Both the position numbers and the translations under genes were made by a program. 49,513 nucleotides of DNA from Octopus bimaculoides (Eukaryota): assembly GCF_001194135.2 (NCBI RefSeq), contig NC_068990.1:19484912-19534424 (forward strand). Direction: 5' to 3'. Within the stretch, counting starts at the first letter, position 1, and the number at the start of each line of letters is the position of its first letter. Positions 1-49,513 of this stretch are shown here, one piece after another. Under the pieces are notes generated by a model. It had not been told where the DNA came from. It was given only the letters and a program-made list of their open reading frames with translations, and searched no databases.

Positions 1-6
1 TACTAC

Positions 7-52
<46 letters not shown>

Positions 53-410
53 CCTTGGGAGAGGCATTATGCCGGTAATAAACACACGCACTGGTTCAGT
101 CCTTTATTAATTTATATAGTTTTTTGTTAAATTATTTCATTGCACTCTTGCAGTCTCTTCAGTAACTTGTCTCTCCACTTCCATTTATTTTGAATATTCA
201 AAATACGTACGTATCACCTCGCTATAATTTCTTTCATCTCTTTTTATGACAGCCCAAAATTACGGTGAACAATGGGACACAACACTAGTAGCAACATTGA
301 ATTTTAGTGCAGTCTATACATAAATGTAGGCACATACATACCAACATACCAGCATACATACGTATATACATAAATACATATATATATTTATATCTTGTAT
401 ATATATATAT

Positions 411-443
<33 letters not shown>

Positions 444-1102
444 NNNNNNNNNNNNNNNNNNNNNNNNNNNNNNNNNNNNNNNNNNNNNNNNNNNNNNNNN
501 NNNNNNNNNNNNNNNNNNNNNNNNNNNNNNNNNNNNNNNNNNNNNNNNNNNNNNNNNNNNNNNNNNNNNNNNNNNNNNNNNNNNNNNNNNNNNNNNNNNN
601 NNNNNNNNNNNNNNNNNNNNNNNNNNNNNNNNNNNNNNNNNNNNNNNNNNNNNNNNNNNNNNNNNNNNNNNNNNNNNNNNNNNNNNNNNNNNNNNNNNNN
701 NNNNNNNNNNNNNNNNNNNNNNNNNNNNNNNNNNNNNNNNNNNNNNNNNNNNNNNNNNNNNNNNNNNNNNNNNNNNNNNNNNNNNNNNNNNNNNNNNNNN
801 NNNNNNNNNNNNNNNNNNNNNNNNNNNNNNNNNNNNNNNNNNNNNNNNNNNNNNNNNNNNNNNNNNNNNNNNNNNNNNNNNNNNNNNNNNNNNNNNNNNN
901 NNNNNNNNNNNNNNNNNNNNNNNNNNNNNNNNNNNNNNNNNNNNNNNNNNNNNNNNNNNNNNNNNNNNNNNNNNNNNNNNNNNNNNNNNNNNNNNNNNNN
1001 NNNNNNNNNNNNNNNNNNNNNNNNNNNNNNNNNNNNNNNNNNNNNNNNNNNNNNNNNNNNNNNNNNNNNNNNNNNNNNNNNNNNNNNNNNNNNNNNNNNN
1101 NN
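444..1102. other. Assembly gap (N-run)
   Basis: Other gaps: 4776-5000, 8268-8978, 15082-15344, about 17580-17844, 29395-29404, 35037-35160, 35448-35457, 36968-36977, 42983-43242 and 48607-48842. Most abut microsatellites. Confidence 0.98.
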
Positions 1103-1257
1103 ATTCTAAATTATTACCATTGATAAACAAAAAATATTGTTGAAACTAGTTTTATAAATTTATTTTAAACAATTACAAGTTTTTCAAATTTAGGTGCATT
1201 TTCAACAAAAAATTTGCCTACATTTTTTCCTTCGTGGAAAGACACCACCTTTTGTCT

Positions 1258-1259
<2 letters not shown>

Positions 1260-1321
<62 letters not shown>

Positions 1322-1330
1322 AATATATAT
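1260..1330. repeat. (AC)n/(AT)n microsatellite
   Basis: Directly visible. Confidence 0.95.
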
Positions 1331-1743
1331 ATACATGCATACATATATGCATATATGTCCATATGTTTGTATGTGTGGTCGTCTGTGTGTATGTATATAT
1401 GTGTATGTATGTTTCCTGAGAGAGAATAAATATTTGAGTCAAGTTACTTTGTACTTTCGTATTTCGACTTACTCAGAATGAAATTACTGAAAGTGTCTCG
1501 CACTGCTAACGGACACGGAACACTGTCGCTGTCTATACGAAGTTGTTAAGGTCATTTATCAGTATTTTCGTAAATAAAATGCGCATATATACGGTACTAT
1601 AATATAAGGCAGAATCACACAATCGATCGATTGATTTCTATCATCCGAAATATCTCACGATTACGCAGTGGGATATGGGTGGTCGTTTACCACTCTAATC
1701 TATCTTCTCACTCACAATATGGGTATGTTTGTGTTTCTTTTTC

Positions 1744-1780
<37 letters not shown>

Positions 1781-1931
1781 CGACTCGAATTTATAAACGT
1801 AGAACGTAATGGAAAAAAGCTGTTTTATTTACATGTAATATTTGACGATCATCGGATCGTTATTAATTTGCTGCAGTTGATGTATTTCCTTTAGAAAAGA
1901 AATACTGGAATATATTTTCGAAGATTGTATC

Positions 1932-2400
1932 TTTTATTTATCTTTAACTTGTTTCAGTCATTGGATAGCGGCCATGTTGTGGCACCGTCTTCAAAGGCTT
2001 ACTCGAACAAATCGACCCCTTTACATTGTTTTGTTTAAGTCTATCTTCTGTTTTTTTTTTGGCCAAACTCCTAAATTACGGAAACGTAAGAAAACCAACA
2101 CCAATTGTAACACGATGGAGGTGATAAACCAAAGGTAACCAATACAAGTACAGTAACACACACAAACACACACACAAATACACACACACACACACACACA
2201 CTAAAACACACACACACACGTATACCTTCACGCATACGAAGGGATTCAACACAGTTTCTCTCTAAAAAACTCAATCACAAGACATTGATCGGCTGGTGGC
2301 TATAGGCAGTAGAAGAAGTCATATGTCAGATGTGTCGCGTAATCAGACGGAAACCAAAACTAATTTTAATCTGAGCTCCTTAAGCATATAACCAAACCTT
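1932..2400 (-). mobile_element. SINE family A, degraded
   Basis: The reverse complement of the family A tail (acttgtttcagtcatt, aaatcgacccc), an internal (CA)n tract and a decayed head are all present. Confidence 0.7.
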
Positions 2401-4743
2401 GAAAAAGTTAGAAAATTCTTGAAGATGTTAAACACAGTAATATTATTAGGATGTTAACATATCGTTGGATGGGATATTTGATAGCTTCCCCGTTATGAGA
2501 AACCGAAGACTTTACAACTGTAGAAGAGAATGGGGAGTAAGAAAGGAATATTTTGCAATTTGTTTTGGTGAGATATAGTTCGCCAATTAGTAGAATACCT
2601 TTCTCAAATATCGCGAGAAATGTCTTAAGTTAATTGAGATTCAATGCAATGAATACGCACAGTATCCTGATATGTTCTTTCGTTCTGCTTTAAAGCAAGT
2701 CTCTAGCTTTTCAATAACATATTATTGTTATCATCTGACAGTTAAAGCTGACATCAGGATTAAAAGTTTTAGCTAAATTAACTATGCAATACCACAAGTA
2801 ATGACAGTTTTTATAATGTTTGGAGATGTGTCTATATGTGTGATCTTTCTCTGCAAATATACAACCTTATAGCTATTAAGTACATTCACTATATGTGTTC
2901 ACTTGTTATGTGACTGTCTGTTTGTGTTCATTATTGAGACTCGGTTATCACGTTCGAATTGCAGATGTTTTGAAGTCTTTGTGAATGAAGTGCAATCAAA
3001 AACTGAGATGTTCAAATGGTGTATAGACGACGTGTAATGTGTGTAACATTATTGATTGGTGAAGAACCATATCACCTGCAAAACATGTGTGTAGTTGTGG
3101 CTTTGGTTAGTCGTAGTAGCTAGCTACCATGTCGTTAATATAAATATAGGAGAGTGTCGAAAATATAACTGAACAATTTAGTCCACTAAAGTGGATAGGA
3201 TATCAGAAATAGTCACATCAAAAAGCAATGCAATGCAATAGCCAGACAAACACACACACACATAAAAAAAGAGAATGATGTGAGGAGATAGTAGAAAGTG
3301 TTTTTTAATGGAATGTTTTCACATACAACTTTTTTGTCGTTGTTTAGAGAATATGTTATTTTTGGCTGAATAACCTATTGGAAATAGATTTCGACAGAAC
3401 GATTTGGAGTCACGAACAGAAACATTGTTTCATTTATACCACGTTCATGGCAAGTACGAAACTATACCTTGCATTTAGATATATCTTAGTCAATCTTATC
3501 TGTAGGGTCTCATTCTGTGTGGCTTCGAATATCATGAATTTCTTTATGCCGCAGCTACAGTTAACTCAGATGTAAGCAACTCATTGAGAACATGGTGCGA
3601 AAGATATTGTCCTTATATACTTGTCAATGATGAATTCTGAAACAATATTTAAGCAGAAGGCTAATTAATGTATTGACGTTCTTGTTAGATTAACATGCTG
3701 TTGTTTGTGTTTGCCTAGTAATAAATTTTGTTTGGCTTTCCTCAACATTCTGTAATTAGAAGTAACTTTATATATGGCAGCAATATTTCTATAGGTAATC
3801 TACATCTTGTCATTCTAATGACTATATAGTGTTTATGCTTATATTTCTATTATTATTTGACTGTGTAAGAGATGTGCAGCATATTGGAGGTGTACAAGTA
3901 TATTATTATTTACTTTTTGTTGAAATTTTATGTGAAGCTTTTAGAATTGAAACTAAGGAAGCGATAATATGTGATGTTTCCAGCGCATTGTTTGCAGGCA
4001 CGTCACATTCTCAGTTTCAAATTATTCAGAGACATATGTATTCACGTATACCAGAAAAAAAAAATTAAATGATGCATACTTAGGATACGTCGCAACTACA
4101 TTTTAGAAGTTTGGTCTATTTTAGCCTCGAATTGTTCAACAACTTGGAAGAGAGAAAGTCTACGGAGCAGTAAATTTTTCCGTTTTTAGAGTGCCATTCT
4201 TAAACCATCATCCGCTTGTTGCCTTATTTAGAGTTCATTCTGTTGGAAGCATAATTTACTCAAATCCTCCCAAAAGTACATAGCACCTTAAAATAATTAT
4301 GTGAGTTTCCTTTCCTCTAACGATTAAACGACGGAAGTTTCTACATGTAGTTGATTACTCACTGACAGCTGACAAGAATTTATATAGCTACATACTAAAT
4401 CATTGCGCTGTATCCTGAGTACTGATCTACATATCATTTCTCTGAGTTGTTCATTTATGATAACGAGTACCTACCAGAGGTGCATCTCTTGATGCATGAA
4501 GTTTATAGTTTTACAAATAACGCACTCTTATCATAACAACATCCTTATATTACAGTTTAAACCTACAGCAATAGCACTTCCCATATCAAGTTGTAAAGTA
4601 ATACACAATATAGCATTGAACGCAATATTCCTGAGGCAAACATCGCCCCATGCCATGCTAATATTAGCTTTACTGAACTTCTGCTGACAGATGAATAATC
4701 GGTGCATGACAACAATAATAGATAGTCAAGTAGCTAAAAGCGC

Positions 4744-4775
<32 letters not shown>

Positions 4776-7331
4776 NNNNNNNNNNNNNNNNNNNNNNNNN
4801 NNNNNNNNNNNNNNNNNNNNNNNNNNNNNNNNNNNNNNNNNNNNNNNNNNNNNNNNNNNNNNNNNNNNNNNNNNNNNNNNNNNNNNNNNNNNNNNNNNNN
4901 NNNNNNNNNNNNNNNNNNNNNNNNNNNNNNNNNNNNNNNNNNNNNNNNNNNNNNNNNNNNNNNNNNNNNNNNNNNNNNNNNNNNNNNNNNNNNNNNNNNN
5001 ATATATATAGTTACATACACATACTGTATACACATCTTGGTTGAGGTTAAAATACATTTTTTTCTCTTTCATGTGTTACTAATATAATCGCAGGTGTTAC
5101 TACGACTACTGCAAATGATGTGGTTATCAACAAAAGGTTTAAAAAGCATACTTTTGTCCTCCTTGGTAATATTAATCTTCCCTTGGTGTATTCGAATATG
5201 CAACTAATAGTTACTTTTGTGTTCCTCTTAGCAAGGATATTTTTTTTTTTAATGATCAACTCTTAAGCTGCAAACATGAAATATATCTCTGTATATTTCA
5301 GAACATACAACGTTTCCGGTATATTCACACCTAATTTCCTCCTCGTTTTTTGCTTTTTCAAATTGTGTTAGTTTATACGAAAGATAAAGGATGTTTTATA
5401 TATTTGCAACTAACTGCTGTAACACTTGATGGGAAAATTACGTCCCAGCTACACAGAGCCAAGTCAATAAAGTGCTTGGCATGCAGCCGAAAGATACTAT
5501 GACGCTGCAATATTTTTAGTAAAACATTTACTGCTAACCAGCTCACTCCATTTTGCTCTGTGTAGAAACGCAAAAATAAGTAAACCTTTTGGCAAGAAAG
5601 AATCCACAATGTCGATGCTCTCTTTAGTCTTTCTCACGGTTAACACAACACAGAATCTCATGCATATATTTACACTCTCACATATATAAATAGCTTAGTA
5701 TCAGAGATAATCTTTCCATTACGAGCAATTGAAATCAGCACTGCAAGAAGCAATAACAGAAAGAAAAATAAATCACTGGTTGCTGACAGCAAATGTCTAT
5801 GAGGTTTGAAGTACATATAAGCATCAGCTGTTGAGAGTTCTCTACCTTGGTCATCATATAAAGAATCGCAGATATCAGAATACAAACTCATACTCGCATC
5901 TTTGATGTGAGCTACATAACTTCCTTAGAGCATGAAAGCACTCTTCGTATAGTATTAATATATTTAAATCGATAATTATAAAATAAGCTAAATAAAATAT
6001 ACTTATTGCTAGTAAAAGATATTTTCGCAATTAATTGCAGTATTACGATCGGCTATCACATTACGGGGGAAACCTTCTGACAGTGTTGTAGGGGCTGAGT
6101 TATTAAAACCCTTTCTTCTATCGAGCATCAATTCCACTGTATGTACCTCAGTAATCGTGGAATCTTCACGAAATCGATGTAACATGTTGTAATGTGATTA
6201 AGCTTATAATATCAATAAAATTAATAAAATAAATCATGGAGGAAATTATTCAGCGTGCATCTCCATGAAACCTAGTTAATATCAATATATTTATTGCACT
6301 TATTAAAATAAAACTTGTAACTATGCTTAACTAAATGACGAAGTAACCGATGACTGATGAAATGACGAAGTCTCCACATAGACAAAATAATTGATAAAAT
6401 TATCAACTTAAATTTCTTTAAACTATAGCTTTATTTATGATGAATAGTTGTTTTGTAATGCTATCTTTGATTACTTCTAAAAAGACCGAACCCTTAGGAA
6501 AGGGGTTTTGGTAAAAAAAAAAAAAAGTGCACCAATTTTCATCTTAGACATTAATTCTCTATAGTGTTACTGAAAATGAAAACTTAGTATTGAAACAAAC
6601 GGACACAAAAATGAGTATTTTTAAAATTAAATGTAACATAATAGTCACTTCTTGCACCATAACAGAATTGTGCCATCATTGGTCATACACAGGTGGACAA
6701 AGTAGGCATACATCTGGACATGTAGGTATGATGTTGGGCAAAACAGGTAGACAAAAGAAGGTATAGAATCATAGAATTCTTATTCTAATGAAAAGAACAT
6801 TTTACTCAGTTCAAGCAATTGTATGCCTAATTTTTCCAACACCTGTAGATTCAATATTTATAAGGAATTAAATGATTCAAATTTATTTCATCGGTTCTGT
6901 AGTCGATTCAGTTCACAGTATGGGAAGTGTTAATCTTTTCTTTGCATTCACTAGCTACTATTTTTTGCTATTCCTTCCACTCCAGCTTGCCATCCTATAA
7001 CACTAAGACAGTACCAAGTTATCTAAATCAACAAAGAATTCTCTCGAATAGTTAAAAACGTCAACCAGATTTTCTCATATAACATGCTTCAATCATATAA
7101 AATACAAGGACACAATACATGATATATACGTAGTTATTATTAAAATATCAAATTAATGTGTCTGGAATGTTTTTCATCATTCGGGACTTGTTTACTAGGT
7201 GGAGGCCTCGGAAAAACAACAGAGTATTTTGACAGCTGTCTTCATTATTTTGTGGGAGAGGCTGCGAATCCAATTAAAGTTACGTATATATATATATATA
7301 CTCTCCACACTGTGTATAAGCAGTGTCTGCC

Positions 7332-7521
7332 TGTCTCTCTCTCTCTCTCTCTTTATCTCTCTCTCTCTCTTTTAATCTCTCTCTCTTTTAATCTCTCTCT
7401 CTATCTATCTATCCATCTACCTACTATCTATCTATCTATGTGTGTGCGAAAAAACCTCCAAGGTTGTGAAAGTTTTCAGAATATTTGTTCTTCTCTATCT
7501 CATTCTGTTAATTTTCAAATA

Positions 7522-7600
<79 letters not shown>
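7332..7600. repeat. (CT)n, (CTAT)n and (TA)n microsatellites
   Basis: Directly visible. Confidence 0.9.
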
Positions 7601-7605
<5 letters not shown>

Positions 7606-7808
7606 AACAAACTAGGGAAAGGAATTCCCTGAAAGGGGTGTGTAAAACATCCAATTCATTAGTACGTTAGTTGAATACAACATAAATATGGGTGTAATGC
7701 AAATTACAAACAATGAATTAAATAGAGAAGTTTAACTGACGATCCAATAATTAATTTACATTATAATATAACATACTATGACTATGATATAACATAAAAA
7801 TCATTAAA

Positions 7809-8210
7809 GGCGTGGGAGTGGCTGTGTGGTAAGTAGCTTGCTTACGAACCACATGGTTCCGAGTTCAGTCCCACTGCGTGGCACCTTGGGCAAGTGTCTT
7901 CTACTATAGCCTTGGGCCGACGAATGTCTTCTGAGTGTATTTGGTAGACGGAAACCGAAAGAACCCCATCGTATATATGTATATATGTGTGTATGTGTGT
8001 GTGTATGTGTTTGTTCCCTCAACATCGTTTGACAACCGATGCTGGTGTGTTTACGTCCCCGTAACTTAGCGGTTCGGCAAAAGAGACCGATATAATAAGT
8101 ACTAGGTTTACAAAGAATAGGTCCTGGGGTCGATTTTCTCGACTAAAGGCAGTGCTCCAGCATGGCCACAGTCAAATGACTGAAACAAGTAAAAGAGTAA
8201 AAGAGAGTAA
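7809..8210 (+). mobile_element. tRNA-derived SINE, family A, full length
   Basis: Head with A-box-like TGGCTGTGTGG and B-box-like GAGTTCAGTCCC, central ccttgggcaagtg motif, internal (TA/TG)n tract, and 3' tail ending actgaaacaagtaaaagagtaaaag. Many copies occur in the window. Confidence 0.9.
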
Positions 8211-9389
8211 AAAACCAAAACAGCCAACAATTTGTTTCGACTTATATTATTTGATTTCTAAACTGAANNNNNNNNNNNNNNNNNNNNNNNNNNNNNNNNN
8301 NNNNNNNNNNNNNNNNNNNNNNNNNNNNNNNNNNNNNNNNNNNNNNNNNNNNNNNNNNNNNNNNNNNNNNNNNNNNNNNNNNNNNNNNNNNNNNNNNNNN
8401 NNNNNNNNNNNNNNNNNNNNNNNNNNNNNNNNNNNNNNNNNNNNNNNNNNNNNNNNNNNNNNNNNNNNNNNNNNNNNNNNNNNNNNNNNNNNNNNNNNNN
8501 NNNNNNNNNNNNNNNNNNNNNNNNNNNNNNNNNNNNNNNNNNNNNNNNNNNNNNNNNNNNNNNNNNNNNNNNNNNNNNNNNNNNNNNNNNNNNNNNNNNN
8601 NNNNNNNNNNNNNNNNNNNNNNNNNNNNNNNNNNNNNNNNNNNNNNNNNNNNNNNNNNNNNNNNNNNNNNNNNNNNNNNNNNNNNNNNNNNNNNNNNNNN
8701 NNNNNNNNNNNNNNNNNNNNNNNNNNNNNNNNNNNNNNNNNNNNNNNNNNNNNNNNNNNNNNNNNNNNNNNNNNNNNNNNNNNNNNNNNNNNNNNNNNNN
8801 NNNNNNNNNNNNNNNNNNNNNNNNNNNNNNNNNNNNNNNNNNNNNNNNNNNNNNNNNNNNNNNNNNNNNNNNNNNNNNNNNNNNNNNNNNNNNNNNNNNN
8901 NNNNNNNNNNNNNNNNNNNNNNNNNNNNNNNNNNNNNNNNNNNNNNNNNNNNNNNNNNNNNNNNNNNNNNNNNNNNNNTATATATATATATATATTAGAA
9001 GGTTTGGAAGTGATGTACAGGAAGTGATGTAGAAAAAATAATAAGATGACTTCAAATGCAACAGAATCTGATGAAGGCTTAACTGGAAAAAACTCCGAGG
9101 TCACTATCAATAATGTTCTTGCTAAACTATATATATATAGATAGATATCTGTGTGTGTGTGTATGCATATATTGTGTATATATGTATGTCCGTCTACATA
9201 AAATGATAACACTTGCACATGAGGTTAAGTAAACATATATACAGAATAAATAGTGACATGTGTTAAAAATTTGGATACTGAAGAATATGGTAGAATTCAT
9301 AAAAAGAAAACATGATGCTCTTCTTTCAATTCGTATTTTTCATATTTTAAGAGAAAAAAAATCTGTGCGTTTCTGTATTTTTGTGTTCA

Positions 9390-9428
9390 TATACATACAT
9401 ACATACATACATACATACATACATACAT

Positions 9429-9470
<42 letters not shown>
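9390..9470. repeat. (ACAT)n/(AT)n microsatellite
   Basis: Directly visible; a (GA)n/(GATA)n tract follows at about 9733-9818. Confidence 0.9.
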
Positions 9471-9474
<4 letters not shown>

Positions 9475-9778
9475 TAGAATATTTTCGATACAGCACAGTC
9501 ATCGTGTTATGATCAGGTGAAAAGTTGTTTCTAGAATGTAATAAAGCTATTATTTGGTGACTGATGAACTAAGAAGGAAAAGAAAAGCATATAAGGTATT
9601 GCTTGTTGGCGATGAAGTAAATATAAATGAACCCATCTTGTAAAATACGTGCTGCCAAGCCTTTGATCATCGACATTCAGTGTAATATAATATAACGTAT
9701 TATATCAGATCTTATCATTCATATATGTATACAGAGAGAGAGGGAGAGAGAGAAAGAGAGAGATTTTATAGATAGATG

Positions 9779-9816
<38 letters not shown>

Positions 9817-12371
9817 GAGGCATATATATCTACATGGATATACACGCACATTTACGCACACACACACACATACAGATATATATATATTAGAAAGTCTATG
9901 AAAATGATTTAATACAGTTTTGAAATGTAAAGGCAATTTTTAAAAAAATATTTTTTAAAGAAAAGTTATGAAATCTTTTATCAGGATGTTACTAACGTTT
10001 TGGGGGACGAAGGTTTTTTTCGAGTATACATATTATATATATAGTTTTATTTATTATATTGTGTATGTGTATGTGAGTGTGTATGTGTCAGTGTGTGCGT
10101 ATGTGTTTCCCTTTCTAATGAAGTAATTCAGCCTGTACAATTCAATATTCTTTACAATTCAATAATTTGAAGTACAGTATATCAGTTAATGATTTCACAT
10201 GAATAGAATTTGAATGACGAAAGCCTGTCAAACTTACCTCACTTTTGAATAGCAACAAATAAGGTGATGGACAAAATGTTGTGAAACCCTGCATAAATGT
10301 TTGAAAAAACTAAGTTTTCTTTTCTCCTTATGCTATAAGTTCAAACCATATTAGAATTTCTGTGACTTCTTATCTGAAAAAATCTCTATAAAATAAATAC
10401 TGGTAATATCTTATTTCATGAAATGCATTTCTGCTCACCTACGAAATCATGAGTATGATGCAAATTGTATATTTTCTTTGACATAATTAATAACTCTCAG
10501 TTCAAGTTAATAATCAGTACTCCTAAAAATTCATGTTACAAATTATCTACGTTATTATTTTGTGCTCGAGTGCTGCAAGTCAATAAACTTTATTGTGGTT
10601 AGAAATCAGTAACATAAAGAAAAAAAATTAAAACTGTTTTAAATAGAGAATGAAATCGACGTCAACATAGAAATCTTTGAGTTATCGGAATATGGTTTTA
10701 AAGGTTTATATAATTATACATCAAAATAATGATGAAGGAATAAAGATTATTAGCACGTCGTATGTCTTTCTGTTTTACGTTCTGAGGTCAAATCTCGTCG
10801 CAATTTCGGACCAGGTACCTACTGTAGACATTATTATTATTAGTGTCAAGCCAATAAAGTATGAGAATCAGTAAACAGGGAGACATCGATTAACTATCAA
10901 ACATGTATTTCGATTTACGTTTGTCCTCACTAATATGACTGTTATATAGTTCGGCATTTTGCGTAAAAATCTATTTTATCACATTTCTGATTTTCGTGTC
11001 GCTACTTTGTCTTAGAAGAGCACAAAGTGATGTTTATTCCTGCCGTTGAGTTTACGATGTTTCTTGTAAATATCGTTATGGTATGTATATAATTATCAGG
11101 GTTGTTTTTTTTTTTCATTTGCCATATCACTAACTGGGTAAAGGTAATCTACTAAGATTAAACTAGAACACGAAACCTTGCTGTGGTTATATTCCTCCCT
11201 ATACTTAGCCATATGATTACAGGAGGACAATTTTTTTTTGAAAGCACTGTATGTATCATAAGAATGACAAACAAAATCATTGATCTATCGAAGTCTTTAT
11301 TATTTGACCTGTCTGCCATTAACTTATGAAGTAAAATTGAATCTATAAATAATATCGTACAGTGTTGCATTTTCTTGGCTTTGATCATTGTCCATTAATT
11401 TAGTTTTTCATTTAAAATATTGTCTAATTCACTGAATAAATTCTCGAACACAGAGCCTCACCAACATTAAGAGTCAGAGGTTTATAGTAACGCAATTTTG
11501 TTTCAATATGATTGTGCTGACACCGCGCTACTTACTAATTTTTCATTAAAGCCGTGATGAAAATTACAAACAAAAACATCATAGAGATTTATTTGATGTA
11601 ATGCCAACGTTAATCGCGATAAAATAGAGACATGATGAAGTTTCTAATTTCAGTTAGACGTATCTGATATGTGATAAATTCTCTGTAAGATACGAGAAAA
11701 TATTTCCAAGGAAGAACGTAGAGCATTCTCTCTATATATAATGTGTAGAACCATTAGGTTGAGTACTGTCATTTATACCTTGATCTGATTCTACATTTCC
11801 CCACCTAGCGATTTATATTATTATACCAAACACCTAATGTAGATAGACGAGGACACTGTGGGCTGTAAGCCAGCCAGCAAGCATATGAAATATTTTGGTA
11901 ATCATATTTGCAGTAACGTATAATTGGCGTATGCAATTAACCCCCTTAACCCTCATTGACGATGACTTTAAGAACTAGCTGCATCTGACATCCCTGTGTT
12001 GGCACCATGTGTAGATATGTTCAGTCAGCTGTGCAATACACTGAGACTGCAGATCTCAATTGCTGTAAATTTGTTAAATATAGACACAAAGCTGAAACCA
12101 CTCTAATTTATTTGCCAACCATCTAGCATTTACGACGTCGTTGGACGTGATGGAAATAACATTTGAATTTCTGTCAAATTACAACATTGTATTAGGAAAG
12201 GTAGATAACTGTAGATGAGGCAGTTATAGAAGAATAAAATGGGTTGATCCGGAGTTTGGTAATAAATCAGCTATATGGTCCTGGATTTAAATGGTAGTAA
12301 GTGTATATACTGAAAGATCCAACAAAAAAGCTAGTATGAGGCCGCATCAGGTAACACTTTATCAACTTATT

Positions 12372-12588
12372 GATTTAAAATTTTGGCACAGTGACAGTAA
12401 TTCAGAGGTAGGGAGGAGGCTAGTCTATTACATCTATTCCAGTACTTAACTGGTACCTATTTTATCAAACCAGAAAGGTTGAATAGCAAAGACGATCTGG
12501 GCGGAATTTGAACTGAAAATGTAAAGACGGACGAAATACCGCTAAGCATTTTCCCCGGCGTGCTAACGGTTCTGCCAGCTTCTCGCCA
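12372..12588 (-). mobile_element. SINE family B
   Basis: Reverse complement of 19499-19720 (ggaatttgaac, gctaagcatt, ggcgtgctaacggttctgccagct). Confidence 0.85.
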
Positions 12589-13287
12589 TACTTTATCATC
12601 TTATTAAACATAGGAACATATTATATAATTTAGTGTTAGGAATGGTCATGGCTCAAATGTTTTTGATGAAAGATGACCCGACATACGATTGATCTGGGAT
12701 TACATGACAACAACTATTGGAATGTATCTTCAATAGAGAAAATGGATACACGTAAATGGAAGTTTTTGGAAATGAACAAATTTTCAGTTTCATAGGTAGA
12801 TGATATATTCGTTTTGATGCACCAGATTTTCACACAACCGGAACAAAAGCGAACATGGGGAGAAATCACGAATGTGTAACATTCAATCTACAAGCGAATA
12901 TGATGGAATGCAAAATATTCAGTGGCTTAAATTTATGAAAACTGGTATTATACCCAGCTGTTGTGTCATTCATATCATATATCATAAAATTACCATGTTC
13001 TTCTAAGTCACTTCTAAGACTCAACAAAGGCCATTATACACGGTCATTCGCCAAGCATTAATGGCAAATAAATCTCGATCACATAACAATATACCGTGTC
13101 AACAAAATAAGTTAAAGAACGTTGGATAACGTATAGCCATAAATTAAACCACTGAATACACTCTGTCTAAAAATCACCGAGATAGGAATGTATGGACGGA
13201 CGTTGATCACATGACTGTTTAATCAACATATATCTATTGAATATTGTATAATTTAAAAAGAATATTCGTTTAAACGCAGTAGTTATC

Positions 13288-13660
13288 TTTCATCTTTTAT
13301 CTCTTACCTGTTTCATTCACTAGACTGCGGCCAAGCTCGGGCACCGCCTTGAATCTCTGAGTCGAATGAATCGACCCCAGTAATTACTTTTAGGCATGGT
13401 ACTTATTCTATCGGTCTACTTTGCCGAACCTTTATAGGGACGTAAACAAACTAACACCGGCTGTCAAGCGGTGAATTGGGGAAACAAGCTCAGACACACA
13501 TACGACAGACTTCTTTCAGTTTCTGTCTACTAAATCCATTCAAAAGGCTTTGGGCGGCCCGAGGCTATAGTAGAACACACTTGCCCAAGGTGCCACGCAT
13601 TGGAACTGAATCCCGAACCATGTGTTTGGGAAGCAAGTTTCTTACCACACAGCCACGCCT
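13288..13660 (-). mobile_element. SINE family A, full length
   Basis: Matches the reverse complement of 7809-8210 (cacttgcccaaggtgccacgc, ttcttaccacacagccacgcc). Confidence 0.9.
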
Positions 13661-14394
13661 AAGGTTATACATAAAGTTATGCACATTGTGTTTTTTTACA
13701 ATAGGTGTAGAGTCAATAAAAAAAAAAACGTTCCTGCTTTTCCGTTGTTGTATTCTGTTGGCAAGATTCTTGAGTTAAACTCGTGTGTTGAACAAATTTT
13801 GTTGTATTTTGGTTTTGCTTACGACATTAAGCCATTCTAATCCTTAAAACCTTATTAAATTTGCTTTTATTACCTATTACGCCATAGTTTTCCAAGTGAA
13901 AAATTTAATCAAATTAATTCTACTTCCTAAATGATATTGCGTTATAATCACGGATATGGAAACGTTAAGGTTGACTCGAGACGAATTTGAACGCAGAAGG
14001 TGAAGCACGATAAAATTATTAGCTGTTACACAATCATTCAGCCAGAGTTGCTCTTATTTTGACCTCGACTCAAAGCCTTTTCTTTACCACGATTATTCAT
14101 TTCTTTTCAAACGTAGCAAAGTTAATGTTCATAAAGGAGAATTTATAGTCAAATGAATTCACTTCTGTGCATTGCAATAACTTAGATTATCGACCACTAT
14201 GCAATGAAAGCAAAAGTCGGCTCTAAAACTATTTGGTCCCAGAAGTAATTTAGTGAATCGTACAAATTACAGTTTTTGGTGCTATACATATGAAGTCTAA
14301 TGGGAATTACACGAAGAATTCAATAGATCTATCAAAAATCCGTAATGAAATCCACATAAGGCACACTCACACATAACACCACACACACATAGAA

Positions 14395-14666
14395 AGACAC
14401 ATACACATATGTATGTATGTATGTATGTTTGTATGCATGTATGTATGTTTGTATGCATGCATATATGTGTGTATATTCATAGAAACACATACACACATGT
14501 GTGTTTGTGTGGTACATGCACACATATTTATCTGTGTCTATCTATCTAGATGTATAAATGCATACATACATATGTACATTTATATGTGTGTGTATTTGTA
14601 TATACATAGCATACAAGTAGAAAGTGTACGAGAGAGAACAGGAGAGAGAAAGGGAAAAAACGAGGA

Positions 14667-14732
<66 letters not shown>
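14395..14732. repeat. Compound (GTAT)n ... (GA)n microsatellite region
   Basis: Directly visible. Confidence 0.9.
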
Positions 14733-14735
<3 letters not shown>

Positions 14736-15036
14736 TAGCAAGAGACAAACAAAGTTATATGTTCCCCATAATGTATCTCCAGTAATCACTGTTTCTTGAT
14801 GTTAAAACCATTCAGTAGGAGACATTGTCTACTAACAGCAAAGATAATCGGCGCATTTCAATACACATTCTGTTCTGCGAGGGAGCCTAACTTCGCAATT
14901 AGTATGCGGATATGTCCTATGCAGCACAGTCCCTCGACTTTGTTAGAATTTTGTTTTCATACAATTGTTCTCACGAAAAATTATAACTTGCAATATATAT
15001 ATGATTTATTTAAGCATTCCCAACCACACTCGTCTG

Positions 15037-15081
<45 letters not shown>

Positions 15082-15344
15082 NNNNNNNNNNNNNNNNNNN
15101 NNNNNNNNNNNNNNNNNNNNNNNNNNNNNNNNNNNNNNNNNNNNNNNNNNNNNNNNNNNNNNNNNNNNNNNNNNNNNNNNNNNNNNNNNNNNNNNNNNNN
15201 NNNNNNNNNNNNNNNNNNNNNNNNNNNNNNNNNNNNNNNNNNNNNNNNNNNNNNNNNNNNNNNNNNNNNNNNNNNNNNNNNNNNNNNNNNNNNNNNNNNN
15301 NNNNNNNNNNNNNNNNNNNNNNNNNNNNNNNNNNNNNNNNNNNN

Positions 15345-15388
<44 letters not shown>

Positions 15389-15429
15389 GTTTAATTTTTT
15401 TCAGTCATTCTAGAAGCGCAGCGTCCTAT

Positions 15430-15570
15430 CGTTTATTAGAAGGAATCGGAGGTAGTAATTATATTTAAATTCATGGTTTCTGTATTTTGCCGAGCCGCCA
15501 TGCTACGGGGAAATAAACGAATCAACATCGGTTGTCAAGTGTTGTAGAGTTGACAAGCAGAGACGCAACA
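15430..15570 (-). mobile_element. SINE family A, 3' half fragment
   Basis: ttttgccgagccgcc...acggggaaataaac...aacatcggttgtcaag matches the reverse complement of the family A tail. Confidence 0.6.
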
Positions 15571-17536
15571 ACACAATTTTTCATTTTGACAATGTTCACC
15601 ATTTATCAGGACGGAACTCCTTATACATAACAATCATACATACATACAAACACAAACACACACATATGTATGTATGTGATTGTTCAGTTTTATTTCAAGT
15701 ATGGTGTGAACGTATCTCTATAACATTTATACTTTACGAAACACACACGCGCATATTTTGAGGAATAGCTGTGGCAGGTACAGCAGTAATTGTTGATCTC
15801 AAACATTGACGCAAGGCCACAAATTCACAGGAGATATGCTCACTAACATTGATACAATTCAGTGAATTGACTTGATTTTCATGATCAATAACGAGATAAT
15901 TTACAAAGATGAACTGATATATTGTTTCCATCCTGCCTACTTTAGAGATCAGTCGCTTTACTTGGTTGCCTGACTTCTGTACCATACATCTTCCTAAAAT
16001 GCATAATGTCGTCATAAGATAACAAAAATAATATACTGGATAATATAGTACCTAATACAAAACTTTGAGATGGATCCGGATAGTGTAAGTTTGCTCATGT
16101 TTATTCTCCATGGGGAATGAATTGCAGCTAAATAACAATGATAGCGGGATACGGCCCGTGAAATTTTTAGATATTTTCCTTTTAATTTATCTATTTAACT
16201 AACAACAGGTTATTTATTTTTATAATGAAGCATCTTTTTCTATTCATTTCGTTATTCGTCCTATCTTCGCTTCTTTCTTCTTTGTTGCTATCTACTTTTC
16301 GTGTGGCACTTTAATCATCTTTATCGATCAATAATACGCCAATAATATATTCATTGAAATTACGTAGGTGTTTTGTAGAATCGGTAGAGATACATACACA
16401 TTGATATACTGCATATAGTCACTAAACCTTTATGTCCCAAATTTGTATCCCATCGATGTCAGTTTAGCTTTTATGCTTCCTTGATACGAAAAATAACGGA
16501 CCAGTTGGATACTGATATCGATTTAATTGACTGTTCCCTTTCCCGGTCTCGAGTATGTTTTAGAAATCAATACATTAATCGAAATTTGAGTTTAACAGTT
16601 TTCAATGGCATTTAAGTTTGATTTTAGTTATCGATCCATGCTCATATATTCAAACTCTTTCTCTATATTCTTATCTACTTGAAAAGTGGTTGTATACAGC
16701 AGGCGTTCCATTTAACCTTTCCAAATATCTCTGCTGATAAATTTCAGAAATGCCAAATATAACAAACGGGAAATTTATTATTTTACTTCTAACTTACTTT
16801 ACTTCATTATTTATTTTCAAATTACAATGAAAAAAAAAATGACTGTTTAACCATCATATTTCTATAGAATAAAGTCACTTTACGCTAAAAAATAATTGAT
16901 TAAAATAAAAGCGTATTGTTGCGTTCAAGAATGAGTAAGTTGTATTAATAAAAAAAATTTTAAAAATTAAATCTTCAGAGAATATTTCATATTATGGTCG
17001 CAACAACTAACATTTAGGAGGGAGAGTAATTCAGCTAATTCCTTGCTTTCAGTACAAGCTCATTATGATTGCAGTGAGTTGCATACAGTAGATTTAAAGA
17101 TTAGAAATAATCCTAGCTTCCATATCTGAATCAGGATGGCACTTTAAGTAGAAATTCAGATTAAAAATTAAAAAAAAGACACTATATTATTCCCTGTCTT
17201 ATCTATTATTCAGCAAGCCACAATGTGGCAGCTAAACTGTTCTCCAAATTGTTTGCACCACATTTACCTCAATAAAATATTCAGATAATCGTAATTTCCC
17301 AAAAGTCTTCTCGATACTTTAAACTGGTTATAAGGTTACCCTCTTCAGTAAAGTCGAAAAGTGTCAACAGGTTTACCTTATTATCATTTCAAGCTCTCTT
17401 TTACTCGAAGGAGTTAACAAAATCTGTGTAAACATACACCAACAGAATCCACTTTCAAGCTGATTGGCTATCTGGTTTTACTGATTGTCTCTTACTTTCT
17501 TTCTCTCCCGACACTGTGTCACTTTGTTTCTTTCTT

Positions 17537-17579
<43 letters not shown>

Positions 17580-18039
17580 NNNNNNNNNNNNNNNNNNNNN
17601 NNNNNNNNNNNNNNNNNNNNNNNNNNNNNNNNNNNNNNNNNNNNNNNNNNNNNNNNNNNNNNNNNNNNNNNNNNNNNNNNNNNNNNNNNNNNNNNNNNNN
17701 NNNNNNNNNNNNNNNNNNNNNNNNNNNNNNNNNNNNNNNNNNNNNNNNNNNNNNNNNNNNNNNNNNNNNNNNNNNNNNNNNNNNNNNNNNNNNNNNNNNN
17801 NNNNNNNNNNNNNNNNNNNNNNNNNNNNNNNNNNNNNNNNNNNNTAATATTAATGATCAAATGGTGAAAACAGAGTATAAGAAAAAGCAGTTTTGGCACA
17901 GAAATTGTTTCGGCTTAAAGTGGCACTGCTCCAGAGTGGGCATAGAACGATGCAATAACACCAGATGCAACGCACAATGCAAATCAGCCTCTTTAATTTC
18001 TTTAATTTTAAATTCCCATTTTTAAATATATATATATAT

Positions 18040-18290
18040 ATGTAACCACATGTGAATCGTTGGCGATTTTTTTTAACCTCCGTTTTCTTTTTCTATTGGA
18101 CTTTCCTCTGCTTCTGAAGATGAGCTTTGCTCAAAACGTTAAACCATCTTTCTTTCCTTCCCTGAGCATCTGCTAATACTTTACATGTACCACGTCCTCG
18201 TGTTGTCTTTTTTTGTGTTTGTTCTTCGTCTTTTTTTTTATTTACTATATATAGAGATAGATAGACAGATAGATAGTGTAAAGAAAATAC
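18040..18290 (+). mobile_element. Probable Penelope-like element terminal remnant
   Basis: Contains ctgaaga-t-gagc-ttt-gctc-aaaacgtt, resembling the minimal hammerhead motif of Penelope-like termini. Flanked by (TA)n. Confidence 0.45.
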
Positions 18291-18339
18291 GTGTTTCAAG
18301 AAATCAATAACTATAAACTAGACTATGACTGGAAGATAA

Positions 18340-18560
18340 CTGTTTACTGAAAGTAGCCGTCTTTACCTCCCACTACGGCCTCAAGACTGTTCCGGGATCT
18401 GGCGTATACGCTATGTTAGCAGATATTTGAAAATGCTGTAAAGTACTCCTTAATAAGTTCATCTTGAATCTTACTCTTGAGATGTGTCCTTGAACGGAGT
18501 TTGTCTGCTGTGGCAATAGAACACATATACTGGTCAAACCTTTCCATTTGCTGATAAATA
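18340..18560 (-). pseudogene. Possible decayed hAT (DUF4371-like) transposase fragment
   Basis: Minus frame 18547-18416 reads MERFDQYMCSIATADKLRSRTHLKSKIQDELIKEYFTAFSNIC*, followed by a shifted ...AYTPD. This resembles the recalled hAT motifs FDPVM, YLSxxIQNELI and DxTPD. Confidence 0.35.
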
Positions 18561-19498
18561 TATACTCGCTGAGATTACGGTGTGCAAATAGTAGTATACT
18601 TATTATAAAGCCCTTCTTTCAGGAATAATAATGAATGTAAAATTATATATGCATCTTAAAAACTATTTTCTAAAGCATGATAAACCTTGATTGCTTTTGA
18701 AAATTATTTCAACTAGCGGAACCCACGAATATTTCACAGAGTTAATAGTAAACATTTTGGGTTATTTTTGAAAACTTTATCTAAAAAACCTGAGGCGTTG
18801 CCTGTGTTGTGTCTGTATGAAAAGATAGTCGCTCGTCTACTAATCATTGAAAAGTGAAGGAAACTGGAATACGATGATTACTTAATGTACTTTATATATG
18901 TATATATATATAATCAGCATGATCCTTCATTATGTACACAGTGAAAAGCTTCTGTGGTCAACATCATTCTTTAGTTTTCATAAGAGATGAAAGGAAGGAG
19001 AAAAAACATTTGTTGATAATTCTAAGTATTTTTCTACTCGTTACACAATAACTAATATATAATCTCTCACCATTAACGGTTCTCTATCTCAAAGTCTTAT
19101 ATATGTAAAATGACATAAAATACAATAGATACCTATGCCATTTCCTTTTTGCTTTAATCTACATTTCGTTTCATATACAATGGTTACATTTTTAGTAATA
19201 GAAAATTGTTAGCTAGGAAGAATGTGATACAGGCTGGGCGTCATGCTTAACCAAAAATGGAAAACAATTTTTCTGACAAATTGGTGAAGGAAACTTTAAA
19301 ACTTCACTATATTTATCTCTAAGTTTAGAACTATCACCATTAACAATAGGCTCTTATGTATGAATTTTTCTGTAGTTATGCTGTACACTTATCCGCCACC
19401 GAATTCCTTGATATTAAGTTTCAAATCCCTAAGGACAAAGCTCTGAACCAGTAACTCATTCAATTATATTTTTGTAACACAATTATTATCCCTGGGTA

Positions 19499-19720
19499 AA
19501 GGAGGCGAACTAGCAGACTCGTTATCTCGCTAGGCGAAATGCTTAGCGGAATTTCGTCTGTCTTTACGTTCTGAGTTCAAATTCCACCGCAGTCTACTTC
19601 GCCTTTCATCCTTTCGAGTTCGATATATTAAGTACCAGTTGCGTACTTGGGTCGATCTAATCGACTGGCAACCTCCCACGCCAAAACAATATTTTGAGCC
19701 TTGTGCCTAGAGTAGAAAAG
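19499..19720 (+). mobile_element. tRNA-derived SINE, family B, with 18-bp target-site duplication
   Basis: Head ggcgaactagcagactcgttat...gaaatgcttagcgg, B-box-like gagttcaaattcc. Perfect direct repeat aattattatccctgggta at 19481-19498 and 19721-19738. Confidence 0.9.
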
Positions 19721-19809
19721 AATTATTATCCCTGGGTAGCAACTATTGTTTCCTATTTGCTTACCCATACAAAGTATGAGGAATGGCTAATATTTCTTTC
19801 AAACTTTTG

Positions 19810-19985
19810 TTTTTGTTACATTTATTCAAACCCCAAAGAATCCCTCTCAACACATGGTTATGATGATCCCCTAATATTCCTGCTCAACATTAGAGATGCA
19901 AGTATTGTCAGCCACTAAAGGACATGCTCAATTAGCTAAGGTCAAGGAACGGACTAGCAAATTGTATGTATTGATCAGAATCTTC
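19810..19985 (-). repeat. Family C fragment
   Basis: ccccaaagaatccctctcaacacatgg...gtcagccactaaaggacatgctca is the reverse complement of the family C core. Confidence 0.75.
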
Positions 19986-20568
19986 GCTATGACGATATTT
20001 CTACTTCAGCAACGTTTACTCTTTCTGAAATGTAATGGAAAATTGGTCAGTTTTAAAACAACTGTGTCCAGGTCACAAAAGCAAACTTTGAAAGGAATAG
20101 TATTAATTTCCTTTGATCTATAGATAGATATAGGAAACTTCACTTACTGACCAAAGACAAAAAGAAAAAAAAAATTAGAAATGGTGTTACACGGTCTTAT
20201 GGTGTCAATGTCTAATTTTCACAGAGAGTTATACTCTTATTATAATCCTTGAATTACTATAATCCTACAGTGTGTAGTGACGGTAAATGTTTGAATTAAA
20301 TGTACGGTAAATCCTATAGTTTTCCAACTTTTCCACCTTTGTTATCTCACATATCGTTTGTCGATCGATGATGTGGTAATTGAGGCTTGTTTCAAAGCTG
20401 AAGGATCGGACAATAGACCGGATGATTGCAAAACAAACATCTAAACCACTCAGCTATGCTAGTGTCCAATACATAAGTATTATTGTGTTTAAATATGTAC
20501 TTAGGTATATCGATTAGTATTTCTCGTAACGTGGCATCATCAAGACTAGACCTTAGCAAATAGTGTTT

Positions 20569-20640
20569 CGGTTATACACAATACGAGTACTCAAACAAAT
20601 AGCCACTTAAATGAAATAGCTTTCTTACTTGCAAAGAGAA
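20569..20640 (+). repeat. 72-bp dispersed direct repeat, second copy at 22203-22274
   Basis: The two copies match at 64 of 72 positions without gaps. Confidence 0.85.
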
Positions 20641-21373
20641 ATTAATTAGATACTCTACGAGAGAAAACAAGCTAATAACAGAACCTGGTGGAAAGAGCAG
20701 CTAAATCTTCAAGAAATATTTTACCTTCTTTAAATAATGCACTCCCGGTTACAAAATAGCTGAAAAAAAAAAAAACTTAGAACAAATTCGTATGAAAATA
20801 TTTGATAATAGGGCTGCTCATCAAGTAACTACCACGTCTACTCAACAAAATTACAAAAAAAACATGACATACATATAATTCAGCCATCGTTTATTTTAGA
20901 ATTTTCTTGAATCGGAAAGCCTTGTATTCCATTATAATTTTTGTTATGCGTCAAATGATAACAATCTTACATATATTTTCTAATTCTCAGTCAGTGTTAT
21001 TTATTTTAATTATCTTCAAAGAACTTGTCGGTATAAAAACAGAAGTTTCTTTGTATTAACACCTGCTTCTCTTCATTCGTATCTAAACTGGATGGCTAAC
21101 ATTAATTTCAAGCCTATATATTTATTTGTGTAAACCATAATGTTGCCTTACCGTGCCAGTTGGCATATGATCAACAATTCGACAGTAATAAATAAAACTA
21201 TGTAGACATCTTGAAAAACGAAAAATGAACGAAAGAAATCACTTAAAATAGCCCAGAATATCAATATCGATTAGTTATCTAGAATATCATAGTATTAGCT
21301 TTGTCTCATTGGATAAATTCATTTACCGCTTTCATATATACACACATGTGTATTATATATGTGTGTGTGTGTG

Positions 21374-21788
21374 TTAAGTAAAATGAGACAACAATGCCAA
21401 GGCCTTGTGGAATTTATGTCTCTACACTATCCATTTGTAATAACAAAATATGAACTCCAGTCGGAATCTCCATACCATGGGCAAGAAGCCTTTCTACCCA
21501 TTCTACACTTTCTTTGGATAATGGAACTGTAACTTTAACATCCTACATATATTCTTATTTTTATTGTTATTCTCTTATTTCCCTTTATACTTCCTATAGT
21601 CATCATTTTCCAAAAATAACTTCTTATATTGAACTCTATTATTTCCCTCTAGTTAACTCTATCTCACATATTGTTTCTGATGAAGGGATATCCCTAATAT
21701 CCCAGAAGCAACTGTAAGACTATCTTTCTCTTTATAAACATCCTATTAATTCCACACAGCCTTGGCTTTGTTGTCTCATTTTATTTAA
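21374..21788. mobile_element. Putative TTAA-flanked MITE
   Basis: 41-bp inverted repeats at 21374-21414 and 21748-21788 match at 37 of 41 positions, both starting with TTAA. AT-rich non-coding interior. Confidence 0.55.
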
Positions 21789-22557
21789 CATATACATGCT
21801 TACACACAACCTGCATTAGACTCCTCACTCGTATTATTATCGAACCGATAGTCTAACTACGGTCCTCCCGTAGCACGTACATAGTCTTACCAGCCATCTT
21901 GGTTCTTCTGGATACCAATAACTCTCATATATATATATATATATATAAGATATTTTATACATCTTCGTTCAGTTATGGTCTATTATATTATGTTAGAAGT
22001 AGATCAAAAATGAGGTTAATTACAGTAAGTCTTAATTTCTATGCACTGCATCATGAGAATCTTAGCTCGAACTATCCCATTCTTCTACAATATGTGCACA
22101 GAGGGGGATCAGTGTTAAAAATAACATTCACTAATTATCAACGCTGCCTCTCACAGCTTTGTATTGCTACTATTTAGTATAAGCTATTTACAGATAAAGA
22201 AGCGGTTATACACTATACATGTACTCAAGCAAATATTCACTTAAATGAAATAGTTTTCTTACTTACAAAGAGAAGGCAACATTTTACTGGTCTTTTGTGT
22301 AAACTCTCGGAAAAAGGGGACATCATTTCATAAAAGTGAGATTAATTTATATCTATAAAGAGTGTTATAATGTTTGGTATTGATATATGTTCAAATATAG
22401 AAATAATCTGTAAACATATGGTAGAGATATCTTATGCCTAGAGCAAAACTTTATAATTAGCTATTACACTGAATTTGTGCAAAATGAGATGATGTTACCA
22501 TTGAAATCTATTGATACATTCACTAAATTTGATTTTCTCTGTAACTAATCATTGCAG

Positions 22558-22602
22558 GTGTAAACTGTTCCACGCTACGATTCTTGGCCAACTGCATGAA
22601 AT
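22558..22602 (+). other. Possible 45-nt (probably untranslated) exon
   Basis: Strong acceptor gattttctctgtaactaatcattgcag with a ctaat branch-point-like motif, followed 45 nt later by AT|gtaagc. No recognisable peptide. Confidence 0.2.
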
Positions 22603-25600
22603 GTAAGCTACATATAATCCGTGTCACACATATTATCTTCAAGAAGCAAGTGCATATTCGATGATGACGTGTTTCTATATAAACTTATTTCGAAAAAAGG
22701 TACCATGGCCAAAACAATAAGTTTTGAATGGTCTGGGATAACCTTAGGTTTACATAGAAGAAAACAACAGCGATCCAGAAGCCTCTGTTGATTTATTCCT
22801 CACTATTCACCTAGTGAAATTATTACTCAATATGTATGTATGGGTACACAAAGTTTTAAAAAATGATCATTTTATTACATGATCTCTAGTTACTTTGGAA
22901 GATTTGGAGATAATACTCGTCACTATATAGCAGATGTTTTTATAACTAACTATGCTGAATTGAAATCAATTCCGAAAGTATGGTAACGTCTGTTCAATTA
23001 ACTCGTTTATATTGTAGCTACAGAAAACTGAAACTGCAGAGCTTTTATGAAAATCAACATTCTCATACTTTCGTGAATTTCGTGGTTTCACTATCAACAT
23101 AATGGAGCACATCTATTTATTTCATTGATTGTGGATTGGTAGTTGACCAAGACAAAACTAACCACATTTAAATTCCTCGTTTACATAGCATTAAATCCAA
23201 AATAAATTCTTTACAGAGTTTAGTTAGGTTCGTTATAACTGTTACCCTTCATTGCATTTCTCAGATTTCTTATTTTATACAAAAGTGGTTCAACCTTCGC
23301 ACGGAGAATAGTTATTGTATAAACAGACGACCTCAGCACATGAGTTTGCACTACATAAGTCATTTTGATAGATAGTTGATTCATTTACTAATAATTTATC
23401 TGTTTACTGAAGCAAGTGTAGTACATTGTAATGCGAATATTTGAAACACACAAAGTCATTTTGTTTTCGAGGGGAAAAATATCAGTCGTAAAAGAATGAT
23501 CATCAATTGTTGTCAGGGGAGTATTATTTCTTAGAATGATTAGGGTTACATTGCAATAGTAAATTGAATATTTGTCGTGAAGGCCAAGAAAGTGATTGCA
23601 AAAGCAAAATATCGGTTATAAGGCATAAAACCTTCATTCTCGTGGTGCCAGAAAGTTTGATATAATGGCCTGAATTATCATTTAATAAGGGCTAAATACA
23701 TCATTACAGAAACACATTTGGCTAACTTCCAGGATATTTTATTCTTCTGGGAATTCATTTTCCAAAGAACACTAGATAATATAGACAGATATAGCAGGAA
23801 ATATTTGCGCTCTTTCAAATTTCTCCAAATATATTAGTGCACTTAGAGCATAGGTGGCAATTTCAAACCTTGGTCAGTAGGAAATGATTCCCAAACGTTT
23901 AACATTTCTTAGAATTTTGTAATTTTGTAGTCTCCATTGAAGCACAAGAGATCACAAAATTTCGTTCTAACAACTATTTCAGGTTGTATTATTGAGATTG
24001 CATTGAATAATGGAATATTGATCTTCGATATTCAAAGCGTCTTTGTTTTATTACATAGTAAATGTTACAGTTAGAACAATAACAGGGAAACGATACACTT
24101 GATGCTGTTAGTGATTAGTACCATGCCTGCAATAATTTAGCATATCTATGGTTGAAGGTGTTGCAATCACTAATATCCGTTGCCTGTTGTAGCCAGTTTA
24201 CCTTAAGACAGTAGAACGTGACATGGCTGAGGATTTACCTGCTATTTGTAGCAAGTCAATGCATTCTTCTCTGTGCGATATTCTGTATTTTGTAGATGCA
24301 ATGATGGAGATCATCATAAATTTACGATTTGCCGACACATTCATTAAAAACACATGCAGTACAAACCCGTATGCAGCGACTGTCTGTTTACAAAATTTCT
24401 TATTTTTCTACATACGAATGTTGAAGTTAGCATTGAAAATTACCGAACCTGATACATAACTCTACTGAATTCCTGCACATAGCCCCATAATCTCTATTAG
24501 AACGTCTAGATAAGTTCAGCACATATTTGTTGAAAATATATTCTCTTTGCCTGTAACAAAGTCATACATGTCACATTTCTCGTGTCTCTATGCTTTTGTT
24601 TTATACATTGGGTATTTTAATATATTGTAAAATAGAAGCATTTATTGTGGAACGTTCCATTTTTTTAACATTACATAACATTTTATCAATTTAGTAATTA
24701 CATATAATTTGAATGAAACTTTTGAGTGATTAAGTGGAGGGAAACAAATACAATACAATACTGTCTGCATATTACAAACATTTGTGTTTTTGTGTTCGAT
24801 CGACGAACTGCCTTTCCATTCAGAGAACTACAACAGACAGACAATTCGACATAGCTTGAGCAAATAAACTATCAAGGTCTGGCTTCCATGGAAAATACAC
24901 AACATTCCATTACTGTCTTTGTTAAATAAGAGAGAGACGTTTACTCTGCAAATAAAATATAAAATATCTGAAGCCGAATCAAATAAAATTCCTACTCAAG
25001 TCAATAGTTGGGCTTCTAAATATCATTTCTTGTCTCAGAAAGCTATCTATGGGCAACACGAATTAAAAACAAACAAAATCAGCAATAAAGGTATGTGTGT
25101 ATCGATAGTATATCCTTACACATGCAACTACTGTTAAACGTGCACACAAACAAATATAGGTAAGTATTAAATTACACACAGATACATACAACGATTCACG
25201 TTCGCGCATGCGTGTGGTTATGTTATTCTTCCATAGATGCAACTAGAGATTTTCTTACAAATACGAACACTTGTGTCCGTCTGTGTCTTTTTTTTTTTTT
25301 GGTGTCTGTGTATATATGTGTAGGTATAAAGAAAAATACGAAGACTCACTTTTCTTAAATACTACGTGTATGTTTACAACAATTTGGTAAACACTTGAAA
25401 CAAACGATTTCGACAGATAGCAATCATCTTAATATTAGGACTACACTTCAGACAAGTCTATTTTGTATTCACGGCAGCACGAATGAACTATCTGACATTT
25501 TCTAAGGGAAACATCTATTTATTTCTGTTTGCTATCCTAACATTTAACCTTGCCCTCAACTCCATATGTATTCTTTTTTTATATATATTTATATAATCAA

Positions 25601-25672
25601 AGTTAAGTGTTATAAGTTAAGCAGTAAATAAATGCTGGATTTTTAACCGAATGCAATAAACTTTATTTCAAC

Positions 25673-25673
<1 letters not shown>

Positions 25674-25742
<69 letters not shown>
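25674..25742. repeat. Pure (AAT)n microsatellite
   Basis: Directly visible. Confidence 0.95.
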
Positions 25743-27347
25743 TTCTTCCATCAGTGTTAATATATTTTTATATGAAAGCTATAGTCATTTCAACGTAATC
25801 TCGGCTATTGCTGATATAGTTTATATGTATTTGGGGGTTTAATAAATACAATTGACACGATGGTTTATAAATACGAAAAATAGAAGAACGAAACTAAATG
25901 CCTTAATGCTTTCATCCAGGCCCTCAAACGTTTCGGCAAATCTGCAAAACTCATTTCAGCATGTTTAACCTAATATAGTGCGACAAGTGTTACATAGTTT
26001 TCTACGAAGCGAATACGCACAAATGTTTCGATTCCTGATTGGCACAAGATAGCTGATATTATGTTATTGGTTATTGTTGTTCTGGGAGAAAATTATAGAC
26101 ATCAAAATAGCCCACTTAGACCCTAGTCACTGAGTTCTTAGTCACTTAGTCATAATCAAGTTGATCATTGTTACTTACGTCACAATCACTTAACTGACAA
26201 CGCCTTATAAATATTGTTTTATTAAAGAAACTTCAAAGTCTTCTCTGACTTTGGCGAGCGGCGTAAGTCAAACTAACTTCATGGTAAACCAAAACACCAT
26301 CTGATCTATTTGAACTCACTGTATTCATAGTACAGTACCACTTGTTAAACCTTCAACCTCTGAATTATTAGGGAAAGAACAGTTAATTACGCACACTCCT
26401 CTTCGTGAATGGTGCTTTAATTCATTGAACTTGGAAAAGTAAAAAAAATTTCACATTGAGCCGAAATAAATAACGCAAGTTATTTTGCCTTGTTATAAAG
26501 TTCTGCTAAACCAGCAAACCTGAACAACGGATAGAACTACTTTTAAAGACCTAATGTCACATTAAGTCATTTGTTGTTTCTATAAAGATGAGTGTTTGTT
26601 TCTAGTTTCTTCACTTCCCAATATCACACAGAACTTAAATCACAGCATGTTTCTCGAGCAAACGTTAAACGTTATATTATAAATTTTCTACACATTGCAC
26701 AGCAACCTGGTTTTATACGTAAGTTGATTGAAGTGAAATCAATGGAAATAAACTGCTATGTAATTACATGAGAGAAAGCAAACCATTTTACTGTGAGCAT
26801 GGAATATCAATCGAGTATTGTTTAAACGGTTGAAAGATCACGTATTTGTATCGTATTCCCTCCAATTACATGTGAACACTAGATCACATAATTGCTAAAT
26901 TGATAGCCACTAATCTTAATTAATAGCTTGATCTGCTAGAAATAGCAGTCATTCACTAAAAGTACATCATCTTAGTAAATGAATGGAAACCGCAGATATT
27001 ATAAACCAAGTTACATTTAAAGGATGACAAAATTAAGATTCTCTTGCCTTTGATTACAAACCCGCTAATGAGGGGTAATTTGGGTCTAAACATCTCCCCC
27101 ATTTGCAATTTATTACTATTATCATTCTATTAAACACACTAAATTCAGAGTAGTTCTATATTCTACTTCTTATATAGAAGAGAGGCACATTCCCGAATCT
27201 TTAGTTTACGTCATTCGTCACAGCCAATCATATTCACGAAAACTTCTACGACTTTTCTTGTGGCTTGACGTTTACTGACGTAATCTACCGTCAGCTTTCT
27301 TCTATTTCCTATTTCACTGAAAATGCTTAAATATATGAAATATTGGC

Positions 27348-27548
27348 TTTAAATTTTGCACAAGGCCAGCAAGTTTGACTAAGACGAGTAAGGCAATTAC
27401 ATCGACACCAGTGCTCAACTGGTATTTATTTTATCGACCCATAAAGTATGAAAGCAAAGTCATACTCGGTGGAATTTGAACTCAGAACTGACAAATTGCC
27501 GCTAAGCCTTTTGTCCAGCATGGTAGCGGTTATGTCAGCTCATTGCCT
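27348..27548 (-). mobile_element. SINE family B
   Basis: gcacaaggccagc...ttttatcgaccc...ggaatttgaactcagaac...gctaagc. Confidence 0.85.
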
Positions 27549-29988
27549 TATGAATATATTAAATAATGGTTATATTTGTTTATATGCTTATAATTTCCTA
27601 ACAATGAGTCTGTGTGAATGACCAGGAATATATTATTCCTTGTGCACTAACTCTAAATTTAATGTAAATTGGTATTAGACATGAGGAAAACTATTTTGAT
27701 ATAAAGGAGTTATGCAGACATACTAACGACAATGATATATTCGTGTTCATCTCAGTTAGCCTTCTCCGTTAGTTTTATGCTCCATCACGCTTCTTATAAT
27801 GTTTAGAAATGCTGTTTGTAGTGTCGATATGTAAGAAGAAATAATTTTTTTTACCGAAAACATCATTGATAGCACTCCAACAACGGTTACATGAATTATT
27901 TAAGTGATGATTTAAAATCCTTACCTTGTTCTGTTTAAAAGTTTCATCCTGGCCCTTGAGTTTCTAAAGCTAAGCCCACTGTTTTGCAAGCATTCGCCTC
28001 AGGTTTCTTGTTTGTGATAATTTTGTGCTGTTTCTGCATGATTCATGGTTTCTAACACCCATTCTGATTCTACTCTCGAAAAATCCTGCAAAAGTCAAGA
28101 GTGTTACTCTTCTCCGTCTGATCAAATTATTAAAATAAACTGAAAATAGTTATATGTTAATGTTATCTTAGAAATACATTAGTTTTGTGTGTGCATCTAT
28201 ATTCATAAATACATTATCATATGTATTATAGTAAGCTATTTAATGGCGGGCTTATAGCTAAAGTATCATTGTTGTATGTAGTTCAGTGATGACGTAACTA
28301 CTCGTTAAAATAGATTATCAGCATTTACGATGCAACTGGAAGAAGGAAACGGAATATGTTTCTTACTTTCAACAAAATTTTATGTATAGTTCCCAACATT
28401 TAAAAATCAGATTTCTATAGCTATATGCAATGAAGCTCTATCGATTCAAATAAAGTGAATAAATATACCGAAATCTACAACTGAGTTGTCTCTTGATCGG
28501 AATATGTATTTCTACCAAAAATGATTGTTCGATAGCTCAAAGAAAGTACAGAACTCTGTTAAAAAATATCAGATAGAACATCAATTGTTATATATTGTTA
28601 TGTTCGAGAATATTTTTCTAGCATTGTTCCAATGACAATACGGAGTATAGAAATATGTTCCAAGCATAATTTAATCGGGCTTATGAACTACAAATTTACA
28701 GAGAAATGTCTAGACGTTGTATAAAAGACAGCACCAATAATAACATCAGCAATGACAACGATCGCAAAAAAAAAAACAAAAAAATCATAACAACAACGAT
28801 AATAACAAGAGTAATAAAGAGTGTAACTGTGGTAATAGTAGTAGCGATTGTTCTGGCAAAAATTACAATGGCAAAGTAGAACAAAGAAATTTAGATAAAA
28901 TACTTGTTTGAAACAAACATCTCAAGTGAGAAACTGATAAGACAAACGAAAGTGAATTTAGAACCAGAAAGAGAATGAAAGAAAAGCATAAAGATAAGAA
29001 GTGAGAGATTTGTTGATTGTTAGCTTGGAATTTAGTTTAATTATTTGTCGTTAATTAATCATTTTTAATATACTTCTTTGAAATTTCTTCAACTTTATAT
29101 TTACATCGGACCCTTGAGATTTTGCTTCAGTTTTATCTTCTGTCTTCTATTGTATTCATTGTTCATACACGTCTCCTGCAAATATCATTTGGCTTTCATT
29201 GTGTGACAAGATTCCGCGCACTTTTCAGAAACATAAAGAACTGGAATCGCGTGTAACCGATCGATAGTTTGTCGAAGTCCCTGATATAGATAGTCGATAT
29301 TCATGCCTTATCATCAGTATGTTGCCGTATATAGATCCAACAAAGATTGTTCGATACGACAGAGCACAAAGTAGAATAACAATCACCTGAGGTANNNNNN
29401 NNNNTAACCAAAGAGGAAAAATCACTGGAACTAGTGCTAGAAGGGGAATGTATTGTTTCACTATTAACAAGATTGGAATAGGATTAATTCGACAAGGGAA
29501 ATACATCTGTGTTTGCGTACGACAAAATAAAAAATTTAAAAAAACCGAAACAAAAAAAGAAAAATCCGACTTAACCCATCGTCAGCGTAAATTTGAAGTA
29601 GAAGTATATGAAGGTCAACTGAAGTAAAAGAACATAGTATAGAGCCAATGGAAGATGGACATTAGGAAGGGAAAAAACAGGATTTTAGTGAAGGAAAACC
29701 ATGTCACTAGTTCACTCCATCTATTCTTGTGCTGCGGAGTGAACATTTAATATTCGCTGGCATATGACACAATGGGGACATCTCTCGGCGGTCGCTTGAT
29801 CTGCATAAAATAGTAGCTAAACTGCCTCGACATTATACCATTCCGACTTCATTTATAGCTACATTCGATAATGTTGTACTCTGTAGCACTAGAATGACAG
29901 TATGATCACGAACAGAGCAATGCTGAGCATATGTCGAATCGATAGTGGATTGCACAACTATAACGATGTCTCAGATTAATATAGCCTT

Positions 29989-30273
29989 GATCTCCGTCGG
30001 TTGCAACAACGAGTATTCTAGTTGACCTGATCAACGGAACAGCCTGTTCGTGAAATTAACGCGCAAGTGGTTGAGCACTCCACGAACACGTGTCCCCTTA
30101 AAGAGAGAGATTTAGCGTGACACAGAGTCTGGCTCTTAGAATTACTGGTACAACTCATTTTTGCAAGCTGAAGGGAAATAAAGTGCCTTGCTCAAGGGCA
30201 CAACGTGCTACCGGGAATAGAACTCATGGCTATACGATTGCGAGTCGAATACCCTAACCTCTGAGTCACGCGC
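29989..30273 (-). mobile_element. tRNA-derived SINE, family D
   Basis: Minus strand begins GCGCGTGACTCAGAGGTTAGGGTATTCGACTCG (A-box-like), then TGAGTTCTATTCCCGG (B-box-like), then a gttgtgcccttgagcaaggcacttt central domain. The 3' region differs from families A and B. Confidence 0.8.
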
Positions 30274-30374
30274 TTTTACAACTACTTTGCTGTTGACATA
30301 GTGTTGATTTCGAACCCGTTCGCAGGCACAACAGTAGCATTGTTAAGAAATTGAAAAAAAAAGTAGTAAAAAAT

Positions 30375-30740
30375 GTATGGTTGTGTGGTAAGAAGCTTGC
30401 TTTCCAACCATATGGTTCCAAGTTCAGTCCCACTACGTGGTACCTTGGGCAAGTTTCTACTACTGTAGTCTCGGGCCGACCAAAGCTTCGTGTTTGAATT
30501 TCGTAGATGGAAACTGAAAGAAGCCCGTCGTATATATGTATATCTATATATTTGTATGTCTGTATTTGTCCCCTCACCATCGTTTGACAACCGATGTTGG
30601 TATGTTTACGTCCCCGTAACCTGGCAGTTCGGTAGAAGAGACTGATAGAATAAGTACTAGGCTTACAAAGAATAAGTCTTGGGGTCGATCTGTTCGACTA
30701 AAGGCGGTGCTCCAGCATGACTGAAAGAAGTAAAGGATTA
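30375..30740 (+). mobile_element. SINE family A, full length
   Basis: Collinear with 7809-8210, with a small deletion near the 3' end. Confidence 0.9.
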
Positions 30741-30767
30741 ACAGTAAAGGGCAAAATATGTTCCGTG

Positions 30768-31166
30768 ATACACATATGGAAGGTCCTGGAAGGTCTATCT
30801 CCCAAATTTCGAATTAAAAGCAATACCAATCACCGAACTATACAGCCCTGCGTAATACCAAAGACCCCTCTTCTTCTCGAATAAGGACACTGTACTGCAA
30901 CAGCTTGAGTTTCAAGGGACCACAACTGCTTAATATCCTGCCAAACAACCTCAGAGATTTGCGAGGTGAAGATGTGAAAACTTTCACAAGGCACCTGGGC
31001 TAATTTCTATCTGAAATCCCGGGTGAACCCACTTCGCGGCGGGAGGCACAAGGAAGAGCAGCTTCGTCTAACCCGCTTCTTCACCAAAAACACTACAAAA
31101 ACGAGACCCCAAAATACTGAAAAGTGGCGCTCCACCCTCTGGCTGAAACCAGTAAAGGAGTAAAAG
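30768..31166 (+). mobile_element. 3' end of a CR1/L2-group LINE (decayed ORF2 C-terminus plus 3' UTR)
   Basis: IHIWKVLEGLSPK...[frameshift] RIRTLYCNSLSFKGPQLLNILPNNLRDL...FTRHLG*FLSEIPGEP...RAASSNPLLHQ fits the W-K-x-L-E-G-L-x-P, GP-x-L-x-N-x-LP and IP-D-EP...SNSL pattern of this group. The exact clade is uncertain. Confidence 0.8.
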
Positions 31167-31189
31167 AAAAAATAATAAAATAAAACCAT

Positions 31190-31540
31190 GAAACAAATAA
31201 TGACTGTTTTGAGACTATAAAGAATGTAATGAAGATTCTAGTGATATTCAGGACGGTGATGGTGGTGATTGTCATGATGGTTTTTCTGATGAGGATGAGA
31301 GAAAAGCAAGAGTAATACATAAAGAGAAAAAAAATCATGAAAATATTAATTATGAAAATGGTTAGGATGAACGTGAAGATATCGTAACGAGATTGATGAT
31401 AGTTCAGAAACTTCTTCACCACCTCCCCATCCTGGACGTCATAAAGTGATTTTTGAAAAGATGATGATACGATCGTGATCATACCATAACAATGATAATA
31501 ATAACGATGATGACGTTGATGCTGATGATGCTAATGATGG
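31190..31540. repeat. Decayed trinucleotide (NAT/NGT)n low-complexity tract
   Basis: Period-3 T with mixed GAT, AAT and GGT units. Similar tracts lie at 28730-28880, 32046-32215 and 43500-43870. Confidence 0.75.
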
Positions 31541-31649
31541 ACTCCCACGTCGAAGGCGATGTATGAGTGTTCAACTTTCACTGAATGACCTGCGCAAATG
31601 ATTTTGTTTATAATGATCAGATGTAGGTGTTCTACATTAGCTCACTCCC

Positions 31650-31735
31650 TTCATCAAATCGATGTTGCCTTATTTAATCGAGCCCGAAAGGATGAAAGGT
31701 AAAGTCGACCTCGGCGGAATTTGAAATCAGAACGA
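31650..31735 (-). mobile_element. SINE family B fragment
   Basis: ccgaaaggatgaaaggtaaagtcgacctcggcggaatttgaaatcagaac, truncated where a family C copy begins. Confidence 0.75.
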
Positions 31736-32045
31736 TAGGCTACAACAAATATTCTGCTCTGTGCCACAGATTTGCTTGTCAGTTGTTTGACCATAACCAT
31801 TTGAGCATGTCCCTTAGTGGTTGACGACAAATGCATCTTTGATCACGAGCAGAAGCAGTGGAGGCAGTATCACAGCCATAATTGAGAAGAATTGTTTGGG
31901 GTTTGCATAATTCACCTCTGGAAACGTGTGTTTCGTGCAACATCCTTAAACAAACCTTATTCAAAGACCTTTTGAGTGGGACGGGCTGCTCGGTATAAAA
32001 AAAATTGTAACTGCATCTCACCTGCAAGGTCATGCGCTGTTTATC
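31735..32045 (+). repeat. Family C partial copy
   Basis: Collinear with about 45480-45785. Confidence 0.8.
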
Positions 32046-32930
32046 CGAGTGGTGGTAATGGTGTTAGTGGTGGTAGTGTTCGTGGTAGCGGTGGTGATGG
32101 TGATGTTGGTAGTGGTTATAATGAGGAGGGTGGTGATGCTGAATATAAAGGTGATGGTGATTGTGTTGGTGATGGTAATGATCATGATAATGATGATGAT
32201 AATGAAAAATAATGAAATAAAGTGGAATATATTGCAAATGCACAACGTACATAAAACTGAAGTAAAAATAAGAAAAAAGCCAGGAAGAGGAGAAAAGGAT
32301 AGGATATATTTCACTAATACCTTTGAGAATTGTTCGGTTTTATTGATGATGAATGATGAAAAGTTAAACTACCATTATTAAACTGTAGAACGTAAACATC
32401 TCAGAAGATTTTATTCATCAAAATTGTTTCTGTTATTCAAAATGAATTTAGTGCAGAGAATGAGAAAAGCTTCAAAAAATTAGATTACAATTGATTTTTA
32501 TACACAAAAGGATATATTGCTCTCCGTTGAAATAACGTGATGGAAATATATTACAATATTTGTCAAAAAGCATCGAAGGATACCAAGAAGAAAATAGGAG
32601 ACGAATGGTTACGTGGAATTGGTTTTTATAAAGTAGTAGATCAGGCTTCTACAGAATATTTATGGTTAAGTTCATTTTGGCCTTAGCTAAAGCCGTCTTT
32701 ATATTTCTCAAATTCATCATGTCCTTAAAATCAACAAAGTAGGGTGTCAGTGCAGGTCTAGCAGTCGTCTTCATGTGAGTGATAGGTCTGTTTTTATATG
32801 TGAGTGTGAGAGATTTGTGTACGCGATACGTTGCTAGTACTGATTGCATTAAAAGTTCAGCTGTTGCTTTTCTTTTTCTCAATGTTGTAGATGATTCTGG
32901 TGTGAGCTCTGACTAAGTCTGTGATCGAAG

Positions 32931-32973
32931 ACATACGAGCAGACAACATACAATATGTTGTCTGCTCGTATGT
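32931..32973. repeat. Perfect 20-bp inverted repeat with 3-nt loop
   Basis: acatacgagcagacaacata-caa-tatgttgtctgctcgtatgt. Confidence 0.95.
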
Positions 32974-33079
32974 TTCCGTGTTTTATTACTGAAAGATATA
33001 AGCCAGAGACACCCACTTCCAAACGGTCATGTACACGCAAATCTGTATATTTTCTACTCGCAAATCAATTTATTGCTGA

Positions 33080-33142
33080 ATGCAAATATCCGTTTATATA
33101 ATGAAAAAGATCACATTACGAAATTACACTTACATAGACAAG
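33080..33142 (+). CDS. Candidate first coding exon portion of the same channel gene
   Basis: ATG at 33080 follows an in-frame TGA; a second ATG at 33101 has A at -3. The frame reads MQISVYIMKKITLRNYTYIDK and ends in phase 0 at AAG|gtgtgt, matching the phase-0 acceptor at 36571. A pyrimidine-rich acceptor (tttctttttctcaatgttgtag) ends at 32890. The donor is only moderate and there is no homology support. Confidence 0.3.
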
Positions 33143-35160
33143 GTGTGTACATTGTGTATATACATAAACATATAGACATACATATATACATACATATATC
33201 CATATATGTGTGTTTGCGCGCGTGCAGTTTGTGTATGAATCGAAAGAAAAGTATCATTTAGGTAAAGATAATTTTTCCTCATATATTTAACTAATTACTA
33301 TCTGTCTGAATAAGCTAAGTACTTTGGCAGTATACGAAAGCAACAGCATTCGTTTAAAGGAATGTAAATTTATCATTATAACAAGGTGCATTATTTTTAG
33401 AGTCGTTGCAATAGATTTATTTGTCTAAGGAGATATAAACGTGTAGTGGTTTGCAATTAGAATGTTGATGTGGCAACCTAAATATACGAGTAATTTAGTG
33501 TGTCAATCTACAATTTCTACCACGTGAATTTTATCATGTTAAAAATTATTTTGCGCTAAGGACCATATCTACTTAAATGATTAATTTGTATAGTGTTAAG
33601 GAAAAATGCTCTAAAGCTGAAATAAGTAATAAATACGATGTTAGTTTCTGTAAAGTAAGGTTTGATGTGAAATTTATACTTGTCTCAAAGACATTGCAAT
33701 GTACAAGATGTAAACTGTATTGACTCGGCAATCAAAGATACATTATAACTTCTCGTTGTTTTATCGCTTGTAATTCAAAGTGTCGCTCTGTTTTACTTAG
33801 TATAATATTCCAATAACAGATGACTATGAACAGAATTGATCAAACCTAAAAAAACGACAGACATAAATGTCTAAGTGATATTTTTCCGAATTAATATTGC
33901 AAAATTGAGCTTATACAATTTTTTTTATCGCTGTTAAATAATAAGGCTCCAATAATTGGAATAATCTATACAAAGATCAGAGATGTTGAATGGTTACATT
34001 GAAAGGGTAACATTTAATAACCTTTGATTGTATTGCTTTTAATATCTATATTTGCCATTGAAATGGATAATTGCTTACAGATTTTATTTATCCCTACCTT
34101 ATTTAAATTGTTTTAATTGCTTGTATCGAACGATCAGTAAAAATGTTTATTCTATTAAAGTGTTTTTTTATGGCCATTTTTCTCTTTTAAATGTTATATA
34201 TATCTTCTATATTTTGATATCTACAGAGAAATAACGGACAACATATATACTTCATAGTACGTTGATTTTATTAATTAAATGCATTCAATACTTCGTAGAA
34301 TATCGAAAAATCTTTTTGCCCCTAAAGTATTCAAAATTGTAGTCCAATAAATGTTGACGTTTCTTCTTGAAAGCAACATAAAAAAATAACCCAAAAATTA
34401 ACAAACTTAATAGAGAGACTAACTAAGAATATTATTCAATGTATAGGCTGTTTATTGTCTATATTGCAACAAACTGTGTTAAAATATAATACATGAACCG
34501 GGACTAAATTTCTATATTCCAAATAAGTATTTGACTTTTGGCATCATACAGCGTTACTTTTCATTAAATTAAAGTAAGTTTGAAATAGAGTGGCGTTAAA
34601 CAAAAATAGACATTTGCTAATATTGCTGAAAATATTAAAAAAATTACAATGAAGGAATTAACAGACGAATAGATTTCTTTTGTGAGTGTTGCTATATATT
34701 GCTGAAGGGTTTATTTTTTGCTCAATAAAACAACTTGTGTCCAAATGAAATAAAGCTTTGTAGCATACGTAAAGGACTACTTAATATGACACTCGATATA
34801 TTAATATCTACATATAAACAAACAAATGTTATTGTTTTAATTTTTTAAATATAATTTGGAAGGTTTCCAAATGTAGTAGAAAACCGAGTGCCAAAAGAAG
34901 TAGGAATTAAGCAAAAGTTTTCAATGTGAAATTTTTATCTACTGCAACCAAATATGTAGCAGCACTTCTTGATAAGATAATAGTTCTTTCTATCACACAC
35001 AAGCGCCACTGCGTATATATATATATATATATATATNNNNNNNNNNNNNNNNNNNNNNNNNNNNNNNNNNNNNNNNNNNNNNNNNNNNNNNNNNNNNNNN
35101 NNNNNNNNNNNNNNNNNNNNNNNNNNNNNNNNNNNNNNNNNNNNNNNNNNNNNNNNNNNN

Positions 35161-35344
35161 GTATTTATAAAAATATATATAAAGGAGGCCATTAGGTGGA
35201 CTGCTAATGTGCCCAGAACAAAATCACATGTCATGTGTCTACTAAGACCGAATAATTCTCAAAGTAGACACATGACATGTGATCTTCTTCTAGCACATTA
35301 GCAGTCCACCTAGCGGACTCTTTTATCTATATTTTTACATATAC
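35161..35344. repeat. Long inverted repeat (fold-back)
   Basis: Arms 35161-35243 and 35263-35344 around a 19-nt loop. Includes perfect 20-bp (35193-35212/35293-35312) and 21-bp (35223-35243/35263-35283) stems. Confidence 0.95.
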
Positions 35345-35516
35345 CTATACAATAATCCTTTGAGATCTCAGATATTTTTTCTGAATCTCCCTGATTCTTT
35401 TAATGTGTTTGCTCCCTGGTATTAAATTGATATTGATTAATATCCAANNNNNNNNNNCTCCCTGGTATTAAATTGATATTGATTAATATCCAATTTTTTA
35501 CCCTATTGTTTAATTT

Positions 35517-35517
<1 letters not shown>

Positions 35518-35547
<30 letters not shown>

Positions 35548-35730
35548 TACAGACAGATAGATAGATACATACAGAGATAGATGGATAGATAGATAGATAT
35601 ACAAACAAGCGTGTATATATATGCGTGTGTGTGCATATGTGTGAATGCGTGTGTGTGTGCGTGCGTGTGTGTGTGTGCGTGCGTGTGTGTGCGTACGTTG
35701 TGTATGCAAGTTTTTATGTATATATATATG
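35518..35730. repeat. (GATA)n and (GT/GC)n compound microsatellite
   Basis: Directly visible. Confidence 0.9.
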
Positions 35731-36570
35731 CGAATTTGTGAATTAATAAGAGGGTACTTCAGCAAGATGAATGTTTTGCACCACGTGCCAGATGAAACGC
35801 AACATATATTTTAGTATGGTGGCTTATGAAGTCTTAGTATATTAAGTGACACTTTTTACGTAATTTCACCATACTTTCTCAGTGAACAAAATCTTTGGGC
35901 CTATGTAGTTGCAGTACTTTACAGGTGAACGAAAGACAACATGGTATCACTGACACACCTTTGATCACATATTCTCTCGATCAGCTATGATCTGGATGCA
36001 AAGAATAACACTATTGATAAGAGTAATTTATTAAAATTAATAAAAGTAGCATATCTATAAAATGTGGTTTGATTCATCGTCATCAAATTATTGAAATCAA
36101 TCCGAATTTTCAGAATACAACCCACAAAGAGATTTCTGCTTAGACTGTAATGGTTTTGTCTCTGAAATTTGTTTGAAATGTTATTAAACATATATGAGAC
36201 TTTTTAAATATTGGCCCCAAAATGATATGCTGTTTTGACAAGGTTTCTCTCCTCTCTATAGAAACAAAATTAAATGATTAAAATACGTGTTACTCTGATA
36301 TTTGTATTAATTTCGTTTCACATTTGCAAATTAAAAAAATGATAAAGTGACATTGATAGAATACAAAACCAGAGTAAAGAGAAAAATTTATATATTTTAC
36401 GTTAACGCAACACTTAAACATATTTTTGTTTCACTTTGCTTTAAAGCCTGCTTGTTATTCTATATAATATTTCTAATGTAACCATATCGATTTGATAGTC
36501 AACATATAAACTAAATCAATTTTGATATTTTATACACACGATTTCATTATTATTATTTTCATTGTTGCAG

Positions 36571-36699
36571 GTTCGTGTCCAGATAGTGGTGCAATTTGCC
36601 AAAGTCGGTGAGATAGACACCCTTAAGGAACAATACTCGGCTGATGTTATTGTCAAAGGAAAATGGCGGGAACCGGCTCTTGATGGTCAGACACACACA
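36571..36699 (+). CDS. Internal exon of a pentameric ligand-gated ion channel subunit (extracellular domain beta1, beta1-beta2 loop, beta2/loop D), GEIDT-type Cys-less/Pro-loop-like
   Basis: Acceptor ttttcattgttgcag|GTT and donor ACA|gtaagt give a 129-nt phase 0/0 exon with no stops: VRVQIVVQFAKVGEIDTLKEQYSADVIVKGKWREPALDGQTHT. It aligns without gaps to glycine receptor alpha1 as I recall it ([26 protein letters not shown] versus VGEIDTLKEQYSADVIVKGKWREPAL), conserving G-x-I, Y, W-x-[DE]-P-x-L. The subfamily call rests on recognising the GEIDT and WREP motifs. Confidence 0.85.
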
Positions 36700-36790
36700 G
36701 TAAGTTGTTTACATTTATAAAATACATTTGAAGAATAAAGAAAAATAGTGATATAATAAAGGCATGACATATATTTTTAAAATACTCATA

Positions 36791-36901
36791 CGTGACACCT
36801 TGGGCAAGTGTTTTCTACTATAGCCTCGGGCCGACCAAAGCCTTGTAAGTGGATTTGGTAGACAGAAACTGAAAGAACCCCATCGTATAGTCGTATATAT
36901 G

Positions 36902-36967
<66 letters not shown>

Positions 36968-36982
36968 NNNNNNNNNNATATG

Positions 36983-37048
<66 letters not shown>

Positions 37049-37235
37049 TACCCCCACCATCGATTGACAACTTATGCTGGTGTGTTTACATCTCTGTAAC
37101 TTAGCGGTTCGGTAAAAAGAGACCAATAGAATAAGTACTAGGCTTACAAAGAATAAGTCCTGTGGTCGATTTTCTCGACTAAAAGCGATGCTCCAGCATG
37201 GCCGCAGTCAAATGACTGAAACAAGTAAAAGAGTA
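36791..37235 (+). mobile_element. SINE family A, 5'-truncated, about 90 bp downstream of the channel exon donor
   Basis: Begins at cgtgacaccttgggcaagtg without the tRNA head. Internal microsatellite spans a 10-N gap; the 3' tail is complete. Confidence 0.9.
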
Positions 37236-37889
37236 TACATTTATACCATTCACTTCAGACTCTCGAATTACAATTATTAAACAAGTGTTTCGCTGTTAAT
37301 CTGCGTGTGACATATACACCAGTTAAAATTCTTTTCCATTTGTGGTGTGGTTAGTTATGGTTATATTTGTTAATTATATCATTATTTTCTTCGTGTGCCG
37401 TGATGTTATATTTGTGGGTACGCGGCAAAGGAAGATAATAACTACTTCAGATTTAGGTACCGTTCCAGCAATTCTGAGTTTAAACGTGAGGTCAATGAAC
37501 TTGACCACAGAATTAAATCAGTACTTGATGTTGTTGACTCTGTCGGAATGAACTGCAAAGATAACCTCAGTGGGGTTTGAAAATAGAAAATAAATAATTT
37601 CAGAATGTAAAGTGCAATAATAAAGCGATTTCAGATTTAGACACAAGGGTTCCTGTAGTGAAGGATGGAGTTTCTCTTTACCACTTATCTCAACCGTTCA
37701 CTGGAGCTACTTCTTATTGAAACCGGAAATATGAACGGAAATACTGACTTTGAAGGAATTCCATCGCAAAATGTGAAAAGCCGGATGAAATACTGTGTAC
37801 CGAGGTTTTTGTTACAATGGGAAAAAATACCATATAAAAGCCATCAAACAATCGCGAAAACCGTTTCTAACTTTATTCGAAGGTGATAA

Positions 37890-38068
37890 ATTCTGGTAGG
37901 ATAGTGAAGTCGATTTCCTCGATCTCAATACTCAATTGGTTCGTATTTTGTCGAGCACGAAAGAATGAAAGGCATAGCTGACCTCAACTGCATTCGAAAT
38001 CAGAATGAAAAGAGCCGGACGAAATGCTCCTAAGCATTTCGCCCGGAGTCGTAACAATTTCACAGCTC
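37890..38068 (-). mobile_element. SINE family B, degraded
   Basis: gaaagaatgaaaggc...cggacgaaatgctcctaagcatttcgcccgg...cagctcaccgcc. Confidence 0.75.
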
Positions 38069-38599
38069 ACCGCCTCAGCAATTACGAAAATAAAATTTAA
38101 AAGCATACTCAACATTCCGTTTAATTCCCACAATTGTTTATGAATATTAAAATTTATTTCTCCCCATCCACTACTTTTTTCAGTTCAGCGATTGCTTGAA
38201 TAAAAAGATTAAGTTAGCGAGCAAAAAACAGAATAATAATATAATCAGTCTCTTCAATCTGGTCACATGCACTATTGCTTCCTGTCATACCTATCAGCTT
38301 AAATTAGGTCAAAAGCATGGCTATTATTCAAACGGAATTATTAGACAATAAGTTCTAAATAAATCTAAGAATGACTTTCACAGGATTTTGCTCATTTTGG
38401 CAAACAGGTCGTTGTTTACGTGCATTTTGTAAGCATGTGGGTTATTACAGTGGATGATCACTTGAAGCAGTTCTAGAACTATTCAACAGCAGTGAAGGAG
38501 TTCCAGAGTAGTGGATGTGGGACGGAATGATTGAATTATGAGTCTTGTGAGCTGTCTGCAGAAATCATATAGGAGATACCAAAGGAATGGCTGAAGATA

Positions 38600-38803
38600 G
38601 ATTTCAAATTGTGGCACAAGGCCAGCAATTTCGAGGGAGGCCAGCAATTTGACCCTAGTGCTAGGCTGGTACTTGTTTTATCGACCTCGAAAGGAGGAAA
38701 GGCAAAGTCCACCTCGACGGAATTTGAACTCAGAACGTGCAGACGGACGAAATGCAGCTAAGCATTTAAACCGGCGTGCTAACGATTCTGCCTGCTTGCC
38801 ACC
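38600..38803 (-). mobile_element. SINE family B
   Basis: Collinear with the other B copies; carries a short internal duplication of aggccagcaattt. Confidence 0.85.
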
Positions 38804-39104
38804 ATATCGGAATGGCGGAAGATACAACGCTCTTCATGCTAGGTTCAATGAAGATTTTTTTATTCTGGTAGGACTACACAAATGGGGTGGAGTAGCAGCA
38901 ACTCAAAGATTTCTTTTGTGTCCAGAGAGAAGCTCAAAGGAAACAAAGCGGTAGAGGTGTTAGGCTTTTTCTAAGAAACTTTTCCTAAGAACTACCATTT
39001 CGGAATTGTAAGCATTTGGGTTTTTCACTTATTTATTACCGGAATGTTGGAAACAAATGATGTTGCAAGAGATTCGTTGTACAAATGCATTATCTGTTTT
39101 TCAA

Positions 39105-39717
39105 CCCTTTGTTGGCCGGTGGTGTTGGAATTAAACTAAAGGCCATTGGGCGCCAGAGGTACTTCCTTTTATTCTGTCGCATTTCCGCACTATACATTAC
39201 GTAATATTTGTTTAATCTTGTATATATGTGTGAGTGCATGATACAGAACAAGAAATTTAGCACTTTATAGATAGATATTTGTAATTATTTGTGTTTAAAG
39301 GAGGGGAATTAGAATATAATTTATTGACTGAAAAAAGAAAACCTTTATTGAAAGAAATCAACACTTCTTATAGTTTTATAAATTATATATATAGCACTAA
39401 ATATAAAATGAAACAACATTTAGTATATCGATTCATACCAATACAAATACGAAGAAAATTGACTTATAGTTTAGAATATCTGAAAAAAGTGCAGAAAAAA
39501 TAATTTCACAAAAGGCCAATGGAGTCCAGTTGGACCCAAATGGCCATATTTTATGCTATAACATCCATATAACTGGAAATGTTTAACTCAAAATTTGTAT
39601 GCGTATGCCTAAACTATTGACAATAAAGATATAAAGTCACTTAAATAAAAAATCTAAAAGTTGCATAACTTTTAAAATTTGCTGTGGTCCCAAGGGACCT
39701 TACCGGCCCACGAAGGG
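39105..39717. mobile_element. piggyBac-type non-autonomous element (MITE)
   Basis: Termini tcaa|CCCTTTGTTGGCCGGT and ACCGGCCCACGAAGGG|ttaa match at 17 of 20 positions including the target site. CCC...GGG ends and a TTAA-type site; no ORF. Confidence 0.75.
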
Positions 39718-39819
39718 TTAATGATAATCGATTTGAAGGAATTGCGCTTATATATTTTCATCTTTTCTATCACTTTTGTGTAGATAATATTTTGTACATG
39801 TAAAAAAAAAAGACCCTTA

Positions 39820-40145
39820 CTAATTTGGACACCAGGCAATTAATTTTGAGGGGAGGGAATTAATAGATTGCATCGAATCAACCCCATTCCATTCAGTGTT
39901 CCAAACGTACACATATATACGGACATGTTTGACATTGACTATAATTTACACACACCGACAACAATTGCAAGGGGAGTGATTTTATCGCAGAAGCCTATAC
40001 CGTTACTGGACTGCTATATATTTTATCAACTGCAGAGATATGTGAAGCAAAGTTGACTTAGGCAGGATTTGAACTTAGGACGTAAATAACTGGAAGAATT
40101 AATGCAAATAATTTTCTACAATCTAGCAATCCTTCCAGTCCAATT
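39820..40145 (-). mobile_element. SINE family B, heavily degraded
   Basis: Residual attttatcaac, gcaaagttgacttaggcaggatttgaact motifs. Confidence 0.5.
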
Positions 40146-40377
40146 CCCTAATGTACATACGTAAGAGAAGACATGAGCGAATTCAAATTTAATAAATTTT
40201 TACAAATAAATTTCATCAATAACGTTGTTTTTCTGCTTCACTCTTCCTTTAGAGGATTAAATTATATGGAATGACGAACAAAACATAATCTGCTATAGTG
40301 CAGTATTTGTTTTTAGAATTAATATATCTTTGTGAGAAACGCACTACCATATAAATAATTTCAATTAAGTGTTACAC

Positions 40378-40461
40378 ACGTGCACACACACACACACACA
40401 TGTATACACACACACACATATATATATGTACATACACAAACACTCACACACACATATGTAA

Positions 40462-40498
<37 letters not shown>

Positions 40499-40565
40499 GA
40501 TATATATATGTGTATATATCTATACATACACACACATATGCGCGCGCACGCACACACACACACAT

Positions 40566-40603
<38 letters not shown>

Positions 40604-40792
40604 GTATGTGTATATATAATATATACATACACAGACACTCACACACATATATATGTAAATATATATATATGTATGTATATATATCTAGATATGTATATAT
40701 GTGTATATATCTATACACACACACATACGCACGCGCGCACGCACACGCACACACACACACACACACATACACATATATATATATATATATAT
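40378..40792. repeat. Compound microsatellite with a duplicated ~190-bp unit
   Basis: The order (CA)-(TA)-gatat-atctatac-(GC)-(CA)-(TA) occurs twice, at about 40432-40605 and 40627-40792. Confidence 0.8.
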
Positions 40793-41384
40793 AACAGAAA
40801 CTACAAAACAGAAGAGTACTTCGACGTTTTATGAAGAGTGATTTCGTGACATCGTTAATGTTGACACATTCTTTACTATTATCGAGCATAACATGAAATC
40901 CGAGCACTTTAAACAATTTCTCTTTCGTGCTTAAAGGACACTTTAGTGTGATTTCACTTTTCCTGTCCCCATTTTCATGCCATCTTAATGATGAGGTAAT
41001 TGTGTCTGCTCCAAAGAAAAGTCCATTATTTTCACAACACAACTTTTGCACTTGCTTTTGATTTTCCGAATCGCATTCGTACTACAACATCATCAGTAGT
41101 CCACTTCCAAATACAATCCATGTATCCGAAAAACTTGCTCAACATAGTAATTCCTTAATTCACTTGCGTGATATTTCATTCCTAGATATAAAATATGCAA
41201 CATGAGGCAATGTGTTTGATGTCTTTGTTGTTGTTTTATTGCCGCCCGATCAACCTGAATCGAATAAATTAAATTTATGGTTAAAAGGCATTTTAGCCTT
41301 CATCTTTCTTCCATTTTAGGTGTTTCAATGTTATTAACTGATGTCTTCGGTTAAAGACGGAGATTTGGTCGATATTCCATTGCG

Positions 41385-41751
41385 CAGACACGACTCTATG
41401 GTTACGAAGATCGTTTTGAAACATGGTTATTTTGGGTTCAATACCACTGCGCAGCACTTTGTGTAACTGTCTTCTACTATAGACACTGGCCAATCGAGAG
41501 TTTGGTTCATGGAAACTGAGAGGAAGCCCGTGTGAATTTTCATGCACACACACATACACACACACACACACACATATATATATTCTTTTATTTATTTCAG
41601 GAGTACCACCTTTTATCGAGTAAATCGACCCCAGGACTTACTCTTTGTAAGCCCAGTATCTGTCGGTATCTTTTGCCGAACCACTAGTGTTACAGGGACA
41701 TAAATGCACCAGTGTTGGTTGTCACGTGATGCTGGTGAGAGGAGAAACACA

Positions 41752-41791
<40 letters not shown>

Positions 41792-42195
41792 ATGGGCTTC
41801 TCTCAGTTTCCGTCTACCAAATCCACTCACAACGCTTTGGTCAGCCAGAGGCTATAGTAGAAGACACATGCCCAAGATGCCACGCAGTGGGACTGATTTT
41901 GGTACCATGTGGTTCGTAAGGAAGTTACTTACCACACAGCCACTCCTGCACCTATATATATATATATAATGTGTGTGCGTGTGTGCGTGCGTGTGTATGT
42001 GTGTCTTTGTGTTTGTCTCCTACAACCCTTTAGCAACTGATATTTGCTTACATTCCCGTACGAATGCGGCTCGGCACAAGAGACCGATTTAATATGTGCC
42101 CGGCTTTAAACAGATAATGACTAGGATCGTTTTGGTGCCCCAGTATGGCCACAATCCAGTGGCTGATACAACCAAACGAAAGATAAGAAGCAAAA
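41385..42195 (+). mobile_element. Old SINE family A copy split by an antisense family A insertion
   Basis: Decayed sense head at about 41385-41545 and decayed sense tail at about 41980-42195 flank a better-preserved antisense copy. Confidence 0.7.
41582..41952 (-). mobile_element. SINE family A, antisense, nested
   Basis: Tail reverse complement (aaatcgaccccaggactta), (TA)n, then head reverse complement (cttaccacacagccactcctgca). Confidence 0.9.
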
Positions 42196-42741
42196 TACAC
42201 TCTATATGCTCCCTCTTCGTCATGCAGTCACAAGTGATATTGACATTTCTGTGATTTCTTTCTGCTACAAAGATTACCAATGTTTTTGTCTTTGTTTTTT
42301 TTTTTTTGTTTTTTTAGCAATACTGCCTCCGTTGCTTTTTAGACTATAATTATCATTATCATTGCTTCTGTTTGGTTTGTAAATTTCCAACGTGTTTTCT
42401 TTATCACGTGTATTTCTTGCATATCTAGCAACCATACAGATGTTACTTCTACTAACATTGTTTCTCCTGTTTATTTATTTATTATTTGTTTGTTTTATCA
42501 GTCAAATCGTTTTTATTGTGAGTCTTGTGCATTCGTCGTTCTGCTACTGTTCTGCTTTTCATGTTATTGCTCACTTGACGCTTTTGATAAAACACGCGTT
42601 ACTTCCACTGGTTCTCTGGTCACTATCACCATTGAAACAAGAAAGAAAGCGACTACGGCCACAGGTCCATTCTTGTAATGCACTTTAAGACAGCGCAATA
42701 AACAAAATACGAAAATGGGGGACGGAGGCTCGAGAATTTCT

Positions 42742-43285
42742 TTTACCTTTTATTTTTTACTTGTTTCACTCATTAGACTACGGCCATGCTGGGGTACCAC
42801 CTTCAAGAATTTTTTGTCGAAAGAATCGTCCTCAATACATTTTTGTTAGCCTCGGGCTTTTTCTATCAGTCCTCTGTTTGCCAAACCGTTAAGTTTCGGG
42901 GGCACAAACAAACCACAAGCAGCTGTCAAGCGTTGATAGGGACAAAGACACACGCATACATACATTCATATATATATATATANNNNNNNNNNNNNNNNNN
43001 NNNNNNNNNNNNNNNNNNNNNNNNNNNNNNNNNNNNNNNNNNNNNNNNNNNNNNNNNNNNNNNNNNNNNNNNNNNNNNNNNNNNNNNNNNNNNNNNNNNN
43101 NNNNNNNNNNNNNNNNNNNNNNNNNNNNNNNNNNNNNNNNNNNNNNNNNNNNNNNNNNNNNNNNNNNNNNNNNNNNNNNNNNNNNNNNNNNNNNNNNNNN
43201 NNNNNNNNNNNNNNNNNNNNNNNNNNNNNNNNNNNNNNNNNNCGTGGTAGGGAGGGAAGGAAGCTTCTTATCACACATGCACTTA
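42742..43285 (-). mobile_element. SINE family A interrupted by an assembly gap
   Basis: Tail reverse complement at 42742-42980, and head remnant aagcttcttatcacaca just after the gap. Confidence 0.7.
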
Positions 43286-45296
43286 TTGTTGAAATATAAT
43301 TTTCATTTCGGTTTCTGATGTTTTTTTGTGGTAATCGTTTCATTTATACTTACTTTTTCTATTAAGATAAAAAAAACGACAGAGATACCAGATATATATT
43401 ATGGACAAGTCGAGTAAGAGACACAGTTCTGACACACTAGGGAAGCCAACTTATTTGAAAATGATATCCGTACTACAAAAGCATTTGAACGAAGTATCTT
43501 TCAATTGTGACATCCTGTAAAATTCATAACCATATTGCTGAGACAAACAATATACTTCCAGTGCTAAGGCATTTTTCTTTAGTTATTGAAACATTCACTA
43601 ATGCATGTGTTTATCTCGTAGCTTTGTTATTGCTGGTGCAGTTACCGTGGATGTTATTCGAAGTATTTTCGTTACTAATATCTTTGAATCACTTTTGCTT
43701 GTACAAAAATTTGTTGGCTTTTTGTACGCTGTTTTTCTTTCTATTCGAATTTCTTGGGAGTTTATTATTACTATAATTGCCGCAGTTGTTACGCCAGGAT
43801 CTGCAGTTATAATTATTTTATCTGTTTACCATATACTCATTCTTATTATTGTGGTTTTACACAGTATTAAGTAAACTTGCATTGATTTTGCAGGTAGCTC
43901 TCTATTCAACATTATTCAGTACAAAGACGTGTTCTCACAAATACAGATAAAGAAATAAACAAAGAGAAAGTAAAAATAAAAAGAATAATTGTAATAAATA
44001 TTTTACGTCCACCATCATACTAGAATTTTCAACACAACTTTTATTCATTAGATTTCTATGGTATTTTGAAGACCGAACATATTTCTCTTTGTTATTGCCA
44101 TTGTTCTTTGCATTTCTACATCCATAACAAACAGGAAATTCAAAAATATGTTTTAGTTAGCCCAGATGAATCATAATATAAAGTAAACCCAAATCAACAA
44201 AGTTAACATGTGGCCATCCTGACGAAGGTCTCGCCTAAGAATCAATTTCGGCTGAATGCAGAACAGATTAAATGTTCTGTGATTATCATAAGAAGACTGA
44301 GTTGATCGTGTCTGTAGAGTTAGAGAGAAATTAGCCTGAAATTAGGACAGATGATTGGTCATGAACTTGTTGCAGTTGCACATAACCCATGCATTCCTTC
44401 CGGAAGGCTTGGATTATTCTTCTACGTTCAAACATTACCAGAAATATTGTCACTTTAACCAATAGAGAACCTTCTATAATTTTGACATAACAAAAGCCAT
44501 CTTTCCTGTCTCACAGAAAGCAGTGAGAGTTAATTGAGTTTTTCAGGCTACCACTGAATTTGAATAATTCACTTGACCACAGAGTGAAGTTCAATCAAAT
44601 AGAAAAACAAGGGAAATCGTGCCTGATAACAGCTGCGACAACTACACAACGTCAAAGACGTTCTGGGAAAGTAGTACCCATAGGACACAATCGTCACCAC
44701 GTCATACTGTTGTAGTAATAATATCATACTTGTCTCCAACATCTTTATGATCGTAGGCGCTATTGTTTCTAGTGATAGTGGTAAATCAGTTACCGACTGA
44801 GAGAGGGAGAGAGAAAGAGAATGAGAAAGGGGGAGAGGATATAGCACACTTTTCCTTTCACTGCTGTTATTAGCTAAGTCAGAAACACACTTCGCATGTA
44901 ATTGACAAGTCATACCGATAAAACTTTTTAACTGGAATTTTTCCATATTGTAAAATGAAAGTTTGGGCTCATTATGCTCGAAGCAATGAAAAGCAAAATA
45001 TGTTGCGTAATGTTCTATCCTACAAGAAAACGAGGCCCATAGATTCAAACAATACGTCGCTTAAATGGCAAAATTAAAAACATATTTACCGATTCCAATG
45101 ATTAGTAATTTTGCTTGAAAGAGTAACAATTTTGAAGGGAGCATGCACGCCAGTAGCATCAAATCTACTATTTAACCGGTACCTCATACTATCCACCCTG
45201 CGATGCTGAGCGCAAAGTTGATCTAGGCAGAATATGAGCTCAAAAACTAAAGAATCTGAACAGATAAAGTAAAGCATTTCTCCGACGTTACGTCTC

Positions 45297-45356
<60 letters not shown>

Positions 45357-45365
45357 GTAATAATA

Positions 45366-45932
45366 AATGCCCTGATGCAGTACCAGGCAGTGACTCTCAT
45401 GACTTCTGATCTTAACTGATTGGAAGTGCTATCATGTACATTGTTTTGTGTTGGTATAAAAGATGTCTTGGTATAAAAGATGGATAAAATACCACAGATT
45501 TGTCAGTATTTGTCAGTTGTTTGACCTTAACCAGTTCAGCATGTTCCTTAGTGGCTGACGATATGTGTATCTCTGATACCGAGCAGAAGTAGTTGGGGAA
45601 CATCATAGCCATGTGCTGAGAGGATTTCGTTCAGATTTGAATAAGTCACCCCTGAAAACATGGGTGTTTCGTTGATTATCTTTAAACGAATCTTATTGAG
45701 GGACCTTTTGAGCGCGATGGGTTACTTAACTTGTAGACCATTCTAACTGAGCCCCACCTGCAAGGTCATGCGATGTTTATGTTGATATAAGATCACCATG
45801 TCACGCACATATGGCTGTGATGCATGTGCCTGGTGTACTCTTATCAGACGGGTTGTCATGATGAGTATATTGGGCTTCATATTATTGTGCCGCAGTTTCA
45901 CTTTGATGGCATGCGATACTCTCTCACTCAAT
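45366..45932 (+). repeat. Unclassified ~570-bp interspersed repeat (family C), apparently full length
   Basis: Homologous to 31735-32045 (+) and about 19810-19985 (-), e.g. ttgtcagttgtttgacc...cttagtggctgacga...cacctgcaaggtcatgcg. Flanked by (AAT)n on both sides. Confidence 0.8.
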
Positions 45933-45975
45933 AATAATAATAGTAATATTAACAATAATAATAATAATAATAATA

Positions 45976-47310
45976 AATCGTTCTATATTTACCCTAAGTC
46001 AGATATAGAACAACTTCACCTACCAAGAAAAGAGGATGGCCGTGAATTTTACAACTGGAATTAACAATGATGATTGTCGCTATTGGCCTAAACACTTACC
46101 TGAAAAACTCTCATGACTGGATGTTAAAACTTGTCTTAAAGCAGGAAACAGGAAAACATCATATTCAGTAGCAAAACAGGTAAAGAACTAAGTGAATTTC
46201 AAATACAACATATCCCAGAATTAGACGTACTGGAAGAAGCACAGAAAACACTATTAAAACCCGTGCTAAAATTGCTGCATTAAATATTCTTGGCAAGAAA
46301 AACCTCTCAGTGGCAAGTACGCAAAGGGAGCTGATAATACTGATGTTGGCGAAGCTCTTACCCATCAATCGTTAGTGTCTGCTGGCATAAAATCAGAGGC
46401 AGAAGAGTTTAACATAGCAGCCCAAAATCAATGCCTACCTACAAGAAGCTACCAGGCCAACATATTAAAGAACGGCAGTAGCCCAACATGTCGTCTATGT
46501 AAACAACAAAATGAAACCATCGACCATGCTGTGTCCGTGTGCAGTCCTCTTGCGCCTACAGAGTATCTCAAAAGGCATGATGGATCAACACAGTATATTC
46601 ACTGGATAATTTGCAAACACTTGGAACTGCCCCATGATAAAAACTTGGACCTGCCCCAGGATAAAACCTTGGACCTGCTCCATTGTTAAAACTTCGACCT
46701 GACCAATGATAAGCCCCTTCAGTGCTTGAAAATGACCACATTTGACTTTTCTTGAACTTCACCGTTCAAACTGACAGAAAGATAGATGCAAATATGCCAG
46801 ACATATTATTGAAGGACTTCGGACAAAAGATCCTGCCTTCCCATCGATATAAGTGTCCCGATCGACATAAATGTATCTGTCAAAACCTACCAAAAACTGA
46901 GCAAGTATAAAGATCTTGAAGTAGAAATCGGCAAAATGTGGAACCTAAAGTCTGAAACAACACCTGTTGTAATAGGTGCTCAAAGAATGATAACAAAAGG
47001 GGCTGATTGCTACCTAGTTTCGATACCGGGAAATCCCAAAATGGCAGAAATTCAAAAAGGAGTGCTCATGGGGACTTACCATATACTACCTAAAATAATG
47101 TCTTTGTAATCCCAAATTTCAAAAAAAAAAAAAAAATTATAAATTATTTATGTTTTCTTAAACGTTCTCTAGAAGAATACTTTATGCCAAACCAAATATA
47201 TGGCACCTTAGTCGTAACACCAAATTGAACGTCTAACGTGTTGTCTCTTGAGATCTCTGGGCGAGACTTCGAGCCAACATGTAAAAATATAAAGCAAAAG
47301 TGAAACATTT
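45976..47310 (+). mobile_element. 5'-truncated, decayed R4/Dong-clade (restriction-like endonuclease) non-LTR retrotransposon
   Basis: Broken frames read YPKSDIEQLHLPRKEDGR (post-RT motif), AAQNQCLPTRSY, a CCHC knuckle CRLCKQQNETIDHAVSVC (C-x2-C-x8-H-x4-C), RHD, then ANMPDILLKD...IDISVPID...KLSKYKDLEVEIGKMWNLK...PVVIGA (RLE domain). Stop at 47107-47109, then a 3' UTR ending in (AAT)n. Several stops and frameshifts. Confidence 0.9.
46621..46704 (+). repeat. 24-bp tandem repeat (3.5 copies) inside the R4/Dong relic
   Basis: ttggaactgccccatgataaaaac / ttggacctgccccaggataaaacc / ttggacctgctccattgttaaaac / ttcgacctgacc. Confidence 0.9.
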
Positions 47311-47447
47311 AATAATAATAATGATGACGATAATAATAATAAAAATAATGATAATAATGATAATAATAATAATAAAAATAATAATAACAATAATGATAAT
47401 AATAATACCAACAACAACAAACTCAATAATAATAATAATAATAATAA

Positions 47448-47660
47448 TTCTTTCTACTGGAAGCACAAGGCCTCAAATAGAGGGAAGGGATTAAGTAGAT
47501 TACATACCTCCATTGCATAACTGGTACCCATTTCATCGACACCGAAAGGATAAAAGGCAAAACCGACCACATTGGAATTCGAACACAGAACGTGCAGACG
47601 GAAGAAATGTCGTTGAACATTTCGCCCGGCGTGCTAACGATTCTGCCAGCTCGTCACCTC
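47448..47660 (-). mobile_element. SINE family B within an (AAT)n tract
   Basis: Full collinear copy with (AAT)n on both sides (about 47310-47447 and 47661-47787). Confidence 0.85.
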
Positions 47661-47706
47661 AATAATGATGATGATGATGATGATGTTAATAATAATAATA
47701 ATGATG

Positions 47707-47787
<81 letters not shown>

Positions 47788-48561
47788 GGATGCGAGCCGA
47801 AGGAAGAAAGAAAAAAGTAACAAAGAACTTCAAAAGTAACAAAAACGTCAATAGATGCTCATTGATTATATTTTCAGAAACTAATTGAAGATGCTACGAT
47901 ATTGGATCTTACTTGGAAAATTTCATTTTGCCTTGTTGATAATATAGTTATTGATTTAAATTGCAATGCGTATAATATGTGAATTTTATGGTGGCATAAT
48001 ACACCACAGACTTTAAGGAAGTTCCGTCCAACCCAAACACAAACCAATAATTTCTTTACCTTGTTAACAAATCTCTGGCGAAAGTTATCACAGTGGAAGA
48101 TATTTTGAAATCGAATGGGAGCTTCATATTCTCTTGAAGCGTGAAATAATGTTAGAAACTAATTTGGTAAAACAAACGCCAGAATGATTTGAAAATATGA
48201 GAATTCTTTGAGATACAGAGATAGTCAAACACACACGTATATGTGTCTGTGTTTATGTATTAAAAACATATAGCGTATGTGTGTTTATGTATACGTGATA
48301 TGTGTTTATGTTATACACGTTATATGTGTTTATGTATATGTATATATACATATAGGTTGCGAATATGTGAGGTTTTATGTGTATAGGCATATGCGTGTCT
48401 GCAAAGCCGTGAAGACTTTCGTGATGTTTTCTCTTTTTCCTTTTCTATTATTACATTCATTTTGATGATCTGATTTACTGATCATATCTATTTAAAGGTC
48501 GGTATTTAATCAACTAGATCTACTGACCGCTTTCTCTATCCGTCTCTTTCTCGCTCTGGGT

Positions 48562-48563
48562 AT

Positions 48564-48595
<32 letters not shown>

Positions 48596-48842
48596 TTGTG
48601 TGTCTGNNNNNNNNNNNNNNNNNNNNNNNNNNNNNNNNNNNNNNNNNNNNNNNNNNNNNNNNNNNNNNNNNNNNNNNNNNNNNNNNNNNNNNNNNNNNNN
48701 NNNNNNNNNNNNNNNNNNNNNNNNNNNNNNNNNNNNNNNNNNNNNNNNNNNNNNNNNNNNNNNNNNNNNNNNNNNNNNNNNNNNNNNNNNNNNNNNNNNN
48801 NNNNNNNNNNNNNNNNNNNNNNNNNNNNNNNNNNNNNNNNNN

Positions 48843-48925
<83 letters not shown>
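48562..48925. repeat. (GT)n microsatellite spanning a gap
   Basis: Directly visible on both sides of N-run 48607-48842. Confidence 0.9.
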
Positions 48926-49513
48926 CAGGTCACTTGTGAGGCTCACATGAGTGCTACTGGTAACATGGAACCCAGAATAACCTGTTGCATAGTTATGTTG
49001 TTGGCGTCTAAACCGACACCCTTACCAGGCTAGAAACCCAGCAGGCCTGAAATCAAGGCCTCCTAAAATGCCGGTTGAACCTAGTGCAGGTTCAACAACT
49101 ATCTTGCAATAGCACATGCACGCAAAAATTCCGGGATGGTGTCCGGCGTATAGAAGACAACTGGGCGTGAGACATCCTTTAGCTCTTGTTGAAGTATGTC
49201 TGTAGGAAAAGACTGTTCTGATATAAGACCAGATATGCAGGTGTATAGCATTGCACATTTTGAGGATCTTTTACTTATACTTGAGATTATGGTGCTTCCA
49301 GGTCCTTGAACCTACAACTCATATTGGCTCCAGACATCTTGCCTCGGCTTGTCTCTAGATAATGTCAATATAGTGGAGAGCGTCTATGAGGTGTCGTGCA
49401 AGCCTAATTGGACCTAAAACTTTGCACAGATTTTGCTGACTATTCCTTTATATGCGCATGTGCATTGCTTCCCTTTAATTTTTTGTTTATACATATATAT
49501 ATATATATATATA

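What the first reader, a model, noticed from the sequence alone, without database searches (positions are those of the whole stretch)
36571..36699. Exon of a divergent GEIDT-type (Cys-less/Pro-loop-like) pentameric ion channel, missed by the ORF track
Seen: a clean 43-codon exon with pLGIC beta1-beta2 signatures. Known: Cys-less pLGICs occur in several invertebrate phyla including molluscs, and to my knowledge they are largely uncharacterised functionally. The motif differs from nicotinic-type subunits (such as DVDEKNQ), from which octopus chemotactile receptors derive. Inference: an orphan receptor from a separate lineage. The Cys-loop region is not in this window, so its absence is inferred only from the motif.
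Basis: partly seen in the sequence, partly recalled or inferred. Interest (0 to 1): 0.7.

Follow-up and report, generated by a model that had tools for sequence, protein, structure and literature searches.

The report
Exon of octopus Cys-less ion channel
The 129-base stretch is a real, strongly conserved coding exon of an octopus gene for an ELIC-like "Cys-less" pentameric ion-channel subunit; the gene is already annotated and its family already described, but nobody knows what the channel does.

Summary
Observation confirmed. Window 36571-36699 (+) is a 43-codon, phase-0/phase-0 exon. It follows a pyrimidine tract and ...ttgcAG, and is followed by GTAAGT.

[quoted passage not shown] The same 43 residues occur in O. 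sinensis, O. vulgaris and Argonauta hians.

Against a related species' contig, the exon differs at 24 of 129 bases. All 23 changed codons are synonymous, and the flanks do not align.

The full protein is a pLGIC subunit:
- It passes Pfam Neur_chan_LBD.
- The AlphaFold model matches GABA-A/GlyR structures (Foldseek E about 1e-20).
- Its best sequence match in the PDB is bacterial ELIC (1.3e-18), against 2e-11 for the best eukaryotic receptor.
- The two Cys-loop positions are Glu (85/85) and Leu (83/85). FPxD is kept.

It is not new: the oyster orthologue K1QX27 is in the alignment of Jaiteh et al. 2016, who described the Cys-less clade. Function is still unknown. No other exon of the gene lies in the window.

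Noticed in passing: nearly all family members lack a signal peptide and carry a conserved basic KKRR motif after M4. This suggests the "extracellular" domain may face the cytosol. That is untested.

The parts
36547..36570 (+). 3' end of the upstream intron: pyrimidine-rich tract (ttattattattttcattgttgc) and the AG acceptor at 36569-36570
   Evidence: Read directly. An AG sits at the same position in all 10 homologous loci.
36571..36699 (+). Coding exon, 129 nt, 43 codons, phase 0 at both ends. It encodes strand beta1 (VRVQIVVQFAKVGEID), the beta1-beta2 loop tip (TLKE), strand beta2 (QYSADVIVKGKWR) and the start of the next loop (EPALDGQTHT) of the ligand-binding domain. It equals residues 28-70 of P0046.
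   Evidence: Strand limits come from the AlphaFold model of P0046 (E28-43, E48-60). Family-invariant residues in the exon are K38, G40, T44 and W59.
36700..36705 (+). Splice donor GTAAGT, start of the downstream intron
   Evidence: Read directly. A GT sits at the same position in all 10 homologous loci. In P0046 residue T70 is followed by A71 of the next exon, which is not in the window.

Best explanation
The feature is an internal coding exon of the octopus orthologue of a strongly conserved lophotrochozoan gene. It is the second coding exon in RefSeq isoform X2. [quoted passage not shown]

The exon encodes beta1, the beta1-beta2 loop and beta2 of the ligand-binding beta-sandwich. In all pLGICs whose structures are known, the beta1-beta2 loop tip (here G-E-I-D-T-L-K-E) sits on the M2-M3 linker (here L-P-R-I-S-Y-L-T-Y-M-D), next to the Pro-loop (here F-M-E-N-L-E-L-N-D-F-P-F-D-V-Q-D-L). 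It passes agonist-induced movement of the binding domain to the pore helix M2. That this exon does the same job here is inferred from homology.

Shown here: the exon is real, is under strong purifying selection, and belongs to an annotated protein with a pLGIC fold, four helices, no Cys-loop cysteines, a 9-residue M3-M4 loop and a long tail after M4.

Inferred: pentameric assembly, ligand gating, and the coupling role of the loop.

Unknown: the agonist, and the ion selectivity. The pore entrance reads P-Q-N-R. The arginine at 0' is invariant, and there is no acidic residue at -1' or -2' in octopus, so neither the cationic 'GEK' nor the anionic 'PAR' signature applies.
For: Exon reality and selection:
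- Splice sites and reading frame.
- 23 synonymous and 0 non-synonymous codon changes against L007/L011, with unalignable introns.
- Same exon length and boundaries in 10 loci.
- HMM hit at E=1.4e-28 against 1.7 for the next best.

Identity:
- 43/43 identical to P0046 (O. bimaculoides), P0058 (O. sinensis), P0138 (O. vulgaris), P0045 (Argonauta hians) and two proteins from short (about 1.8 kb) Logan contigs, P0042 and P0043.

Family:
- Pfam Neur_chan_LBD scores 30.1 bits (cut-off 26) for P0046 and 44 bits for the protein assembled from locus L004.
- The AlphaFold model has pLDDT 83.7, with a beta-sandwich at 28-209 and helices at 212-234, 240-264, 273-298 and 302-382.
- Foldseek matches GABA-A, GlyR and RDL at E about 1e-20, with TM-score 0.70-0.75 on the target.
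- phmmer against the PDB gives ELIC 1.3e-18 and GABA-A gamma2 2e-11.

Cys-less status and pore residues:
- Glu 85/85 and Leu 83/85 at the two Cys positions. The Pro and Asp of FPxD are 85/85. R0' is 85/85, L9' is 85/85, and -2' is Gln in 74/85.

Gene structure in other species:
- Loci L002 and L004 carry exons B to E with the FPFD loop, pre-M1 RRPGY, M1-M2, and M3-M4 followed by a stop.

Literature:
- The Cys-less metazoan clade is described in PMC4795631, and K1QX27 (= P0041) is in its alignment.
- See also PMC9874803.
Against: - Only one exon of the gene is in the window. The link to the rest of the protein rests on identity to database proteins, not on contiguous sequence here.
- Pfam Neur_chan_memb is just below its cut-off for P0046 (27.2 against 28.1 bits). 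The transmembrane part is supported by the structure model and by ELIC alignment rather than by Pfam.
- No expression, assembly or current has been shown for any member, here or in the papers found.
Confidence: 0.96

Rival explanations
1. The exon is a relic of a dead gene copy (pseudogene or orphaned exon) and is no longer part of a working gene.
For: No other exon of the gene is found in 36.5 kb upstream or 12.8 kb downstream. The window is full of microsatellites, SINE-like copies and a LINE fragment.
Against: There are 23 synonymous and 0 non-synonymous codon changes against a related species, with intact AG/GT sites. The exon is identical to the corresponding segment of RefSeq models in four cephalopods and of two proteins from short (about 1.8 kb) Logan contigs. 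Intron A-B is already 2-7 kb in the other loci.
Confidence: 0.02
2. It is an exon of a conventional Cys-loop receptor (nicotinic, chemotactile-receptor, GABA or glycine type). The unusual GEIDT motif would then be only local divergence.
For: By fold, the nearest PDB entries are GABA-A, GlyR and RDL. Some relatives are machine-named 'GABAA receptor rho subunit' or 'GABA receptor gamma-3-like'.
Against: Both Cys-loop cysteines are absent in 85/85 relatives, including the octopus protein. In sequence, ELIC scores 70 bits against 46 for the best eukaryotic receptor, and no nAChR is in the top 60. The M3-M4 loop is 7-14 residues in most members, as in bacterial channels.
Confidence: 0.02
3. It is a chance open frame with chance splice-like flanks.
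For: Taken alone, the 43 residues reach only E=0.095 against Pfam, and give spurious weak PDB hits to steroid isomerase.
Against. There are 25 conserved copies in other genomes, HMM E=1.4e-28, and identity to annotated proteins.
Confidence: 0

Closest known systems
ELIC, the Erwinia (Dickeya) chrysanthemi ligand-gated ion channel (e.g. PDB 2VL0, 8D67)
   Same: ELIC is the best sequence match among solved structures (E=1.3e-18 over residues 28-311 of the octopus protein). It has no Cys-loop cysteines, and it keeps FPFD. Its beta1-beta2 region is very similar (ELIC ...[24 protein letters not shown]... against ...FAKVGEIDTLKEQYSADVIVKGKW...). So is M2 with the M2-M3 linker (RLQTSFTLMLTVVAY...LPRLPYTTYID against RLQLSFTLVLTAVAF...LPRISYLTYMD). 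The M3-M4 loop is very short in both. NCBI's product name for the octopus gene is taken from ELIC.
   Different: ELIC is bacterial and is exported with its binding domain in the periplasm. It has Glu in the pore-entrance motif (SER-L), where octopus has Gln-Asn (QNR-L). It ends a few residues after M4 (known from its structures). The animal proteins have a variable polar N-terminal extension, no signal peptide, a conserved KKRR...KD.EY motif after M4, and a tail of 20-140 residues. ELIC is opened by small primary amines such as GABA and cysteamine (established knowledge). The ligand here is unknown.
The 'Cys-less' eukaryotic/metazoan pLGIC clade of Jaiteh, Taly and Henin 2016 (PMC4795631), including oyster K1QX27
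   Same: The oyster orthologue (P0041 = K1QX27, about 77% identical to the bivalve-like L002 protein) is in their alignment. The defining trait is the same: both Cys-loop cysteines are absent and the loop proline is kept. The taxonomic bias towards Lophotrochozoa is also the same.
   Different: That paper names bivalves and gastropods among molluscs, not cephalopods. It also trimmed N- and C-termini from its alignment, so it says nothing about signal peptides or the tail after M4.
Schistosome 'Cys-less' LGICs (Smp_336620, Smp_334630, Smp_135040) and planarian gabrg1/gabrg2 (PMC9874803)
   Same: These are also Cys-less with FPxD kept, have no second Cys-loop, and are orphans. Flatworm relatives appear among the hits to the L002 query (Sparganum, Paragonimus, Macrostomum).
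   Different: The schistosome proteins all carry Glu at -2'. The octopus protein and 74/85 relatives have Gln there. Orthology to the octopus gene was not tested.
Octopus chemotactile receptors and nAChR-like subunits
   Same: They belong to the same superfamily and have the same overall fold.
   Different: Chemotactile receptors are reported to be intronless (PMC13174522). By established knowledge they are nicotinic-derived and keep the Cys-loop. This gene is split by introns at conserved positions, lacks the cysteines, and finds no nAChR among its best 60 PDB sequence matches.

Membership tests
pLGIC superfamily (Pro-loop receptors) | N-terminal ligand-binding beta-sandwich (Pfam Neur_chan_LBD) | tested here: met
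   P0046 scores 30.1 bits (cut-off 26). The protein assembled from L004 scores 44 bits. In the AlphaFold model, strands span residues 28-209. The exon alone is sub-threshold (12.5 bits).
pLGIC superfamily (Pro-loop receptors) | Conserved proline in the beta6-beta7 loop (F/Y-P-x-D) | tested here: met
   Pro and Asp are invariant in 85/85 relatives. Octopus reads FPFD. This loop is encoded outside the window.
pLGIC superfamily (Pro-loop receptors) | Four transmembrane helices M1-M4, with M2 lining the pore (9' Leu) | tested here: met
   The model has helices at 212-234, 240-264, 273-298 and 302-382. L9' is present in 85/85. Foldseek alignments of 312-343 columns to full-length GABA-A/GlyR chains give TM-score 0.70-0.75. 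Pfam Neur_chan_memb is marginal at 27.2 against 28.1 bits.
pLGIC superfamily (Pro-loop receptors) | Assembly as a pentamer and opening by a ligand | not testable with these tools
   This needs expression, biochemistry and electrophysiology.
Cys-loop receptors in the strict sense (animal nAChR/5-HT3/GABA-A/Gly type) | Two cysteines 13 residues apart flanking the beta6-beta7 loop | tested here: not met
   Glu (85/85) and Leu (83/85, Ile 2/85) occupy the two positions.
Cys-loop receptors in the strict sense (animal nAChR/5-HT3/GABA-A/Gly type) | N-terminal signal peptide and a long cytoplasmic M3-M4 loop | tested here: not met
   No hydrophobic run of 7 or more residues in the first 45 residues in 101/104 relatives. 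The M3-M4 loop is 9 residues in octopus and 7-14 in most members. The signal-peptide test is a simple hydropathy heuristic, not SignalP.
Cys-less eukaryotic clade (Jaiteh et al. 2016) | Eukaryotic pLGIC that lacks both loop cysteines and groups apart from the cationic and anionic Cys-loop clades | tested here: inconclusive
   Absence of the cysteines is met. The oyster orthologue K1QX27 is in their dataset. ELIC outscoring all eukaryotic receptors fits the grouping. I built no phylogeny with Cys-loop receptors, and I did not see which clade label K1QX27 carries in their tree.
Octopus chemotactile receptors (nAChR-derived) | Intronless gene, nicotinic-type sequence, Cys-loop present | tested here: not met
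   The exon is bounded by introns at positions conserved across phyla. There are no Cys-loop cysteines, and no nAChR is among the 60 best PDB matches.

The most novel reading that the evidence does not exclude
The whole clade to which this exon's gene belongs may sit in the membrane the other way round from every characterised pLGIC. The 'extracellular' ligand-binding domain, including the beta1-beta2 hairpin encoded here, and the long C-terminal helix would then be in the cytosol. The protein would be a channel gated from inside the cell, in the plasma membrane or in an organelle.

Grounds:
- 101 of 104 full-length-looking members have no signal-peptide-like segment. Rotifer members start 1-11 residues before beta1.
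- The N-terminal extensions are polar, rich in K/R/S, and swapped by alternative first exons.
- The flank before M1 is more basic than the flank after it.
- The binding domain has no disulfide and no conserved N-glycosylation sequon.
- The M3-M4 loop is short and poor in K/R.
- A conserved KKRR.M.QKD.EY motif follows M4 directly.

I found no paper that mentions this, but the library searched is incomplete.
Probability: 0.4. Interest if true: 0.85.

Novelty: already known. Interest (0 to 1): 0.33.

Why it matters
As it stands, the result is a correct re-discovery. The exon belongs to a gene that NCBI already annotates in several cephalopods, and to a clade described in 2016 that is now routinely used as the outgroup in octopus LGIC trees.

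Its value lies in the gene behind it:
- The bivalve-like L002 protein is 77% identical to the octopus protein, and 40-55% identical to annelid, nemertean, brachiopod, flatworm and rotifer members. That is unusually tight conservation for a receptor with no known ligand.
- The gene is absent from humans, mice, Drosophila and C. elegans (PMC9874803).
- In sequence it is nearer to bacterial ELIC than to any neurotransmitter receptor.

Finding its ligand would fill a hole in invertebrate signalling, and relatives in schistosomes have been proposed as drug targets.

If the topology reading in the section on the most novel reading is right, this would be the first pLGIC whose binding domain faces the cytoplasm. 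That would change where one looks for the ligand. It could also account for a lack of response when agonists are applied from outside.

Tried and rejected
- Pfam and PDB searches with the 43 residues alone. Pfam was sub-threshold (E=0.095). The PDB gave only chance hits to ketosteroid isomerase at E about 0.4-1.5. These were not used.
- The first homologue search with 43 residues returned only single-exon ORF fragments without names. Full-length named proteins appeared only after I assembled exons A-E from locus L002 and searched with that.
- Search for the rest of the gene in the window. I used tblastn with exon B peptides, HMMs of exons B-E on all six frames (best E 0.14-5), tblastn with six cephalopod proteins, and fuzzy peptide matching for the three alternative N-termini, the O. 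sinensis 14-residue cassette and exon B. Nothing was found. The window has 11 runs of N (2.8 kb in all), so a short exon hidden in a gap cannot be excluded.
- No conserved upstream (first) exon could be found by comparing loci L001-L006 with each other or with the window.
- The look-up of encoding contigs for P0046 found no record. I therefore could not measure the octopus intron lengths or confirm the species of the window by DNA identity.
- Searching the supplements of two papers for 'GEIDT' found nothing. The 2016 alignment file is printed with gap characters between residues. Searching by accession worked.
- My first signal-peptide measure, an 11-residue Kyte-Doolittle window, was too blunt.
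- The positive-inside argument was weighed, not taken at face value. Human GlyR alpha1 also has a few basic residues after M4 (from memory), so the tail motif alone would not be decisive.

Full report
**1. The observation**

Window 36571-36699 on the + strand reads ...tcattattattattttcattgttgcAG|GTTCGTGTCCAG...CAGACACACACA|GTAAGTtg. It has a pyrimidine tract, an AG acceptor, exactly 129 nt, and a consensus GTAAGT donor. It translates without a stop to VRVQIVVQFAKVGEIDTLKEQYSADVIVKGKWREPALDGQTHT.

Taken alone, the peptide is only weakly pLGIC-like. Pfam Neur_chan_LBD gives E=0.095, 12.5 bits against a cut-off of 26, matching profile positions 26-63. A PDB sequence search gives only chance hits. 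The motif reading was therefore a good guess, not something the 43 residues can prove.

**2. Is it more than chance?**

A search of 5.8 billion predicted proteins found 25 short ORF fragments, 64-97% identical, each running over one exon. None was named or full length.

I fetched the DNA around several of them. In ten loci the exon is exactly 129 nt, with AG and GT at the same positions.

Against L007/L011 (short contigs of a related species), the window differs at 24 of 129 bases in 23 codons, all synonymous. The sequence on both sides cannot be aligned.

An HMM built from six other-species copies, leaving out the window and its near-identical relatives, scores the window's frame at E=1.4e-28. 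The next best of all six frames is E=1.7.

This is a functional coding exon under strong purifying selection.

**3. What gene it belongs to**

Loci L002 and L004 have short introns. Reading them, I found the downstream exons:
- B: ...LWNPKLYIEN...GTFMENLELDDFPFDVQ
- C: DLTITVAS...RRPGYFVWNIFMIT
- D: FLICSLAFATF.VD...PENRLQL...SSLPRISYLTYM
- E: DKYLLISM..., then M4 and a stop codon

The L004 protein assembled from these exons passes Pfam Neur_chan_LBD (44 bits). Its best PDB match is ELIC (1.6e-20), followed by GLIC.

A search with the assembled L002 protein found 239 relatives. [quoted passage not shown] Two proteins from short (about 1.8 kb) Logan contigs, P0042 and P0043, share the octopus C-terminal motifs.

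Residues 28-70 of P0046 are identical to the window's exon. They are preceded by ...KGTL and followed by ALEG..., which fits the phase-0 boundaries.

**4. Nothing else of the gene is in the window**

The following all failed on both strands:
- tblastn with exon B peptides;
- HMMs of exons B-E;
- tblastn with six cephalopod proteins;
- fuzzy matching for the alternative first exons, for the O. sinensis 14-residue cassette and for exon B.

The window has 11 runs of N, totalling 2.8 kb. The rest is microsatellites, several copies of a SINE-like element and a LINE tail.

**5. What the protein is**

Evidence from fold and sequence for P0046:
- Pfam gives Neur_chan_LBD 30.1 bits (above the cut-off) and Neur_chan_memb 27.2 bits (just below 28.1).
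- An AlphaFold2 model built on 85 relatives has mean pLDDT 83.7 and pTM 0.75. It shows a beta-sandwich at 28-209 and helices at 212-234, 240-264, 273-298 and 302-382.
- In that model the exon covers beta1 (28-43), the loop tip (44-47) and beta2 (48-60).
- Foldseek against the PDB returns GABA-A, glycine and RDL receptor chains at E about 1e-20, with TM-score 0.70-0.75 on the target.
- By sequence, ELIC is best (1.3e-18, 70 bits). The best eukaryotic chain is GABA-A gamma2 (2e-11, 46 bits). No nicotinic receptor is among the 60 best.

Evidence from the alignment of 85 relatives:
- The first Cys-loop position is Glu in 85/85, and the second is Leu in 83/85.
- The Pro and Asp of FPxD are invariant.
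- R0' and L9' of M2 are invariant.
- The -2' position is Gln in 74/85 and Glu in 8/85.

The M3-M4 loop is 9 residues in octopus and 7-14 in most members. So the protein is a Cys-less, ELIC-like pLGIC subunit.

**6. How it most likely works**

In pLGICs of known structure, the beta1-beta2 loop tip rests on the M2-M3 linker beside the Pro-loop, and couples agonist binding to pore opening (established knowledge of the family).

All three elements are among the most conserved parts of this family. In the exon, K38, G40, T44 and W59 are invariant, and E41, I42, K46 and E47 are nearly so. The coupling role is therefore the best-supported function for this exon, but it is inferred.

The agonist and the ion selectivity are open. 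The pore entrance P-Q-N-R matches neither the cationic nor the anionic signature. The near-invariant SFVDEQEW hairpin before M1 suggests one conserved ligand across phyla, rather than a diversifying chemoreceptor.

**7. Comparison with what is known**

- Jaiteh et al. 2016 described Cys-less pLGICs in invertebrates, mostly Lophotrochozoa. They named bivalves and gastropods, and noted that their biology is undocumented. The oyster orthologue K1QX27 (= P0041) is in their alignment.
- Johnson et al. 2023 found the clade in schistosomes, and relatives in molluscs, annelids, echinoderms and chordates. Hits were often machine-annotated as glycine, GABA or cholinergic receptors.
- Two 2025-26 cephalopod preprints use 'the cys-less group' to root their LGIC trees, and one says its function is unknown.
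- A 2026 mollusc transcriptome survey counts 231 'Cys-less' sequences.

The finding is therefore already known in kind and already annotated as a gene. What remains open is its function.

**8. Something seen on the way**

The stretch before beta1 in 104 full-length-looking relatives is 0-190 residues long, polar and rich in K, R and S. In 101 of them there is no signal-peptide-like hydrophobic run in the first 45 residues. Rotifer members begin 1-11 residues before beta1.

Further points in the same direction:
- Directly after M4 comes a conserved basic motif (consensus P-C-K-K-R-R-x-M-x-Q-K-D-K/R-E-Y), followed by 20-140 more residues. In the octopus model these continue M4 as one long helix to residue 382.
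- The M3-M4 loop is short and poor in K/R.
- The flank before M1 (KCRAARRPG) is more basic than the flank after it.
- The binding domain has no conserved cysteine pair and no conserved N-glycosylation sequon. The mean is 0.26 sequons per domain, and no alignment column has one in more than 5 of 85 sequences.

By the positive-inside rule, and because a long N-terminal domain without a signal peptide normally stays in the cytosol, this predicts both termini and the binding domain in the cytosol.

Points against:
- Every characterised pLGIC has the opposite orientation.
- A few basic residues after M4 also occur in GlyR alpha1 (from memory).
- My signal-peptide test is a heuristic.

Jaiteh et al. 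trimmed the termini, and 'signal peptide' does not occur in their main text. Two literature searches found nothing on the point. I give this reading about 0.4. It is cheap to test.

**9. Verdict**

The novelty category is 'already known', and interest is modest at 0.33. The orphan status of a very conserved ELIC-like animal channel, and the possible inverted topology, are the parts worth a specialist's time.

Noticed in passing
Family level: P0026-P0145 (relatives of the gene that owns window 36571-36699). In P0046, residues 1-27 and 335-418.: 101 of 104 full-length-looking family members lack a signal-peptide-like segment. N-termini are polar and basic, and differ between isoforms. A conserved KKRR.M.QKD.EY motif and a long, helix-predicted tail follow M4. 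The M3-M4 loop is short. Together these predict a cytosolic ligand-binding domain.
   Followed up: partly
window 36780-36900 (core at 36824-36846 +); also 13542-13564 (-), 30469-30491 (+), 41829-41851 (-): A SINE-like repeat with the core CCTCGGGCCGACCAAAGCCTTGT occurs four times in the window, against 0 expected by chance. One copy lies 125 nt downstream of the exon and runs into a (TA)n/(TG)n microsatellite.
   Followed up: partly
window 46270-47106 (+): Two adjacent open frames look like the C-terminal end of a non-LTR retrotransposon ORF2. The first matches Pfam zf-RVT at E=3e-4, which is below the cut-off.
   Followed up: partly
L002 18331-18486 and 18820-18975: Two tandem 156-nt versions of the exon encoding the end of M1 and M2. 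Both have good splice sites and open frames, so they are probably mutually exclusive alternative exons that change pore-lining residues (FILLLTSVSF against FTLVLTAVAF).
   Followed up: no
L002 14102-14191: A decayed partial duplicate of the 3' half of exon B (the FPFD loop), 60 nt downstream of the real one, carrying an in-frame stop.
   Followed up: no
L004 8010-9160: A minisatellite whose unit derives from the 5' end of exon D (MFICGLAFATFSV...) fills the intron just upstream of that exon.
   Followed up: no
P0058 (O. sinensis isoform X2) residues 71-84: A 14-residue insert, LGGKTGEEHLCTRE, lies between this exon and the next. It is probably a cassette exon or a model artefact. It is not present in the window.
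   Followed up: partly
window, 11 runs of N (e.g. 444-1102, 8268-8978, 36968-36977, 42983-43242, 48607-48842): The window comes from a gapped draft assembly, with 2.8 kb of N in all. A short exon hidden in a gap cannot be excluded.
   Followed up: yes
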